DNA from: a virus
Lineage: Duplodnaviria; Caudoviricetes
Virus record (IMG/VR): IMGVR_UViG_3300044655_001017
Direction: 5' to 3' (one strand)
DNA length: 64,000 nucleotides
Shown here: in pieces, positions 1 through 64,000 of the stretch
Numbering within the stretch: the stretch's first letter is position 1
How the letters are laid out: the number at the start of each line of letters is the position of its first letter
The notes under the pieces: model-generated
What the model was told of the DNA's origin: nothing
The model's database searches: none
The model's input: the letters and a program-made list of their open reading frames with translations, nothing else
Made by a program: the position numbers and the translations under genes

Positions 1-1
1 T

Positions 2-1726
2 AGCGGAGCTGGTACTAATAGCACATGGACTGTAAGTACATCAGTAGCTCAATCATCAACTATTATTTCTGGTGTAAGATATACCGTTAATATTAACCAA
101 ACTGTGCAATTAACCGGAATAACCGGAAATAGTTTTACGGTAAATATATCACAGACCGTTAACTCAGTTTATATGCAAGGGTTTACTGCAGGTTCTGCAG
201 TAGTAACTATTACAGATCCAAATGCAACAACTGCTGCAATCTTAACTTGTCGTACAGGAAATGGTGTATTAGGAAACCCCACATTTATATCACGCGGTAC
301 TAACTATCAAACATCAACTACTACTTGTAAAATTATAGGAGGAAACGGATATGCCGATGTTAATCAAACATCAAAATACTTAACTGTTAGTAACCTAACA
401 TATCAACCTAGTTTAGGTTCGAGTTTAGTAATTGCAAACGACCCAACTGACTATAAAGTTGTTAATGTATCTGCAACCTCAGCTGATCCGTATTTTAATA
501 ATGTTGTTCTATTCTTAACCGGTGACGATTTACTAGATCATTCACTATCTAACGTTGCATTATCTAACATTGTTGATCGAATAACAGTTAGTACTTTGGA
601 AAAATACACCGGTACTGGTTCTTTATATTTTCCTCCAATCGGTGGTGGTTTTGCACTTCCTCAAATTACAGTTTCTGAAGATTTTACTTGGGAAGTATGG
701 TTGAAAAGAACTGTTCCTGTGATCCATGTTTATACTATAGTTACAGCACTAGCAGGCGGGGAATCTATTGGATGGTATGGAAATAGCACAACTTGGCGTG
801 TTCAATTTAGTAATGTTTCAGCGAATTTTACCATACCTGATACTATTAACCAATGGGCACATTATGCAGTTGTTAAATCCGGTAATACAATTCGTGTATT
901 TGTAAATGGTGTTGAATATGGAAGTGTGGGTGCAACATCGGATACTATATTAAAAATTGATTCTATTGGTGATACAAGTTTAAAATTTGTTGGCTACATG
1001 GATAACTTGAGAATATCAAACATCGCAAGATATACTAAAAATTTTACCCCACCGACAAGTATATTTTCATCATACACTATTCAAATTAGTCCAACAATTG
1101 ATCGAGTATTAACGCCAGTACACGGAACATCAGTATCTATTAGACAAAAATACAGTCAAGTTAGGTTAACTGGCCATGATTACTTGTTAATCGGTACTGG
1201 TAATAGAACAACTACTGATTATCCTAATGTTGATATTACAACTGCAGCATCGTTTAAGCAAGTACAAGAAAACAATTTAGGTAGAGTATTTGTAACCTCA
1301 ACTGACCAAGATGGTAATTTTAATGTCGGCGGGTTATTTGGGGTACAACAAGCAACTGGTATTGTTACTGTGTCAGCTGATTTATTTAACTTAAATGGAA
1401 TAACATCATTATCATTAGGCGGAGTTCAAGTTGGAATAAATCAAGTAGCAATTACGCAATTTTCAACAGATTCATACTTTGTGGCAAATAGCGATAGTAT
1501 AGTTCCGACAGAACGCGCAATTAAGAGTTATATTGCTAGAGCTATCAGTGCAGGCGGCTCAAATGCACAAACTTCTATTTTAACTGCAGGTACTGTTCAA
1601 ATTGGACCATATAAAATTAATTCTTCAATTTCAGGTAGAGTTAAGATTAACAACAAAATGAATTTTAAAAAAGGCATTGATGGAACATTACTAGCAATGA
1701 ATTATTTTAAACAAAGCTGGCAGTAA
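2..1726 (+). CDS. Large tail fibre/baseplate-associated structural protein, 5'-truncated by the window, with an inserted LamG/ConA-like lectin domain
   Basis: Frame is open from position 2. The C-terminal ~250 aa parallel those of 1776..8192 (YSQVRLTGHD..IGTGN, TSTDQDGNFNVG.LF.VQQ.TG). LamG-like motifs: DPYFNNVVLFL, DFTWEVW, WAHYAVVK, YMDNLRIS..ARYTKNFTPP. Confidence 0.75.
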   Translation, partial: SGAGTNSTWTVSTSVAQSSTIISGVRYTVNINQTVQLTGITGNSFTVNISQTVNSVYMQGFTAGSAVVTITDPNATTAAILTCRTGNGVLGNPTFISRGTNYQTSTTTCKIIGGNGYADVNQTSKYLTVSNLTYQPSLGSSLVIANDPTDYKVVNVSATSADPYFNNVVLFLTGDDLLDHSLSNVALSNIVDRITVSTLEKYTGTGSLYFPPIGGGFALPQITVSEDFTWEVWLKRTVPVIHVYTIVTALAGGESIGWYGNSTTWRVQFSNVSANFTIPDTINQWAHYAVVKSGNTIRVFVNGVEYGSVGATSDTILKIDSIGDTSLKFVGYMDNLRISNIARYTKNFTPPTSIFSSYTIQISPTIDRVLTPVHGTSVSIRQKYSQVRLTGHDYLLIGTGNRTTTDYPNVDITTAASFKQVQENNLGRVFVTSTDQDGNFNVGGLFGVQQATGIVTVSADLFNLNGITSLSLGGVQVGINQVAITQFSTDSYFVANSDSIVPTERAIKSYIARAISAGGSNAQTSILTAGTVQIGPYKINSSISGRVKINNKMNFKKGIDGTLLAMNYFKQSWQ

Positions 1727-1775
1727 GTATGACAATGGATAAATATAAAAACAACACAGATTTCGGAGTAGCTAG

Positions 1776-4700
1776 ATGGCTGAATTTAAATTAGGTAGAA
1801 TACGTTTTATATGGAAAGGTGCGTGGGCATCTTCGACCGCGTATTTAAAAGACGATATCATTAGAAATGGCGGTAAAACATATGTGTGTGTCGTTGGGCA
1901 TACTAGTTCTGCAGATTTTACAACAGATCTTAGTAATGTACCAACTAGATGGAATCAAGTATCTGACGGTACTGCATGGATGTCAGATTGGGCAATTAAC
2001 ACATATTATAGATTAAACGATGTAGTAAAGTATGGAGGTAAATTATATATTTGTACTACAACACACACATCTGCAGCAACTACTGCATTAGGGTTAGATG
2101 CTAATGCTGCTAACTGGGATGTGTATGCTACAGGTTTTAAATGGCAGTCAACTTGGACTACTTCAACAAAATATAGAGTAAACGAAGTAGTAAAATATGG
2201 CGGTATTATATATGTTTGTAATACTAATCATGTTTCAGCTGCAACTGCAACATTAGGGTTAGAAACTAACATTGGTTATTGGGACGTTTATCATAAAGGT
2301 TTTGATTATTTAGGACAATGGAGCGGCAGTTCAGTAAGATATAAAGCCAATGATTTAGTAAATTTTGGTGCAGATGTTTGGATTTGTATAACATACCATA
2401 CATCGAGTGCGTCATTTGTTGAGGCAAATTGGTCAAGATTTATCGAAGGATTAACTTACGAAAATACATGGTCAAGTGCTACTACATACCAACCAGGCGA
2501 CATTGTTGGGTATGGCGGTTACTCATATATCAGCAAAACAATAAACAGCAACGCCACTCCGTCTACAAGCACTACACACTGGGGATTATTTACTACTGGT
2601 TTTAACTTAATCGGTGATTGGGCATCTGCACAATCATATCAAGTTGGTAATGTTATAAGACTTGGCGGTTATACGTATGTTGCGATTTTAGACCATACAT
2701 CAAGCGGTTCAAACACACCACCGAATGCAACATATTGGTCACGATTAAATTCTGGTATTAAATGGGCAAACGTTAATAAATCATATACAGCAGTTGCGGG
2801 AACTAATGTTAGTGGGACAGGTTCATCTGCAACATTTAACGTCTCAACTTCTGGTACATCGTACACAGTTACCGTAAATGCAACCGGTACCGGTTATGCT
2901 GCAACTAACACTATTAAAATCTTAGGAACTGCAGTAGGCGGATTAAGTCCATTTAATGATATTTTAATTACCGTTGCTACTATTTCAGGTAGTGCAATTG
3001 CTACTATTACATCCACTGGTTATGCTGCAACTTGGGCAACTGCAACTGGATATGTTGCAGGCGATTCAATTACAGTTGGTGCAAATTCGTACATCTGTAT
3101 TCTTGCACATACTAGTGCTACTATTAATAGACCAGATAACGATGCATCAGGTACATACTGGAATGTATTATCAGCAGGATCGTCAACATCTGTATTAACA
3201 ACTACTGGTGATATTCCGTATATGAGCCAGTCTGGTCCGGCAAGATTAGGAATCGGTGTAGCTGGCCAAGTATTAAAAGTTTCATCGGCCTTAGTGCCAT
3301 CATGGGGTTATGTTGGTGTTATTGATCAAGTTTATTATGTAAGCCCTGCAGGTACTAATAATCCAGCACCTGATTATGGGGTTACTTTAGATCGCCCATG
3401 GTTAACTGTACGTTATGCAACCGAACAAGTCGAACGAGGTTCTTTAATTCCAAATGGATCGTATTTACTTGCAAGAAATAGAAGTTATATTCAACAGGAG
3501 GTAACTGGGTGGATCGATGCGCAAGTTACTGGTTCAATTGCACCTTATGTTAGTTTTACATACCCTACAAGTAAAGCAAGTTACCAAAGCTATATTGGAT
3601 ATGCAGTAGACGCATTAGTTTATGACTTATCACACGGCGGTAATGCTCGATCTGTTGCATTTGCACAAACCTATTATGCAAATTCTTCAAGAACACAAGA
3701 CGTTGCTACGTTTAATCGTATGGTTACTGTCATTAATGCAGTCATTGCAAATACCGCACCCGGTACTACCTATTCAGCAATTAACCGTATTAGTGATTCT
3801 ACTAGAACATTAGAATCAACTGCTACTACATTAGTAACTAATTTAGTAAAAATTATAACTGATGCATTAACTGCAGGTGTTAATACTAATATCCCGTCGG
3901 TAGTAAATACCAATTATACAATTTTTGTTAAGACTGGAATTTATTATGAAACATTACCTATAATTATTCCAGCTAACACTGCAATTGTAGGTGACGAATT
4001 ACGTTCTTCTAACATCCGACCAAGAAGTACATCTATTCCAACTACTGATACAACTTATAGTTTAGCAGCAGTGACTAGATTGAGTGCTATTATTGCAACG
4101 GTATTAACAAATAGCGCAGTAACGGTGTCATCAGGAAATACAGCAACACAAGTAACTACTCGCCCATCGAGTTCAATTTCGGCAAGTACACTTACTACGT
4201 TATTTACAAATTATAAAGATTATATCAATTTTTATATTAATAGTAGTGGTTCTGCACCTACATTAACTGGTACAGTAGCACCAACTACAGCTCAGGCAAA
4301 TTATGATGCAGTTGAAATACTAGAGGCAAATAAAGAATTTTTAGCGCAAGAGGCAGTTGCATATACTAACGTTACCTACAGCACATCTGTGTCAGCAACT
4401 GCTGCTAATGGTAATATTACAGTTACAAGTTCAACTAACTTTGCAGTTGGAATGCCAGTTGTGTTTAGTGGTACAGTTGGCGCATCAGGTATAGTAGTTG
4501 GAACTGTTTATTATGTTAAGACGTCGGCTGCTAACGTTCTTACTGTTGCAGCAACATCTGGCGGTACTACGTTAACATGGACTGCTGCATCAGGGTTAAC
4601 TGCTACTGTTAAATTATCATATGATTCTACAATGTGTGCTCGTGATGTTAGAGAATTAGTAAATGCTATAAAATATGATTTAGTGTATGTAGGTAACTAC

Positions 4701-7700
4701 AGAACTCTATTAGCTGCTCGTTATTACAGACGCAGTGTTCAAACTTCAGTACTTGAAGATATGTTCTATGTACGTAACGCAACTGGTTTACGTAATGTTA
4801 CAGTTCAAGGGTTAACTGGTACATTAGGAACTGCTAATGGATATGGAACACGACGACCAACTGCAGGTGCGTATGTTAGTTTAGATCCAGGTTGGGGTGC
4901 TGCTGATACGCGTACATGGATTTCTTCACGTAGTCCGTATATTCAAAATGTTACAACATTTGGTACCGGGTGTACTGGTTTAAAAATTGATGGTACATTA
5001 CATAACGGCGGGAACCGTTCTATTGTAGCAAACGATTTTACACAAATTATAAGTGACGGTATCGGTGCATGGTGTACAGGTACAAAGGCGTTAACTGAAT
5101 TAGTATCAGTATTCTCATATTACGCACATATTAGTTACCTAGCTGAAAACGGTGGTAAAATTCGTGCAACAAATGGTAATAGTTCTTACGGTACATATGG
5201 TACAGTTGCTGAGGGCGTTGATTCATCCGAAACTACATTAACTGCAACTGTTAACAACCGTGCTAGTCAAGCAAATATTTCAAATGTTGTAACAAATGCG
5301 GTTGATAAAATTTATCGTGTAGAATATTTAAATGCCGGCACTGGATATAACACTGCAACTTACTCATTTGTTGGTACAGGATATGGGGTTGCAACAGTAG
5401 CTAATGAATTTAGAGATAATGCTGTATATGAAACTCGTTTATTAACAAATGGTGCAAACTATGTAACAACATCAAATACCGGACAAGCTGGTAATACAAC
5501 ACAAGTTACTATTGCAGCAACTGATAGTGCAATTAGTTCAGCATATACCGGTATGAGAATTCAGTTAAATGGTGGTGCTGGTGCTGGACAAAGTGGTTAC
5601 ATTGTAAGTTATAATTCAGGATCAAAAATTGCGCTAGTTGCAAAAGAAAGTTTCCCAGCTATGACCGCAACTGCTACGACTGCAAGTTCGGATTTAATCA
5701 CAGTTGCAAGTACAAGTACGTTAACCGCAAACATGCCAATTTATTTTGGTGCAGCACTTGCTAATATTTCAGCGAATACTTTATATTACGTTAAAACTAT
5801 TTCAAGTACAACGCAATTTAGTATTAGTACAATTGCGGCTGGTTCTGTGTTTGATATTACTAGTGATACATCATCGCAAACAGTAGCAGTACACGCAGCA
5901 GGTTGGGATCATGCTGTTTTGGGTACGCCTATTGTATCTGCGTTAGATGTTACAACCACTTATACTATTGAACCAAGAATCGTTTTTTCTTCGCCAACTT
6001 ATAGTACTGCAGGAAACACAATTTCATCAAACTCATGGATTGATATAGCATATGGTGACACTATTGCTACATATACTGCAGTTAGTGCATCCGGTGGTTC
6101 TGGAGCTAGTGCTACATTTACTGTTGTAAGAACAGGCGTTGCATACTCAGTAACATTAGCATCCGGTGGTACCGGCTATGCAATTGGTAATTTTCTTCAA
6201 ATTGCAGGTACTAGTTTAGGTGGATCGTTAGGCAACGTGCTTGGTATTACAGTAACTAACGTAGTTAGCGGAACTGGTGTAATTACTAATTTTACTTATA
6301 GCGGATTTGGTGCAGGCGGTAACTTTGTTGCTATTACAAGTGCCGCAAGTACTACAACATTAATAAGTACAAACGGTTCATCATGGTCAGCAGGTGGAGC
6401 AATACTATCATCAAATTGGGTTGCTATTGCGTACGGTGTAGTAAGTGGTAATGGTTATTGGGTTACTGTACAAAATGGTTCTAATGTTACAGCTTATTCT
6501 ACAAACGGTGGAGTTTCGTGGACTCAAGGCGGGACATTAAGCTCAAATTCAAACTGGGCTTCCATTGCATACGGTAATGGTAAATTTATAGCAGTAGTAA
6601 AAGGATCACCTAGCACTGTTGCTAACATTACCTCAAACGGGGGAGTTAACTGGTCTACAACCGGAGCTCTTCCGTCAGATACTGGCTGGACTAGTATTGC
6701 ATATGGTGCAGGTACATGGGTAGTTGTATCATCTGGCGGTAATGCTGCAGCATATTCTACTAATGATGGAACGTCATGGACTGCTACGACTACGCCGTCT
6801 GTAGTATCATGGCAAAGTGTTACATACGGTAATGGTAAATTTGTAGCAGTAGCAAACGGTACAGCAGCAGCATATTCATTAGACGGTATTACATGGTATA
6901 GTGTAACTTTACCAGTAAGTTCAAACTGGTCAAAAGTTAGATATGGACAAGGGGTGTTTGCAATAGTATCAAGTTCATCAACTAATACATTATTATCGTC
7001 AGAAGACGGATTATTTTGGACTACTAGAACACTACCTGTTACTGCAGCGTGTTATGCAATTGCATTTGGAAGTTCTACTGCTGGCTCATCTATCACACCA
7101 TATTGGGCAATTTTGCCGCAATCAAATACATCTAACATGTACTTAATACTAGGTGCAACTGCTAGAGGACGTGTAAAAGTAACAAATGGTGCTATTAGTG
7201 AATTTAGAATCGTTGAGCCAGGTGGCAGTTATTTATCAGCACCAACTTTTACTATTACTGATCCAAATGCTACTACTGCATTTACCTATACAGTCAGAAC
7301 GGGAACTGGTGTATTAGCTAATCCAACATTTACTAATAGAGGAACGCAATATGCATCGTCAACAGCTACTGTAACTGGTAATGGATATACTGATATGTAT
7401 CAAGTTGGTAGTTATGTAAATGTATCCGGATTAATTAGTCAACCAATTCCAGGTTCAAATATTGTATTTACTGGAAATTCTACTGTTTATAAAGTAGTAG
7501 CAGTAACTAATTATCTAAGTTCAGGCGCAGGGATTGCACCATATAATGCAACTATTCAAGTTAGTCCTGTAATGTCAGCTGCACTTGCTCCTGCACACGC
7601 AGTAACCGCAACTATGCGTATTAACTATAGTCAAGTTAGGTTAACTGGGCACGATTTCTTAAACATTGGTACAGGTAATATTGCAAATACAAATTATCCA

Positions 7701-8192
7701 GGTACTCCAAATTTAGCAGTTGATAGTACTAAACAAACTGTTCAATTTGGCGGTGGACGTGTATTCTTTACTAGTACTGATCAAGATGGTAACTTTAATG
7801 TTGGTAATTTGTTCTCAGTACAACAATCAACTGGTGTTGCAACATTAAACGCTGATGCATTTAACATTGCAGGGTTAAACCAGTTAACTATCGGATCTGT
7901 AACACTAGGCGGAACAAGTGCTACAATTACTTCGTTCTCAACTGATCCATATTTTACTTCAAATAGCGACAGTTTAGTTCCAACACAAAAGGCAATTAAA
8001 TCGTATATTAATAGTCAGATAGGTGGCGGCGGTAGTTCATTAAACGTAAATACACTAACTGCCGGTGTAGTGTTTGTTTCAGGTGACACTATTTCAACTA
8101 CAACAGGTGTACAAATTAACGTAACAAGTAAGTTTTATTTTATAGGTGGTGTTGAAGGATCTCCTTTATCATTATCATACTTTTTAGTATAA
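1776..8192 (+). CDS. 2138-aa tail fibre/baseplate structural protein with N-terminal Trp/Tyr carbohydrate-binding-like repeats
   Basis: About 8 N-terminal repeats W.....Y..(N/G)D(V/L)V.(Y/F)GG..Y(I/V)C...HTS (CBM5/12-like), W..IAYG.G.FV beta-propeller-like repeats, Ser/Thr/Gly-rich composition; upstream GATAAATA at 1738 and GGAG RBS. Confidence 0.75.
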   Translation: MAEFKLGRIRFIWKGAWASSTAYLKDDIIRNGGKTYVCVVGHTSSADFTTDLSNVPTRWNQVSDGTAWMSDWAINTYYRLNDVVKYGGKLYICTTTHTSAATTALGLDANAANWDVYATGFKWQSTWTTSTKYRVNEVVKYGGIIYVCNTNHVSAATATLGLETNIGYWDVYHKGFDYLGQWSGSSVRYKANDLVNFGADVWICITYHTSSASFVEANWSRFIEGLTYENTWSSATTYQPGDIVGYGGYSYISKTINSNATPSTSTTHWGLFTTGFNLIGDWASAQSYQVGNVIRLGGYTYVAILDHTSSGSNTPPNATYWSRLNSGIKWANVNKSYTAVAGTNVSGTGSSATFNVSTSGTSYTVTVNATGTGYAATNTIKILGTAVGGLSPFNDILITVATISGSAIATITSTGYAATWATATGYVAGDSITVGANSYICILAHTSATINRPDNDASGTYWNVLSAGSSTSVLTTTGDIPYMSQSGPARLGIGVAGQVLKVSSALVPSWGYVGVIDQVYYVSPAGTNNPAPDYGVTLDRPWLTVRYATEQVERGSLIPNGSYLLARNRSYIQQEVTGWIDAQVTGSIAPYVSFTYPTSKASYQSYIGYAVDALVYDLSHGGNARSVAFAQTYYANSSRTQDVATFNRMVTVINAVIANTAPGTTYSAINRISDSTRTLESTATTLVTNLVKIITDALTAGVNTNIPSVVNTNYTIFVKTGIYYETLPIIIPANTAIVGDELRSSNIRPRSTSIPTTDTTYSLAAVTRLSAIIATVLTNSAVTVSSGNTATQVTTRPSSSISASTLTTLFTNYKDYINFYINSSGSAPTLTGTVAPTTAQANYDAVEILEANKEFLAQEAVAYTNVTYSTSVSATAANGNITVTSSTNFAVGMPVVFSGTVGASGIVVGTVYYVKTSAANVLTVAATSGGTTLTWTAASGLTATVKLSYDSTMCARDVRELVNAIKYDLVYVGNYRTLLAARYYRRSVQTSVLEDMFYVRNATGLRNVTVQGLTGTLGTANGYGTRRPTAGAYVSLDPGWGAADTRTWISSRSPYIQNVTTFGTGCTGLKIDGTLHNGGNRSIVANDFTQIISDGIGAWCTGTKALTELVSVFSYYAHISYLAENGGKIRATNGNSSYGTYGTVAEGVDSSETTLTATVNNRASQANISNVVTNAVDKIYRVEYLNAGTGYNTATYSFVGTGYGVATVANEFRDNAVYETRLLTNGANYVTTSNTGQAGNTTQVTIAATDSAISSAYTGMRIQLNGGAGAGQSGYIVSYNSGSKIALVAKESFPAMTATATTASSDLITVASTSTLTANMPIYFGAALANISANTLYYVKTISSTTQFSISTIAAGSVFDITSDTSSQTVAVHAAGWDHAVLGTPIVSALDVTTTYTIEPRIVFSSPTYSTAGNTISSNSWIDIAYGDTIATYTAVSASGGSGASATFTVVRTGVAYSVTLASGGTGYAIGNFLQIAGTSLGGSLGNVLGITVTNVVSGTGVITNFTYSGFGAGGNFVAITSAASTTTLISTNGSSWSAGGAILSSNWVAIAYGVVSGNGYWVTVQNGSNVTAYSTNGGVSWTQGGTLSSNSNWASIAYGNGKFIAVVKGSPSTVANITSNGGVNWSTTGALPSDTGWTSIAYGAGTWVVVSSGGNAAAYSTNDGTSWTATTTPSVVSWQSVTYGNGKFVAVANGTAAAYSLDGITWYSVTLPVSSNWSKVRYGQGVFAIVSSSSTNTLLSSEDGLFWTTRTLPVTAACYAIAFGSSTAGSSITPYWAILPQSNTSNMYLILGATARGRVKVTNGAISEFRIVEPGGSYLSAPTFTITDPNATTAFTYTVRTGTGVLANPTFTNRGTQYASSTATVTGNGYTDMYQVGSYVNVSGLISQPIPGSNIVFTGNSTVYKVVAVTNYLSSGAGIAPYNATIQVSPVMSAALAPAHAVTATMRINYSQVRLTGHDFLNIGTGNIANTNYPGTPNLAVDSTKQTVQFGGGRVFFTSTDQDGNFNVGNLFSVQQSTGVATLNADAFNIAGLNQLTIGSVTLGGTSATITSFSTDPYFTSNSDSLVPTQKAIKSYINSQIGGGGSSLNVNTLTAGVVFVSGDTISTTTGVQINVTSKFYFIGGVEGSPLSLSYFLV

Positions 8193-8200
8193 AAACATAG

Positions 8201-8226
8201 TATTGCTACTCCTAGGAGTAGCAATA
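8201..8226. repeat. Perfect 26-bp palindrome TATTGCTACTCCTAGGAGTAGCAATA (hairpin, possible terminator or processing site)
   Basis: The 13-nt halves are exact reverse complements; intergenic. Confidence 0.85.
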
Positions 8227-8257
8227 TAGCCAAAATTATAACATATGGAGAAATATA

Positions 8258-8578
8258 ATGGCATCAGGAATATTAGGATCAGCTGATCTAGCAGCAACTA
8301 CAAATACAACATTGTATACCGTGCCTGCAACTACGTTTACCGTAGCAACAGTCTCAATTTGCAATAGAGGGACATCGGCTGTATTAGTTCGGTTAGCATT
8401 AGCATCTGCTGCATCACCAGCTGCTAGCGAATATATTGAATATGACATAACAATACCACCAAAAGGAGTTGTTGAAAGAACCGGTTTAGTATTAAATGCA
8501 GCTAAACTAATTGTAGTATACTCGAGTGCAGCTTTAGTTTCTGCTGTTGCATACGGTATCGAAACTTCAACCGTATAA
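8258..8578 (+). CDS. Small virion structural protein (beta-sandwich-like, 106 aa)
   Basis: GGAG RBS; T.LYTVP....V..CN pattern typical of small phage tail-region proteins. Confidence 0.6.
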   Translation: MASGILGSADLAATTNTTLYTVPATTFTVATVSICNRGTSAVLVRLALASAASPAASEYIEYDITIPPKGVVERTGLVLNAAKLIVVYSSAALVSAVAYGIETSTV

Positions 8579-8581
8579 ATA
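8574..8581 (+). promoter_or_regulatory. T4-type late promoter TATAAATA
   Basis: Exact gp55 consensus upstream of 8604. Confidence 0.65.
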
Positions 8582-8603
8582 ATAGATAACGAGGAATTTT
8601 TAA

Positions 8604-11600
8604 ATGGGTAGAATATACACAGCACCAACAATCAACAAATCAGTAATTAACAACTCAATTACTAGTACATTATCAGCTGTATACACTAACGCCACTGGTG
8701 CAGGCGCAGAATTACGTGCAGTTAATATTAACGGTTTACAAAATAATGCAACAATAAACACAACTGCTAGCGGTGCATCAGAATGGACACATTTTGGATC
8801 AAATGTTAATCCTATTATTAGTTATAGCGGCCCATCTACATACGGAGTTGGTGAACCATATCAAGTACAATTAAGTGCAAATCGTGTATTGTTATTTTTC
8901 CTTCCTCATTCACATCACCGTTGTGGAAGTTTAGATTTCTTTGGTGGAAATATGATCCACACACAAATCGTTGAATATCAAACTAACAAATATGTGGCTG
9001 GACCAATTCAAAATCACACATTACCTTTTGCTTGGTTTTCTGATTTTAGCTATAACTTGTGGTCTAAACCAGATAGTGGTTCTGGTTCCTGGCAACTACC
9101 TTGCTGGAGAGCAACTGCACTTACCGCAAATAAAGTAGTGGTTGTTTGCCAACAACGTAGTACCACCAACTCAAAACAGATAATGAGATTTACAATTACT
9201 GGAAATACTGTTGATCATACCGTTACAAACTTAGATATGTCAACCCAATTTGGTAACAATCCCTCGTACCCATTTTCAATAGAGACTGTTCCTGACAATA
9301 CTAATAAAGTAATTGTTGCATCAGGGACATCGAGTGGTAACTGGAGTGCGCAAGCCTATAACATTCCTGACACTGGTTCAATTACTGCTGCAGGTTCTAT
9401 ACAAAGTCTTGGTATTGCACAATCAGTATACAATATTGGTATGTGTAAAATGGTAAAAACCGCAACGGCAAACATTACACCTTACTTGTTTGCAGTAACA
9501 ACGGCTGCCACCACTAGCCAAGCAATTGCATTCAACTTTAACTCAAGTACTAACGCATGGACAATTGCAGCCACCGCTGTAACATTAACCGCTGTCAGCT
9601 CCACCCACACTGGATTAGAATGTGCGTGTTTATCCACAGGAACCAACGTTAACGCAGTTATTGCAGCCACCACTGGAAATGGTGCGTCTGACGGGTTAGT
9701 GACTTTCTATCGTCAAACCAGCTCAACGACATTATCTAACACCAGAACCCAGCTTACAACACAACACACTAGTATGAAAACTATAACTGAACAATACCAA
9801 TGGGGTGATGAAAGAGTCGTATTTATAGGTGAATACGGGTGTTTAGTATGTTATGATAGTGCAGGTGTTGCAACTAATTTAATCAGTGGATTAAATGAAA
9901 GTACTAACACAACTCGATATTCAACTAAATGGTATCCGTTTAACAGTCGCCCATTGTATATATATTATGATCCTGCGACTATTAATGCACACGCATCCGG
10001 TAATTATAAAGCACGTATTAATTCTACTAGCAGTGCTACAAGTGTTGGTCAAACCGCCCACACTGGTAACTATTTGCCATGGGGCTATAACTACGGTGAT
10101 GGATATGCGTGGAATGAACCAGCAGGCTGCTGGATGGTATGTCAAGGCGGTAGAATTTATGCAATGAATACATCTGGTGTTGTATTGAGTGAAGTACTTC
10201 TCAGCTCAATGAATGCAACATTAAATTACCTGTATGCCGCAACCCAAATCCAAGTAACACCAACTGGTAGATTACTAATTGGTATTGAATATGGGAATAG
10301 AGTGCATGCAGGTACAAGCTACGGGCCACATAATACTAATGGCACATTTGGTAACAACTGTCTCGCGTTAGTTACTGAAGCAATGACATCTTACACCCAA
10401 TTGCCAACTTTAAAATCACAGCAACCTCTAGTAGGTATGAGCGGCGGTGCATTATGTAACATGGTATACTTTAGTGAACAAACGAGTGCAACAAACACCA
10501 CGGAAATGGCGTATTTGCTATACATGGGATCTTCTGGAACATACATTCGTATGGGGTGGTTTAATGGTTCTACATGGAGTGATTTAGGTAACACTGGTAT
10601 GAATTTCAGCGATGGAACATGGACTATAGGTTATCGGCCAAATTTCAAATTGATTCAAGATACCCCATGTTCAGCAACTCTCTCAAGAGGGCTATGGAGA
10701 ATAATTGGATCATATTTTCCTAGCAGTGCTGGTAACTATGCCGCACATGGTATGAGTGCTGCATATGCTGTTGCCGCAAACCTAGGTAGTTTTACCACAA
10801 CAACCTACCCATTAAACGGTAGATCCGGTAGTGACAGCCAAGTTACTCAAGGATGGGGTACACCGATGCATGTGCATTGTGGTTCTAAATCTGGTACGCA
10901 AGTTGCGATGATGTATGACGAATATCTAGGAATGCCAAGAATATATGCGTCAATCAATGGGCGGTTAAATGATTGGCAAGGTTATTACACACCATGGGCG
11001 CCGCAATCAGTATTATCAACTAATTCTACTGGAAATTTAATTTCTGTTGCAAGTACTACTGGTATGTATACTAACATGGCAGTTAGATTTAATGGTACCG
11101 CATATGGTAATATTACTGCTGGTACAACCTACTATGTATTAGCCGGATTTACCGCAACCACATTTTCAGTAAGTACAATAGTTGGTGGAAGTGCATTAAC
11201 ATTATCATCAGCAACTGGTAGTGCGATGACAGTATCATTGTATACTAGCCATAGATGGGCACAAATCGTTGCTTCAAAAATGGGATATGCTGTTACTTTA
11301 CAAAACACAGCACAAATTGACCAACAAGCATTTAACTATAATTTTAACACCGTTGATTCGACTATTCATCAATCAACCCAAATTGCAACAATTGGTAGTG
11401 GATGGATTGTATTACACAGAACTGGTAAAAATTCATGGCAATTATATAACTCAACCGCATCGCTTAATAATACTTACACCGCATACGGATTACCAGACGA
11501 TGTTAAATTCTATTTAACATTAGATGATAATGCAGGCAACGTATTTTATTTAAACAATGGTCAGACACTTAGTCCAAGTGACACAACCACCGGATTATTC

Positions 11601-11705
11601 CGTAGTGAAACATTTTATCAAATACCAAATGGTTATAGTATTAAAGCGTCGTGTGATACACCAAATGTTATTGCGATACTATTAACCATTAAGGAGATTC
11701 AGTAA
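8604..11705 (+). CDS. 1033-aa putative receptor-binding/adhesin structural protein
   Basis: GAGGA RBS; beta-rich and aromatic-rich; shares a ~75-aa T.YYV module with 1776..8192; its termini resemble the two halves of the 8258 protein. Confidence 0.55.
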   Translation: MGRIYTAPTINKSVINNSITSTLSAVYTNATGAGAELRAVNINGLQNNATINTTASGASEWTHFGSNVNPIISYSGPSTYGVGEPYQVQLSANRVLLFFLPHSHHRCGSLDFFGGNMIHTQIVEYQTNKYVAGPIQNHTLPFAWFSDFSYNLWSKPDSGSGSWQLPCWRATALTANKVVVVCQQRSTTNSKQIMRFTITGNTVDHTVTNLDMSTQFGNNPSYPFSIETVPDNTNKVIVASGTSSGNWSAQAYNIPDTGSITAAGSIQSLGIAQSVYNIGMCKMVKTATANITPYLFAVTTAATTSQAIAFNFNSSTNAWTIAATAVTLTAVSSTHTGLECACLSTGTNVNAVIAATTGNGASDGLVTFYRQTSSTTLSNTRTQLTTQHTSMKTITEQYQWGDERVVFIGEYGCLVCYDSAGVATNLISGLNESTNTTRYSTKWYPFNSRPLYIYYDPATINAHASGNYKARINSTSSATSVGQTAHTGNYLPWGYNYGDGYAWNEPAGCWMVCQGGRIYAMNTSGVVLSEVLLSSMNATLNYLYAATQIQVTPTGRLLIGIEYGNRVHAGTSYGPHNTNGTFGNNCLALVTEAMTSYTQLPTLKSQQPLVGMSGGALCNMVYFSEQTSATNTTEMAYLLYMGSSGTYIRMGWFNGSTWSDLGNTGMNFSDGTWTIGYRPNFKLIQDTPCSATLSRGLWRIIGSYFPSSAGNYAAHGMSAAYAVAANLGSFTTTTYPLNGRSGSDSQVTQGWGTPMHVHCGSKSGTQVAMMYDEYLGMPRIYASINGRLNDWQGYYTPWAPQSVLSTNSTGNLISVASTTGMYTNMAVRFNGTAYGNITAGTTYYVLAGFTATTFSVSTIVGGSALTLSSATGSAMTVSLYTSHRWAQIVASKMGYAVTLQNTAQIDQQAFNYNFNTVDSTIHQSTQIATIGSGWIVLHRTGKNSWQLYNSTASLNNTYTAYGLPDDVKFYLTLDDNAGNVFYLNNGQTLSPSDTTTGLFRSETFYQIPNGYSIKASCDTPNVIAILLTIKEIQ

Positions 11706-12703
11706 TGTTTTTTAAGCAATTAACAAATTCTTTTGGCTTAACTAATACCACAACTGGATTTACCACTATTACAAGTTTTGGAACTGGAAGTAGTGGTACT
11801 AGCAGTGTAATACCGTTGACGAAAGATAACTGTGGACAAATCACTTATTTTAGACCAGGTACATATACTTGGGTATGCCCTGCAGGGGTTACCGCTGTAT
11901 CAGTAGTATGTATCGGTGGTGGTGGTGGTGGATACAACGGTTGGGCAAATGCTGCCGGTTCAGGTGGTGGTCTAGGCTGGAAGAATAATATCTCAGTTTC
12001 GCCAGGGGGATCTTATACTGTTGCGGTCGGTGACGGAGGTACTAAAAATGGCAATGTAGGCGCAGCTAGTTATTTCATATCTACAAGTGTTGTTGCCGGA
12101 TTCGGTGGTGGAAACGCTACATCCGGCGGAGACACTAACGGCCCAAATAAAAACGTTTATGGTGGCGGATGGGTCGGTGATGGTGGCGGCGCTGGCGGTA
12201 ACGCCAGCTACGCAGGTGGCGGCGGCGCTGGCGGATATACAGGTAATGGCGGCGGCACTAATTCTTTACCTGCGGCAAACTCAGGCGGCGCCTGCGGCGG
12301 TGGATATTATAGTTCAACATACGGTACCGGTGCTGGAGGCGGTACCGGAATTAATGGTAAAGGCGAAACCGCCAGCGGCTGGTGGCATGGTAATTTATAT
12401 ATTGGTACAACTAATATTTCTTTTAGTACTGACGCAGGTAATGGTGGAGGTGGGCAAGGCGGAAGCGGTGGTAGTAGAGGAATGAGTGGGCAAAATCCAT
12501 GGACGAGCAATGGTGAAGGAGCTAACACTAATTGTATGGGAGGATTGTATGGCGGAGGAGGCGGCGGTCCTGGTACATCCTGGCCAAGTAACCCTGGTAT
12601 AGGAGGCTGGGGCGCGGTTAAGCTAATATGGACAACTGTTCCCGTTGATTCTAATAATCCAGGAAGGCTGTTCCCATCAACAAATACGGCGGATATATCA
12701 TGA
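11705..12703 (+). CDS. Glycine-rich tail fibre tip/adhesin-like protein
   Basis: PGTYTWVCPAGVTAVSVVCIGGGGGG start, polyglycine segments, and GGWGAVKLIW...FPS end shared with the other Gly-rich tips here. Confidence 0.65.
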   Translation: MFFKQLTNSFGLTNTTTGFTTITSFGTGSSGTSSVIPLTKDNCGQITYFRPGTYTWVCPAGVTAVSVVCIGGGGGGYNGWANAAGSGGGLGWKNNISVSPGGSYTVAVGDGGTKNGNVGAASYFISTSVVAGFGGGNATSGGDTNGPNKNVYGGGWVGDGGGAGGNASYAGGGGAGGYTGNGGGTNSLPAANSGGACGGGYYSSTYGTGAGGGTGINGKGETASGWWHGNLYIGTTNISFSTDAGNGGGGQGGSGGSRGMSGQNPWTSNGEGANTNCMGGLYGGGGGGPGTSWPSNPGIGGWGAVKLIWTTVPVDSNNPGRLFPSTNTADIS

Positions 12704-13305
12704 TTAATTTATATATTAGATTAGAAAACGGCGTGCCTGTTGAACACCCAATTACTGGAAGTAATTTACAATACTTATTTCCAACTATTGATTTAGAAAA
12801 TAACTTACCGGAAAATTTTGCAAAATTTCAACGGAACCCTATTCCTGAGTTAAGTGTTTATGAAAAATTTGAAGGCACTACTTATGAATTTATTGATGGT
12901 GTAGTTCAAGATGTGCATAAAATTTCTAAAATGTCAAAAACTGAAATAAAGCAAATTCAAGATAATGTAAAAACAAATTGGAAATCTAATCCTCTTGCAT
13001 TTAAAAGTTGGAAATTTAATACAGAAACTTGTAGTTTTGAAGCACCGGTTGCGCGTCCAAATGATGGTAAATTGTATGAGTGGGATGAATTAACCGTAAA
13101 TTGGAAAATACATGATCCTGCGTCTGTAATTCCATTAACTATTGTAAACAATGAAATAGTTACTGAGATGATTGAAAACGGAACATTACCAACTGAAGTT
13201 GACCCAACAATTGTCAACGACCTAGTAATTAACGAATCTGAAACACTAGTTGATGATGTACCAGTTAATGAACCTGCGGTAACGGATACACCAGCTGCGG
13301 AATAG
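12700..13305 (+). CDS. Tail fibre assembly/chaperone-like partner protein
   Basis: 4-nt overlap with the Gly-rich gene; W.FNTETC.FEAP..RPNDG..YEWDE....W motif; acidic tail. Confidence 0.5.
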   Translation: MINLYIRLENGVPVEHPITGSNLQYLFPTIDLENNLPENFAKFQRNPIPELSVYEKFEGTTYEFIDGVVQDVHKISKMSKTEIKQIQDNVKTNWKSNPLAFKSWKFNTETCSFEAPVARPNDGKLYEWDELTVNWKIHDPASVIPLTIVNNEIVTEMIENGTLPTEVDPTIVNDLVINESETLVDDVPVNEPAVTDTPAAE

Positions 13306-13317
13306 AAGTTTACAATC

Positions 13318-13350
13318 AATCCCGCATATTTAATAGTATGCGGGATTTTT
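13318..13350 (+). terminator. Rho-independent terminator
   Basis: AATCCCGCATA-loop-TATGCGGGATT followed by a T run. Confidence 0.85.
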
Positions 13351-13366
13351 ATCAGCTTAAAAACTG

Positions 13367-13374
13367 ACTAAATA
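13367..13374 (+). promoter_or_regulatory. Late-promoter-like ACTAAATA (same motif at 14114..14121)
   Basis: TAAATA core, intergenic, upstream of two paralogous gene starts. Confidence 0.4.
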
Positions 13375-13394
13375 CAGTACAACAATGAGATATT

Positions 13395-13696
13395 ATGAAT
13401 TTTTCTAATTTTTTTTAACAGGGTTGAAAAATACTCTTAAACTCAAACGAGGGTTAAACTTATCGTATACAGGTACTGTAGTTAAAATTCCAGAAGCTAC
13501 TGTATTTGATAAATGGTCTGTTGGTGATTTTTCAAGTGCAGAATATAAAGTAGTAATTGAATACGGCCCTAATGACATTGAACATATTAATTTAACAATT
13601 ACCGCTAGAGTAAATTTTGCTAGTGTGTTAGTGTATGGCAGAATAAATTCTGGAATGTTATCCCACTTTAAACCAGTGTTTTCAGTTACTCTATAA
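13395..13696 (+). pseudogene. Frameshifted and 3'-truncated paralog of the N-terminal domain of 14131..15891
   Basis: ATG 13395 reads MNFSNFF-stop. One extra T in the T8 run (13409-13416) gives MNFSNFFLTGLKNTLKL..., which aligns with MHFTDYFKRGTHNTLQF; both have W.VGDFSSA.Y. Similarity ends near 13663. Confidence 0.65.
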
Positions 13697-14043
13697 AACA
13701 TACCAGGATTTGGAACAAATGGATCTTTAGTTTCACTGCCAGGTGCCCAGTACATACCAATTACTTTTACACCTTGCGCACGTACATGCGATTCTACTGC
13801 TTCTGTAAATTTTTGAAGATCTTCGAAACTAACTGGATGTTTTTTAAATTGATTAATAAACAGTACAACTGAAATATTTTTTACTTTTAACTTATTAAAA
13901 AATTCAGTAGAAATATCAAAAAACGTTAATGTTTCTGTTTTAATATCAGTTAATGATGGATCTATTAACGTACCATATGGGAACAATCCGATTTGTAACT
14001 CATTAGCAACAGATTGATTTAAAATATATTTGTATCGATTCAT
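13663..14043 (-). pseudogene. Truncated, degenerate HAD-IIIA (GmhB/HisB-N-like) phosphatase homolog; the ORF runs on antisense to 13405
   Basis: GLFPYGTLID replaces the DxDGT(L/I) motif; INQ, GMYWAPG and PNPGMF resemble GmhB NQ, IY.CPH and KP.PGM. After WDNIP the frame is just the antisense of the 13395 gene. Confidence 0.45.
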
Positions 14044-14130
14044 GTAAGTTTCCTATCTATCAGGTACTTATAAGTTATTGGTATATCATAGTATTAATAG
14101 TGATTATTTTTTTACTAAATACATACAATA

Positions 14131-15891
14131 ATGGAATCTAAAATGCATTTTACTGATTATTTTAAACGTGGTACACATAACACTTTGCAATTTAACAACT
14201 CGGCTAACCTGTCCTTTAAAGGGCCAGCTACAACAGTGTACGTTGATACCGAAATTGACTCGTGGTATGTTGGTGATTTTTCTAGTGCAAGTTATCACAT
14301 TACTGTAGAATTTGATTCTAACCAAAAAGAAACATTACAAGTTTTAGTTGTTGCTAGACCAGGACACGCAAGTTACACAATATTTGGACGAATTAGTATC
14401 GATGCTGAACTCATTACACTATCGGCTAGTGTAACAAACAGTAAAATGATCCTAACTGCAAACCCAGCAGACCCTGAATTTTCCGGTGCTCGTATAATAT
14501 TTACAGCTACATATTCTGAAACCATTTCACCACTAACATTACCAACTGCAGTATCAACACCATCTAATGGCGAGAATGGCGGCATACCTGTTACTATTCA
14601 ACCGTCGTTTGGTAGCATTTATGTACCAGGTCAAGATAATCTAACTGCTAGTATAGAAACAGATGCACTTACTATAATAAATGGATCAGGAATTGCTATT
14701 ACTACCAACAGTGTTAGCAAATCACTAACAATTAGTTCATCAATTAATTCTTTTAATAACTTTGTAGTTACAGGATACGCTTCGCTATCACCTTCTACAT
14801 CAACTGATACGCTGACATTTACAGCAGGAAATGGTGTTTTAATTAACCCTAATTCTTTATCAAAATCTATAACATTTTCAGCTCCGATCGCTAGCACAAC
14901 TGTGTTAGGCAGTGTAAAAGTAGATGGGTCAACTATTACGATTACCAATGGAGTGATTAGTGCTGCTAGTATTGCAGATAGTTTACCAGTTGCAACTACT
15001 TCTACATTAGGCGGAGTTAAAGTTGACGGATCTACTATTACTATTTCTAGTGACGGTGTTATTAGTTCTGCAGGCGGTTCTGGAACAGGCGGTTCTGGAA
15101 CAGGCGGATTAATTATTACTTCATTAAAAACTGCAGATTACGTTGCAACGCCATCTCAATTAGTTAATGTAGATACAACCGGCGGAAGTATTAGCGTAAC
15201 ATTACCAAGCTTGCCAACTAATGGTACAGTAGTCGGCATTATCGATTCACTAGGAAAATTTCATATTAATCCAGTGACTGTGTATCCAGGTGTAGGATCA
15301 ACTATTGAGACTGACATTTCACTATTGTTAGACGTTATTAACACTTATGTTACATTCATATACGTAGCTGCTACTACTAATTGGAGAATACAAAGCACTC
15401 CATCTGTTACAGTAAATGGAACTAACTATCAATCACTTATCGGTACTATTAATGGAATAGCTAAAGGTAACGGTGCAAATGCATTAACTGCCGCTACTCC
15501 TGGAATAGATTATGTTTCACCTGGCACATCGACTTTATTTACGAAACCACAACGACCTAGTTTATCAGATGAAATTGCTCCTGCAACAGGGTCGGTTATT
15601 TGGGATTTAACATCACACCAAATTTTTAGAATCGTACTAAGTTCTAATATTACTACATTTAACTTAACTGGAACTTTAGCGTCGTTAGTTGGATATCAAT
15701 ATGAACTGATTATACGATACACTGGCGGTAGTACAATATCATGGAATACTAATTTTAAATGGACTGCTGCAACTGCTCCGACATTAACAGGTACATCAGG
15801 TAAAACTGATATATTAACTTTTGTTGTATCATCAACAGACGGTGTTAACTTTTATCTAGTTAATACTGGTATTAAAATGAATGTGGGGTAA
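14131..15891 (+). CDS. Modular tail fibre shaft/carrier protein (start may be ATG 14143)
   Basis: Two (G/S)VKVDGSTITI repeats, one VDTTGG..SVTLP..P.NG module, a KGNGANALTAAT.G.DY motif and a C-terminal LTGTSGKTDILTF domain. Confidence 0.65.
   Translation: MESKMHFTDYFKRGTHNTLQFNNSANLSFKGPATTVYVDTEIDSWYVGDFSSASYHITVEFDSNQKETLQVLVVARPGHASYTIFGRISIDAELITLSASVTNSKMILTANPADPEFSGARIIFTATYSETISPLTLPTAVSTPSNGENGGIPVTIQPSFGSIYVPGQDNLTASIETDALTIINGSGIAITTNSVSKSLTISSSINSFNNFVVTGYASLSPSTSTDTLTFTAGNGVLINPNSLSKSITFSAPIASTTVLGSVKVDGSTITITNGVISAASIADSLPVATTSTLGGVKVDGSTITISSDGVISSAGGSGTGGSGTGGLIITSLKTADYVATPSQLVNVDTTGGSISVTLPSLPTNGTVVGIIDSLGKFHINPVTVYPGVGSTIETDISLLLDVINTYVTFIYVAATTNWRIQSTPSVTVNGTNYQSLIGTINGIAKGNGANALTAATPGIDYVSPGTSTLFTKPQRPSLSDEIAPATGSVIWDLTSHQIFRIVLSSNITTFNLTGTLASLVGYQYELIIRYTGGSTISWNTNFKWTAATAPTLTGTSGKTDILTFVVSSTDGVNFYLVNTGIKMNVG
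15071..15107 (+). repeat. 15-bp tandem repeat (CAGGCGGTTCTGGAA x2.5) encoding GGSGT linker
   Basis: Direct inspection. Confidence 0.85.
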
Positions 15892-15894
15892 TAC

Positions 15895-18570
15895 ATGTTT
15901 CCAATAGCTTCAAATTCAGAGTCTAGTTCAGAGTCTGATAGTACACTATATGTCGATGATGTCTTCAGTACACATTTGTATACAGGTACCGGAACAACAC
16001 AAAATATTAACAACGGCATTGATTTAGCTAGTAAAGGAGGAATGGTTTGGATTAAAGATAGGTCTAGATCAGGAAAAGGTCACGTACTTTTTGATACCAA
16101 TGTATATAATTCCACTGTTGGTCGCTATTTTTTAACGCCTTCGGGAACTGATAGTGGGTTAATTGCAAGTACAGCCGGGGCAACCGACGGAGTACTAAGT
16201 ACAGGAATTAATTACACGTCTTCTGGGTTTACGTTAGGCACAGATACTGCATATTCAGTTAATAACTATTACACAGCTGATAACTATGTTTCATGGACAT
16301 TCCGCAAAGCCGCGAAGTTTTTTGATGTGGTTACTTGGACTAGTACTAATTCATCCACACAAAGAACTATATCTCATAATCTGGGAATTACTCCTGGAAT
16401 GGTAATTATAAAATCTATCAATACTAATACTAATTCTTATAATGAATGGTATGTTGCTCATAGGTATAATTTAACTGCTCAAGGTTACTTAAATCAAAGT
16501 TATGCTTTTGCTGCGGGCGTTCCTATCATTACAGCATGGACTGACACGACTGTTACATTTGCTGCTAATTTCAATGAGGGGTCTGGTAACAGTTATATTG
16601 TTTACCTATACGCTCACGACACGTCATCAACTGGGATTATTCAGTGTGGGTCGTTTACGACAAACAGTTCAACAGATTCATTTGTATCCTTAGGTTGGGA
16701 ACCGCAATATGTGTTAGTTAAAAATACAGCGGTTGGCGGGTGGATTTTGTGCGACTCAATGCGAGGTATGCCTGTAGGGTCGGCAGATGCTTATTTGATG
16801 CCAAATTCAGCCAATGCTGAATCTACGAGTAACGATTATATAAACCCTTCGGCAACAGGTTTTTACCCAACATGGTTTAATTTAAATACAACAAGCACTT
16901 ACATCTACATGGCAATCCGTCGTCCAAATAAACCTCCTACAACGAGTACGCAGGTGTTTAAGCCTTATACATATACAGAAACCATTAGTGGTGAACAAAA
17001 TGTAGGGTTTACACCTGATATGGGTATTCAAATTAGGAGGTCAGGAGAAACTCACATATTATGGGATAGATTGCGTGGAAATACTGCCACACTAAGTACA
17101 GACAACACTGCTGCTGAAAATGGAGTGTATAGTGGTGTTGCTTATCCATTTGGCGGATTTACAAACAATGGGTTTATTTCGGGTTTTCTTTTTAATAATA
17201 CCGCAGGTGCATTATCTGAATTACTTTGTTTCAAACGCGCTCCTGGATTCTTTGATGTGGTTTGTTATAAGGGGACTAGCACTAATACAACACAAGCGCA
17301 TAATTTGACCGTTGTACCAGAGTTGATGATTGTTAAATGCAGAAACAATGGTAACACTTTATGGAGTGTTTATAATAGTACATTAGGAGCAACCAAGGCG
17401 TTAGACTTAAGCTCAACAGCCATTCCGGTTACAAGTTCAGCATATTGGAACAATACAACCCCCACTGCATCTATTTTCACTCTTGGAACCATCTCGTATG
17501 TTAACGAATCCCCTTTCAATTACGTTGCCTACCTATTTGCCACACTAGCTGGAATCAGCAAAGTTGGTTCTTATACAGGTAATGGTTCTAGTCAGAATAT
17601 TAACTGCGGGTTTTCTTCAAAGTATTCCGCATTTGTTTTAATTAAACGTACAGACAGCACAGGTGATTGGTATGTATGGGATACTGCTAGGGGTATTACA
17701 ACAACTAATGAGCCGCATTTATCGCTTAATACCACTGCTGCAGATGTAACAACCGATAATTCTGTAGATTTAGCAACCGGAGGTTTTACTGTTATTCAAA
17801 ATTCTGCTACTAATATCAATGTATCTAATGCAACGTATATATATCTAAGTATTGCAAGCGGTATATCATTATCAGAAGCAGTATTTACTACACCCGGAGC
17901 AACTAATTGGACTTGTCCTGCAGGAGTAACATTAGTATGTGTAGTATGCGTCGGAGGCGGTTCTACTAGTTCTTGGAATAGCGGCTACGGATATGCATCG
18001 GGCGGTGGCGGGCTCGGATGGAAAAATAATATCGCAGTTACTCCTGGACAAGTTTATAGTGTTGTAGTTGGTTCCGGAAGTGGGGATAGATCTGTTGCAG
18101 CATCTGCAGGTAACTCGTATTTTATAAATTTAGCAACAGTTGCCGGCCTTGGCGGAAGTAGTGGAGAAAGTGGAAGTAACGGCAACGGTGGTGGATTTGT
18201 CGGTGATGGCGGCGGTAATGGCGGGCACGGCGGGTCTCAGGTTCCAAATGAATGGGCAGGAGGTGGCGGAGCTGGTGGTTATTCCGGTACTGGCGGAACT
18301 GGAGGAAACGGAGGCGGATCCGGAACTGCCGGCTCGGGCGGAGCAGGCGGCGGTGGTTCCGGAGGATTTCAGGGAGGAGGAGGAGTTGGGTTATACGGTC
18401 AAGGCACTAACGGAGCAGGTGGTGGCGGTGGTGGTTCAAACGGTATTTCTGCATCCTCAACTACTGGCGGATTATACGGTGGTGGCGGTGCAGTCAGTGG
18501 CGCAGGCGGCGGCGGTGCTGTTAGAATTATCTGGGGGACTGGCAGGTCGTTCCCATCAAATGCAGCATAA
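15895..18570 (+). CDS. 891-aa tail fibre tip protein: repeated beta domains plus C-terminal Gly-rich domain
   Basis: Repeated F(D/S)(V/T)V.(Y/W)TG.G...I.HNL...P..VI(I/V)K units; C-terminal TPGATNWTCPAGVT.VCVVCVGGG...GAVRIIWGTGRSFPSN, paralogous to 11705. Confidence 0.65.
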   Translation: MFPIASNSESSSESDSTLYVDDVFSTHLYTGTGTTQNINNGIDLASKGGMVWIKDRSRSGKGHVLFDTNVYNSTVGRYFLTPSGTDSGLIASTAGATDGVLSTGINYTSSGFTLGTDTAYSVNNYYTADNYVSWTFRKAAKFFDVVTWTSTNSSTQRTISHNLGITPGMVIIKSINTNTNSYNEWYVAHRYNLTAQGYLNQSYAFAAGVPIITAWTDTTVTFAANFNEGSGNSYIVYLYAHDTSSTGIIQCGSFTTNSSTDSFVSLGWEPQYVLVKNTAVGGWILCDSMRGMPVGSADAYLMPNSANAESTSNDYINPSATGFYPTWFNLNTTSTYIYMAIRRPNKPPTTSTQVFKPYTYTETISGEQNVGFTPDMGIQIRRSGETHILWDRLRGNTATLSTDNTAAENGVYSGVAYPFGGFTNNGFISGFLFNNTAGALSELLCFKRAPGFFDVVCYKGTSTNTTQAHNLTVVPELMIVKCRNNGNTLWSVYNSTLGATKALDLSSTAIPVTSSAYWNNTTPTASIFTLGTISYVNESPFNYVAYLFATLAGISKVGSYTGNGSSQNINCGFSSKYSAFVLIKRTDSTGDWYVWDTARGITTTNEPHLSLNTTAADVTTDNSVDLATGGFTVIQNSATNINVSNATYIYLSIASGISLSEAVFTTPGATNWTCPAGVTLVCVVCVGGGSTSSWNSGYGYASGGGGLGWKNNIAVTPGQVYSVVVGSGSGDRSVAASAGNSYFINLATVAGLGGSSGESGSNGNGGGFVGDGGGNGGHGGSQVPNEWAGGGGAGGYSGTGGTGGNGGGSGTAGSGGAGGGGSGGFQGGGGVGLYGQGTNGAGGGGGGSNGISASSTTGGLYGGGGAVSGAGGGGAVRIIWGTGRSFPSNAA

Positions 18571-18593
18571 AATAAAGATAAAGGAAATAACCA

Positions 18594-19268
18594 ATGACAA
18601 TATTCCGTAGAATGACAGACGGTGCTTATCCAATAGGAGAGCAATTTATACGTAATGAAACCCCAAATACATCATTTCCGATCAACATTCCGATTGATGT
18701 ATTTTTAGACTTAGGATACGAACCGGTATTTGAAGTACCTAAACCTGAAGTAAAACAGTGGCAAATGGCTGTCGAACTTGCTCCAGTAAAAGATTCTAAA
18801 GATAAATGGATAATGGCATGGGACGTAGTTGATATGCCATTTAATGAAATTACAGATGAAAATGGAGATATACTTAAATCTAGTGATCAAGTTAGATCAG
18901 AGTATGTCGAGTATCTTAAAACTAATTTAAAAACACAAGTAACTAATATTAGATATAGCAAAGAAACTAACGGAATTACTTTAGACGATCATAATATTAA
19001 GACAGATCGTGAAAGCCAGACTATGTTGAATAACGCGTATGCTGCATTAAAATCTGAATTAATTACATCTACCGATTGGAAAATAACTGCAGATAATTGG
19101 ATTACTGTTACGTTAACAGAATTAGAACCGATTGCAAAAGCAGTTGCAGTTCATGTGTCAGCTTGTTTTAATGTAGAAAAAACACACCTAGAAGCGATTG
19201 CAGAGTTATCTACTTTTGAAGAAATAGATAAGTATAACATTAACGCTAATTGGCCACAAGGAATATAA
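18594..19268 (+). CDS. Tail fibre partner protein with DUF4376-like C-terminal domain
   Basis: Follows a tip gene; G...D...IKTDRESQ.ML....W...DN.W..VT..EL motif. Confidence 0.55.
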   Translation: MTIFRRMTDGAYPIGEQFIRNETPNTSFPINIPIDVFLDLGYEPVFEVPKPEVKQWQMAVELAPVKDSKDKWIMAWDVVDMPFNEITDENGDILKSSDQVRSEYVEYLKTNLKTQVTNIRYSKETNGITLDDHNIKTDRESQTMLNNAYAALKSELITSTDWKITADNWITVTLTELEPIAKAVAVHVSACFNVEKTHLEAIAELSTFEEIDKYNINANWPQGI

Positions 19269-19904
19269 ATGTCAATAAGTCAAAAACCTTTACGATCTGA
19301 AGCAGGATTTTCTAGTCCGGGATTTAATGTTGATACATCTGGTAATGTTAATATTACTGGATTGTTTAAAATAAACAATGTGTCAATTGCCGGCGGCATA
19401 TCGCTACCCAGTACAACTATTTTTAGTAGTTTAACTAGCGTAGGTACACTTACAAATCTCACAGTTAGTGGAAATACTACTATATCAAATGGTACTGTTA
19501 CGATTTCGTCAACAGGTACAATTACACTAACTTCTAGTGTAACTGGATCAATGAATAATGTTGCAATTGGAAATATATCACCATCTACTGGTGGGTTTAC
19601 TACATTAACAGCAAGTACGATAACAAATACAGGTGGATTAACTATCAGTCCTAATGCGTTAACTATCAGTCCTAATGCGTTAACTATCAGTCCTATAGCT
19701 AGCGGTACTATAAATAACGTAAATATAGGTAATACAGATCCAGGAACAGGTAAGTTTACTACGCTTACTGTTACTTCTATCCCAACAAATAACACAGATG
19801 CTACAACAAAATTATACGTAGATAACTCAGTTAACACGTTAGAAACTACTATAAAATCGTATGTAGACACCAAATCAATTGCATTAGCAGTTGCGCTTGG
19901 ATAA
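19269..19904 (+). CDS. Short fibre/structural protein
   Basis: T(G/A)GFTTLT and TGKFTTLT repeats; ends TKLYVD...KSYVDTKSIALAVALG. Confidence 0.55.
   Translation: MSISQKPLRSEAGFSSPGFNVDTSGNVNITGLFKINNVSIAGGISLPSTTIFSSLTSVGTLTNLTVSGNTTISNGTVTISSTGTITLTSSVTGSMNNVAIGNISPSTGGFTTLTASTITNTGGLTISPNALTISPNALTISPIASGTINNVNIGNTDPGTGKFTTLTVTSIPTNNTDATTKLYVDNSVNTLETTIKSYVDTKSIALAVALG
19638..19695 (+). repeat. 21-bp tandem repeat x2.8 encoding LTISPNA
   Basis: TTAACTATCAGTCCTAATGCG twice, plus TTAACTATCAGTCCTA. Confidence 0.9.
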
Positions 19905-19918
19905 TAATGGAGAAATAA

Positions 19919-22900
19919 ATGGCAAAACAAAAAATACAGGATTACGTGTTTTTACCGGGAGTATCTAGTAATAGTAATGCTTACCCAAATGCGTATTCTT
20001 TAATAAAATCAAATAGATCTTTTATATTAAAAGAAACAGTAGCATATATTAATGCTCAAATAGCAATCGATACGGCATCGAATTTATATCCAAATGCAGT
20101 AACCTTATTAACTAACAATAAACAATTTATAATTGATGAAATTGTCGCATGGATTACAAATCGTGTAACTAACAGCATCGCGCCATTTGCAGGTTATACA
20201 GTTAGTCAACCAACCTGGCGTCAAAATATTGGTTTAGTAATTGATGCATTAATATACGATATTAGATACGGTGGCAATAAAAAAACAATTGATGTCTCTA
20301 AAACGTTTTGGACGGGCGGTACTGCTCAATTACTTTCTCCTACTCAAGAAATTGCAGGATTTAATCAAATCTTTTCATTAATTATTAATAATATTTTACC
20401 TAAAGTAGCATACTCTAGTCAACAAAGTCCTGTTACCTCAACACAAAATACAACAGGAAGTGCAGGTGAATCTGCAGTTCCTACTATTATAACTAATTTA
20501 CAAGCAATTATTATTAATGTAATTCCAAATGGATTATCAGTATTGCCTGCAGTAACATATTCGACAACAGTTTATGCAGGATACATATACGACTATACAC
20601 GATGTGATCGTGATATCGGTATGGTAGTAGATGCATATTTACATGATTTGAGATATGGCGGAAATGCTAAGACACGGTATGTATCTTCAAGATTTTGGAA
20701 TGGTTCAGTTCCGCAAATCGTAGGTGACAGACGTCCTGAGATTACTGCTCAACAATTTGTTATAACATTAATTACAACTAAATTGTTACCACAAGCACCT
20801 TATACACCGTTACAAACTACTGTTTCTAGATATACTAACAATGCAATTGCATACGAATCAGTTAGTGTCACTAGAATAAATTCATTATCTTCTAGTTTTA
20901 TAAGTGTATTAACTAACGGTTTAGGAAGTTTACCAACACTAGTCAACGGTGTAACTACTATTAAACTACAAGGCAGACATAAATTAGAAACATTATTGAT
21001 GATTACTAATACTACTAGTAACCAAATTTTGTATAATTTTGTAGATCCGACACTTGGCGGTGCAGTTACTATTGATACAGGATATGTTAGTAACGATTAT
21101 TATCAAGATGACGATTTCCAATCATATAGAAACATAACCGATTATACTACTACATTAATACTCGAAGCTGATACATCAACTGCATCAATAGCTGATGATA
21201 TTCAAATATTTGTTGAAGCAAAAGAACAACGCACTCGCCCATATGATTTTGGTACAGATGCTATTGAAAGACATCGTGTTGCTCAACCACAATCAATGCT
21301 TGACGCTGACTTTGAGTACGGATTACAGCCAACAAAGTGGCAATCTTTTGGTTTATCTAGAGGATATCCGTCAGTATTTGAAGTTCCGGGTACAGATACC
21401 CCAGTAGTTACTGTAGTAACTGATGCAAGTACTGGTACTGGCGGAACAGGACAATCATTAATTACAGTTACAACTACTGCTCCTCATGGGTTTACAGTAA
21501 GTACGCCGATTACTATTAAAGCATTAGCAAACAGTATTTCTGGATTTTCAAGAGCAGAAGGTACATTTTTAATTAGTTCAGTTCCGACTACGACAACATT
21601 TACATATTATGCAGTATCAAAAGTAGGTGCAAATAACGGTGATGTGTTAGCTACTTCATATACACAACTAAGAAGAGGAAGTTTCTATACTGGAGCATCA
21701 ATCGGATCTCCGTCTTTTTCAGTACTAAGTAACGGATCCATTACAACATTTACATCTTTTTTAACTACAACAGCTGGAACTAATCAAATTACGTATACCG
21801 GAACTACTCCTAGTATCGGAGCTCCTTTATCCGGAACAGGTATGCGATCTGGTACGCAGGTAACTAGTGTAATCGGAACAGTTAATGTTGTTTCGACTAT
21901 TCAAACCAACGTTAACATTAATGACACAGAAATTAACGTAGTAGATGCATCTGGTATTTTAGAAGGAATGGCAATTGATAATGGGTCAGGTACTGCAATT
22001 TTTGTAAGCAGCGTAACCGGAACTACTGTTAATTTAAACCAACCGGTTACTACGTTTAGATTAGGAAATACTACAACTTATACAAATGTATCAGGCACCA
22101 ACATAACATTTACTGGAACAAATGCATCATTTAATGTTAGCCGAGTAGATGGTGAATATGTAGTCACTATTGCAAATGGCGGGTCAGGATATCAATCTGG
22201 AAATCGTGTTAAAGTATTAGGAACAGATTTAGGAGGAATTTCACCAATTAACGATTTAATAATAACTGCAGATATTACTAGTAACGGTGAAATTCAATCG
22301 ATTACTACTGCAGGAACAAGTGTAACTGGTGATACTTCTTATATTTTAGAAGCATCGTTTAGCAATACTCTAACAGGTGTTGATGCAGAATTTGGAATAA
22401 CATGTTCAAATTCCGGCTATACACTTAACATTGTTAATTACGGTTCGCTTTATCAGCCAGGTGAAACATTAACCTTTTTAGGTTCGTCGTTAGGCGGCAC
22501 GTCTCCAGAAAATGATCTAGTAGTAACAGTTGAAACAATTAATCCTAATAACAATGAGATTTCTACATACTCATTTGTTGGAACTCCCAGATCTAGTGAT
22601 ACGTCATTTGGTACTCAAAATAGCGTAGTAATTGACCCAATTGGCGCAAATGGAACATTTAACATCGTAAGGTCTAATTCTGCATATACTGTTACAGTTA
22701 ATGGCGGCGGAACTAATTATTATAAAGGTGATCAAATTTTAATATCAGGAACTAGCATGGGCGGAATTAGCCCAGACAACGATGCAGTATTGATAATATC
22801 AGATGTTAGCTCAAATGTTATTACCGATGCAACGATTACTGGTACCGGAGCCGCAGGCACAGCAATAACATTCTATCCAGCATTAGGGATCAGTGAACTT

Positions 22901-25567
22901 ACAACTGTTAATATACCTGGTGGTACTACTATTACTGCAGCACCGATTGCAACAATTTTAGTTACTTTTTTATCAAATCACGGATTAATACCAGGAGCCG
23001 GTGTTTCGATTGACATTACTAGTAACGGCACCAACCATGCATTAGCTAGAGGACCTTTTTACGTTGAAAAAGTTCCATCGTTAACTACCTTTGTATATAC
23101 TACTCGAGCAGCAGGAACTGTTGATATAGCAACAACCATGACAGGCGCAGTATATACTCGATCTGACAGTTTCTTTGTTCACAGACCATATGACGGCGGT
23201 GTTATGTTAGGATCAGGTGGTCCTCAGCATAGTGCGCAAGCTGTTCGTATGAGTAAAAAATATATTAGATATCAGTCAGGTAAAGGCATTAACTATTGTA
23301 CAGGTGCGTTATTTGCTCCAAGTTTTAATATACAGAGCATAGTTGCTGCTAATGTAACTATTGGATCATATATTACAATTACAATGGATGATGTTGACCA
23401 TGGATGTCAACCAGGAGGGATAATTAGAATATCAAATGTTGATACTATTGGGTTTAATGGAACTTATACTGTATCTGATGTTATATCAGAACGTGTACTA
23501 AGGGTTCAAGCTCAAACTGTGTTAACAGCAACTACTGCAGTTATTACAACTTCTGCAATTTTATCTCTTGTAAAATGGCACGGCTCAACTGTACGAGCAG
23601 GTACGTTTGATGATCAAAATGGTATTTTCTTTCAATACAATGGCCAAGAATTTGCAGTTGGCCGTAGAACTGCAACGCTTCAATTAGCAGGAGTGGCTAA
23701 TGTTACGAGAGATACTAACTTAGTAACTGGCACAAACACTAGATTTAGAGATCAAATTAAAGCAGGTGATCGAATTGTAATTAAAGGAATGACACACGTA
23801 GTAACAAGTGTAACTAGCCAAACTCGAATGACAATTAACCCGGACTATCGCGGAGCAACAAATGCAGTGCAAGCTAAAGTATGTTTAGTGCAAGATGTTA
23901 TTATACCACAAAAATATTTTAACATTGATAAATTAGACGGAACTGGGCCAAGTGGTTTTAATATTGATCTTACAAAAATGCAAATGGTCGGAATGCAATG
24001 GTCATGGTATGCAGTAGGATTTATTGATTTTATGCTACGAGGAAGTGACGGTAATTTTGTATTCTTCCATAGAATTCGTAATTCAAATGTTAATACCGAA
24101 GCATATATGCGTACTGGTAACCAAGCCGTTCGGTATGAAGTTATTAATGAGAGTGGACAAAACAAATTAGCAAATTCGATTACTGCGTCGCAAACTACTA
24201 TTCCTCTAGTTGATGCATCATCATTTCCAGATGAAGCAGGTACAGTATACATCGATAACGAATTAATCGAATTTAGTGGTAAATCTGGAAATAATTTAAT
24301 AGGGTGTACAAGAGCTGCTCCACAAATATTATTTACAGGTGGCTCACGCCGCACATTTACAGCTGGCGTTGCTAGTACACATGAATTTAATACAGGAGTA
24401 ATACTAGTTAGTAATACAGTTAGTCCAATTATTAGCCATTGGGGTTCTGCGATGATAACTGATGGTAATTTTGATACTGATAGAGGATACTTATTTAACT
24501 ATGCGTCTACTGGTATTAGCGTTTCGACTACAAAAGTTACTGCGTTCTTAATTCGATTAGCACCAAGTGTATCAAATGCTATTGTAGGAGATTTAGGAGA
24601 CCGTGAATTATTAAATCGTGCGCAACTGTTATTACAATCAATTGCAGTAACATCAGATACAAGTACCGGTGGTATCGTTGTTGAGGGAGTATTAAATCCA
24701 CAAAATTACCCAACTGATCCTGCAAACATTGCATGGGGCGGGTTATCTGGATTGTCACAGGGTGGCCAACCTAGTTTTGCACAAATTGCACCAGGCGGAT
24801 CTGCTAACTGGTCAACTGGGGCTACACAGACTACTTCAACTGCAGCTACTTCTGCACAATTAACTGCATCTGTTACTACAGTATTTAGTGTTAGCAATAA
24901 CACAAGCTTTGTATATGTTGATGCAACATCGTGGACAACATCAGGTGGTGTAGTTGGATCAGGTATATCAGAACCAGGTAATAAAATACCGGCAGGTGCT
25001 ACAATTACAAGTGCAGTTAGCGGAGGATCGTATTATGTGTTATACTTGTCTCAAAATACTACAGGTAACATCGCTAGCGGAGTTGTTTGCTCACTAACGT
25101 TAGGCGGAACATTAACTAGAACTAATTTTCTGTACTTTACAAAAGCAGTATGGGAAGGGGTAGGTGCAAGTGTTGGTCAATCACTTGCACCTACTGAAAC
25201 AACCTTTCCGGCCGGAACGCGTGTTCAGACAATTAGTAATTCGTTAACATTTGGTAGTACACAATATTATCGTATTAACTTTACACAAAATTCAAATACA
25301 AGTATTGCAGCTGCTACAACAATTGCGTTTTCTTTTGGACAACCTCCGTACGCGTTACCAGGAGAAACTGTATTTTCGTTCATTAGTGCTCCAGGATCTA
25401 CTTCTGTACTTGATTTAACTGATTTGAAAGAATTAACTAATACTACACTAGGCGGACGAGGAACATATCCAAATGGGCCTGACGTGTTAGCAATTAACGT
25501 GTACAAGGTATCCGGTACTGCAACTCCTGCTAGTATTGTATTAAGATGGGGTGAAGCGCAGGCTTAA
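19919..25567 (+). CDS. 1882-aa baseplate/tail fibre structural protein
   Basis: Shares the D.GLV.DA...D.RYGGN helical module and three F.V......Y.V....GG..Y..G......G..LGG.SP.ND modules with 1776..8192; DADFEYGLQPTKW motif. Confidence 0.7.
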   Translation: MAKQKIQDYVFLPGVSSNSNAYPNAYSLIKSNRSFILKETVAYINAQIAIDTASNLYPNAVTLLTNNKQFIIDEIVAWITNRVTNSIAPFAGYTVSQPTWRQNIGLVIDALIYDIRYGGNKKTIDVSKTFWTGGTAQLLSPTQEIAGFNQIFSLIINNILPKVAYSSQQSPVTSTQNTTGSAGESAVPTIITNLQAIIINVIPNGLSVLPAVTYSTTVYAGYIYDYTRCDRDIGMVVDAYLHDLRYGGNAKTRYVSSRFWNGSVPQIVGDRRPEITAQQFVITLITTKLLPQAPYTPLQTTVSRYTNNAIAYESVSVTRINSLSSSFISVLTNGLGSLPTLVNGVTTIKLQGRHKLETLLMITNTTSNQILYNFVDPTLGGAVTIDTGYVSNDYYQDDDFQSYRNITDYTTTLILEADTSTASIADDIQIFVEAKEQRTRPYDFGTDAIERHRVAQPQSMLDADFEYGLQPTKWQSFGLSRGYPSVFEVPGTDTPVVTVVTDASTGTGGTGQSLITVTTTAPHGFTVSTPITIKALANSISGFSRAEGTFLISSVPTTTTFTYYAVSKVGANNGDVLATSYTQLRRGSFYTGASIGSPSFSVLSNGSITTFTSFLTTTAGTNQITYTGTTPSIGAPLSGTGMRSGTQVTSVIGTVNVVSTIQTNVNINDTEINVVDASGILEGMAIDNGSGTAIFVSSVTGTTVNLNQPVTTFRLGNTTTYTNVSGTNITFTGTNASFNVSRVDGEYVVTIANGGSGYQSGNRVKVLGTDLGGISPINDLIITADITSNGEIQSITTAGTSVTGDTSYILEASFSNTLTGVDAEFGITCSNSGYTLNIVNYGSLYQPGETLTFLGSSLGGTSPENDLVVTVETINPNNNEISTYSFVGTPRSSDTSFGTQNSVVIDPIGANGTFNIVRSNSAYTVTVNGGGTNYYKGDQILISGTSMGGISPDNDAVLIISDVSSNVITDATITGTGAAGTAITFYPALGISELTTVNIPGGTTITAAPIATILVTFLSNHGLIPGAGVSIDITSNGTNHALARGPFYVEKVPSLTTFVYTTRAAGTVDIATTMTGAVYTRSDSFFVHRPYDGGVMLGSGGPQHSAQAVRMSKKYIRYQSGKGINYCTGALFAPSFNIQSIVAANVTIGSYITITMDDVDHGCQPGGIIRISNVDTIGFNGTYTVSDVISERVLRVQAQTVLTATTAVITTSAILSLVKWHGSTVRAGTFDDQNGIFFQYNGQEFAVGRRTATLQLAGVANVTRDTNLVTGTNTRFRDQIKAGDRIVIKGMTHVVTSVTSQTRMTINPDYRGATNAVQAKVCLVQDVIIPQKYFNIDKLDGTGPSGFNIDLTKMQMVGMQWSWYAVGFIDFMLRGSDGNFVFFHRIRNSNVNTEAYMRTGNQAVRYEVINESGQNKLANSITASQTTIPLVDASSFPDEAGTVYIDNELIEFSGKSGNNLIGCTRAAPQILFTGGSRRTFTAGVASTHEFNTGVILVSNTVSPIISHWGSAMITDGNFDTDRGYLFNYASTGISVSTTKVTAFLIRLAPSVSNAIVGDLGDRELLNRAQLLLQSIAVTSDTSTGGIVVEGVLNPQNYPTDPANIAWGGLSGLSQGGQPSFAQIAPGGSANWSTGATQTTSTAATSAQLTASVTTVFSVSNNTSFVYVDATSWTTSGGVVGSGISEPGNKIPAGATITSAVSGGSYYVLYLSQNTTGNIASGVVCSLTLGGTLTRTNFLYFTKAVWEGVGASVGQSLAPTETTFPAGTRVQTISNSLTFGSTQYYRINFTQNSNTSIAAATTIAFSFGQPPYALPGETVFSFISAPGSTSVLDLTDLKELTNTTLGGRGTYPNGPDVLAINVYKVSGTATPASIVLRWGEAQA

Positions 25568-25568
25568 C

Positions 25569-25576
25569 TATAAATA
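25569..25576 (+). promoter_or_regulatory. T4-type late promoter TATAAATA
   Basis: Exact consensus, intergenic. Confidence 0.7.
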
Positions 25577-25606
25577 CTTATAGTTAATCAAAACAAGGAA
25601 CAATTG

Positions 25607-27754
25607 ATGTCATTAATTCTTTCAAATTTACTAAGAACAACAATCACTGTGGTAACTCCGGTATCACTCGGGGGTACCGGAGTTACATCGATCGCTGGTT
25701 TAGTAAAAGGTAATGGTACAGCAGCATTTACTGCAGCACAAATAGGAGTAGATTTTATAGCTCCAAACGGCGCATTAGGAAATCCAATAAGTGGTGACTT
25801 GTTGTCATGTACTAATGCAATTGCATATGGATTAAAAACATCGTCGTCTACAATAAGTATCTCGACTGCAACTGCACCAACGACCGGTCAAATGCTAACT
25901 GCAACTAGCGCAACTACTGCAATCTGGCAAACTCCGACCGGTGGCACCGTTACTAACGTATCTGCATTATCTATTGGCTCTAATGGCACTGATGTGTCGT
26001 CTTCTGTCACAAATGGATCAAGCACTCCTGTTATTACGTTAAATATTCCAACCGCATCGAGTACTGTTAGAGGTGTTTTAAGTACAGCAGATTGGGTTAC
26101 TTTTAATAGCAAACTTGGTTCAGTACCGATTGCAAGTAGTACAATATTAGGGGGTGTAAAAGTTGGTAGCGGGCTAGATATTAACGGATCAGGCGTTCTC
26201 AGTACCACATATACATTACCGACGTCAAGTACCTCGGTATTAGGGGGTGTAAAAGTTGATGGTACTACTATTACAATTAATGGCAGTGGCATAATTAGCG
26301 TAAATGGAAGTTCATTACCTGCATCAACTACTTCTACCTTAGGAACTGTAATTGTTCCAGCAGTTAGCACAAGTGGAATAACTAATACTAGCGGAACTAT
26401 TAGCCTAGCAGTTGCTAGTAATACACAACTAGGTGGTGTTAAAGTTGACAATAGTACAATTACAATTAACGGTAGTGGTGTTATTAGTGTAGTGTCATCG
26501 TTTACAACTGGATTATCTATCGGAACTTCATTAACGATTCCAACAGGTGATACTGCATCAAGACCAACTGCTACTCAAGGTAATTTAAGATTTAATACGA
26601 GCCTTGGAAAATTTGAAGGTTATTATGGTAGTGCATGGGGTGCAGTTGGCGGAGGATTGAGCCCAACTGCAATACAAACTAGTAATGGATATATTGCTAA
26701 AGCAAACGATCTTGTTAGATGTAATACTACCGCAGGTGCATTTTCAATTACATTACCTAGTAATCCAGTAGACGGTGACATTGTAGGCGTAATCGATACT
26801 CACAAAATGTTTGCTGTTAATAATTTAACAATATTAGTTGCTGGTTCTAAACAAATAGAAGACGATACCGCATCACTAATACTTGATATAGCCGGTTCTT
26901 ATATAGCATTAGTTTATAACGACGTTAACAGTAATTGGAGAATATTAGAAACTCCACTCGGAACCGGTATTAGTTCTACTAGTATTATAACTACTAATGG
27001 ATATGTTGCATCAGTGAACGACCTAGTAAGATGTGATACAACAACTGCTGCATTCTCAGTAACATTGCCGTCAAATCCAATTGATGGAAGTATTGTTAAT
27101 TTTGTAGATGTAGCAAGTGCTGGATCTTTTCTTACAAATAACTTAACTGTTTTACCTGGTATTGGCAAAACAGTCGAAAATGACACATCATTATTGTTAG
27201 ATGTTAATGGAACTTATGTTTCTCTAGTATATAATCTAAGTACATCTAACTGGAAAGTATTACAAGCTCCTTACTGCTTATTAGGAAACGTAACAACATC
27301 TATTACACTAAGCGGGTTAACTAAAGGTACTGGCAATACATTAACTAACGCGGTTGCAGGTACCGATTATCAAGCTCCGATCGGCACAATTAGCGGATTA
27401 GTTAAAGGTAATGGTGCAAATGCATTAACTGCAGCTACTGCTGGTGTTGATTATATGCCAGCTGTTACATGGGTTATAAAAAATACAACATACAATCCTG
27501 CTGTAGCAGGAGATCATATTTTAGCAAATACGTCTGGCGGAACATTTACTATTACATTACCTGCCTCTCCGGCTGCTAGCAATACAATAGTCATTGCTGA
27601 TTATGCCGGTACATTTGCAACAAGTAATCTTACAATTGCATCAAATGGTAATAAAATACTAGGAACAGTCCAGGATTTAGTGCTGAATGTATCAAATAGA
27701 AACGCCACTCTAGTCTACACCGATAGCACTAGAGGTTGGATAATACTTTTTTAA
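25607..27754 (+). CDS. Modular tail fibre shaft/carrier protein
   Basis: Three LGGVKV repeats, three (C/A)(N/D)T..(G/A).F(S/T)(I/V)TLP..P modules reminiscent of T4 gp34 N-terminal repeats, and KG(N/T)G repeats. Confidence 0.7.
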   Translation: MSLILSNLLRTTITVVTPVSLGGTGVTSIAGLVKGNGTAAFTAAQIGVDFIAPNGALGNPISGDLLSCTNAIAYGLKTSSSTISISTATAPTTGQMLTATSATTAIWQTPTGGTVTNVSALSIGSNGTDVSSSVTNGSSTPVITLNIPTASSTVRGVLSTADWVTFNSKLGSVPIASSTILGGVKVGSGLDINGSGVLSTTYTLPTSSTSVLGGVKVDGTTITINGSGIISVNGSSLPASTTSTLGTVIVPAVSTSGITNTSGTISLAVASNTQLGGVKVDNSTITINGSGVISVVSSFTTGLSIGTSLTIPTGDTASRPTATQGNLRFNTSLGKFEGYYGSAWGAVGGGLSPTAIQTSNGYIAKANDLVRCNTTAGAFSITLPSNPVDGDIVGVIDTHKMFAVNNLTILVAGSKQIEDDTASLILDIAGSYIALVYNDVNSNWRILETPLGTGISSTSIITTNGYVASVNDLVRCDTTTAAFSVTLPSNPIDGSIVNFVDVASAGSFLTNNLTVLPGIGKTVENDTSLLLDVNGTYVSLVYNLSTSNWKVLQAPYCLLGNVTTSITLSGLTKGTGNTLTNAVAGTDYQAPIGTISGLVKGNGANALTAATAGVDYMPAVTWVIKNTTYNPAVAGDHILANTSGGTFTITLPASPAASNTIVIADYAGTFATSNLTIASNGNKILGTVQDLVLNVSNRNATLVYTDSTRGWIILF

Positions 27755-27767
27755 TAGGATTTAACAT

Positions 27768-28445
27768 ATGAGTTTACTAATGAGTACATTATTAGGTGCC
27801 GGCGGTGCTGGCGGCGGGTGGAATCGTTCTCAAACATTTACTAGCAGCGGTACATGGACGCGGCCATCTGTTACAGTGACTGAATGTATGGTTGTTCTGC
27901 TTGGCGGCGGAGGTGGTGGAGGTTCTGGCGGTTATGGACAAGATACTACTAAACTAACTGGCGGCGCTGGAGGCGGTGGAGGCAGTGGATATTTAACCAC
28001 TGCAATTGTTCAAATTACGTCAAATTTAACCGTATCTTTAGGCTCAGGGGGCGCAGCAGCTACTTCTGCTGGCGCAGGAGGCGCTACAGGAGGAACGTCT
28101 ACAGTTACAGGTACAGGCGTGTCTTTATCCGCTTCCGGCGGAACTGGTGGAGGATATGGTGATTTCTTTCAAGTTAATGGTAACGTATATCGTGGTTTTG
28201 GAGGACTTGGCGGCCTTGGAGGGAATAACGGAGCTACAGGCTCTAACGGGTTTATTCTAACCGCTGGACAAACAGAGTCTTTATATGTTATAGGAGGTAC
28301 TGGCGGAAGCTCACCTTTAAATAATGCTTTTGGATACGGCGGTCAAGGCGCTAGAGGGGTAAGTAACCAATCTAGTTCTAGTAATTCATTTATTAACATT
28401 ACCGCAGGTACTGGTGGGTATTGCCTTATTTTTTGGAGAGAGTAA
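27768..28445 (+). CDS. Glycine-rich tail fibre tip/adhesin-like protein
   Basis: FTSSGTWTRPS...VVLLGGGGGGG start and AGTGGYCLIFW end. Confidence 0.65.
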   Translation: MSLLMSTLLGAGGAGGGWNRSQTFTSSGTWTRPSVTVTECMVVLLGGGGGGGSGGYGQDTTKLTGGAGGGGGSGYLTTAIVQITSNLTVSLGSGGAAATSAGAGGATGGTSTVTGTGVSLSASGGTGGGYGDFFQVNGNVYRGFGGLGGLGGNNGATGSNGFILTAGQTESLYVIGGTGGSSPLNNAFGYGGQGARGVSNQSSSSNSFINITAGTGGYCLIFWRE

Positions 28446-28828
28446 TGAGATACGCAAAAATATTAAATTCAAAAGTAGAAAACACTATCGTTTTGCGTGA
28501 TGAAGATGTACATTTGATGCCTAGCGATTGGGTGCTTGTTAAATCAGATACAGCAAACATTGGTGACGAGTATCTTAACGGCGTTTTCATTCCTCCCGCA
28601 CCTGTTGTACCAGAAACGCTACCAAAACGCTTATCCTTAGACGACATCCGCAATGCACTAACACTTGCTGAAAAGATCAAATGGGACAATAACAAAACCG
28701 ATGAAATCACGACTGTAAAAGTTGAATTTTCAACTCCGTTACTTGTTGCCGATGCAGAACAATGGCTACAACTGCTAGTCGACAGTGGTTCTATTTCACA
28801 AGAGTCGATTGATAAAATTTTAGCATAA
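28445..28828 (+). CDS. Tail fibre partner/chaperone-like small protein
   Basis: TAATG coupling to the Gly-rich gene; MRYAKILNSKVENTI...ANIGDEY.NG.F.PP. Confidence 0.55.
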   Translation: MRYAKILNSKVENTIVLRDEDVHLMPSDWVLVKSDTANIGDEYLNGVFIPPAPVVPETLPKRLSLDDIRNALTLAEKIKWDNNKTDEITTVKVEFSTPLLVADAEQWLQLLVDSGSISQESIDKILA

Positions 28829-28846
28829 TATAGAAAAGGAAACTAA

Positions 28847-29743
28847 ATGGCAAAAAATCTTTCAAATATAATACGAGCAGGATCTGGAAGTAATCCATTG
28901 CCTATTACATACGGCGGTACTGGCGCAACTACACTTACAGGTGTTTTAAGAGGTAACGGAACAGGAGCAGTTACTGCTGCATCTGCCGGAACAGATTACC
29001 TAGCGCCACCGACAGGAACATCGTTATTGAAAGCAAATTTAGGTGGCGCGTTAGCGAATGCGGTTGCCGGAACGGATTATTTTGCTGCGGTTGCTCCGGG
29101 CACATCTGGTAACGTGTTAGTATCTAACGGCACTACATGGGCATCTAGTGCTCCAGCAAGTGGTGGTTTTTCTAATCTAGTTGTATTCACTTCTTCTGGA
29201 ACGTGGTCAGTCCCTGCAGGAGTTACTAAGTGTAAAGTGACTGTTACCGGCGGTGGTGCCGGTGGCGCCTCTAGTGGGAGCAGCGGTAATGGTGGTGCTA
29301 GTGGCTCCGCCGGTGGTACAGCAATTAAGGTTGTTACATTGAGCAGTGGAACAGCAACAATTACTATTGGCGCAGGCGGAGGAGGAAGCGCCGCTGGTGG
29401 AGCTAGCAGTTTTACTTACTCTACAACTACGTTAACCGGTGGAGGAGGAGCAAGCAGCGGTACTTTTGTTGCCGGTGCGGGAGGTGCAGCATCCGGCGGT
29501 GACCTAAACATTAGCGGTGGTGGTGGCACAGGAATCCTAGGATCGGGCTCCATTCAAGTTGGCGGAGGCCCAGGAGGGAACTCGATATGGGGAGGCGCAG
29601 GCGGCGGAGGAAATGCTAATCCAGGTCAAGGAACTTCTAATGGGCAAACTGCTGCGACGAATTCCGGTAGTGGCGGTGGCGGTCCGGGATCAAACGGTTC
29701 AGGCGGCTCAGGTGCTGCTGGCATTGTAGTAATTGAATATTAA
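28847..29743 (+). CDS. Short tail fibre: shaft repeats fused to Gly-rich tip domain
   Basis: LPITYGGTGA, (R/K)GNG..A..AA.AGTDY repeats, then FTSSGTWSVPAGVTKCKVTVTGGGAGG...GAAGIVVIEY. Confidence 0.7.
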   Translation: MAKNLSNIIRAGSGSNPLPITYGGTGATTLTGVLRGNGTGAVTAASAGTDYLAPPTGTSLLKANLGGALANAVAGTDYFAAVAPGTSGNVLVSNGTTWASSAPASGGFSNLVVFTSSGTWSVPAGVTKCKVTVTGGGAGGASSGSSGNGGASGSAGGTAIKVVTLSSGTATITIGAGGGGSAAGGASSFTYSTTTLTGGGGASSGTFVAGAGGAASGGDLNISGGGGTGILGSGSIQVGGGPGGNSIWGGAGGGGNANPGQGTSNGQTAATNSGSGGGGPGSNGSGGSGAAGIVVIEY

Positions 29744-29756
29744 CGGGGGTAGAGAT

Positions 29757-30005
29757 ATGGCACATTATGCAGTAATCGAAAACGGCAATGTTGTAAACAC
29801 TGTTGAAGCAGATGCAGAATATGCATTACAAAACGGATGGGTAGCGGCTGAAAAAGAAGTGTGTATTGGTTGGGTTTATTTGGATGGAAACTTTATAGAT
29901 GAAAGACCAATTGAAGCACTAATCGATGATACGCCTGTTCAACCAACTAAAGAAGAACTTATTGCACAGATTGAACTTTTAACTAAGCAAATTCAAGCAC
30001 TGTGA
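29757..30005 (+). CDS. Tail fibre partner/chaperone-like small protein
   Basis: MAHYAVIENGNVVNTV...IGWVY.DG.F, homologous to 28445; coiled-coil end. Confidence 0.55.
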   Translation: MAHYAVIENGNVVNTVEADAEYALQNGWVAAEKEVCIGWVYLDGNFIDERPIEALIDDTPVQPTKEELIAQIELLTKQIQAL

Positions 30006-30009
30006 TAGT

Positions 30010-30017
30010 TATAAATA
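30010..30017 (+). promoter_or_regulatory. T4-type late promoter TATAAATA
   Basis: Exact consensus, intergenic. Confidence 0.7.
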
Positions 30018-30051
30018 GTTTATTATTTGACTAATCATACAAGGAAACTAA

Positions 30052-30759
30052 ATGTCAAAAAATTTATCAGCACTGTTAAGAACTGGTAGTAGCACTCCAT
30101 TAACAATTGCTAGCAATTCAATACTAGGTGGTGTAAAAGTTGACGGAACTACTATTACAATTAATCCATCAACTGGTGTTATTAGTGGTGCAAACACATA
30201 CTCATTAATTGCTACAACTACAACAACATTAGGTGGTGTAATTATACCAGTAGTTGGAACTAGTGGTATTTCTAATTCATCAGGTACAATTGGGTTAGCA
30301 ACTGCAAGTACTACACAATTAGGTGGTGTAAAAGTTGACGGAACTACTATTACAATTAACGGTAGTGGTGTTATTAGCATAACAGAACCAACTACTACAC
30401 TATCAAGTACTGCAACTACCCTTACTATTGATTTAACTACAACTACTACGTCAACAATAATTATTACATGTGATACTACTGCTAGTCAAGCAAAAACTTT
30501 TAATTTTACTGGCACTCCTGCTACAATGATTAGTACAAACATATTCTCAATAAATGTTATTGTTAAAAACAACGTAGCAATTTCTAGTTTAACGTGGCAA
30601 CGTGCAGGAGTCGCAGGTAATGTTAAATGGCCAAATGGTGCAATTCCTCCTGCCACATTGACTGCAATTGGTACCGGGGGTTATGATGTTTGGACATTTT
30701 TTACAACAGATGGCGGTACAACGTTTGCCGGAAGTTTATCAATGTATGGAGTTAGATAA
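30052..30759 (+). CDS. Tail fibre shaft/carrier protein
   Basis: Two LGGVKVDGTTITIN repeats; C-terminal VKWPNGA.PP...YDVWTFFTTDGGTTF domain analogous to the end of 14131. Confidence 0.65.
   Translation: MSKNLSALLRTGSSTPLTIASNSILGGVKVDGTTITINPSTGVISGANTYSLIATTTTTLGGVIIPVVGTSGISNSSGTIGLATASTTQLGGVKVDGTTITINGSGVISITEPTTTLSSTATTLTIDLTTTTTSTIIITCDTTASQAKTFNFTGTPATMISTNIFSINVIVKNNVAISSLTWQRAGVAGNVKWPNGAIPPATLTAIGTGGYDVWTFFTTDGGTTFAGSLSMYGVR
30125..30359 (+). repeat. Exact 40-bp direct repeat (30125..30164 and 30320..30359)
   Basis: TAGGTGGTGTAAAAGTTGACGGAACTACTATTACAATTAA occurs twice. Confidence 0.9.
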
Positions 30760-30761
30760 CC

Positions 30762-31577
30762 ATGATTGGCAAATTTTTTGGGAAGTTAATTCGTGAAATA
30801 ACTCCTGCTGATATGACTCCAGTTACTATTAATTCGTCCGGAACTTATAATCCTAGATACGGAAAACAACGTATTTTCATATCCGGAGCCGGTGGGGTAG
30901 GAACTTATATTCCTGGAAACTTTTACGACAATTCGTATACTAATTCTGGATATACAAATCCAGCTGTTAATAACTCGTATACTAATCCTGGATCTACTAA
31001 TGCAGCGCAAAACGGTGTACAAGTCGGAGTTTATTATGTAAACTGGAGTCCAAGTACCTGGTATGCTGATGCTTCTGGGCCTCCGGGAAATTGGAGTTGG
31101 TATTATAATGTAGTTACCCAGTCTGTTACATATTATAACTTTTATGCATATTATTCTCCGTATCCGAGTAGTGTTAATACAATGGGCGGGTATAACATGC
31201 CAGGCAATGGTGGTACTACTCCATCTAGTCCGTATGCAGTCGGAACTCCTGGGGCGGGACAACTTTACGGTAATGTGCCAGCATATTATCAACCGGGCAA
31301 TTACGTTCCGGGCAATTACGACCCAGGAAATTACGTTCCGGGGAATTACGTTTCAGGAAACACCGGAACAAATGCAGGTACTACAAATACCGGATCTACC
31401 TTTAATATATTTGGAGTATCATTACCAGGAGGTGTAGGCGGCGCTGCAACTGCAATACCCCCAACGCTTGGAAGCTTTACAAGTTATTATACAAGCTACT
31501 ATACAGTTTATGATACTTCGCCTATAACAGTAACAGTGCCCACAGGCGGGTACGTTATAATTACATTCACACTATAA
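30762..31577 (+). CDS. Pro/Gly/Asn/Tyr-rich putative fibre tip protein with PGNY repeats
   Basis: Directly follows a carrier gene; QPGNYVPGNYDPGNYVPGNYVSGN; ends PITVTVPTGGYVIITF. Confidence 0.55.
   Translation: MIGKFFGKLIREITPADMTPVTINSSGTYNPRYGKQRIFISGAGGVGTYIPGNFYDNSYTNSGYTNPAVNNSYTNPGSTNAAQNGVQVGVYYVNWSPSTWYADASGPPGNWSWYYNVVTQSVTYYNFYAYYSPYPSSVNTMGGYNMPGNGGTTPSSPYAVGTPGAGQLYGNVPAYYQPGNYVPGNYDPGNYVPGNYVSGNTGTNAGTTNTGSTFNIFGVSLPGGVGGAATAIPPTLGSFTSYYTSYYTVYDTSPITVTVPTGGYVIITFTL
31293..31361 (+). repeat. Degenerate 15-bp tandem repeat encoding (P/S)GNY(V/D) x4-5
   Basis: CCGGGCAATTACGTT CCGGGCAATTACGAC CCAGGAAATTACGTT CCGGGGAATTACGTT TCAGGAAAC. Confidence 0.85.
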
Positions 31578-31582
31578 AAATT

Positions 31583-32176
31583 ATGTATACAATACCAGAT
31601 ATTCACACTGCATTAGAACCATTAGTTTGTTGGTCAGGTGCATTTACAGAAGAAGAAATTAATAAAATAATTAAAATGGGAGACGAATTAGCGTTCCAGC
31701 GAGCAAAAGTTGGTTCAAAAAATTCTGAAGATTTAAAAATTAGAAATAGTACAGTATCTTGGATACAACCAAATGAAGAAACTAGTTGGCTATTTAATAA
31801 AATGGCTGAAATAGTTGCTAGGATTAATACTGACAAGTATCAATTTACATTATCTCATATAGAAGCACTACAATATACTACATATGAAATTAACGAGTTT
31901 TATGGTTGGCATATTGACGGAGCAGCAAAGGATACGTTTGGACCACATCATAGAAAATTAGGAATTTCTGTTATATTATCAGATCCGGATAGCGAATTCA
32001 CCGGCGGAGAATTCCAGATTATTCCTGACGGAAATCCTAATAATGTAAATAGTACAAAGCCTAAAAAGGGAGATGTAATAGCATTTCCGTCGTTTGTTCC
32101 CCATCAAGTTACAAAAGTTGAATCCGGAAAACGGAAAAGTTTAGTTTGTTGGGTACTTGGGCCAAAATTTAAATAA
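31583..32176 (+). CDS. 2OG-Fe(II) oxygenase (prolyl-4-hydroxylase/PKHD-like)
   Basis: YGWHIDG (HxD), RKL..SV.LSDP...FTGGEF, FPSFVPHQVTKVESGKRKSLVCW (distal His plus 2OG-binding Arg). Confidence 0.9.
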   Translation: MYTIPDIHTALEPLVCWSGAFTEEEINKIIKMGDELAFQRAKVGSKNSEDLKIRNSTVSWIQPNEETSWLFNKMAEIVARINTDKYQFTLSHIEALQYTTYEINEFYGWHIDGAAKDTFGPHHRKLGISVILSDPDSEFTGGEFQIIPDGNPNNVNSTKPKKGDVIAFPSFVPHQVTKVESGKRKSLVCWVLGPKFK

Positions 32177-32186
32177 AAGAGGGTAA

Positions 32187-32906
32187 ATGTCGCTTATATC
32201 AATTTTTAAAGATCCACTAATAGAGTTTTTAACTTCCGAACAACATTCTACAGTATTAATCCCGCCTGGACCTGCTAATAAATTTATACCGGAATGGTAT
32301 AAATCTATTCCTGCAGTTAGTAAATCTTTTAGAGACGTGAAAGGTGCACACGGAATGACTGCTAAGAAGTGTTTACCGATGTTAGATGCAATGACACACG
32401 GCTACATTATTCCACTAGCAGGCGACATACATGTAAGGACAAATGAAGACGCAACTATAATTGATATTACTGAAAATCCGTATGTTCGATTAACAGACGA
32501 ACACGACCCAACTCAAGTAGGACCAAATTTTCCGTATCCTGGAAAACATTTAATTAAATTTTTAAATCATTTTGTTATTAAAACTCCTCCAGGATATTCG
32601 TGTTTATTTACTGCACCGGTTAATCATTTAGAATCTAGATTCTTAACATTAGGTGCAGTGGTCGAAACCGATATGTATGATAGAGAAATTAATTTTCCAA
32701 CTGTGTGGCTAGCTAATAATTTTGATGACATTTTACCTGCAGGAACTCCGTTAATACAATGTATTCCGTTTAAACGCAATACTAATATTGATAAGTACAC
32801 TGTTAGACCATTTACTTCTAAAGAATTTAATCAAAGAGAAATAACAAGAATGAAACAAGATAATCAGTGCAGTTATTATGTTAATAATATTAGAGTAAAA
32901 AAATAA
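32187..32906 (+). CDS. Conserved phage protein, possibly a divergent dUTPase/dCTP-deaminase-like fold
   Basis: TPPGYSCLF, GAVVETDMYDREINF and ILPAGTPLIQCIPFKR loosely match dUTPase motifs; paralog of the next gene. Confidence 0.45.
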   Translation: MSLISIFKDPLIEFLTSEQHSTVLIPPGPANKFIPEWYKSIPAVSKSFRDVKGAHGMTAKKCLPMLDAMTHGYIIPLAGDIHVRTNEDATIIDITENPYVRLTDEHDPTQVGPNFPYPGKHLIKFLNHFVIKTPPGYSCLFTAPVNHLESRFLTLGAVVETDMYDREINFPTVWLANNFDDILPAGTPLIQCIPFKRNTNIDKYTVRPFTSKEFNQREITRMKQDNQCSYYVNNIRVKK

Positions 32907-33658
32907 TGTCTATAATATCAACTATTAAATCGTTATTATTTGAAGCATTTGATACAACTCCTATGATTTCTTTCAAGTGTGAAGTTCCAGGATATGAAGT
33001 AGGGCAACCTGTAAAACGCGCAGTAGATATTAAACCAGACTGGATGATTGATCAGCAAAAAGAAGCGACCCATCATGGAACTCATAAATTCTCTGCGTGT
33101 CCGGGTATGCACGATTTGTATAAAACAGGATACATCATTCCTGCATGGGAAGATTTTGAAATTATTGTTACGGAATCTACTTTTAAAATTCAAATCGGTA
33201 GAGGCACTACATTTCCATGTTTACCTCATCAACCATTATCGTACCACGTAGTAAAAGACATAATTGCGCTCGATGAAGGTATGACAGGACATGCTATAAA
33301 ATTTCCATCTCCATGGAAGGCGTTTACTAAGCCAGGGTATTCTGCGCTTGTTATGCCGGCAATGTACCATTCTCCGTTTCTTCGTGATTTATTTGTATAT
33401 CCGGGTATTAATGATTACGACACATTTCATCATTTAAATTTAATGGTTACTCCAGTAAAACCGATGCACATTAAAATATATGCAGGTACTCCGTTATTGC
33501 AAGTAATTCCGTATAAACGAGAAATCATTACTGCCGAAGTTGGTTTAGCTAGTGCTAAAGATATTGCGTTGGCTAATTTTACATACCGAACTAGTGCTCC
33601 GGGATTTTATAGAAAATGGTTATACAAGAAAAAAACAACAGACATTAAATATATTTAA
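32906..33658 (+). CDS. Paralog of 32187..32906
   Basis: CPGM.D...TGYIIP, TKPGYSAL, PGINDYD, IYAGTPLLQVIPYKR; TAATG coupling. Confidence 0.45.
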   Translation: MSIISTIKSLLFEAFDTTPMISFKCEVPGYEVGQPVKRAVDIKPDWMIDQQKEATHHGTHKFSACPGMHDLYKTGYIIPAWEDFEIIVTESTFKIQIGRGTTFPCLPHQPLSYHVVKDIIALDEGMTGHAIKFPSPWKAFTKPGYSALVMPAMYHSPFLRDLFVYPGINDYDTFHHLNLMVTPVKPMHIKIYAGTPLLQVIPYKREIITAEVGLASAKDIALANFTYRTSAPGFYRKWLYKKKTTDIKYI

Positions 33659-33670
33659 AGGATTTTAAAC

Positions 33671-34087
33671 ATGAATACAATTTTTAAAGTAAGAATTAAT
33701 CAAGACGGTTCGATTAATTTATTAAAACAAATAGTTGCAATAAACAGTGATGATACTAATTGGAGACCTGCGGTTGAAATAGAACCAGAACCGACAGTAA
33801 CATCATTAGAGAGAGTTATTCCTCAATACGATTTAACTACTGATCCAATCGGTATTACTTATGTTGTAATTAACATGACTCTTGCTGAAAGACAACAACA
33901 TGAAATTCAAAAAATTAAACAAAAGCTAATATCGTCAGTTACTACAATGGTACATTCTAATTTTGAAGTAGATCCGTCGGCGTTCGATACCGATGTACTT
34001 ACACAATCAAAATTAGAAGTAGACTCTAAAATTGCAGCTATTACTGCAGCAACTACTCACGAAGAGTTAACTGAAATTGTTAGATAA
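33671..34087 (+). CDS. Hypothetical tail fibre partner-like protein
   Basis: AAGGA RBS; ends SKIAAITAATTHEELTEI, like fibre-assembly proteins. Confidence 0.45.
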   Translation: MNTIFKVRINQDGSINLLKQIVAINSDDTNWRPAVEIEPEPTVTSLERVIPQYDLTTDPIGITYVVINMTLAERQQHEIQKIKQKLISSVTTMVHSNFEVDPSAFDTDVLTQSKLEVDSKIAAITAATTHEELTEIVR

Positions 34088-34099
34088 AACGTATCTTAA

Positions 34100-34549
34100 T
34101 TATAAACTATCAATAATATCAATAACAGTTTGAATCTTAGTTTGTATAATTTTATTACGCAAGCTAAGATTTAACCCGCGATGAATAGGTTTTGGAAGTG
34201 CAACTAAACTAAACCAACCCCATGCAATGTGTTCATTACTTAAGGTTGGAACAAATTCATTTTCCACTAAACAAAAATATGTATGAAAATTGAAAACACT
34301 ATCATTAGATACAAACTTTTCTAATGGTAGTGTTTTTTTAATGACTGGGAGAAATCCAATTTCTTCCTCTATTTCTCTAGTAAGACCTTGCCACGGATTT
34401 TCATCAGCGAGATTAGTCCCTCCGACTAATCCCCAGGTTCCTTGATGTTTACCTGAGGATTTTTGGATCAACAGAAATCTATGTGTAGCTTGAGAATATA
34501 TAAGTGCGCCGCTACATATTACCTGTTCGGTTACATTTCTAGTCGCCAT
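34100..34549 (-). CDS. Nudix hydrolase
   Basis: Nudix box GGTNLADENPWQGLTREIEEEIG; EH...GWF. Confidence 0.9.
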   Translation of the reverse strand: MATRNVTEQVICSGALIYSQATHRFLLIQKSSGKHQGTWGLVGGTNLADENPWQGLTREIEEEIGFLPVIKKTLPLEKFVSNDSVFNFHTYFCLVENEFVPTLSNEHIAWGWFSLVALPKPIHRGLNLSLRNKIIQTKIQTVIDIIDSL

Positions 34550-36003
34550 TTACCCACCTTGTAAATTCCTTCAAAACTTTTAAGCCATGATATCCCATTC
34601 CACACATATTGTATACTAGTAAAAATATTTGTTTGCCAAATCATATAATCAAACGCATTCACTGAATCAAAAATTACAATCCACTGATTACCATCCCATT
34701 CAATAATATCGTTAGCATGCGCAACTAGCGGTTGTCCGTTGGCTCCTTTCCAACCATCTGGATTATCTTCGTTATGTTCATTACCAGTATCTTCAATTAA
34801 TAGATATCGGCATCCTGAATATATAGGATGATCAGTTGGATCAAATGTAAGAGGATTAATAATTGCATCAACGGTTCCGGGAGATTGCATGTATCCCGGA
34901 ACATCTCTATAGTTTGGACCTGCGTCGTAATTTAAATCAAAATCAAACAATCCTACACTGTTAATGCCAGTGTTTGGATTTTTAGTATCTTGATCCCAAA
35001 CAACGTCTAATATTGTTTCTTCATATTGATGTCTAGAAACAGTACCATTAACTTCTGTGCCGTCGGGCTGCATTAAAAATATCCTAGTTACTCCTGATAT
35101 AAATTTATCTGGGAACATCTCTAACAACTCGTCCCATTTAACTTCTGCATTATAATGTTCTGGCATGTCTAGTGACAAATCATTAGTTAACGAAGAATTT
35201 TTTGAGTTTAATAATGTAATCTGATTGTTTACTACTTCAATTGCATAATCTTCAGTCACTGAAATAATCTGAGTCATTAATGTAGACGTAGTTAAGTCTG
35301 GTATAAACGCATCATTACCAAAACCTGAAATGTACGGTGCATTTGCATCATGTAATCCGGTAATAATCTTTGTAATAATCCCATGTTGTTTAAGTTTAAC
35401 TGGCGGACTAATCCATATAGGCGCACTTACGGTTAATGTTCCAATGTCAATTGGTGTATCATTGCCAACTGGTACTGCTTTGCTTGACCATGCAATTGAA
35501 TCTAAATTTAATACTGAAATACTTGTCCAATCAAAATAGTTATCAGTTGTTTGTAATTCCAAACTTGGATTAAACAACATTAAAATTTGTTCTAAAATTT
35601 GTAATTTTTGATCAGTATTTGCAGTCCAAATGTCAACTTTCATAGTTAACTTAAACGGTGTTGGCATTAATCGTTCTATTGTATAATTTCTACCAACGTT
35701 ACTCGTATATTGCCCGTCTACTATTTCACGTTCTCTAACATGCTTTTTACTAACAAATGTTGAATCTTGAAGACGTTCTCTTTCTAAATCTAATCCGTAT
35801 ATATACACACTGATTCTTGGTATAGAATTTAGTGTATTTTCTGAATTCTGCCTTATTACAGTAGCAGCTTGTCTATCCGAATCACCATACGCAACTGGAA
35901 TACGATGTAACGATCCGTCGCTGTATCGTACAGTAAACTCACTAAAAACTCTAATTGTTTGTGTAACGTACCGTCTTATGGCACCGTCATAAAAATGTTG
36001 CAT
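34531..36003 (-). CDS. gp15: Tail terminator / tail sheath stabilizer (T4 gp15-like) with C-terminal extension
   Basis: MQHFYDGAIRRY...F..F, IPVAYG, LPRIS-like IPRIS, MPTPFKL..KVDIW...DQKLQILEQIL..FNP. Confidence 0.8.
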   Translation of the reverse strand: MQHFYDGAIRRYVTQTIRVFSEFTVRYSDGSLHRIPVAYGDSDRQAATVIRQNSENTLNSIPRISVYIYGLDLERERLQDSTFVSKKHVREREIVDGQYTSNVGRNYTIERLMPTPFKLTMKVDIWTANTDQKLQILEQILMLFNPSLELQTTDNYFDWTSISVLNLDSIAWSSKAVPVGNDTPIDIGTLTVSAPIWISPPVKLKQHGIITKIITGLHDANAPYISGFGNDAFIPDLTTSTLMTQIISVTEDYAIEVVNNQITLLNSKNSSLTNDLSLDMPEHYNAEVKWDELLEMFPDKFISGVTRIFLMQPDGTEVNGTVSRHQYEETILDVVWDQDTKNPNTGINSVGLFDFDLNYDAGPNYRDVPGYMQSPGTVDAIINPLTFDPTDHPIYSGCRYLLIEDTGNEHNEDNPDGWKGANGQPLVAHANDIIEWDGNQWIVIFDSVNAFDYMIWQTNIFTSIQYVWNGISWLKSFEGIYKVGKWRLEM

Positions 36004-36039
36004 ACATTCTCCTATTCCGTTATTTATTGCAGCAAAAAT

Positions 36040-37473
36040 TTACAAATCTGCTTTTGGTTTAAGTACCTTTGATAAACTTTGACGTTCAGCTTCTCTATTA
36101 TTAAACAGCATTACACGCCATGCACCATCGTACGGAATAGTAATTTGGGATTCGTCTACTATTGGTAACGTTACTTTGATTTTGTTAACGCCATTAGAAA
36201 TGTAAGGCGTGATTAACGTTGGATTATCTGCAATTACAAATTCTAAACGGGTAGCTGATAGTTTAATTACAAGATATAAACCTTGTATTGAATAGTTAAT
36301 ATCAGTGTTAAATTCATAATCACCAACTTCTAGTCTTACATAATCTACAGCAACTTCGTCGTTGTACATAAATTTAGAGTTATTAATAAATCCAGTTTTA
36401 AGTGTTTGTCTAGTATCAGTATTTGTCATAGTCATACGCACGTTATCTTCTACTTTTAGCCATCGTTGCCCGTTAAATGTAAACAATCTATTTGGTAAAA
36501 AGTCAAGTCTTAAATAATAATCATTTAATGCAGGTGCTTGCGGAAACGCAATTCCAGTTCCAAATACATACCCATTAGGTGGATATCCGTCACCAAATAA
36601 GTATCCGCTATAACCTGTTCTTAACGGTACTGCGTTAACACTGCTAACATTAATATTTGATAATCCGTTAATTGTTTGACTGCTATAACTAGCATCAATT
36701 GCATCGGAATCAACAGTAGTTAACAACGCGGCACCGGTTACTGGATCAGTTGCTAATGTATAATATTGTCTAACTTGGAATCCACTCATTGGTGAATCAA
36801 GTTCTGCTTGTTTTATAATTGCATCGTTAATTTCAAGTTCTTTAGTACGAGTGCTTAACAATTCACGTAGTGCATAATTTGAATCTTCCCCTGCAGGCTG
36901 ATCAAGAATATCGGAATATTGCTGACTATCTGTAAGTTTTTTCAGTTTTAATCTATACAAATGCGGATACCATGTAGCACTGTACCCCTCACTTGGACGA
37001 TCTACTTCCTCAACTACAAAAAATCTAGGCATGCTTAAATCTAAGTCGTTTAATGCAAAATCATCTTTTAAATGCGGCAACTCCATAACATCACCTGCAA
37101 TTAATTTGCGACCAATTGTAGTAATAATGTCGTTAATATGCACTGTCATAAACACTGTATCGTTATCAATAAACAAACCAAACTGGCTTAAATTGAAATT
37201 AAGATTTTGAAGTTGATAATGACCACGAATACGATAAATTTCTTGTTCATACTTGCGATCACGGTTTTCTAAGAATAATAAATCTTGAATATTTGTTTCT
37301 TTTATTACATCATATATTGGTTGATCAGCAGTTCCTTCTAACGGATTTTTAGGTCCTAAATATTTATGAACGTGGCAATCTGTGCAACCAACTTGAAACA
37401 TCAATGATATTTGACGATCGATAAATCTGTAGTTATTGCCTTTCTCGGGTTTATAAAGACTAAGCCTCGGCAT
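36040..37473 (-). CDS. gp14: Neck protein (T4 gp14-like) with C-terminal extension
   Basis: IQDLLFLENRDRKY, LSQFGLF..ND, GD(V/L)..LPHL, VEEV..P.EG....WYPHLYRLK; lies next to gp13 and gp15. Confidence 0.7.
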   Translation of the reverse strand: MPRLSLYKPEKGNNYRFIDRQISLMFQVGCTDCHVHKYLGPKNPLEGTADQPIYDVIKETNIQDLLFLENRDRKYEQEIYRIRGHYQLQNLNFNLSQFGLFIDNDTVFMTVHINDIITTIGRKLIAGDVMELPHLKDDFALNDLDLSMPRFFVVEEVDRPSEGYSATWYPHLYRLKLKKLTDSQQYSDILDQPAGEDSNYALRELLSTRTKELEINDAIIKQAELDSPMSGFQVRQYYTLATDPVTGAALLTTVDSDAIDASYSSQTINGLSNINVSSVNAVPLRTGYSGYLFGDGYPPNGYVFGTGIAFPQAPALNDYYLRLDFLPNRLFTFNGQRWLKVEDNVRMTMTNTDTRQTLKTGFINNSKFMYNDEVAVDYVRLEVGDYEFNTDINYSIQGLYLVIKLSATRLEFVIADNPTLITPYISNGVNKIKVTLPIVDESQITIPYDGAWRVMLFNNREAERQSLSKVLKPKADL

Positions 37474-37497
37474 ATTACTTCTCCTTGAGTGTTATCA

Positions 37498-37517
37498 TAT
37501 TTATCGTAAGATAAATA
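37498..37517. promoter_or_regulatory. Back-to-back divergent late promoters (GATAAATA on minus 37498..37505 and plus 37510..37517)
   Basis: TATTTATC-GTAA-GATAAATA in the 60-nt gap between divergent gp14 and gp13. Confidence 0.7.
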
Positions 37518-37533
37518 TAGTAGGAGAACTATT

Positions 37534-38304
37534 ATGTCTGACGAAACCACATCATTGATAGAAAGAAATAAAGTATTTGAATATGTAAGCACTATGTTAG
37601 GTGCGGGAATGATTGATTTGGACCTCGACCCAATTCATTACGAAACTGCATTAGATAGAGCGTTAACTCGCTTTAGACAACGCAGTCCAAATGCAGTAGA
37701 AGAAAGTTATAGCTTTTTAGAACTAGTACAAGATCAAAACGATTACAGATTACCTGACGAAATTATAGAAGTACAGAGTGTATTTAGACGTGCTATTGGT
37801 TCACGTTCCGGTATGGGTGCAGGTGGAACATTGTTTGAACCATTTAATTTGGCGTATACTAATACATACATGATGAGTGGTAGTATGATGGGCGGACTTG
37901 CAACTTATGAATTGTTTGCAGGTTACCAAAAACTAGTTGGTAAAATGTTTGGTAGTTATATTGAGTTTAAATGGAAACCTACTAGTCATGTGTTGACAAT
38001 CTTACAACGTCCATTTGCACAAGGTGAACAGATTTTAATTAAGTCACATAATTATCGACCTGACTTTGTATTATTAACTGACATCTATGCTAAACAATGG
38101 TTGCGTGACTATACACTTGCAACTTGTAAAATTATGTTAGGAGAAGCACGTAGTTTATTTTCAACTATTGCAGGACCGGGTGGCGGAATTACACTAAACG
38201 GTAATGATATGAAATCTGCAGGTAAAGAAGAACTTGTTGCACTTGATAAAGAACTTGAAACACAAATATCTGGCGGTCAAGGCTATCATTTTATAATTGG
38301 TTAA
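37534..38304 (+). CDS. gp13: Neck protein (T4 gp13-like)
   Basis: LGAGMIDLDLDP.HY..A.D.AL..F, W.RDYTLA.CK..LG.AR..F..I.GPGGG.TLNG. Confidence 0.85.
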   Translation: MSDETTSLIERNKVFEYVSTMLGAGMIDLDLDPIHYETALDRALTRFRQRSPNAVEESYSFLELVQDQNDYRLPDEIIEVQSVFRRAIGSRSGMGAGGTLFEPFNLAYTNTYMMSGSMMGGLATYELFAGYQKLVGKMFGSYIEFKWKPTSHVLTILQRPFAQGEQILIKSHNYRPDFVLLTDIYAKQWLRDYTLATCKIMLGEARSLFSTIAGPGGGITLNGNDMKSAGKEELVALDKELETQISGGQGYHFIIG

Positions 38305-38305
38305 C

Positions 38306-38334
38306 TTGACATTTTCCTAAGATGAGCGTATAAT
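38306..38334 (+). promoter_or_regulatory. Perfect sigma70 promoter TTGACA-N17-TATAAT (early) for dNMP kinase
   Basis: TTGACA 38306-38311, TATAAT 38329-38334. Confidence 0.9.
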
Positions 38335-38353
38335 GCGTTTTTAGGAGAATAAA

Positions 38354-38971
38354 ATGATAATTGGAATCGTAGGAAACATAGGTGAAGGCAAAGACACTAT
38401 TGCTGATTACTTAGTAAGTAACTATAACTTTAAACGTGAAAGTTTTGCAGGTACTTTAAAAGATGCAGTGTCTGCAGTGTTTGGATGGGACAGAGAATTA
38501 CTTGAAGGTAGAACTAAAGAGTCTCGAGAATGGCGTGAACAAGTTGACACATGGTGGGAAGATAGATTAGGTATGGTTGGATTAACTCCTAGATTAATTT
38601 TACAGCTGTGGGGTACTGAAGTATGTAGACGTGGCTTTCATGACGATATTTGGGTTGCTAGTTTAGAAAACAAATTACGTAATGTAGGTACTGATGTAGT
38701 TATAAGCGATTGTAGATTTCCTAACGAGTTTGATACTATTAAGAACTTAGGTGGTATTATTGTTCGAGTAAAAAGAAGTCTAGATCCGGAATGGCATTTA
38801 CATGCTAAGGGTGCATCAGCCGGTAACATAGAAGATATTTTAATGTTAAAAGAGTTCGGAATCCACGAAAGTGAATGGGCATGGTATGGTTTAGAAGTAG
38901 ATCATATAATTGATAATACCGGCACATTAGACGAGTTGTACGCAAAAGTAACCAAAATAGTTAAGATATAA
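38354..38971 (+). CDS. gp1: Deoxynucleoside monophosphate kinase (T4 gp1-like)
   Basis: MIIGIVGNIGEGKDT P-loop, SFAGTLKDAV, TPRLILQLWGTE, ISDCRFPNE, H.SE. Confidence 0.92.
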   Translation: MIIGIVGNIGEGKDTIADYLVSNYNFKRESFAGTLKDAVSAVFGWDRELLEGRTKESREWREQVDTWWEDRLGMVGLTPRLILQLWGTEVCRRGFHDDIWVASLENKLRNVGTDVVISDCRFPNEFDTIKNLGGIIVRVKRSLDPEWHLHAKGASAGNIEDILMLKEFGIHESEWAWYGLEVDHIIDNTGTLDELYAKVTKIVKI

Positions 38972-38992
38972 CGCCATAAAATTACAATTTAC

Positions 38993-39000
38993 TATAAATA
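38993..39000 (+). promoter_or_regulatory. T4-type late promoter TATAAATA
   Basis: Exact consensus upstream of the sheath gene. Confidence 0.75.
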
Positions 39001-39033
39001 CAGTTAGAACTTGTATATATGGAGATTATAATT

Positions 39034-42000
39034 ATGGCTCAACTTAGTTCACCAGGCGTTAGCGTATCTGTTATTGATGAAAGTTTTTACACAGTATCCA
39101 ACGCCGGTACAATACCTTTAATTTTTGTCGCTTCTGCTTCAAATAAATTAACAGGGTCTGGAACAGGCTTTGCTCCAGGCACTCTAGCAAAAAATGACGG
39201 TAAGGTATATTTACTTACAAGTCAAAAAGATTTAGTGGACACATTCGGCACTCCAATTTTTAAAACCGATACAAACAACAATCCAATTCACGCTGGCGAG
39301 CAAAACGAATACGGTTTGCAAGCTGCGTATAGTTTCTTAGGTGTAAGTAATCGTGCATATGTTGCGCGTGCAAGTGTTGATTTATCTCAACTTAATGCTA
39401 CGGCAGTAATGCCATCTAGTGATCCAGTTGACGGCGCAGTTTGGTTAAACACAGCTTCTACACGTTGGGGCGTATTTGAATGGAATGGCTATGATGCAAC
39501 GTATGTTGACGGGCAAACATTTAAAAATGTAGTACCATTAGTTATTACTGAGTTAACACAAGTTGAAACACTTGGAAATGGAAGCATTGCTCCTAAATCA
39601 AGTGTTGGGTTAACTGGTTCATACGCAATTGTTGCAGTATCAAGTCTTAATAAATTGTGGTACAAAAAATACGCAACGAACACAGCTGCTGGTAATTGGG
39701 TAGAAGTTGGTTCATCTGAGTGGAAAGCAAGCCGCCCAACTGTTATCGGTTCAGGTTCTGCTGTTGAATTAGATATTCTTTTAGATGGATTTATTCTAAA
39801 TGGAGTTGAAATTGCACTTGATACCGTAGGTAGTACAATTACTACTTTTGCAGGATTAGTTGCTGCAATTAATGCTAACACTGCTCTTGCATCTGACGGC
39901 GTTACCGCTGCATTGATTAACAACAAACTTGAAATTTATTCAACAGGTGTAGATATTACTTTTGCTGATACTCAAACACTTACTGCTAGTAAACTCGGTG
40001 TTACTATTGCTAAACCGTATGTAGCACCTGCATTACAAATTTCAGCACACACAGCTGTTCCGTTGTTCAAAATAAAAGATAATACCGATACAGTTAGCAA
40101 CAGACCGTCGGGATCTATTTGGATTAAAACAACTGCAATTAATAATGGCGCTGATTTTATCATTAATACATACAAAACGGCTTCAAAATCGTGGATTCCT
40201 TCAACAGTTTCTGTATACCCAACAGGTGCTGCTGCGTTAGCAGGGTTAGATCCAACAGGTGGTGGTTTGCACATTGCAGGTAGCACTTATTATGTTAAAT
40301 CTAACGAAACACAAGACTCACCAAATCCGCTTGCAACATTTACAGTATATCGTCGTAGCGGCGTAGGTGCTACTAGAATTGAATCTGAAGACATTAGTGT
40401 TACTAATTTTCCAGGTGGTAGTGGTACTGCAGGTGACTATTCGTTTAACTTGTATGAAAGCGTAGTAGGTTCTTCAACATTAAAAAGCAGAGTAGTTTCA
40501 TTCCATATTAATGCAGATACATCAACTTCTGCTATTATTGATATTATCTTAAGTGCAATTAACACACCGTCAACTACTTCAAACGTGTCTGCAGTACATG
40601 TAGGTACTTCAAAAATTGCTATTATTCATGCAACTGGTGGTGACATTGAATTCCAAGACTTAACAAATAGTCCAATTAGTGCGTTGTTTTCTACAACAAC
40701 TACACCAAACTTCTATGAACATTCAAATGGATTATGGTTTATTGCTAGCTTATGGACAAAATTTACATCTAATAAAACATCATCATTTATTACTCCAAAA
40801 TCTACACAGCCAACTGCTGGACCATCTAATGGCCAATTGTGGTATGATTCAAAAATTGAAGAAGTTGATATTATGGCACACAATGGTACTACTTGGGTAG
40901 CTTATCGTAACTATAACCCAGGTGACGGATTATCATCTACAGATGCATCTGGACCAATTGTAAGTCCAACTCGTCCTCTTTATCAAAAAAATGGAGATGA
41001 TTTAGTTAATGGTGATTTGTGGATTGATTCTTCAGATACTGACAACTACCCAACGATTTATAAATTTAACTCGTATACTATGGTATGGGATTTAGTTGAT
41101 AAAACTGATCAATCTACAGAAAATGGTATTTTGTTTGCTGATGCAAGATGGGATACATCTGGTACTACAGACACTCCTGCAACAATCACTGCGTTGTTAG
41201 GCGGACTTAACCTACCAGTAGACGAAAGAAACGCAGCTAACTTCTTAGACTTCGATGCACCAAATCCTGCATTATATCCAAAAGGTATGTTGTTATGGAA
41301 TTTGCGTAGAAGCGGATTTAATGTTAAAAGATTACACACAAACTATGTTAACAGATTAACCCGTAACACTAGATATAATAACGAAAGTATGGGATTGTAT
41401 TATACATCTCGTTGGGTATCTGAAGCAGCTAATAACGAAGATGGGTCAGGTGCATTTGGTCGTATTGCACAACGTAAAGTTGTAGTACAGTCATTGCAAG
41501 CGTTAGTTAATGCAAATCAACAAATTCGTGAAGAAGAAAGAGTTCTTAATTTAATTGCAGCACCTGGTTATCCAGAGTTAGTAGGCGAATTAAAAATCTT
41601 AAATTATGATCGTGGTATTACTGCGTTTGTACTTGCTGACGCACCTGCTCGTTTAACTGCTGATGCTACTTCTTTAAGTAACTGGGGTAACAACACAAAT
41701 GTTGCAGTTGAAGATAATGATCATGGTTTAGTATCGGCTGATCCGTATATGGCGTTCTTTTATCCATGGGGTTATTCAAGTGACAATATTGGAAACAACA
41801 TTGTTGTTCCACCAACTTATATGATGTTACGTACAATTGCGTTAAGTGATAATATTAGTTATCCTTGGTTTGCGCCAGCTGGAACATCTAGAGGTGTTAT
41901 TAACAATGCAACAGCGGTTGGATATGTAGACAGCGAAGGTGAATTTAAAACAGTTGCATTAAACGGCGGCCAACGTGATACATTAGCTAGCATCAAAGTT

Positions 42001-42399
42001 AACGCGCTTACATCTATTGCAGGTTCTGGTGTAGTTAATATGGGACAATACACTCGTGCTTCGGCAGCAAGTGCATTAGACCGCATTAACGTTGCACGTT
42101 TAGTAGTTCATTTACGTAGAAAATTTGCATTATTAGCTAGACCATATTTATTTGAACCAAATGATGATGCAACTCGTAAACAAATTAAACATGCTGCAGA
42201 ATCTATGTTAATTGAATTAATGGGCCAACGTGCAATTTACGATTATATTGTAGTGTGTGATAGTTCTAATAATACACCGGATAGAGTCGATCGTAGCGAA
42301 CTATGGCTTGATGTTGCAATCGAACCAACAAAAGCTGTGGAATTTATTTACATTCCATTGCGTTTGAAAAATACTGGCGAACTTAAAGGTCTAGGATAA
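39034..42399 (+). CDS. gp18: Contractile tail sheath protein (gp18), enlarged to ~1121 aa
   Basis: LSSPGVSVSVIDES, DLVDTFGTP, YPWFAPAG..RG, DRINVARL, FEPND..TR, D.SNNTPD..DR.EL..DVAIEPTKAVEFIYI. Confidence 0.95.
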   Translation: MAQLSSPGVSVSVIDESFYTVSNAGTIPLIFVASASNKLTGSGTGFAPGTLAKNDGKVYLLTSQKDLVDTFGTPIFKTDTNNNPIHAGEQNEYGLQAAYSFLGVSNRAYVARASVDLSQLNATAVMPSSDPVDGAVWLNTASTRWGVFEWNGYDATYVDGQTFKNVVPLVITELTQVETLGNGSIAPKSSVGLTGSYAIVAVSSLNKLWYKKYATNTAAGNWVEVGSSEWKASRPTVIGSGSAVELDILLDGFILNGVEIALDTVGSTITTFAGLVAAINANTALASDGVTAALINNKLEIYSTGVDITFADTQTLTASKLGVTIAKPYVAPALQISAHTAVPLFKIKDNTDTVSNRPSGSIWIKTTAINNGADFIINTYKTASKSWIPSTVSVYPTGAAALAGLDPTGGGLHIAGSTYYVKSNETQDSPNPLATFTVYRRSGVGATRIESEDISVTNFPGGSGTAGDYSFNLYESVVGSSTLKSRVVSFHINADTSTSAIIDIILSAINTPSTTSNVSAVHVGTSKIAIIHATGGDIEFQDLTNSPISALFSTTTTPNFYEHSNGLWFIASLWTKFTSNKTSSFITPKSTQPTAGPSNGQLWYDSKIEEVDIMAHNGTTWVAYRNYNPGDGLSSTDASGPIVSPTRPLYQKNGDDLVNGDLWIDSSDTDNYPTIYKFNSYTMVWDLVDKTDQSTENGILFADARWDTSGTTDTPATITALLGGLNLPVDERNAANFLDFDAPNPALYPKGMLLWNLRRSGFNVKRLHTNYVNRLTRNTRYNNESMGLYYTSRWVSEAANNEDGSGAFGRIAQRKVVVQSLQALVNANQQIREEERVLNLIAAPGYPELVGELKILNYDRGITAFVLADAPARLTADATSLSNWGNNTNVAVEDNDHGLVSADPYMAFFYPWGYSSDNIGNNIVVPPTYMMLRTIALSDNISYPWFAPAGTSRGVINNATAVGYVDSEGEFKTVALNGGQRDTLASIKVNALTSIAGSGVVNMGQYTRASAASALDRINVARLVVHLRRKFALLARPYLFEPNDDATRKQIKHAAESMLIELMGQRAIYDYIVVCDSSNNTPDRVDRSELWLDVAIEPTKAVEFIYIPLRLKNTGELKGLG

Positions 42400-42411
42400 G
42401 GAGAGAGAAAT

Positions 42412-43047
42412 ATGTCAATTGCATCATTATCACACTTTTCAGTCCCTATAAACGGGGGTGATAACACAGGCATGTTAATGCCTAAATTAAAATATCGATT
42501 TAAAGTAACATTTGATGGCTTAGGTATATCAGCTGATACTACTGAGTTAACAAAACAAATAGTCGAAGCGGCTAGACCGACAGCTACGTTTCCTGATCAA
42601 AAAATTGATGTATACAATAGTGTCATCCATTATGCAGGTAAACCAAACTGGGGCACAGTTGCTGTTAAACTACGTGACGATTCGACTGGCGTAGTTAACA
42701 AAATTGTTGGCGAACAAAACCAAAAACAATTTGATTTCTTTGAACAAAGTTCAGCTGCAGCAGCAGGTGATTATAAATTTAAAATGACAATTCAAATGCT
42801 AGATGGTGGTAACGCTGGTAACTTCTCAGAAGCAAACGTATTAGAAACATGGGAATGCTATGGTTGTTATATTACTACAACTACATTTGGTGCGTTAGCG
42901 TATGCTGATGCAGGTACAGGTATGACGATTGATTTAGTAATCCAACCTGATAACTGTGTTCAAATCGTTGGCGGCGGCATTGGCGCAACTGATACTGCAA
43001 GAAACCCCGGCACTAGTGCTGTGGGCGGAACTGGTACTGCTGTGTAA
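42412..43047 (+). CDS. gp19: Tail tube protein (gp19-like)
   Basis: Follows the sheath; LMPKLKYRFKV, YAGKP.W, LRDD, ETWECYGCY. Confidence 0.88.
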   Translation: MSIASLSHFSVPINGGDNTGMLMPKLKYRFKVTFDGLGISADTTELTKQIVEAARPTATFPDQKIDVYNSVIHYAGKPNWGTVAVKLRDDSTGVVNKIVGEQNQKQFDFFEQSSAAAAGDYKFKMTIQMLDGGNAGNFSEANVLETWECYGCYITTTTFGALAYADAGTGMTIDLVIQPDNCVQIVGGGIGATDTARNPGTSAVGGTGTAV

Positions 43048-43065
43048 TACAGCTCTACATAATAA

Positions 43066-43093
43066 TAAAAAGCCCGTGTATGCGGGCTTTTTT
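43066..43093 (+). terminator. Rho-independent terminator (bidirectional-type)
   Basis: AAAAAGCCCG-TGTATG-CGGGCTTTTTT. Confidence 0.85.
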
Positions 43094-43141
43094 ATGACTA
43101 AAATATAAACTATACACTTTATGAAATAGATAAATATATGT

Positions 43142-44197
43142 ATGGCATACGCAGATAATAACCTTATAAAAACAGATCCATTTCAACAAATAAGATGTCA
43201 ACAACACGCGTCTAGGACGTTTGTTGACGACAGTTTTAGATTACTTCCAAAAAACAAGTTCTTATTCCACGTTGCATTTAATATCAACTGGCCGGCATTT
43301 AAGGGTAAAAATCTTAATTTTAGTTTACTAGAAACTCTTAAAGACGAAATTAACTTATTAGTTAAGTCAGTTGATTTACCTGCATATACGGTTACCCACG
43401 AAACATTAAATCAATACAATAGAAAGAAAGTAGTTCAGTGTCAGCACAAGTACGGCGAGTCATCAATTTCATTTCATGATGACAACATGGGATTAATAAA
43501 TCAATTATGGCAAGCATACTACAAATATCATTATTCTGACCCAACAGTTGCAACTGCAAAGGGTGCATACAATAAAACTGCAACTAAACCGTCATCGTAT
43601 ATTAAAAATCCATACGGTTATAACGGCCGAATTGCACCATTTTTTAATTACATTACTATATACCAAATGGCTAGACATGAATATGTTAGTTATACATTAG
43701 TTAACCCAATTATTACATCGTGGACTGGTGGAAAGGTTGCTTATTCGGAAACTTCTTCATCGCACGGATTTGAAATGAAACTTGCATATGAAGCAGTATC
43801 GTACGATACTGGATATGTAGACTCTGGAAGAATGGAAGGGTTTGGATCGTCTCATTACGATTGGACTCCGTCACCATTAACAACTGATCAGTCGTTAGAT
43901 ATTAACACATCAACATCACCATCATTTGCTAGAACAGGCGGGTTTGGCTCATCTGACTCTACATCAGCAACTAACACTAATAATACTACTGCTGCTCAGA
44001 AATCTGCAGCTGCTAGTAAAAGTGCTGCATTTAATAACGCAGCATCGGGACTTACAACCGGCAGTTTACAAGGAGTCTCTCTTCCGCAATCGTCAGCATT
44101 ATCAAGAACCCAAGCAGCGCAAGTTAATTTGTTGCAGACAGTAGTACCAAGAACAACAACTAACACTATTGCTCCAGAATATACCGTAGGACAATAA
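43142..44197 (+). CDS. Tail tube-like baseplate protein (gp48/gp54-like tube initiator)
   Basis: Tube-fold motifs LLVKSVDLP, TLNQYNRK, I.FHDDN, NPII.SW; follows the tube gene. Confidence 0.6.
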   Translation: MAYADNNLIKTDPFQQIRCQQHASRTFVDDSFRLLPKNKFLFHVAFNINWPAFKGKNLNFSLLETLKDEINLLVKSVDLPAYTVTHETLNQYNRKKVVQCQHKYGESSISFHDDNMGLINQLWQAYYKYHYSDPTVATAKGAYNKTATKPSSYIKNPYGYNGRIAPFFNYITIYQMARHEYVSYTLVNPIITSWTGGKVAYSETSSSHGFEMKLAYEAVSYDTGYVDSGRMEGFGSSHYDWTPSPLTTDQSLDINTSTSPSFARTGGFGSSDSTSATNTNNTTAAQKSAAASKSAAFNNAASGLTTGSLQGVSLPQSSALSRTQAAQVNLLQTVVPRTTTNTIAPEYTVGQ

Positions 44198-44199
44198 CA

Positions 44200-44568
44200 A
44201 TGATTACTAATTTACCAACTCCGGCCCAAGCAGCTAGCGAAACTGAAATTAAACAATTCTTTGATAAATTTTATACAACTGAAGTATCATTTCCTGCTGC
44301 AGAAATTGATGCAGTAATTGGTTTTTTTCAACGTCGTGAATTTGATATTACGAGTGCTAGATCTATTGCAATCGTACTTTTAAATCAAGCTAGATCTGAT
44401 GACGTAAATGTGTTTACGTTATTAGAAACTCTTAAATCTATACCAACTATGCAACTGTCGTCAGTAGTTGCTCAAATTTTAAATTCATATCGAGAAAAAA
44501 CAAGTTTAGTTGGCTATCGCACTAGTATAAGTGATAACTCGTACGAAACGAGAAATATCTTAGTATGA
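44200..44568 (+). CDS. Hypothetical protein
   Basis: Tightly packed ORF, 4-nt overlap with gp4. Confidence 0.6.
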   Translation: MITNLPTPAQAASETEIKQFFDKFYTTEVSFPAAEIDAVIGFFQRREFDITSARSIAIVLLNQARSDDVNVFTLLETLKSIPTMQLSSVVAQILNSYREKTSLVGYRTSISDNSYETRNILV

Positions 44569-45005
44569 GCAGTCGTAAATTTGCTAAAGGTAAATACACA
44601 CCTAAAAATCCAGGAAAGTATGTAGGAACGAAAACTCCATATTACAGAAGCTCATGGGAAATGAGTTTTATGAATATGTGCGATACTAATCCTGCTATAC
44701 AAAAGTGGGCAAGCGAAGCAATAACTATACCATATAGAGATCCATTAACTAATCGTAATACAATTTATCTTCCAGATTTTTTTATACAATACATAGATAA
44801 AAATCATATTATTCACAACGAAGTAATTGAAATAAAACCCGCAAGTCAACACATATTAGAACGTGTTGGTAAAAACAAATACAACCAAGCACAGTATATT
44901 AAAAATCAAGCTAAATGGGCAGCAGCAATGTCCTACTGTAAACAGAATGGGTTAGTATTTAGAGTCATAAATGAAAATGATATTTTTCATAACGGTTCTA
45001 AATAA
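44565..45005 (+). CDS. gp4: Head completion nuclease (T4 gp4-like, TnsA-like PD-(D/E)xK)
   Basis: G.Y.PKNP.KY.G, YRSSWE..FM..CD.NP....WASE, YLPDF, EIKP, NQAKW.AA. Confidence 0.92.
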   Translation: MSSRKFAKGKYTPKNPGKYVGTKTPYYRSSWEMSFMNMCDTNPAIQKWASEAITIPYRDPLTNRNTIYLPDFFIQYIDKNHIIHNEVIEIKPASQHILERVGKNKYNQAQYIKNQAKWAAAMSYCKQNGLVFRVINENDIFHNGSK

Positions 45006-45036
45006 CTTAAATAGTTATACTATATGAGGATAATTC

Positions 45037-45513
45037 ATGACCCGCAAATTGGAAGAGCTCCTAAACTTACCAGAAAGTAAAACAATTATAAAAGACGATA
45101 CACCTGCCCCACCACCTGCTACTGTTCCTCTATTTAGAAATATGGATGAATTTGACAAAATATCTGCGGCATTACCTCAAGTAAAAGGCCTAGGCGATAT
45201 TAGTGATTCTGAGTTTGATGCGCTAGCACAGCGTGCAACTGATGCATATGACGACTTAATGGATTTAGGAATGAATGTTGAAGCACGGTATAGCGGCCGC
45301 GTATTTGAAGTAGCAGCAAGTATGCTTAAAAATGCAATTGATGCAAAATCTGCTAAAATAGATAAAAAACTTAAAATGATTGATCTTCAACTTAAAAAAC
45401 AAAAGTTAGACAGTGATACACATCCTGAAGATACTGGCGTTAACATTCAAGGTGACGGCTATATTGTTACAGATAGGAATAGTCTTATCGAAAAATTAAA
45501 GAATATGAAATAA
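45037..45513 (+). CDS. Putative terminase small subunit (gp16-like)
   Basis: Size, helical core (RVFEVAASMLKNA.DA), position upstream of TerL, GAGGA RBS. Confidence 0.5.
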   Translation: MTRKLEELLNLPESKTIIKDDTPAPPPATVPLFRNMDEFDKISAALPQVKGLGDISDSEFDALAQRATDAYDDLMDLGMNVEARYSGRVFEVAASMLKNAIDAKSAKIDKKLKMIDLQLKKQKLDSDTHPEDTGVNIQGDGYIVTDRNSLIEKLKNMK

Positions 45514-45534
45514 ATATAGTATCAAGGATATATT

Positions 45535-46158
45535 ATGAAATCATTTACACAACATTTACTAGAATCAAAACAAGTTTATGAATTTAAAATTAAAATTGCA
45601 GGAGAACCTGCAGATGAACAAATTAATAAACTTAAATGTGCATTAGAAAAATTCACAGTTGAATCTTTTTCAGAAGGCACCCGCACACCTATTCAAGAGT
45701 CTCACGTTGATTTTCCAGATCACGAAAACATTAACGTATCAACTTATAATGTTACATTAACTTATCCTGCAACTAGTTTTCAAATAAGATACCTAGCTGC
45801 AGAAGCAATGAATGTATCGCAAAGTTGTGTAAGGGTGCGAAATCTTAGAGAAGACGCCGAAACTGATATCAACCATGCGCATGATATAAAAACAGGTGAA
45901 TCATTATTAGGTAAAGATTATAACAAAGAAAATAATCAAAATTTAGTAGGTGAAACCCATAAGCTAGCATTATTAAAAGAATTAAGCAAGGTTAAACATC
46001 AAGGTGAGCAATACAAAGGTGTTAACGATAAATTGTTAGCAAAAAAAGCACCTGTTGAAAAAACAACAGCTGCAAAAGTTGATAAAACACTTGGAATAAT
46101 TAGCCCAATTGGATCTAGACAAGTTACGTTGCCAACTTCTAAAACAGGAAACTACTAA
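45535..46158 (+). CDS. Hypothetical, possible internal head/prohead protein
   Basis: MKSFTQHLLES start resembles T4-like head-internal proteins. Confidence 0.4.
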   Translation: MKSFTQHLLESKQVYEFKIKIAGEPADEQINKLKCALEKFTVESFSEGTRTPIQESHVDFPDHENINVSTYNVTLTYPATSFQIRYLAAEAMNVSQSCVRVRNLREDAETDINHAHDIKTGESLLGKDYNKENNQNLVGETHKLALLKELSKVKHQGEQYKGVNDKLLAKKAPVEKTTAAKVDKTLGIISPIGSRQVTLPTSKTGNY

Positions 46159-47012
46159 TGGATTTTAAAGAATTAATGCAAAAAATGCAACAAATTGATG
46201 AAGGGTTAACTATAGACCCTGCAATGGAAGAATGTGATGGAATGCCTGCAGCTATTATTCAAGGTGGACATCCACCTGAAGAATCATTAAACATGAACCT
46301 TACTATTAATAGTAAAGGTGCAGATGGCATTCGTGAATTAATAGATGTATTAAAAGGTATTGGCAGCAACAATGATCCAACTGATGACCAACATGACGAT
46401 AGTGAAATTGTCATTGGCGATAATTATGAGAATTCAGTTGACGATGATGCCGGTCCGCATACATACGGAACTGATGCAGTTATCTTTAAAGGTAACGACA
46501 TGCACAACAAAGGTAGAAAATCACTTAAGGTAAATGGTGGAGAAAATCCACAATTTCACGAATCAATAATTTCTAATCTTTCTGCGTTATACGAAGAAAT
46601 TAAAGGTCGTACTGCATTATCTGAAATGTCTCCTGAAGAAAAACAAGCTGCTCAAGATGCGTTCTTTGCTAAAGGCGGCACTGTAACACATGGAAAAAGT
46701 AAAAGAACTAAAAAAGATCGAATGATAGGTCGCCTTCCTGGAGAACACGAAAGTGGGGTTCTTCATTCTGTTGATGCAAAAGTTCCACCTAGACGTGCAT
46801 CTAGACACGACCATGTTAATGTTGCTAGTAAAAAAGGAGAGATTACACCGGATTGGGAAGACAGATTAAATAGATTAGCAGCAGTTGGTGATGAAGATCG
46901 AGCACGCAAGGCAGCTGAACGTGATGCAAAAGATCGTGAAGATAAAGACAATGAAATGAAATCATTTAAAAAGTTACAACGCCTTAACAGATCATTAGTT
47001 AAAGACTTATAA
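46158..47012 (+). CDS. Hypothetical highly charged protein, possible internal head protein
   Basis: TAATG coupling; MDFKELMQKMQQIDE; acidic N-half and charged C-half. Confidence 0.45.
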   Translation: MDFKELMQKMQQIDEGLTIDPAMEECDGMPAAIIQGGHPPEESLNMNLTINSKGADGIRELIDVLKGIGSNNDPTDDQHDDSEIVIGDNYENSVDDDAGPHTYGTDAVIFKGNDMHNKGRKSLKVNGGENPQFHESIISNLSALYEEIKGRTALSEMSPEEKQAAQDAFFAKGGTVTHGKSKRTKKDRMIGRLPGEHESGVLHSVDAKVPPRRASRHDHVNVASKKGEITPDWEDRLNRLAAVGDEDRARKAAERDAKDREDKDNEMKSFKKLQRLNRSLVKDL

Positions 47013-47033
47013 GTTAACTTAATCATAACTCAT

Positions 47034-47060
47034 AAAGCGGACATATTGTCCGCTTTTTTT
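47034..47060 (+). terminator. Rho-independent terminator
   Basis: AAAGCGGACA-TAT-TGTCCGCTTT followed by a T run. Confidence 0.85.
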
Positions 47061-47091
47061 TGTAAATACATAATACAAAAAAGGATTATAT

Positions 47092-48018
47092 ATGGGTAAA
47101 TCGCTAGACGGTGTCCTTACAAAAAAAGCACACAAGACTGAAAAATTTGATGAGCAACAAATTAATGACATGCTGTTGTGTTCTGATACAGCTAACGGAT
47201 TTTTACATTTTTCAAGAAAATTCTTTCATATCCAACACTCGGTAAAAGGTAAACTATTATTTCAGCCATTTGATTATCAAGTTAATCTGTTAAATTGCTA
47301 TCATGATCATCGTTTTAATATCAATATGTTACCTCGTCAAAGTGGTAAAACAACCTGTGCATCTGCGTACTTGTTATGGTTTGCAATGTTTCATCCAGAT
47401 CAAACTATTCTAATTGCAGCGCACAAATATACTGGTGCTCAAGAGATTATGCAACGTATACGATACGGATACGAACTATGTCCGGACTTCTTACGTGCAG
47501 GGGTAGTAAGTTATAATAAAGGGTCTATGGAGTTTGATAACGGTTCTCGTATTGTAAGTCAAACTACTACTGGTACTACAGGACGAGGTATGTCTATTTC
47601 GTTATTGTATTGCGATGAGTTTGCGTTCTTACAACCTAACATTGCTGAAGAATTTTGGACTTCTATATCACCCACACTAGCAACTGGTGGACGTTGTATT
47701 ATTACATCTACACCAAATAGTGACGAAGATCAATTTGCTACTATATGGAAAGAAAGTCAACAGTTTTTTGACGAGTTTGGCAATGAGAAAGCAGACAAAG
47801 TTGGCATTAACGGTTTTTCTGGATTTAGATCAGATTGGTGGGATCATCCAGATCGTGACGATGCATGGAAACAAGAAGAGCTTGGTCGTATAGGTGAGGA
47901 AAAGTTTAGACGTGAATACGGTTGTATTGTGCATGATTCAGTTGTAACTGTTAAATGGCCATCTGGAAAAATTGAAAAACTAACAATGGGCGATATTATG
48001 CGATTATTAAGTTCATAG
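47092..48018 (+). CDS. gp17: Terminase large subunit, N-terminal ATPase part (277 aa) plus N-half of split intein (31 aa)
   Basis: Walker A LPRQSGKT, GRGMS, Walker B LLYCDEFAF, ITSTPN; then FRREYG followed by CIVHDSVV (intein block A) and an early stop. Confidence 0.95.
   Translation: MGKSLDGVLTKKAHKTEKFDEQQINDMLLCSDTANGFLHFSRKFFHIQHSVKGKLLFQPFDYQVNLLNCYHDHRFNINMLPRQSGKTTCASAYLLWFAMFHPDQTILIAAHKYTGAQEIMQRIRYGYELCPDFLRAGVVSYNKGSMEFDNGSRIVSQTTTGTTGRGMSISLLYCDEFAFLQPNIAEEFWTSISPTLATGGRCIITSTPNSDEDQFATIWKESQQFFDEFGNEKADKVGINGFSGFRSDWWDHPDRDDAWKQEELGRIGEEKFRREYGCIVHDSVVTVKWPSGKIEKLTMGDIMRLLSS
47923..48015 (+). mobile_element. Split intein N-fragment (IntN, 31 aa)
   Basis: CIVHDSVVTVKWPSGKIEKLTMGDIMRLLSS: Cys1 and block A pattern. 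Confidence 0.88.
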
Positions 48019-48031
48019 TATATGACGAAAT

Positions 48032-48039
48032 GATAAATA
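48032..48039 (+). promoter_or_regulatory. Late promoter GATAAATA of the homing endonuclease
   Basis: Lies 5 nt before ATG 48045, the same geometry as at 43129 and 49898. Confidence 0.55.
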
Positions 48040-48044
48040 CTAGC

Positions 48045-48824
48045 ATGTATTATGTATATATTTATAAAACCCCAATTAACATCACAGTAAGTTATATGAG
48101 TATTTTAGCAAATCAACCTTTTTATATTGGGAAGGGCCACGGTAGGCGATATAAAGATCATTTATCAGAAACTGCAGAAACTACGTGTAATCATTTAAAA
48201 GTTGCGGTAATTTCTAGATTAGTCGCGCAAAATCTAACTCCAGTTATAGAAATGTATCAAACTGAGTTAACAGATGCTGCAGCAAAGGCTCTTGAAATTG
48301 ATCTGATTAACCAGTACGGCCGATTAATTGATCATGCCGGCCCGTTAACAAATAAAACACTAGGCGGAGATGGGTGTACTGGATTTAAACATACTGAAGA
48401 AACCAAACAATTAATGAGTATTCAGAGAAAAGGAACCATTCCATATAATAAAGGTATCGCTCGTCCAGGAATTGGTGGACGTACATTAGGTACTAAATGG
48501 TCTGAATCTGAAAGAGAAACTCAACTGTTAGTTAGAAGCCAACCAGGTTATTATGAGTTTAACAAATGTCCTATAAGAGCAAAAAAAATAAGTGACTCCA
48601 AAAAAGGAAAACCTGGATCAGCAAAAGACAAACAATGGTTTAATAATGGAGTTATTGAGACCTATAAAGATATATGCCCTGACGGATTTGTTAAGGGAAG
48701 ACTTCCTAGATTACAAATATCAAAGAGAGGCATGTGTTGGTATAATAATGGAGTAATTAACAAACAATTTAAAGAAGGAACAGAACTTGATGGATTTACA
48801 CGCGGAAGAATTAATAAAAAATAA
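48045..48824 (+). mobile_element. Free-standing GIY-YIG homing endonuclease inserted in the split intein
   Basis: YYVYIY...FYIGKG.G.R...H, E..LI..YG, N.T.GGDG, NUMOD3-like HTEETKQLMS, two W(F/Y)NNG...GF..GR repeats. Confidence 0.9.
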
Positions 48825-49899
48825 GTTAGGATTAACGGTGCTAACTGACACCGGCTGGAGCAAGTTTGACGGAATCTTAGTTAAAGGTGTTAAAAAGATA
48901 CTTCATGTAACTACACAACGTCATTCACTTAAAAGCACTCCTGATCATAAATATTTTCTTAATGGGTTTAAACCGATAGAAGGTAGATTATTATTGCCTA
49001 AACAAAAAATTTTAGTTAATGGCAAACTTGATAATGTCGTGTCTGTTAAGTGGCTGTTAGATGAAGAACCAGTATACGATCTGTTTAATGTTGAACAGAA
49101 TCACAGGTATTATGCAAATAACGTTCTAATCAAAAATTGCGAATTTTTAGTATACGACGAAACTCTTATTAACAGTTTAAAATTAGTAGAGTTATACGGT
49201 AAAGAACCACTAATGAAAATGGGGCAAGTGCGATGGTATAAAAAACCAACTGCAGGTAATTTATATTTAATTGCGTTAGATCCTAGTTTAGGAACAGGTG
49301 GGGACTATTCGGCAATATCAGTATTTGAATTACCATCAATGGTGCAAGTTGCAGAATGGCATCATAACATTACTCCTATACAAGGACAGGTAAAGTTATT
49401 TAGAGATATATTATTATATATACAAGATGAAATTGGATCAGATCAGTATAATTCAATATATTGGTCAGTAGAAAATAATACAGTAGGTGAGAGCGCATTA
49501 GTAGTAATTGACAATTTAGGAGAAGAAACATTTCCGGGATTATTTGTAAGTGAACCGGGCAGAAAGGGGCATGTTCGTAAGTTTCGCAAAGGATTTAACA
49601 CAACTTTTAATAATAAAATAGCTGCATGTTCAAAATTAAAATATTTTGTTGAAGAAGATAAAATGGTTATTAATAGTAAACCATTAATAACTGAATTAAA
49701 ATCTTTTATTGCACATGGCATTAGTTTTAAAGGTAAACCGGGCCAGCATGATGATTTAGTAGCAGCATTATTACTAATAGTAAGAATGATTGATATACTA
49801 GCAGAATGGGATCCGTTAGTGTTTGAAAAAATGCGGATTGAAGATCGAATTGAGGACTGGGAAGCACCTCTACCAATATTTGTTTCCTCTAATATGTGA
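48790..49899 (+). CDS. gp17: C-half of split intein (116 aa) fused to terminase large subunit nuclease domain (253 aa)
   Basis: Block B STPDH; blocks F/G VYDLFNVEQNHRYYANNVLIKN followed by CEF; RNase H-like LIALDPSLGTGGDYSA, VENN.VG, HDDLV; AGGA RBS inside the endonuclease gene. Confidence 0.93.
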   Translation: MDLHAEELIKNKLGLTVLTDTGWSKFDGILVKGVKKILHVTTQRHSLKSTPDHKYFLNGFKPIEGRLLLPKQKILVNGKLDNVVSVKWLLDEEPVYDLFNVEQNHRYYANNVLIKNCEFLVYDETLINSLKLVELYGKEPLMKMGQVRWYKKPTAGNLYLIALDPSLGTGGDYSAISVFELPSMVQVAEWHHNITPIQGQVKLFRDILLYIQDEIGSDQYNSIYWSVENNTVGESALVVIDNLGEETFPGLFVSEPGRKGHVRKFRKGFNTTFNNKIAACSKLKYFVEEDKMVINSKPLITELKSFIAHGISFKGKPGQHDDLVAALLLIVRMIDILAEWDPLVFEKMRIEDRIEDWEAPLPIFVSSNM

Positions 49900-49910
49900 T
49901 AAATATAAAC

Positions 49911-52214
49911 ATGGACAATAATTTAGATAAAATCGCTTTAGACCTTTATGGTAAAATAGAAACACGTTTCTCAGATATTAAAATGGGTGACGAAAACGCA
50001 GAAGTATTAAGTAAAAAAGTTGACATCCCAAGAGCTCGATTTTTTGAGTTTGAATATACAGAAGACGGCGAACCACTTGGAACTATTACTATTACTTTAG
50101 ATAAAGATGACGGAGTTGTGTTGCAAGTTAGTGGAGATTTAGTAGATGATGATTCAAATACTACAAACCGCAGCGCATACAAATTTATAAGATCATTTAG
50201 AAAATTTGCTAAAAATCGCTTATTAAATTTTGATGTTCAAAACATTGGAAAGAGTAATTTAGACAAACGAGACTATCAGTTTCAAGCAAAACCCAAGGAA
50301 CAAACAATGATGGAAAGTAAAATGTTTGGTACTTCTAGAATAAGTTACCAAGACTTAGGTGAGGCTCGTTTAATAGTTAAACATACTCAACCTATTAATC
50401 CGGAGTTAGCCGCAGGACGCACTATGCATATTGAGTGTATATACATTGAAAATGCAGAAGGCGAAAGATTTAAATACCCTTATAAACATTTACCCGGCGC
50501 TCGTGCATTAGCAGAACATATTAAACACGGTGGAATTCCGTACGATGACATTGGTAAACACATTACTAAACTTAGTGAAGAATTAGCAAGTTTGCGTAAA
50601 TTTAAAGGCTACGTTAGTCGTCAGTCACAGATATCAGAAGCAATGGGAGATGTTACATCTCGTGTAATTGAACGCATTGAATCAGTTAAAAAAGAAATCA
50701 TTAGCTTACAACGTCCTGCATATTATCAACAATTTGCAGAATCATTTACTGCAAAAGAAGATCGTGCAATTCCAGAAACTATAATGAATGACTGGATTGA
50801 TCGATTGACAGTGCGCACATTTAATGAAGAAATGAAAACAGTATTTCCGTTCTTGTATAATATTATAGACGAAAGCGAATTACCAGTGTGTGAATTATCG
50901 TCAGATTACTTCTTAGATGAAAAAGCACCTAAAGGTTGGGAAGGTACTGTTAAAGCAATGAAGAAACACAAGGAAATAGATAATCCTTGGGCATTAGCAC
51001 ACTCAATGAAAAACAAAGGGTATAAAAGCCATAAGACAGAAACCTTTGATCCGGAGATTGCCTTTGAATCGTTTATTAATCGCATTATGCTTGAAGATAA
51101 AGATGAATTGTTTAGTCCAAATAAAGATGCACAAAAAGTTGCTATTGACAAATTAAATAAAATTTTAGAAAAAGAATTACGTGGCGGACCAGATGGTATT
51201 AATGCTATTGATAGCTTATCTGGGTTAATTGACGATACTGAATTTTTAGATTCATTAAAAGATATTGATCCTGATTTAGATGTACGTCCGTTAATTCAAC
51301 AATACGTAACACAAGTTGATCCGAGTATTGCCATCCAATTAAAATTTGGCGACGGCGAAGTAGGCGGACAAGATTTAGCACCTGCAGCTGATGGTGCAAC
51401 TGCACCTAGCAGCGCACCTGCACCAGGCGGCGAAGCTCCTCCAGACTTAGGTGGCGGAATGGGCGGCGGAATGGGCGGCGGAATGGGCGGCGGAATGCCT
51501 CCAGACTTAGGTGGTATGCCTCCGGAAGGTGAAGTTCCTCCAGAAGGTGAAGTTCCTCCAGAAGGCGCCCCTGCTCCGGAAGGTGAAGTTCCTCCAGCGC
51601 CAGGTACAGAACCTCCTGCACCTCCAGTAGCAGAAGGTATTAATCATAAAAAATCCAAAATTAAAGCTAAGTTTATTAAAGCAAAGGCTGCTGGCGCTAC
51701 ATTAGAAACAATGTTTGCAGAAGGTATGACTATTCGCGATGCACTTAGAGAAAGTGGATTAACTCCGTGCGAAGCCGGTTTTGGCGAATGTGAAATGGAG
51801 GACGACGATGGTAGTGCACCAGACGAAGAAAATATTTCCGGTAAAGAACAGATTTTAAATTCAATTGAAGGATTTTGGAATAAAGAAGAACGTAACTTTA
51901 CTATTGGCGGACAACAGGTTAAGAATAAGATTATTAAACGATTCAAAGACGGAGAATATAGTAATGCGTCAGAAGAAGATGTTAAGGAAATTTTACAAAA
52001 AGTTGATCAGCTAGATCCAAGCGAAGATGCTAGAGAACAAAATGATGTTTTACGATTAGCAGGAGTAAGTCATCAAAATTTAGATACTGATCAAATAGAC
52101 ATGGAAGGATTTGGTGGTAGACGTTTTGATAGTATTGACAAACAAAAAATGCGTAAAACAATGAGGAATAATCATGAAACAAATTTTAAAAATCGATTCA
52201 ATAAATTCCGTTAA
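49911..52214 (+). CDS. Large hypothetical protein with Pro/Gly/Met low-complexity linker; possible internal virion protein
   Basis: Long ORF, GATAAATA 5 nt upstream; GGMG and PEGEVP repeats. Confidence 0.6.
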   Translation: MDNNLDKIALDLYGKIETRFSDIKMGDENAEVLSKKVDIPRARFFEFEYTEDGEPLGTITITLDKDDGVVLQVSGDLVDDDSNTTNRSAYKFIRSFRKFAKNRLLNFDVQNIGKSNLDKRDYQFQAKPKEQTMMESKMFGTSRISYQDLGEARLIVKHTQPINPELAAGRTMHIECIYIENAEGERFKYPYKHLPGARALAEHIKHGGIPYDDIGKHITKLSEELASLRKFKGYVSRQSQISEAMGDVTSRVIERIESVKKEIISLQRPAYYQQFAESFTAKEDRAIPETIMNDWIDRLTVRTFNEEMKTVFPFLYNIIDESELPVCELSSDYFLDEKAPKGWEGTVKAMKKHKEIDNPWALAHSMKNKGYKSHKTETFDPEIAFESFINRIMLEDKDELFSPNKDAQKVAIDKLNKILEKELRGGPDGINAIDSLSGLIDDTEFLDSLKDIDPDLDVRPLIQQYVTQVDPSIAIQLKFGDGEVGGQDLAPAADGATAPSSAPAPGGEAPPDLGGGMGGGMGGGMGGGMPPDLGGMPPEGEVPPEGEVPPEGAPAPEGEVPPAPGTEPPAPPVAEGINHKKSKIKAKFIKAKAAGATLETMFAEGMTIRDALRESGLTPCEAGFGECEMEDDDGSAPDEENISGKEQILNSIEGFWNKEERNFTIGGQQVKNKIIKRFKDGEYSNASEEDVKEILQKVDQLDPSEDAREQNDVLRLAGVSHQNLDTDQIDMEGFGGRRFDSIDKQKMRKTMRNNHETNFKNRFNKFR
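51438..51600 (+). repeat. Nested tandem repeats: GGCGGCGGAATG (GGMG) run flanked by two CCTCCAGACTTAGGTGG, then three 18-bp PEGEVP units
   Basis: Direct inspection. Confidence 0.85.
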
Positions 52215-52587
52215 ATCTTTAAGAGAGATGATGGATGGCGTTGATGCACCTCCACATCCTGCAGGTCAACCTGCTTCAGCTAACGTTAAATTTGACCCTG
52301 CTGTTCAAAAACAACAATATGAATTGAGAGCAAAAGGCTATCCAGTTAAAACTAACGGTATTTTAGATGATGAAACTACTCAAGCACTTGATTGGGAACG
52401 TCAAAGTGCTGAAAGAGATGATCGTATTACTGGATATGACGAATTGAAAGCAGACATGGATCAATCTATTGCTCTGCCAGAACCTTTTGATAATCCGCAA
52501 GGTGATTTTGATCGTATGCCAGAATTAAATGAATCAACCGAACCAACCGAACTACATAGAATATTGCAAATTGCGCAATGGAGATAA
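52174..52587 (+). CDS. Small protein with peptidoglycan-binding-like motif
   Basis: DPAVQKQQYELRAKGYPVKTNGILDDETTQAL resembles PG_binding_1 (V..LQ..L...GY....DG..G..T..A). Confidence 0.55.
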   Translation: MKQILKIDSINSVKSLREMMDGVDAPPHPAGQPASANVKFDPAVQKQQYELRAKGYPVKTNGILDDETTQALDWERQSAERDDRITGYDELKADMDQSIALPEPFDNPQGDFDRMPELNESTEPTELHRILQIAQWR

Positions 52588-52588
52588 A

Positions 52589-53734
52589 ATGAAAAAAATT
52601 ACAGAAAACGCACTGTTATACAGAGTTAACCAATTAAGAGAAAAGATGGCATTTTATGAAGCTGTAGGTGATGGTAGCCAAACTCCAGTCGGCGGGTTAC
52701 CTAGTCAAACACCTAATAGACAAACACCGGGAAATCCTGGATACAACGTTAAACCTGCACCAGCAGAAAAAGCACCTGCAGCACCGGCAGGATCAGATGC
52801 AGTTACACCGCAGTTTCAATCACAAGCACCTGTAGCACAAGGGCAAACTACGCCGTCTAACTTATCTACCCAAGTAGCAGCTGCAGTACCTAATACATCA
52901 CCGGCGCATCAGCAAGTGCAACAGCAACAACAACAAGCTGATCAAACTGCAAGAGATTCTAAACAACCTGAAGGACATTTTTACGACCCTGCAGTAAACT
53001 TTGCAAAACGTGTAGGTGACAATCTTAGTTATGCTGTAGATCACGCAAGTGAACTTGGCCAAGGCGTAGGTCAAACTGCAGCAAACATGGCAAAAACTGT
53101 CGGTAATGCAGCCGGAGTTGCAGGCAATTTTATCGGCGGAGCAGTTAAAGGTGCTATGGGCGGCGGTGATACACAAGGTCAACAAAAAGTCGGAGCTAAC
53201 CAAGGTACACAAACTGGCGGAAAATGGCCAACTACTGATCCAGAAATTAGAGCATTCCAGAAAGCAAATGGGTTAAAAGCTGATGGTATGATCGGTGCTA
53301 ACACTATGGCTGCATTACAAAAGCAAGGTGTTCAACCACCTGCAGGATTTAAACCAGTTGCTAATAGACAACATACTGCACAACAAGGAACAGCAGCTAA
53401 ACCAGTAGCAGGTGCAGCACCAGTTGCTGGACAAGTAATGCCAAATGGGTCTGTTTCATCTGGTGACGCTGATCGTGATGAAAGACTCGCACAAGCTAAC
53501 CAAGTTATGAATATGACCTCTGATCAACGCCATGCCTTTGATATGGCTGCTGGACAAAAAGATTATGCAGCAACACATCCGGCCGCATCTGCAGCAAACA
53601 AAGCGCCAGTTGGTGGTCAAATGCAAAGCACAGGTGATCCAGTAAAAGATAGCGAATTATCAAAACAAGGTAATACTATTGTTTATAAAGAAGATCAAGA
53701 TTTAGCTAGAATTGTTCAATTAGTTAACTGGTAA
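52589..53734 (+). CDS. Gln/Ala/Pro-rich protein with PG_binding_1 domain
   Basis: DPEIRAFQKANGLKADGMIGANTMAAL; GGAG RBS before ATG 52589. Confidence 0.65.
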   Translation: MKKITENALLYRVNQLREKMAFYEAVGDGSQTPVGGLPSQTPNRQTPGNPGYNVKPAPAEKAPAAPAGSDAVTPQFQSQAPVAQGQTTPSNLSTQVAAAVPNTSPAHQQVQQQQQQADQTARDSKQPEGHFYDPAVNFAKRVGDNLSYAVDHASELGQGVGQTAANMAKTVGNAAGVAGNFIGGAVKGAMGGGDTQGQQKVGANQGTQTGGKWPTTDPEIRAFQKANGLKADGMIGANTMAALQKQGVQPPAGFKPVANRQHTAQQGTAAKPVAGAAPVAGQVMPNGSVSSGDADRDERLAQANQVMNMTSDQRHAFDMAAGQKDYAATHPAASAANKAPVGGQMQSTGDPVKDSELSKQGNTIVYKEDQDLARIVQLVNW

Positions 53735-53762
53735 AATAATTTGAAAAAGTGAAAGATTTCAC

Positions 53763-53791
53763 TTGCTCATATAAATAATAGAGTATATAAT
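53763..53791 (+). promoter_or_regulatory. Composite promoter: sigma70-type TTGCTC-N17-TATAAT with an embedded late promoter TATAAATA (53770..53777)
   Basis: Direct inspection upstream of the SSB gene. Confidence 0.65.
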
Positions 53792-53912
53792 AAGCACATA
53801 CTTTAATAGTAATGCATTATATATTAACGTATAAAACATTAAAAAACACAATAGGCTTATAACACACAGATTTATTTCTGTGTGTTAACTCAAAACACAA
53901 TAGGAAATTACA

Positions 53913-54911
53913 ATGGCAACACTAGCAGAAATCAGAGCAAAATTAAAAGCGGCAGAAACACGTAGCACAGATAGCAACACAGGTGGTGATAAATCAATTT
54001 ATCCTTTCTGGACTATTAAAAATGGCGGTGAAGCAGTTTTTAGATTCTTACCAGACGGCAACCCAAACAATACTTTTTTCTGGGCTGAACGTTCTGTAAT
54101 CAAATTACCTTTTGCAGGTATCAAAGGTCGCACAGATAGCAAACCAGTAGTAGTAAATGTTCCATGCGTTGAAATGTACAACGACGGTGCAGTATGTCCA
54201 ATTCTTTCAGAAGTGCGTCCTTGGTTTAAAGATCCTTCATTAGAAGAAATGGGCCGTAAATACTGGAAAAAGAAGTCATATATCTTCCACGGCTTTGTTC
54301 CTGAAGATGGCTTAGACGAAAAAGAAAAACCAGAAAATCCAATTCGCAGATTTGTTATTGGACCACAAATTTATAAATTAATCCATGCAGCATTGCTTGA
54401 TGATGAATTTACAGAATTACCTACAGACTATGTAAACGGTTTTGATTTCCGTTTAAAAGTTGGTTCTAAAGGTGGTTATGCAGATTACTCTACTTCTACT
54501 TGGAGCAGACGTACACGTCCGCTTGGTGAAGAAGAACGTGCAGCAATTGATAAATTCGGGTTACCTGACTTATCAGAATACTTACCTAAAAAACCAAACG
54601 AAGTTGAACTTAAAGTTATGATGGAAATGTTTGAAGCATCAGTAAATGGTGAAGCATATGACGTTGAACGTTGGGGCAAATACTTTAGACCATATGGTAT
54701 TTCAGCAGACGAATCTACATCATCTGCAACTGCTACAGTAGCTCCGGTTATTGCACCAGTAGCACCTGTAGTACATACACCCGAAGAAGCTATGCCTTGG
54801 GATGAACCTGCTACTACCTATACTCCACAGCCTGCAGTAGCTGAATCAGCACCTGCAAGTGATTCAAGAGCAGCTGATATCTTAGCAAAAATTAGAAATC
54901 GCGGCGCTTAA
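53913..54911 (+). CDS. gp32: Single-stranded DNA-binding protein (T4 gp32-like)
   Basis: A.FRFLPDG, CP......PW, GRKYWKKKSY, G.DFRLK, YADYSTS.W; at the head of the uvsX/uvsY/uvsW cluster. Confidence 0.85.
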   Translation: MATLAEIRAKLKAAETRSTDSNTGGDKSIYPFWTIKNGGEAVFRFLPDGNPNNTFFWAERSVIKLPFAGIKGRTDSKPVVVNVPCVEMYNDGAVCPILSEVRPWFKDPSLEEMGRKYWKKKSYIFHGFVPEDGLDEKEKPENPIRRFVIGPQIYKLIHAALLDDEFTELPTDYVNGFDFRLKVGSKGGYADYSTSTWSRRTRPLGEEERAAIDKFGLPDLSEYLPKKPNEVELKVMMEMFEASVNGEAYDVERWGKYFRPYGISADESTSSATATVAPVIAPVAPVVHTPEEAMPWDEPATTYTPQPAVAESAPASDSRAADILAKIRNRGA

Positions 54912-54923
54912 CACAACAGTGAT

Positions 54924-54951
54924 TAACGTAGCAAGGGGTCTTGCTACGTTA
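54924..54951. other. Perfect 12-bp stem-loop between ssb and uvsX, no U-tract
   Basis: TAACGTAGCAAG-GGGT-CTTGCTACGTTA. Confidence 0.8.
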
Positions 54952-54970
54952 CATTATTAGGAGTATAACC

Positions 54971-56059
54971 ATGGCAACAAAACCCTTTGATTTAACAAAA
55001 TTTCGAAAAACTCTAACAAAAAGTATTGACGGCCTAGGCGTAGGCTTTAATGATCCTACTGATTGGGTCGGTACAGGTAATTATGCACTTAATTACCTTA
55101 TTAGTTCAGACTTCCACAAAGGCATTCCACTAGGTAAAGTAACTGTGTTTGCAGGCGAGTCAGGTGCAGGCAAAAGTTATATTTGTTCAGGTAACATTGT
55201 TAAAAATGCACAAGAACAAGGAATATACGTAGTACTAATTGATTCAGAAAACGCACTTGACGAATCATGGCTACACGCATTAGGTGTAGATACTACTGAA
55301 GAAAAACTTCTTAAACTTAATATGGCTATGATTGATGATGTAGCTAAAACTATTAGTGAGTTTATGAAAGAATATAAAGCAATGGAAGACAAACCAAAAG
55401 TATTGTTTGTAGTAGATTCGTTAGGTATGTTACTAACTCCAACTGATATTAATCAATTTGAAGCGGGCGATTTAAAAGGTGACATGGGTCGTAAACCTAA
55501 AGCACTTACTGCACTTGTTCGTAATTGTGTTAATATGTTTGGTAGTCACAACGTTGGATTAGTGTGTACTAACCACACGTATGCAAGTCAAGATATGTTT
55601 GATCCGGATGATAAAATATCAGGTGGTCAAGGATTTGTTTATGCATCAAGCATTGTAGTAGCAATGAAAAAACTTAAACTAAAAGAAGACGAAGACGGTA
55701 ACAAAGTTAGTGAAGTTAACGGCATTCGCGCCTCTTGTAAGATTATGAAAACACGTTATGCTAAACCATTTGAGACTTTGCAAATTAAAATCCCATATAC
55801 AACCGGTATGAATCCTTTTAGTGGTTTAGTTGACTTATTTGAAAAAAAGAACATTTTGAAAAAAGATGGTAATAGACTTAAATACGTGGCTACCGACGGT
55901 ACTGAAATTAAACAATATCGTAAGGAGTGGGAAAGTAATGCTAACGGTGCTCTTGAAAGAGCAATGGCTGAATTTACCGACGAACCTGTGTTATTAGATG
56001 TACTTGATGATGCAGATGATATCAACGACTACGTTACGGAGGACGAAAATGTTGAATGA
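54971..56059 (+). CDS. uvsX: RecA-like recombinase UvsX
   Basis: TGNYALNYLIS, Walker A AGESGAGKS, IDSENALD, VVDSLGML, NHTY, SGGQGFVYASSIVV. Confidence 0.95.
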   Translation: MATKPFDLTKFRKTLTKSIDGLGVGFNDPTDWVGTGNYALNYLISSDFHKGIPLGKVTVFAGESGAGKSYICSGNIVKNAQEQGIYVVLIDSENALDESWLHALGVDTTEEKLLKLNMAMIDDVAKTISEFMKEYKAMEDKPKVLFVVDSLGMLLTPTDINQFEAGDLKGDMGRKPKALTALVRNCVNMFGSHNVGLVCTNHTYASQDMFDPDDKISGGQGFVYASSIVVAMKKLKLKEDEDGNKVSEVNGIRASCKIMKTRYAKPFETLQIKIPYTTGMNPFSGLVDLFEKKNILKKDGNRLKYVATDGTEIKQYRKEWESNANGALERAMAEFTDEPVLLDVLDDADDINDYVTEDENVE

Positions 56060-56282
56060 AACACAAATTGCTGATGTATGGTTAATGTTTGCAGATTATA
56101 TTGATAAGAAACAAGCAGAGATTGCTGCTGAAAGATTTATTGAATTACTTGCAGATTTTGGAGCTACAGATCGTACATTTTTAGGTGCAACTGGAATTGA
56201 CCCAACGTTAGATCAAGCAATTAATTATTATTTAGAAGATAATGAAGACGAAGACGACGGCTATAACGACTTGGAGTTCTAA
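56049..56282 (+). CDS. Small acidic hypothetical protein (77 aa)
   Basis: GAGGA RBS; overlaps the uvsX stop and is coupled to uvsY. Confidence 0.6.
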   Translation: MLNETQIADVWLMFADYIDKKQAEIAAERFIELLADFGATDRTFLGATGIDPTLDQAINYYLEDNEDEDDGYNDLEF

Positions 56283-56737
56283 TGAGTTGGTATTCTACAA
56301 TTACTAGGGATATTACACGATTACCAGATGGTATTTTGCACTTTGAATCAGAATTGACAGATGCCAAAAAAGAATGTAAAATAGCAGGAAACGTAGAAAA
56401 GGCATCTGCAGCAATGCCAGGCATTGTAGAACACAGATATGGACAGCTTCAAGAAATTGAAGCTATCCTAGAGTTCCTTAACATTGAACTTAAACGATTA
56501 AAGAGTTATCACTTTAGAAAGTATTTAGAAACATACGCAAGGGCATTAAGCAGTCGTGATTGTGAAAAATATGTAGAAGGCGAAGATGAAGTAATTGAGT
56601 ATGAAAAAATTATAAATGAATTTGCGTTAATAAGAAATCAATGGTTGGGTATTACAAAAGCCTTAGATCAAAAATCGTATGCATTAAGTAATATTATACG
56701 ATTAAGATGTGCAGGCATGGAAGACGCAACCCTTTAA
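56282..56737 (+). CDS. uvsY: Recombination mediator UvsY-like
   Basis: Helical ~150 aa protein between uvsX and uvsW; FRKYLE.Y.RALS.RD.EKY..G, W..I.K.L..K pattern. Confidence 0.75.
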   Translation: MSWYSTITRDITRLPDGILHFESELTDAKKECKIAGNVEKASAAMPGIVEHRYGQLQEIEAILEFLNIELKRLKSYHFRKYLETYARALSSRDCEKYVEGEDEVIEYEKIINEFALIRNQWLGITKALDQKSYALSNIIRLRCAGMEDATL

Positions 56738-56744
56738 ATTAATA

Positions 56745-56765
56745 TGACGGGCTTAGTGCCCGTCA
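56745..56765. other. GC-rich hairpin TGACGGGC-TTAGT-GCCCGTCA (attenuator or processing site)
   Basis: 8-bp perfect stem, intergenic, weak U-tract. Confidence 0.6.
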
Positions 56766-56785
56766 CTACTTTAGGTGTATAACAC

Positions 56786-58000
56786 ATGAACACAATTGAC
56801 AATCTGCTTCATTTTGTATTTCTTGAAGCTATGACAACCCCTCTGCCGTTCTCATCAAGAGATAACCGTACATTGCAAAGTTTACATACTGCAATGCAAA
56901 CTGATACATACATTACCGAAAAACAAGGTAATTTATTACTTCAAATAATAAGCAATGAAATTTACGCGCCATTTATGCTGTTAGCTAATGAACACTATGC
57001 AGATTATATCAATAACCCAGTATGGAAGAAATCATTTCGTATATTACCAGAGGTAAAACGAATATATCATATTCCTGCAGGATCTGACCAAATTAACATT
57101 AACTTGTTAAAAGAAAACTATACTGGTGTAATTGCAATTGATTTTACGTTTTCAAGTACGATTCGTAATGAATTAAAACCGCTGTCTGATGTGTTATGGC
57201 AAGTTAAATCCGGATCGTTATACTATGCAGATTTTACTGAATCTAATCTTGTAACTATTATACAATTATTAGATCCTTATAAGTTTGAAGTTGAACCAGA
57301 GTTACGAGATTACTACAACACAATTAGACTATGGGATAAACAAGATTTTAAAGATATGTATGATGTACACAAATTAGAACATACTAGATTTCAAACCCTT
57401 ATTTCAAAAGATTTAGAATCTAATGATTCCACCATCATAGTTGATAGACGACTAAGATATCAATATTCAACAACTGTTGAATGCCAGACTACTAATGAAT
57501 TAACTAAACAAATTGCAACCCGTGAAAAATCTAAAGTTTGGATTGATAGTAATACATATTCAATATCCAATGTAGTTGCATCATTAGTAGAGCTACAACG
57601 ATTTCCGTTATTAGTAGTATTTGAACAATCAACTGATTTTACAACCATAACACAGTTTAACGAGTTATCTCAGGCGCTAACTGATCACGGCATCACTGAT
57701 AACATTGGATTCCATTTTAGATTAGACAATACACCTGATGGAAAAATGTTTAATGACGGGATTGGAAAAAGACAGTATAATAGTGTACTAAACAATGATA
57801 CAAAGGTTGCAGCAGTACTTGGTGGTAAATTACCAAAATTCTTCCTTAAAGAAACTTGGAGACCAATGAGTGTTCTTTGTATTAAAAATACACTAAGACA
57901 TAGCAAAACTGCAGTGTATGCGAATAGCAGTGATTTAATCATATCGTATACGCACGTAGAACCAATTATAGAAACGAGGAACAAATGGGAGTCAAACTAA
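56786..58000 (+). CDS. Hypothetical protein (404 aa)
   Basis: Long ORF overlapping the uvsW start; no motif recognised. Confidence 0.7.
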   Translation: MNTIDNLLHFVFLEAMTTPLPFSSRDNRTLQSLHTAMQTDTYITEKQGNLLLQIISNEIYAPFMLLANEHYADYINNPVWKKSFRILPEVKRIYHIPAGSDQININLLKENYTGVIAIDFTFSSTIRNELKPLSDVLWQVKSGSLYYADFTESNLVTIIQLLDPYKFEVEPELRDYYNTIRLWDKQDFKDMYDVHKLEHTRFQTLISKDLESNDSTIIVDRRLRYQYSTTVECQTTNELTKQIATREKSKVWIDSNTYSISNVVASLVELQRFPLLVVFEQSTDFTTITQFNELSQALTDHGITDNIGFHFRLDNTPDGKMFNDGIGKRQYNSVLNNDTKVAAVLGGKLPKFFLKETWRPMSVLCIKNTLRHSKTAVYANSSDLIISYTHVEPIIETRNKWESN

Positions 58001-59448
58001 TTATAAAAGATGAAGTTAATATTAAGTTTGAACATTTACCATTAGATGCAAGGAAGAAGCTAGCAAGTGCATTCAAATACGAAGTGCCGTATGCTAGATA
58101 TCAACCTTCGTTTAAGTTGGGCAGATGGGATGGTACAGTTAGCTTATTTGGTATAGGCGGTACTGGTTACTTAAACAACTTAGAATCGATACTTGCAATA
58201 CTTAATAAGATGGGAGTTGCAATAGACGACATTGAAGATTTGCGTAAACCATTTAATTTAGATTTTACACCAATTACTGAAACATATTGGGCAGACTTAG
58301 GCAAAGTATGGCCAGTGGGACATAATGATGTTGGTAAGCCTATTATGTTAAGAGATTATCAAGTAGACGCTGTTAATAAGTTTTTACAACAACCCCAGGC
58401 ATTACAGGAAATCGCAACTGGCGCCGGAAAAACGATAACAACTGCTACACTAGCACATATATGCGAGTCACAAGGGCGTACAATAGTTATTGTACCAAAT
58501 AAAAGTTTAGTAGAACAAACTCATGAAGACTTCGTAAACGTTGATTTAGATGTAGGCATGTACTATGGTGATCGTAAAGATTTAAACAAAACACATACTA
58601 TTTGTACTTGGCAAAGCCTTAACATATTAGATAAGAAAAGTAAAAACTCAGAACACGATATTATAACATTAGCAGAATTTTTAGACGGTGTAGCAGCAGT
58701 AATTGTTGACGAGGTACACATGGCAAAAGCTGACGTATTAAAAAATTTACTTACTCACAACTTATGTAATGCACCAATTCGATGGGGGCTAACTGGTACA
58801 ATACCTAAAGAAAAGTTTGAATACGAACAAATATTTGCAAGTATAGGTCCTGTCATTGGCGGAATTAAGGCACACGAATTACAAGATGCAGGTGTGCTGT
58901 CAGCGTGCCATGTTAAGGTATTACAATTAATTGATTTGCCATCATTTAGATCTTATTCAGATGAAATAACATATCAAGTTACTAATAAAGATCGAATGAT
59001 GTTTATTAGCGATACTATTAAGACTATTGCAGAAACTGGCAATACGTTAGTGTTAGTTGGTAGAATTGAAAGTGGAAAATTGTTAATTGAAAATATTCCA
59101 GATGCAGTATTTGTATCAGGTAATGTAAAAACAAAAGATAGAAAAACAGAGTACGACGAAATTAAAACATCAACAAACAAAATTATCGTAGCAACATATG
59201 GGGTAGCAGCAGTAGGTATTAACATTCCAAGAATTTTTAATTTGGTGTTAATTGAATCGGGTAAAAGTTTTACACGAGTTATTCAAAGTATTGGTAGAGG
59301 AATTAGAAAGGCACATGATAAAGATTTTGTGCAAATTTATGACATTACTAGTACCTGCAAGTATGCTAAAAAACACTTAACAGAAAGAAAAAAATTCTAT
59401 AAAGATGCAAAATATGAATTTGAAATTAATAAGGTAGATTGGAAATGA
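57985..59448 (+). CDS. uvsW: Superfamily 2 DNA helicase UvsW
   Basis: LRDYQ, IATGAGKT, DEVH, GLTGT, GINIP, QSIGRGIRK. Confidence 0.95.
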   Translation: MGVKLIIKDEVNIKFEHLPLDARKKLASAFKYEVPYARYQPSFKLGRWDGTVSLFGIGGTGYLNNLESILAILNKMGVAIDDIEDLRKPFNLDFTPITETYWADLGKVWPVGHNDVGKPIMLRDYQVDAVNKFLQQPQALQEIATGAGKTITTATLAHICESQGRTIVIVPNKSLVEQTHEDFVNVDLDVGMYYGDRKDLNKTHTICTWQSLNILDKKSKNSEHDIITLAEFLDGVAAVIVDEVHMAKADVLKNLLTHNLCNAPIRWGLTGTIPKEKFEYEQIFASIGPVIGGIKAHELQDAGVLSACHVKVLQLIDLPSFRSYSDEITYQVTNKDRMMFISDTIKTIAETGNTLVLVGRIESGKLLIENIPDAVFVSGNVKTKDRKTEYDEIKTSTNKIIVATYGVAAVGINIPRIFNLVLIESGKSFTRVIQSIGRGIRKAHDKDFVQIYDITSTCKYAKKHLTERKKFYKDAKYEFEINKVDWK

Positions 59449-59951
59449 ATATTTTAACTGTAAATAACTACGCGTTTTCGTTAAACAATTTACCTGACGA
59501 AGTTGACGATAGTATGCAATTTAGTATATTAGATAACAGTAATCCGCAAGATCCGGATTTCTTTTTTATGCCATTAATTTATTTAGAATCGTTTAATGCA
59601 CCTGCGATTGTATTAAAAATTGGCAATGATGAAGTAACTATGCCAATTGATTGGTGTGTAGCAGTAGGCGACGGTAGTAGTGCTACAAATATTGAAATCA
59701 TTCCGTTAACTAGCTTAAATGATAGAGGATTTGATGCATTAGTGTTTAATCCAATATCTGATTTTAGAATTGAATTTAAAAAAATAGAAATTATAAATTT
59801 TTACAATGATGTTAAATGGTACTTTCCAAAAATGAAAGTAGGACATTTATTAACTACCCCATTACAATTAATTCATCAACCGGCGTGTTCATTTTTTGTA
59901 AAAGAAGTATCACGACATAGTGAGATGATTCATTTAGATAAGTTATTATAG
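59445..59951 (+). CDS. Hypothetical protein, possibly a degenerate Hint-like fold
   Basis: ATGA overlap with the uvsW stop; the fold guess rests on strand pattern only. Confidence 0.6.
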   Translation: MNILTVNNYAFSLNNLPDEVDDSMQFSILDNSNPQDPDFFFMPLIYLESFNAPAIVLKIGNDEVTMPIDWCVAVGDGSSATNIEIIPLTSLNDRGFDALVFNPISDFRIEFKKIEIINFYNDVKWYFPKMKVGHLLTTPLQLIHQPACSFFVKEVSRHSEMIHLDKLL

Positions 59952-59960
59952 GATTATATT

Positions 59961-60608
59961 ATGGCATTTAAAGTAGCATATTTTACACCAACTATTATTG
60001 CGGCGGATCAAGTTCCGCCTGTAGAATTTAGTAAATTATTTAATTTAGTAGAAGATTTACATAACCATCCGGAACTAAATGAACACGAAAATCCGTTTAT
60101 TAGTATTCGAGGAGGCCAGCATGTTCAAATATTTCCTGCTAGAATTGAATTAGATGTTGAATGGCTTAAAATATGGATTGAGAAAGTTTCACAAAACTAT
60201 ATGGATGTAGTATCAGAACAAACTGGTAGTACTGATTTTAAATTATGTAAACCGGTGGTTACTAATATTTGGACTACCCGTCAGTACGCTGGGCATTATC
60301 ATGAGATGCATACTCATTTAGGAAGTAATATTAGCGGTAACATTTACATTAGTGCCCCGCAGTTATCGGACACAGGTAACTTATCTGATGGTAAATTTGT
60401 TTTGAAATTACCACAGACAAAAGACATCTCTAGATTTATTATGCAAGACGCGTGGCAAACAGATCCAACACCTGGTACATTTGTGGTATTTCCAAGTTGT
60501 TTATCACACACCGTTTATCCATGGCAAGGTGATGGTCATAGAACTGTAGTGTCATTTGAAGCATCACTAGTTCCTATTGAAAATAACAATGACGAAGGTG
60601 ACGAATGA
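59961..60608 (+). CDS. Putative 2OG-Fe(II) oxygenase (TIGR02466-like)
   Basis: HEMHTH...ISGNIY, P.PGTFVVFPSCLSHTVYP....RTVVSF. Confidence 0.82.
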   Translation: MAFKVAYFTPTIIAADQVPPVEFSKLFNLVEDLHNHPELNEHENPFISIRGGQHVQIFPARIELDVEWLKIWIEKVSQNYMDVVSEQTGSTDFKLCKPVVTNIWTTRQYAGHYHEMHTHLGSNISGNIYISAPQLSDTGNLSDGKFVLKLPQTKDISRFIMQDAWQTDPTPGTFVVFPSCLSHTVYPWQGDGHRTVVSFEASLVPIENNNDEGDE

Positions 60609-61084
60609 GCAACAAAGTAGAACTAAAAGAAAAAATTAGTGCAGTTGATCTTAATATCCGTGAACTATGGGACGAGCTTGACGAAGAAAATCAAAAAGCT
60701 CTTAAAGGCGAACTATTCATTTTAAATAGGTACATTAGTAATGTTAAAACAAGTGATGGCGAAATACAATCAAAGTTTGTAATTGCAGTTAACGATTACT
60801 ATAATAAAAATTGGTTTTTATTACAGAAGCATCCTAAATTGTTATGGTTGCTATTATGTATGTGTAGTTACAATGGAGAAAAAACATTTTATCATGAATG
60901 GATTGGTAATAAGAAAAAAGACGGCAACGATAATAAAAAGATACAATTTTTAGCCGAATTAAACCCTAGTATGAAAATGTCTGAAGTTGAGATGCTAGTA
61001 AAAATAACACCTGCTAAAGACTTAAATAGGCTAGCTAAAGATTACGGATTTGAAGATAAAGACATTAAAAAGAAATTAAAATGA
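60605..61084 (+). CDS. gp62: Clamp loader small subunit (T4 gp62-like)
   Basis: FILNRYIS, VN..YN..WF.L.KHP.L.W.LLC, EWIG.KKK, LAELNP.MK..E pattern; replication context. Confidence 0.6.
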   Translation: MSNKVELKEKISAVDLNIRELWDELDEENQKALKGELFILNRYISNVKTSDGEIQSKFVIAVNDYYNKNWFLLQKHPKLLWLLLCMCSYNGEKTFYHEWIGNKKKDGNDNKKIQFLAELNPSMKMSEVEMLVKITPAKDLNRLAKDYGFEDKDIKKKLK

Positions 61085-61773
61085 TGAGTTTACAACCAAA
61101 GCCATTTGAATGTCAATACTGTAAGAGTAAATTTGTAAAAGAATCTACTCTTATGGTTCATGTCTGCGAATCAAAGCGCAGAGCGTTAGCACAAACAGAA
61201 AAGCACGTAGTAATTGGATATGAAACATATAACACGTTTTTTCAAAAGACACAAAATTTTTATGGTATGAAAACGTACGAAAACTTTTGCAAGAGTCCAT
61301 ATTATAATGCATTTGTTAAGTTTGGAAGTTTTGTTAGTAATGTAAAACCGTTATACCCTGATAAGTTTATTGTGTATGTAGTTACAAGCGGCACCAAGTT
61401 AGATCATTGGTGTAGAGACGACTTATACGATAGGTATGTAGTTGATCTAATTAAAACTGAATCTGTTGAAACTGCATTAGAACGTAGCATTAATCATATG
61501 ATTGAGTGGGGCGATACTAATAAAGCACAGTGGAATCATTACTTTTTGTATGTAAGTTTGAATAGGGCAATGTATGATATTAAAGACGGAAAGATAAGCC
61601 CGTGGCTGGTGTTAAATTCAAACTCGGGTAAGTTAATGATAAAAAAGTTTAATGACGAACAGTTGTCTGCAATAAGCAGTGTGTTAGATATACCATTTTG
61701 GATGCATAAATTTCATAAACTAGCAGCCGATGCAGAGCTTGTACGAACAGTGGTTAAGGAGAGTAGCATTTGA
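61081..61773 (+). CDS. Zinc-finger protein (N-terminal C2HC/C2H2-like finger)
   Basis: FECQYCKSKFVKESTLMVHVC. Confidence 0.7.
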   Translation: MMSLQPKPFECQYCKSKFVKESTLMVHVCESKRRALAQTEKHVVIGYETYNTFFQKTQNFYGMKTYENFCKSPYYNAFVKFGSFVSNVKPLYPDKFIVYVVTSGTKLDHWCRDDLYDRYVVDLIKTESVETALERSINHMIEWGDTNKAQWNHYFLYVSLNRAMYDIKDGKISPWLVLNSNSGKLMIKKFNDEQLSAISSVLDIPFWMHKFHKLAADAELVRTVVKESSI

Positions 61774-61827
61774 GCATAAATATTGAGGTTGAAACATTAC
61801 ATCTTTATCAATGGAGGTTCATTACCT

Positions 61828-62388
61828 ATGCCAGATGTAGACATTGATTTTGCTAATAGAGACCTGGCATTAGCAAAGTTAAAACATGTTACGGCATCTA
61901 TTAGTACTCAAAAAAAACACAATACAGGCATTTATTGTCACAATATTCCACACAATCCGTTAACTGGTGTGAGTACAATTGGCTATAAAGAAGCCGAAGA
62001 CAGAGGTTATTTTAAAATTGATTTTCTTAATGTTATGATATATAAAGATGTTAAGAACAACGATCATCTATTACATTTAATGGGAACTGAACCAATATGG
62101 GAACTATTACTTCAAGAAGACTTTGTAAATCTATTATTTCATATAAACGGGCACATAGATATTCTGAGACAGATGCAGCCGACTTCGGTGGAACAATTAG
62201 CTGCAGTCCTAGCAATGATAAGACCGGCGAAACGTTATTTGATTGGGAAAGAATGGACTACGGTGATGACAGAAATATGGGATCACACAGACACTGACGC
62301 TGGGTACGCGTTTCGCAAATCACATGCGATCGCGTATGCAATTGCAATTGTAGTGCAAATGAATTTAATTTGTGAACAATTAAATTAG
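61828..62388 (+). CDS. dnaE: Miniature DNA polymerase III alpha (DnaE, C-family)-like catalytic core, 186 aa
   Basis: GGAGG RBS at 61813; MPDVDIDF, HNTGIY, E..GYFKIDFL, P.SVEQLAAVLAMIRP and YAFRKSHAIAYA are collinear with the DnaE motifs. Confidence 0.8.
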   Translation: MPDVDIDFANRDLALAKLKHVTASISTQKKHNTGIYCHNIPHNPLTGVSTIGYKEAEDRGYFKIDFLNVMIYKDVKNNDHLLHLMGTEPIWELLLQEDFVNLLFHINGHIDILRQMQPTSVEQLAAVLAMIRPAKRYLIGKEWTTVMTEIWDHTDTDAGYAFRKSHAIAYAIAIVVQMNLICEQLN

Positions 62389-62759
62389 TGGGGTTTTCGA
62401 ACGAGTTGAACAGATTTACGTTTGACTCGTTTAATTGTTAGGTTCATTAAGTTAACAACTGGTCCTAATATAATGCGAGTATCTTTACTATTAAATGTTT
62501 TAATAGCGTATGCAAACGGTCGTATTTCTTCTCTGCAAAAAATTGAAATTGGAAATTGTCGATTTGATTCCCACCACCAAATTTCACCTATCTCTAAAAA
62601 TGCTGCTTTATCTGTAGCAGCTAATATTGCATTTAAGTCGTAGAAGCTTGTTACGTATTGATCTTGATTGATAATTATACCAACGTATTCATCATTTCCG
62701 TAATTAAGGACACTAATAAATGGTAAATTTTGTTCTATGTTATCTCTTAAGTTTGCCAT
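62385..62759 (-). CDS. Hypothetical protein (124 aa)
   Basis: Fills the gap between plus-strand genes; protein-like content (WWWESNRQFPISIF). Confidence 0.65.
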   Translation of the reverse strand: MANLRDNIEQNLPFISVLNYGNDEYVGIIINQDQYVTSFYDLNAILAATDKAAFLEIGEIWWWESNRQFPISIFCREEIRPFAYAIKTFNSKDTRIILGPVVNLMNLTIKRVKRKSVQLVRKPH

Positions 62760-62783
62760 AAATATATATAAAGGATATTGCCA

Positions 62784-63590
62784 ATGCAAAAAATATCAAG
62801 TTATTTATACCCAAATAGGATCGAACTTCTCATCGATCTGGCTGGATTTACAGTGGAGTTTACATCAGTGTATCAAAGAAACGTAAAAATTTATAATGGT
62901 ATTGATAATACCATTGAGTTCGATATTAAGAACGCAGATCAAAAACGAATTGACTTAACTACGTTAAGTACTATCGAATTAAACATCATGGATGTAACTG
63001 GTACTGCCCTGCCAAATAGTCCATATAAAGTTATTCCAATTACTGCAAAAAAAGGAATAGCGTATTCAACTATACCAGAAGAAGATTTAGTAGAGCTATC
63101 ATCTCAATATTTAAAATATAGCGTATCTGCTGTTAAAGACGGTATGGATGTTATGCTATATGCAGATACTCGATTTGGTGCAGTAGGTACTATTGAATTA
63201 GTAGGCGATGCGATGCCAACATTCCGTGATGAGATCGTCTATAACACGTTTACTGGTGAAATTGATTTTATGGGAAATGTTGTGCATCACACTAGTTCTA
63301 TTCCTTCTACATTTTACGAAGCAGTGCCGACTACTCAATTGTCATTTGAAATTTCAATTACTGGGTTTATTGGAAAAATATGGTTAGAAGGTACTACTGC
63401 TTCAACTATTAGCGTTAACTCTTACTTACACGCGCAAACGCTTGCATCACAATCTATACTAGTAGCAAGATCAACTCCTGTAGTGTTTAACAATATTGAT
63501 GTTGCATATTTTAAATACTTTAGAGTATTATATCAAGGTAACCACCCAATCAATCCAACCGGAACAGTTGACAAAGTGACTGTTTGGTAG
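62784..63590 (+). CDS. Hypothetical, probably virion structural protein
   Basis: AAGGA RBS; CATAAATA at 62757; beta-rich; YNGIDNTIEF.IKN.DQK motif. Confidence 0.55.
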   Translation: MQKISSYLYPNRIELLIDLAGFTVEFTSVYQRNVKIYNGIDNTIEFDIKNADQKRIDLTTLSTIELNIMDVTGTALPNSPYKVIPITAKKGIAYSTIPEEDLVELSSQYLKYSVSAVKDGMDVMLYADTRFGAVGTIELVGDAMPTFRDEIVYNTFTGEIDFMGNVVHHTSSIPSTFYEAVPTTQLSFEISITGFIGKIWLEGTTASTISVNSYLHAQTLASQSILVARSTPVVFNNIDVAYFKYFRVLYQGNHPINPTGTVDKVTVW

Positions 63591-63596
63591 TATAAT
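63568..63596 (+). promoter_or_regulatory. Perfect sigma70 promoter TTGACA-N17-TATAAT for primase, overlapping the 3' end of the upstream CDS
   Basis: TTGACA 63568-63573, TATAAT 63591-63596. Confidence 0.88.
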
Positions 63597-63620
63597 ATAC
63601 TTTTAAATTAAAACATTCCT

Positions 63621-64000
63621 ATGAACCTTATTACAGATACATTAATGATGTACTGGCAATCTGGTAGACGAACTAAAAAAACTCCAAGTGGATGGATAAC
63701 TGGCAACGCTCCTTGTTGCCAGGATACCCGATATCGTGGCGGATTTATTGTAAACGATGGCGATGCAGTTACATTTCACTGCTTCAATTGTAGCTTTAAA
63801 GCTAGTTGGCAACCAGGTCGGCACATTAGTAAAAATATGAAAGACTTTATGCGGTACTTGCATATGAGCGATTCTGAAATCTCTAAACTTAGTTTAGAAG
63901 CATTTCGATTAGAAGCATCAGAAACTCTTAGAGAAGAGCTGATGTTACCTACATTTGAAAATCGTACATTACCTATTGATGCGGCGCTAATAAGTTCATT
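63621..64000 (+). CDS. gp61: DNA primase (gp61-like) N-terminal zinc-binding domain, truncated by window end
   Basis: Frame is open to 64000; GW...NAPCC...RGG...FHCFNC.FKASW. Confidence 0.75.
   Translation, partial: MNLITDTLMMYWQSGRRTKKTPSGWITGNAPCCQDTRYRGGFIVNDGDAVTFHCFNCSFKASWQPGRHISKNMKDFMRYLHMSDSEISKLSLEAFRLEASETLREELMLPTFENRTLPIDAALISS

Follow-up and report, generated by a model that had tools for sequence, protein, structure and literature searches.

Naturally occurring inteins that are split at atypical positions are few in the literature, where AceL-TerL, GOS-TerL, VidaL and PolB16 are described (PMC13014065). GOS-TerL interrupts a gp17-type myovirus terminase, is split at an unusual break point and belongs to the class of fractured genes, in which two gene halves carry the intein halves and a free-standing endonuclease gene stands between them (Dassa, London, Stoddard, Schueler-Furman & Pietrokovski 2009, PMC2677866). 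The fractured TerL design is one that is already known from metagenomes (Dassa et al., 2009). AceL-TerL and the related Cat consensus chain (Thiel et al., 2014; Stevens et al., 2018; PDB 6DSL) also have a TerL host, combine Cys1 with Cys+1 and are followed by Cys-Glu at positions +1/+2 of the C-extein. They are broken after helix 1, a break after the first helix being termed the S2 position (PMC13014065), with an IntN of 25-30 aa and an IntC of 104 aa. Trans-splicing has been reported for both AceL-TerL and GOS-TerL (PMC11766414). VidaL (PDB 6VGV) is likewise naturally atypically split and cysteine-dependent, but is reported to be split earlier, after strand 2 (the S1 position), with a 16-aa IntN (PMC13014065).

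The locus described here lies in a window of 64 kb (the whole stretch of viral DNA that was analysed), and all of its features are on the + strand. It consists of adjacent, co-oriented TerL halves with an endonuclease ORF between them and so fits the definition of a fractured gene (PMC2677866). We consider it highly probable that the whole arrangement is a fractured TerL gene with a broken mini-intein and a homing cassette, from which trans-splicing would yield a 530-aa TerL.

Two TerL pieces and two intein halves

The upstream TerL ORF (47092-48018) encodes 308 aa, made up of a 277-aa N-extein with the ATPase domain (47092..47922; Pfam Terminase_6N, E 2.5e-18), which ends in FRREYG, and a 31-aa IntN followed by a stop. 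This N-extein aligns with the N-terminal part of the PA5oct TerL up to the REH junction of that protein, and also with residues 1-278 of the metagenomic TerL P0013. The downstream ORF starts at TTG 48787 or ATG 48790 and ends at 49899; its IntC is followed by CEFLVY and the rest of a 253-aa C-extein (49138..49899), the first residues of which are Cys+1-Glu-Phe. The nuclease (RNaseH-like) domain encoded there matches the nuclease domain structures of T4 gp17 and RB49 at E 1e-10 to 1e-14, and tblastn matches to contiguous TerLs of cultured jumbo phages start exactly at residue +1. When joined, the exteins come to exactly 530 aa, and their alignment with the intein-less TerL of PA5oct (531 aa), as with metagenomic TerLs of 530 aa, is free of gaps. 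Intein-less relatives of this length have the junctions REYG-CEFLVY (P0014, 92-93% identical) and REYG-LEF (P0013). The original prediction had placed the end of the upstream piece at REYG plus a 31-aa IntN and had joined the exteins across REYG-CEF into a TerL of about 530 aa; both points hold, and uninterrupted near relatives have the same junction. The fractured gene is a TerL of the T4 gp17 type from a lake jumbo phage, cut at the hinge that links its ATPase domain to its nuclease domain. No second TerL was found in the window or in two partial related records, the whole genome being about 355 kb. Across the gap the TerL frame contains 23 stop codons, which excludes read-through, and recoding was rejected on the same ground.

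The IntN (47923..48018) comprises 31 codons, which cover Cys1, strands 1-2 and helix 1, and a TAG stop at 48016-48018; after REYG its sequence is CIVHDSVVTVKWPSGKIEKLTMGDIMRLLSS. The nucleophile is the Cys encoded at 47923-47925, straight after REYG, and it is kept in all IntN tails seen. An identical or nearly identical tail is present on TerL-N pieces with extein identities of 79-94%. A PDB sequence search with the IntN alone returned nothing useful. The IntC (48790..49137) is 116 aa long from the ATG, and the motifs that had been read from it, STPDH (block B), VYDLFNV (block F) and VLIKN (block G), are all present ahead of CEFLVY. They contain the residues T50..H53 in block B, D97 and H105 in block F, and the terminal IKN116 in block G. 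The IntC also has weak sequence matches to the CatC, gp41-1 and DnaX inteins.

Among 76 diverged IntC-bearing representatives (median identity 57%, minimum 26%), the Thr of the block B Thr-x-x-His (T50-P-D-H53) is conserved in 100% and the His in 97%, while the values for D97, H105, N116 and Cys+1 are 97%, 95%, 97% and 100%. The penultimate intein residue is Lys in the window; in these 76 relatives it is Lys in 62, Ser in 14 and never His. Many but not all active inteins have a His at the penultimate position. The folding alignment (A3) was made without the short IntN tails, which MAFFT had put against the C-terminal half of the intein in alignment A2. Compared with the endonuclease-deleted allele discussed below (L087), IntN and IntC together have a dN/dS of 0.054 at a dS of 0.60. 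Judged by these sequence features, the cassette intein is a class-1 mini-intein, with a HINT splicing domain that is predicted to be active in splicing.

A contiguous mini-intein allele (P0068/L092) runs C-ISKDSIVTLRWPSGKIQKV..EKLL-linker-ELLKNNLGLEILTDSGWSKFDG... and ends in AKN directly before CEF. The IntN corresponds to residues 1-29 of this intein, folded as strand-strand-helix, and the IntC is homologous to residues 38-146. An AF2 model of P0068 residues 154-299, that is, of the homologue rather than of the two window pieces together, has a HINT fold at a pLDDT of 94.5. It gave 64 PDB matches at E <= 0.001, and the best 50 of the 64 belong to inteins or to bacterial intein-like (BIL) HINT domains. 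Confidence is low in a single stretch of the model, residues 31-40 after the helix at 22-30, and this is where the window intein is broken. On this modelling, IntN and IntC are the two halves of one domain. An in-frame LTNNLKKEQNL upstream of the IntC ATG was considered as a counterpart of the linker in the contiguous allele; the resemblance is too weak to interpret.

Kinship with described split inteins

With halves of 31 and 116 aa, the window intein is within the range of atypically split TerL inteins (IntN 25-37 aa, IntC 104-122 aa). It resembles GOS-TerL in its gp17-type myovirus terminase host, in being split at an unusual break point and in the free-standing endonuclease gene between the halves, and differs from it in the first residue, which is Ser in GOS-TerL (PMC11766414) and Cys here. 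With AceL-TerL and Cat it shares the TerL host, the Cys1/Cys+1 pair, the Cys-Glu start of the C-extein and the break after helix 1, whereas its penultimate residue is Lys and not His. Seen from the C-extein side, the TerL insertion site is also the same: the hosts are gp17-type, both CatC and the window IntC are followed by Cys-Glu, and a CatC-like intein (P0060) sits exactly there. CatC is the best PDB hit of the window IntC, yet at E 0.04 and 17 bits the match is weak; in this comparison, which covers the C-terminal side, the Cat consensus chain (PDB 6DSL) stood in for the native AceL-TerL and GOS-TerL sequences. The locus had originally been assigned to the AceL-TerL type at the same site. 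Layout and site bear this out; the window intein itself appears from its sequence to be a diverged sister lineage rather than a close relative of AceL and GOS.

This phage group has a second intein lineage (P0060 and P0034), which occupies the site as well. It ends in SSN before CEF, the junction of P0060 continuing as CEFLVYDETL. This lineage matches CatC at E 1.1e-10, compared with E 0.04 for the window lineage, and identity between the window lineage and the Cat-like lineage at this site is 26-32%. The best structural match of the contiguous-allele model is VidaL (TM 0.85, rmsd 1.8 Å, 26% identity), which is naturally atypically split and cysteine-dependent like the window intein, although the break in VidaL falls at S1.

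The endonuclease gene and the mobile cassette

The GIY-YIG gene that had been predicted between the TerL halves is an ORF at 48030..48824, encoding a predicted free-standing GIY-YIG/NUMOD3 homing endonuclease of 264 aa (259 aa from ATG 48045). Its frame differs from that of TerL, and it overlaps the IntC gene by 35 nt. The two TerL pieces themselves are in one common frame in the window and in different frames in L087, which also counts against recoding. NUMOD3 is detected by Pfam above the cut-off (E 4e-6) and LEM-3_GIY-YIG below it (E 1.8e-4, 22 bits, against a cut-off of 27 bits), and the protein matches the phrog_314 homing endonuclease. The motifs YVY and FYIGKG and the residues R35, H39 and N103 are nearly invariant in an alignment (A4) that takes in two PF01541-annotated intron endonucleases, and the Glu of LEIDLI is matched by a Glu in most A4 rows that extend over this stretch. 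The endonuclease is similar to the free-standing phage GIY-YIG/NUMOD3 endonucleases (Dassa et al., 2009) in its N-terminal GIY-YIG motifs, its C-terminal NUMOD3 DNA-binding repeats and its free-standing gene adjoining the presumed target site. It differs from them in that the Pfam GIY-YIG models stay below cut-off and a sequence search of the PDB gives no match. Its dN/dS is 0.18 (compared with L005).

An intrinsic-terminator-like hairpin (47034..47056) upstream of TerL-N is the only one in 46800-50200, and the three co-oriented ORFs thus follow one another without an intervening terminator. The putative ribosome-binding site of the IntC gene, AAGGA at 48775..48779, was read from the sequence within the 3' end of the endonuclease ORF and is retained in L087. 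The octamer GATAAATA was rejected as a 'late promoter' of the endonuclease because its frequency in the window (7 found vs 5.8 expected) shows no enrichment. At the RNA level, only three metatranscriptome contigs of 151 nt match; these may represent DNA carry-over and are too weak to claim expression.

IntN, endonuclease and IntC make up a mobile cassette of 1215 nt (47923..49137) that moves as a unit, is polymorphic for presence and absence and has recently spread laterally. In L007-L012 and L025 the cassette is 99.4-100% identical at the nucleotide level, whereas the flanking terminase DNA is 87-94% identical and the neighbouring genes 77-87%; a near-identical cassette in diverged flanks indicates recent movement. 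The tract of identity stops about 10-60 nt from the intein borders in L011 and L012. An empty allele in run X15 joins 47925 to 49141, with exactly 1215 nt missing, and the occupied allele is present in the same sample. The cassette is precisely absent also in L016-L018, the empty-site DNA in L017/L016 reading ...CGTGAATACGGC followed directly by TGCGAATTC..., and L004 has an allele with Leu at +1.

The split allele also occurs without an endonuclease gene, on five contigs of up to 155 kb. Here about 703 bp are deleted, while the gap still contains the final ~60 nt of the endonuclease ORF, including the ribosome-binding site, and the existence of this allele indicates that the split TerL works without the endonuclease. 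In diverged alleles an HNH domain replaces GIY-YIG, the C-terminal half being the same.

Proposed trans-splicing and other readings of the locus

We propose that a free-standing GIY-YIG/NUMOD3 gene has broken a mini-intein gene right after the first helix. The two TerL polypeptides (277 aa plus the 31-aa IntN, and the 116-aa IntC plus 253 aa) would then associate, the short strand-strand-helix IntN docking into the nearly complete IntC. We infer that, in the HINT domain so reconstituted, an N-S acyl shift at Cys1, trans-thioesterification to Cys+1 and cyclisation of Asn116 would release the 530-aa TerL with the junction REYG-CEF, on which DNA packaging would depend. The endonuclease would cut the intein-free TerL alleles of co-infecting relatives, and repair would copy the whole cassette into the cut alleles, where the intein would render the insertion harmless. 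Taken together, the 530-aa empty alleles, the contiguous allele, the endonuclease-deleted allele at a dN/dS of 0.05 and the conserved catalytic residues strongly support, at the level of sequence, a functional split intein on which the phage depends. Two features count against this reading, namely the Lys or Ser in place of the usual penultimate His and the weak similarity to Cat/AceL/GOS, the one relative that is characterised biochemically.

Phage group I introns commonly carry GIY-YIG genes, and the interruption might instead be removed as RNA by an intron of this type with the endonuclease gene, or might simply be an assembly error, but we find either hardly credible. Contigs from runs X5, X18 and X15 extend across 47674-49178 and differ there by 1-5 substitutions but by no indels; they include both junctions (48018 and 48790) that had been singled out for a check of the assembly, and this agreement between independent contigs means that the stops are not assembly errors. 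Compared with Rfam at E <= 1, the stretch 46500-50500 had three chance-level hits, none of them an intron, and a group I intron or other RNA element was rejected on this basis. Moreover, the flanks of the endonuclease gene encode conserved intein motifs in frame, and the cassette-free form is the DNA of another allele and not an RNA product. It is also very unlikely that TerL is a dead gene of a defective or decaying phage genome, broken by insertion of the endonuclease. Stops and a foreign ORF do interrupt the gene, but the same arrangement is present in about 20 runs of different studies and in many IMG/VR contigs, there are no frameshifts or stops within any piece, and dN/dS values of 0.02-0.11 show strong purifying selection on the two exteins and the two intein halves alike.

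Alternatively, the intein halves may no longer splice and may only clamp the two subunits of a terminase together non-covalently, a precedent for which is the split NrdA of phage Aeh1, as found in the literature cited by PMC2677866. The break at a domain hinge, where the separate domains might still cooperate, and the absence of the penultimate His throughout the lineage are both compatible with this idea, and splicing is predicted here from the sequence. We nevertheless regard it as improbable, because Cys1, the block B Thr and His, the block F Asp and His, the terminal Asn and Cys+1 have stayed 95-100% conserved among deeply diverged relatives, which a mere clamp would not need. In addition, a TerL of normal length can arise from the contiguous allele P0068 only by splicing in cis, and trans-splicing is on record for the related AceL-TerL and GOS-TerL (PMC11766414).

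On the preferred reading, a TerL restored by trans-splicing, the locus leaves knowledge of how such elements work unchanged and contributes, at the hinge site of TerL, a lineage that is diverged and well populated. Several states of the 'gene-breaking' model (Dassa et al.) are represented by its natural alleles at this one site, and population data point to recent homing. In abundant lake jumbo phages the essential packaging motor is routinely encoded in pieces. It is conceivable, though we lean somewhat against it, that the window intein founds a lineage of its own among the atypically split TerL inteins, one that is abundant in freshwater, has a penultimate Lys or Ser and is distant from AceL and GOS, and that its alleles document an endonuclease which broke an intein at a non-canonical position and was later lost, leaving an obligate split intein. 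If so, the empty, contiguous, split with GIY-YIG, split with HNH and nuclease-deleted alleles would form a stepwise record in living populations. What makes atypically split inteins valuable is that their short half is accessible to synthesis. A biotechnological value of the window intein is plausible, but its 31-aa IntN is no shorter than known ones and its penultimate residue is Lys instead of His; fast splicing with a synthetic 31-mer would make it a new orthogonal labelling tool.

An interrupted large terminase gene

The locus consists of three co-oriented ORFs (ORF listing and sequence). The upstream ORF (47092-48018, 308 aa) matches Terminase_6N over residues 79-281 (E 2.5e-18) and, after ...FRREYG, reads CIVHDSVVTVKWPSGKIEKLTMGDIMRLLSS before its stop, giving the N-extein the 31-aa IntN tail that had been proposed. 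The downstream ORF runs from an ATG at 48790 (or an alternative TTG at 48787) to 49899 and encodes 369 aa, of which the first 116 form the IntC with its motifs of blocks B (T50-P-D-H53), F (VYDLFNVEQNH) and G (VLIKN); CEFLVY and a domain matching T4 gp17 and RB49 nuclease-domain structures (E 1e-10 to 1e-14) follow, as the original prediction had it. The GIY-YIG gene expected between the halves is present in a different frame (48030-48824, 264 aa): its NUMOD3 motif exceeds the Pfam cut-off and its GIY-YIG domain falls slightly under it, it matches the PHROGs family phrog_314 ('homing endonuclease'), and an alignment with relatives, two Pfam-annotated GIY-YIG intron endonucleases included, shows hardly any variation at YVY, FYIGKG, R35, H39 and N103. 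This ORF shares 35 nt with the IntC gene and contains an RBS-type AAGGA 10 nt 5′ of the IntC ATG. The sole terminator-like hairpin of the locus (47034-47056) lies upstream of TerL-N.

Excision of 47923-49137 yields a protein of exactly 530 aa with the predicted REYG-CEF junction, which aligns without gaps to the TerL of Pseudomonas phage PA5oct, a 531-aa protein that has no intein (junction REH-EVEF). Among metagenomic proteins, uninterrupted TerLs of 528-534 aa are the majority of close relatives; one (P0014, 530 aa, 92-93% identical, junction ...FRREYGCEFLVYDETLINSLKLVE...) reads as the predicted spliced product, and another from a 358-kb contig (P0013, 530 aa) has REYG-LEF. Matches (tblastn) to TerLs of cultured jumbo phages start precisely at Cys+1. 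Query residue 126 lies opposite residue 362 of the T4 gp17 chain (577 residues) and the insertion site about eight residues earlier, which by extrapolation from this alignment would place it at the ATPase/nuclease hinge, given what we take to be the boundary of the two domains.

The 23 stops that the gap carries in the TerL frame exclude read-through, and a group I intron as the cause of the interruption finds no backing in an Rfam scan of the locus, which matched no family, group I introns included. About 20 public lake-water runs contain most of the stretch, and an assembly error, for which both junctions had been flagged, is ruled out by contigs that span the two of them without indels: 47674-49146 in run X5 (1 difference), 47719-49146 in X18 (5 differences) and 47892-49178 in X15 (4 differences), the last from another year and study. 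A second X15 contig joins 47925 to 49141 and lacks 1215 nt: the empty allele is present in this sample too. One metatranscriptome run adds three identical 151-nt contigs, which fall within TerL-N and IntC and are too few to claim expression.

The octamer GATAAATA occurs at 48032-48039 and 49898-49905, each time 5 nt 5′ of an ATG (48045, endonuclease; 49911, next structural gene), and shows no enrichment across the window (7 copies against 5.8 expected). The gene 3′ of TerL (49911-52214) encodes a virion structural protein (PHROGs) with low-complexity GGGMGGGMGGGMGGGM and then repeated PPEGEV units.

One intein in two pieces and its kinship

A contiguous 146-aa mini-intein at the same TerL site (P0068, from a real contig of 2185 bp, L092) reads CISKDSIVTLRWPSGKIQKVTISALEKLL-ILTIEKTD-ELLKNNLGLEILTDSGWSKFDG...ILAKN/CEF; it is collinear with the window IntN plus IntC and shares 55% identity with IntC. 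AlphaFold2 models it with confidence (pLDDT 94.5); the model has 64 PDB matches at E <= 0.001, and the best 50 belong to inteins or to intein-like (BIL) HINT domains, led by the VidaL intein (TM 0.85). The sole weak stretch, residues 31-40 directly after helix 22-30, is where the window intein is broken. By this comparison IntN and IntC are two pieces of one intein, and the break falls at the 'S2' position, where AceL-TerL and GOS-TerL are also reported to be split (PMC13014065). In one protein of 381 aa (P0019) the IntC is 129 aa, longer at its N-terminus (MELTTDNLKKILNQKDTSVEELLK...) and apparently with a helix-1-like segment, which suggests either that the break is shifted upstream or that this IntC overlaps its IntN partner.

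Fractured genes of the kind invoked by the original prediction are described in Dassa et al., 2009 (PMC2677866). One of them is a Lake Gatun terminase that resembles gp17; the break in its intein has an uncommon position, and the C-part, of 122 aa, is complete but for motif N1. Trans-splicing has been shown for this intein (GOS-TerL), AceL-TerL and their consensus Cat (reviewed in PMC11766414). The proposed AceL-TerL-type layout stands as regards break point, site and the Cys-Glu that follows the Cat C-half as it does the window IntC. CatC (6DSL_B) is the best PDB sequence match to the window IntC, but at E 0.04 only. A second intein lineage at the same site in the same phage group (P0060 and P0079 contiguous, P0034 split; ...SSN/CEF) matches CatC at E 1.1e-10, so AceL and GOS appear to be members of that lineage and the window intein its diverged sister, with 26-32% identity and a common break point. 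Our literature search found no publication on the window's lineage.

Conservation fits a working intein. Among 76 proteins that represent the IntC-TerL-C clusters (median identity to the window IntC 57%, minimum 26%), T50, H53, D97, H105, Asn116 and Cys+1 are conserved in 95-100%, and the penultimate intein residue is Lys in 62, Ser in 14 and His in 0. The IntN tail varies little or not at all among TerL-N pieces with extein identity of 79-94%. Compared with L087, an endonuclease-deleted split allele, IntN plus IntC give dN/dS 0.054 at dS 0.60 (Nei-Gojobori), as low as the exteins (0.08-0.11); for the endonuclease, compared with the GIY-YIG-bearing allele L005, the ratio is 0.18. The original prediction is borne out in what it observed, and its reading, DNA packaging by way of putative trans-splicing, is supported; the split-intein terminase locus is very probably functional.

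Alleles and mobility of the cassette

Both empty and contiguous alleles exist at this site. The split allele carries the GIY-YIG gene in the window and in L005, L007-L012 and L025, and, in diverged alleles, a gene with an N-terminal HNH domain (L006, 3325-4023, and L022, ~3330-4029; proteins P0249 and P0262). The C-terminal NUMOD3 half of the latter proteins is 51-58% identical to that of the window endonuclease, as if the nuclease domain had been exchanged on a DNA-binding module common to both, at one target site.

The split allele without an endonuclease is present on five contigs of up to 155 kb, each from a different sample, with 68 nt from TerL-N to IntC-TerL-C. In L087 the gap is TAG-TA, then AGCGAGGCATGTATTGGTATAATAACGGAGTAATTAATAAACAATTTAAAGAAGGAACAGAACTTG-ATG, where AGCGAGGCATGTATTGGTATAATAACGGAGTAATTAATAAACAATTTAAAGAAGGAACAGAACTTG is the final ~60 nt of the endonuclease ORF, RBS included; since the 3′ end is retained, this allele arose by deletion of ~703 bp, equivalent to window ~48021-48723. 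Its intein halves are still under purifying selection, which makes it the strongest case so far for a dependence of the phage on the split intein itself.

The cassette is mobile and the locus real. Over its 1215 nt the DNA is 99.4-100% identical to L007-L012, against 87-94% for the N-extein, 89-93% for the C-extein and 77-87% for neighbouring genes. The near-identical tract extends from ~47865 to 49146 in L011 and from ~47899 to 49171 in L012, that is, ~25-60 nt ahead of the N-terminal border and ~10-35 nt beyond the C-terminal one. No cassette is present in the close relatives L016-L018, where the site has hardly changed (...CGTGAATACGGC/TGCGAATTC...). Such a pattern is expected if the whole cassette has recently homed into intein-free alleles, the putative target of the endonuclease.

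Further terminase inteins, in part putative

In relatives of the window phage, inteins that are contiguous or have a long IntC occupy two further positions in TerL, the P-loop (GKT/T) and Walker B (LLY/CDEF) (P0012/L019; P0075, P0060, P0126; the P0003 locus). TerL-related ORFs of 208, 311, 245 and 369 aa on one 20-kb contig suggest that the terminase is made in three pieces, with two split inteins. In the cultured jumbo phage Atu_ph07 of Agrobacterium (L003:1095-3286), adjacent gp110 and gp109 are both annotated 'terminase large subunit': gp110 ends ...GRQLGK, then SVHKSTDITYNDKQVKIKSLI...LVR and a stop, and gp109 begins with a ~140-aa IntC-like piece to ...FYTNGILSHN, then TTVAAAYLL. The pair resembles an atypically split intein at the P-loop that went unannotated, and would be of Ser1/Thr+1 type. 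Gene 224 of Salicola phage SCTP-2 (L002:2786-4870), annotated as a 694-aa TerL, starts with an IntC-like piece to ...NGGNVSQ, then CDEFAFV (Walker B), and also holds a second, large contiguous intein (YPTIS/CLAPGT...GILGSN/TGGK). The piece with the TerL N-terminus does not lie next to it; the upstream 'hypothetical' gene 225 (L002:1677-2702) has HNH-like motifs.

Follow-up and report, generated by a model that had tools for sequence, protein, structure and literature searches.

The gene at positions 61828-62388 of IMG/VR virus record IMGVR_UViG_3300044655_001017 probably (with a likelihood of roughly 80%) codes for one of the two proteins, the C-terminal subunit, that make up a minimal C-family (Pol III alpha-like) polymerase characteristic of T4-like group 2.2 jumbo phages. 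The window, meaning the whole 64,000-nucleotide stretch of that record which was analysed, carries this subunit, here called the C-unit; its partner, the N-unit, was found in relatives. A split minimal Pol III alpha of group 2.2 jumbo phages was described from comparative genomics by Iyer, Anantharaman, Krishnan, Burroughs and Aravind (2021, Viruses 13:63; PMC7824862, sections 3.4.1 and 3.5, Fig. 3b), who found that it accompanies a family B polymerase and suggested a role in the synthesis of one strand or in repair. [quoted passage not shown] The window gene is a new ortholog from an uncultured lake-water phage, with no difference in kind; the preliminary description of this DNA, which had offered it as a candidate for an undescribed system, is in that respect superseded and amounts to a correct rediscovery of a phenomenon already in the literature. 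Full-text literature searches turned up neither a further paper nor any experimental work on this split enzyme, and the omics paper on phage PA5oct does not mention the C-unit gene. Added here to the main text of Iyer et al. are the break point, the invariant residues, high-confidence models, the steric-gate histidine, rare natural fusions of the two units, and the conserved zinc-finger and convergent-gene neighbours.

The C-unit gene and its functional codons are located as follows.

61828-62388, plus strand: probable C-terminal unit of the split minimal Pol III alpha-like polymerase (P0001), assigned from phrog_11778 (E 3e-65), an AlphaFold2 model, VIA-align and dN/dS
61813-61817, plus strand: GGAGG ribosome-binding site read in the sequence, 10 nt 5′ of the C-unit ATG
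61834-61848, plus strand: codons of D3, D5 and D7 (PDVDID); D3 and D5 are the metal-binding aspartates equivalent to E. coli D401 and D403
62014-62022, plus strand: codons of K63, I64 and D65 (KIDFL); D65 is the third catalytic aspartate (E. coli D555) and K63 is equivalent to K553
62221-62226, plus strand: codons of R132 and P133, the RP motif of the fingers (E. coli R639-P640), aligned to ALFRP or ALYRP
62317-62325, plus strand: codons of K164, S165 and H166, the KSH motif (E. coli K758-S759-H760), aligned to FNKSH of the E. coli, Taq and Mtb alpha subunits

The ORF as read in the sequence begins with the ATG at 61828, has a stop codon ending at 62388, and encodes 186 aa. A strong GGAGG start at MPDVDIDF and motifs in DnaE order had been noticed from the sequence and are borne out; most C-unit homologues in the family alignment likewise start at M-P-D. 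The motifs are MPDVDIDF (residues 1-8), HNTGIY (31-36), GYFKIDFL (60-67), PTSVEQLAAVLAMIRP (118-133) and YAFRKSHAIAYA (160-171), and they make up the catalytic-aspartate strands of the palm and a reduced fingers domain. In HMMER alignments the counterpart of PDVDID is MPDIDIDF in Mtb DnaE1 and Taq alpha, and KIDFL is aligned to KFDFL of E. coli alpha within residues 539-641; altogether, three collinear blocks are shared with Pol III alpha (PDxDxD, KxDFL through to RP, and FxKSHAxAY). The phrog_11778 "DNA polymerase" profile matches with an E value of 3.3e-65 (C-unit residues 3-184 on profile positions 8-194 of 197), and the sequences of PDB entries that match are Pol III alpha chains only, whether searched by phmmer (E 2e-4) or with a profile of 100 C-unit sequences (E 1.7e-5). 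On the C-unit protein, the Pfam fingers domain PF17657 scores 13.5 bits, below its gathering cut-off of 22, and the Pfam scan gave no match to the palm domain PF07733. In E. coli, H760 is the proposed steric-gate residue against ribonucleotides (PMC8485763); because this histidine is kept as H166, the use of dNTPs would fit the sequence.

An AlphaFold2 model of the C-unit, computed with the family alignment as input, has a pLDDT of 95 and a pTM of 0.87, and D3, D5 and D65 sit on its strands 4-8 and 64-68. Comparison of such a model with Pol III alpha had been proposed as a check, and it returned C-family polymerases only. The top 14 Foldseek matches in the PDB are all Pol III alpha (probability 0.35-1.0), and VIA-align superposes 184 of the 186 residues at Z 9.7 and an rmsd of 3.5-3.8 Å. 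The ranges aligned are 461-837 of Taq alpha, 419-807 of Mtb DnaE1, 400-780 of E. coli alpha (Z 8.8) and 971-1295 of PolC (Z 9.6); the next unrelated structural match has a Z of 3.2. Profile, sequence and structure matches agree on a C-family (DnaE-like) palm and fingers beginning at the catalytic aspartate motif, as first proposed.

The chain begins at the equivalent of E. coli residue 399-400, hence the PHP domain is absent from it. Between D7 and K63 there are 56 residues versus 148 in E. coli (D405-K553), so the thumb is missing. The spacing from K63/D65 to RP is 67 residues versus 84 in E. coli, that from RP to KSH is 31 versus 118, and the fingers lack about 90 residues that correspond to E. 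coli ~641-739. The chain ends ~20 residues past H166 and the model alignment stops at E. coli ~780; the C-terminal clamp-binding, HhH and OB domains are absent. The preliminary description had correctly perceived the shrunken D403-D555 interval and the missing accessory domains, the alignment lying within E. coli 400-780, as well as the persistence of all three aspartates: D3, D5 and D65, corresponding to E. coli D401, D403 and D555, are invariant in 100 sequences. In the bacterial enzymes the deleted fingers segment holds the conserved basic residues of the LRRAMGKK stretch, which may take part in triphosphate binding, so that dNTP binding by the phage enzyme may differ or be weak. Also missing from the C-unit is the N-terminal third of the core, where a strand, the Gly-Ser loop and a helix would make the Pol-beta-like palm whole. 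A model devoid of a Pol-beta-like palm had been named as grounds for abandoning the polymerase assignment; the three aspartates do lie on palm strands, but the palm is complete only with the partner unit.

The partner is best defined in phage 121Q, where the N-unit is a separate 180-aa ORF ~31 kb from the C-unit and matches PF07733 at positions 16-95 (E 2.4e-10). The C-terminal end of the 121Q N-unit reads GLGRGSS and then, at the terminus, EFLKW; the equivalent stretch of E. coli DnaE continues directly into MPDFDVDF, and thus the phage enzyme is cut exactly before the catalytic strand. N-units of many phages are 168-180 aa long, and the GxGRGSS loop is kept in at least 95% of 56 N-unit sequences; in relatives, the N-unit contributes helices, a short strand and this G-x-G-R-G-S-S triphosphate-binding loop to the palm. 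The N-unit family is abundant like the C-unit family, with at least 8,000 candidates. Within the 64-kb window, tblastn with the 121Q N-unit found nothing better than E 1.3, in keeping with the earlier remark that no other DnaE piece lies there. The 404-aa ORF at 56786-58000 was considered as a partner and set aside, having no Pfam or PHROG match and no similarity to 121Q gp9; gp9 itself was rejected as a DnaE piece, being a DnaQ-like exonuclease.

The two units are joined in one ORF in three rare metagenomic clusters, P0364 (375 aa), P0391 and P0392 (376 aa), of which P0391 and P0392 are 78-81% identical and come from different samples. The first was found among 50%-identity representatives and the other two by a follow-up search; P0364 is located as follows.

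1066-2193 of contig L124: fused N-unit and C-unit gene P0364, followed by the convergent small gene

The PF07733 match runs over the junction in the fused proteins, and in the alignment a split N-unit followed directly by a split C-unit accounts for the whole of the fused protein. A model of the fused protein (pLDDT 90, pTM 0.86) superposes on the ternary complex of Taq Pol III alpha at Z 22.1 and an rmsd of 3.1 Å over 293 residues, on Mtb DnaE1 at Z 21.8 and on PolC at Z 20.5. These scores are more than double that of the C-unit alone, which suggests that the halves have been modelled in native palm geometry; the relative modelled, on which the docking of the halves depends, is only 34% identical to the window C-unit. 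Generic Pol-beta-fold enzymes (MenT1, CCA-adding enzyme, Cid1 and Pol beta) match the fused model at Z 3.3-4.8 over residues ~102-275, an alignment that straddles the fusion junction near residue 188, and because it does so, a minimal nucleotidyltransferase core would appear from the model to need both proteins.

At the other end of the fused model, the N-unit opens with a small strand/helix domain of ~80 residues that is modelled with lower confidence (pLDDT 58-84). The PF07733 match in the fused protein starts near residue 97, outside this N-terminal domain, and VIA alignments of the fused model to Pol III alpha start inside the PHP region of the targets.

With no intein to join them, the N-unit and C-unit are expected to assemble non-covalently into a heterodimer of ~360 aa with a complete active site, and this heterodimer is predicted to add dNTPs to a primer on a template. 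Because the thumb and the clamp-binding, PHP and OB domains are all missing, its synthesis would be distributive, and it would more likely be an auxiliary beside the family B replicase, in gap filling, recombination-dependent synthesis or early primer extension. The family B polymerase is encoded in IMG/VR contigs G003 and G005, 17-22 kb from the N-unit, and in 121Q, ~50 kb from the N-unit if the linear record is read as circularly permuted; no match to it was obtained in the incomplete fragments G001, G002 and G004. The preliminary description had also considered that the gene might be one subunit of a multi-gene split Pol III, and had reserved the case that complementary fragments elsewhere would reconstitute an ordinary split Pol III. 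A split polymerase is supported, but one divided between only two genes and reduced to a miniature core: searches of relatives found the N-unit but nothing that corresponds to the PHP, thumb, clamp-binding or OB domains (a Pfam scan of the fused form and of the G003 N-unit, 177 aa long, gave no PHP match), and for that reason the units do not rebuild an ordinary Pol III.

The absence of a thumb to hold primer-template DNA counts against a templated polymerase of two chains, and the heterodimer might instead serve as a terminal transferase, nucleotidylate a protein or primer, or handle modified nucleotides such as 7-deazaguanine. This is unlikely, even with the loss of the thumb and ~90 fingers residues, the lack of a clamp-binding or OB domain, and the presence of a family B replicase both according to Iyer et al. 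(2021) and in the relatives, because the retained RP and KSH motifs, the latter with the steric-gate histidine, are fingers motifs of replicative Pol III alpha, and because the fused model superposes at Z 20-22 on Taq alpha and PolC in their ternary complexes with DNA. Against a role with deazaguanine in particular, members of the family are present in 121Q and PA5oct, among other phages that are not known to have deazaguanine DNA.

Considerably less probable is the explanation preferred in the preliminary description, that the 186-aa C-unit folds and catalyses alone as a minimal nucleotidyltransferase or polymerase. The three catalytic aspartates and the fingers motifs are on one chain, and the isolated C-unit is predicted with a pLDDT of 95, but the chain starts at the DxD strand without the preceding strand, G-S loop and helix that define a Pol-beta-like fold, matches of generic nucleotidyltransferases to the fused model take residues from both halves, and natural fusions of the two units exist. 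The genomes of relatives also speak against it. Exactly one N-unit and one C-unit are encoded by each of the five complete cultured phages (121Q, Atu_ph07, PA5oct, XacN1 and Phosso), where 15-220 kb separate them, and one copy of each is also present in two IMG/VR contigs that are 92% and 100% complete, so that the units co-occur in 7 of 7 complete or near-complete relatives. One C-unit is also found on four of five large contigs that were retrieved through the N-unit. The N-unit is absent from the IMG/VR fragments G001, G002, G004, G006 and G007, all of them incomplete; G001, with a C-unit 91% identical to that of the window, is 48% complete.

There is a negligible chance that the halves of the heterodimer are joined by protein trans-splicing. 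DnaE of cyanobacteria such as Ssp and Npu is encoded by two distant genes for full-size halves that carry intein fragments and are trans-spliced at a different site; the phage enzyme is likewise a DnaE homologue split between distant genes, but it is miniaturised and has no intein. N-units stop 0-12 residues past EFLK and C-units start at PDxDxD or at most ~16 residues before it, so that intein halves of ~100 and 35 aa could not fit; the C-unit ATG follows the preceding stop codon after just 15 in-frame codons; no Hint or intein Pfam match was found on the C-unit or on the one N-unit scanned; and the tiling of the fused protein by the split units, without extra sequence, excludes intein halves.

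The C-unit ORF is real and under strong purifying selection, with a dN/dS of 0.07-0.11 against seven close relatives. Among 100 C-unit sequences of 30-78% identity, D3, D5, K63, D65 and P133 are invariant, and D7, H31, G34, R132, K135, K163 and H166 are conserved in at least 90%. In a collection of 5.8 billion proteins there are at least 7,991 C-unit clusters at 90% identity, and nearly all of the 120 of these that were listed are 185-200 aa long; some homologues carry the JGI annotation "DNA polymerase III alpha subunit". Searched exhaustively, the 50%-identity representatives include 402 C-unit clusters, and among the matches listed, those that span the whole query are 179-219 aa. By tblastn, full-length homologues are present in 96 cultured jumbo-phage records, with identities of 57% in Atu_ph07, 52% in Phosso, 45% in the PA5oct group, 42% in XacN1 and 40% in the 121Q/PBECO4 group, and IMG/VR holds more than 560 homologues. 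An identical C-unit protein is present on a 355-kb contig, and the window phage recurs in at least 18 lake-water metagenome runs. Two lake metatranscriptome runs of one study yielded short contigs over 62075-62269 that are 94-96% identical, a weak hint of expression, since presence in an RNA library does not prove transcription.

Length and aspartate conservation among homologues had been proposed as the measure of decay; the lengths, the aspartates and the dN/dS are all conserved, and the C-unit is accordingly not a decaying fragment. The idea of a pseudogene from a captured host DnaE, suggested by coverage of only ~16% of a DnaE and by Pfam Pol III alpha models that fall below their cut-offs, is refuted by the dN/dS of 0.07-0.11, by a length kept over thousands of clusters with invariant catalytic residues, by microsynteny kept from Escherichia to Agrobacterium phages and, weakly, by the related RNA-library contigs that cover part of the gene.

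The surroundings of the C-unit gene contain the following features.

53913-59448, plus strand: T4-type recombination/replication block of gp32-like SSB, UvsX, UvsY, a 404-aa ORF and UvsW helicase, identified by PHROG and Pfam
61081-61773, plus strand: C2H2-type zinc-finger protein of 230 aa (phrog_11058, E 1.6e-55)
62385-62789, minus strand: convergent small gene of 134 aa (phrog_11637, E 3e-29)
62778-63590, plus strand: virion-structural-like protein (phrog_14467, E 5e-6), syntenic in 121Q, PA5oct, Atu_ph07 and Phosso
63621-64000, plus strand: 5′ part of a DNA primase gene that runs off the window (phrog_47, E 4e-8)

The C-unit closes a same-strand run of SSB, UvsX, UvsY, the 404-aa ORF, UvsW, two proteins of unknown function, a 2OG-Fe(II) oxygenase and the zinc-finger protein, and the gene order of the recombination/replication block is as in phage 121Q; the window also holds tail sheath and terminase genes. 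The zinc-finger gene lies within ~1.5 kb 5′ of the C-unit in six of the seven relatives' loci able to hold it, from G005 to 121Q; in XacN1 no such gene was found. The convergent gene, whose stop codon overlaps that of the C-unit by 4 nt, has the same position and orientation in seven of eight relatives, the contig with the fused gene included. Atlas searches returned no function for either neighbour. The zinc-finger protein and the primase had been recognised as neighbours in the preliminary description, and the phrog_11058 and phrog_47 matches uphold both; a gp62-like clamp loader subunit had been named as well, but the ORFs at 59439-59951 and 60605-61084 match only PHROGs of unknown function. 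In contigs with an identical C-unit, the complete primase gene encodes a Toprim protein of 325 aa, and the next gene a DnaB-like helicase. A perfect sigma-70 consensus promoter (TTGACA-17-TATAAT) is situated at 63568-63596, directly 5′ of the primase gene, and except for this promoter, the scan for promoters and terminators gave only background-level matches.

Several other features of the window were observed. The 2OG-Fe(II) oxygenase gene (59961-60608; PF13759, E 8e-18) is in the same place in contigs with an identical C-unit. The ORF at 56786-58000 between UvsY and UvsW is 403-404 aa long in all such contigs, and its slot is taken in 121Q by the DnaQ-like exonuclease. The large terminase gene seems to be interrupted (47092-49899): the ORF at 47092-48018 encodes the N-terminal/ATPase part and that at 48787-49899 the C-terminal part (phrog_36964), and between them is a homing-endonuclease-like ORF (48030-48824; phrog_314), which may signify an intron or intein or the insertion of a free-standing endonuclease. 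On L003, an ENA contig with an identical C-unit, the UvsW helicase gene has a Hint/LAGLIDADG intein and gives products of 711 aa and 279 aa, and an extra NUMOD3 endonuclease ORF is located between SSB and UvsX. These elements (L003 coordinates 857-1621 and 4614-7621) are absent from the window; hence mobile elements vary between near-clonal lake phages.

Compared with DnaE (E. coli, Taq and Mtb) and PolC, the phage polymerase shares a Pol-beta-like palm with three aspartates and a lysine, the RP and KSH motifs of the fingers, and the G-S loop, which in the phage is located on the partner N-unit. It differs in that the catalytic core is divided between two polypeptides, the C-unit does not reach the Pfam cut-offs, ~90 fingers residues are deleted, and the PHP, thumb, clamp-binding motif, HhH and OB are wanting from the C-unit. 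With nucleotidyltransferases of the Pol-beta fold (MenT toxins, the head of the CCA-adding enzyme, Cid1/TUTases and the palm of Pol beta) the phage enzyme shares the core fold; that likeness is far weaker than the likeness to Pol III alpha, and in those enzymes the core is one chain and has no DnaE-type fingers.

A more ambitious reading, which is tentative and rather doubtful, is that the pair of N-unit and C-unit is self-sufficient, a two-chain second polymerase of ~360 residues in the replisome of T4-like jumbo phages, whose neighbours replace the contacts of the thumb and clamp. Such a polymerase might, for example, take over the products of the primase or extend recombination intermediates, with the products of the zinc-finger gene and the convergent small gene standing in for the missing thumb or clamp contacts. 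If this is true, the pair would be the smallest C-family polymerase known and a living model of the ancestral Pol III core.

As the C-terminal half of a two-protein polymerase, the C-unit belongs to a family that is very abundant in freshwater and other metagenomes, and the split polymerase is present in cultivable, well-studied phages (121Q, PBECO4, PA5oct, Atu_ph07 and XacN1). The natural single-chain fusions are an easy construct for a first assay. Reduced roughly to the catalytic core of a bacterial replicase and divided over two chains, the enzyme offers a compact system in which to learn what a C-family active site requires, and it bears on how Pol III may have looked before it gained its PHP, thumb, clamp and OB modules.
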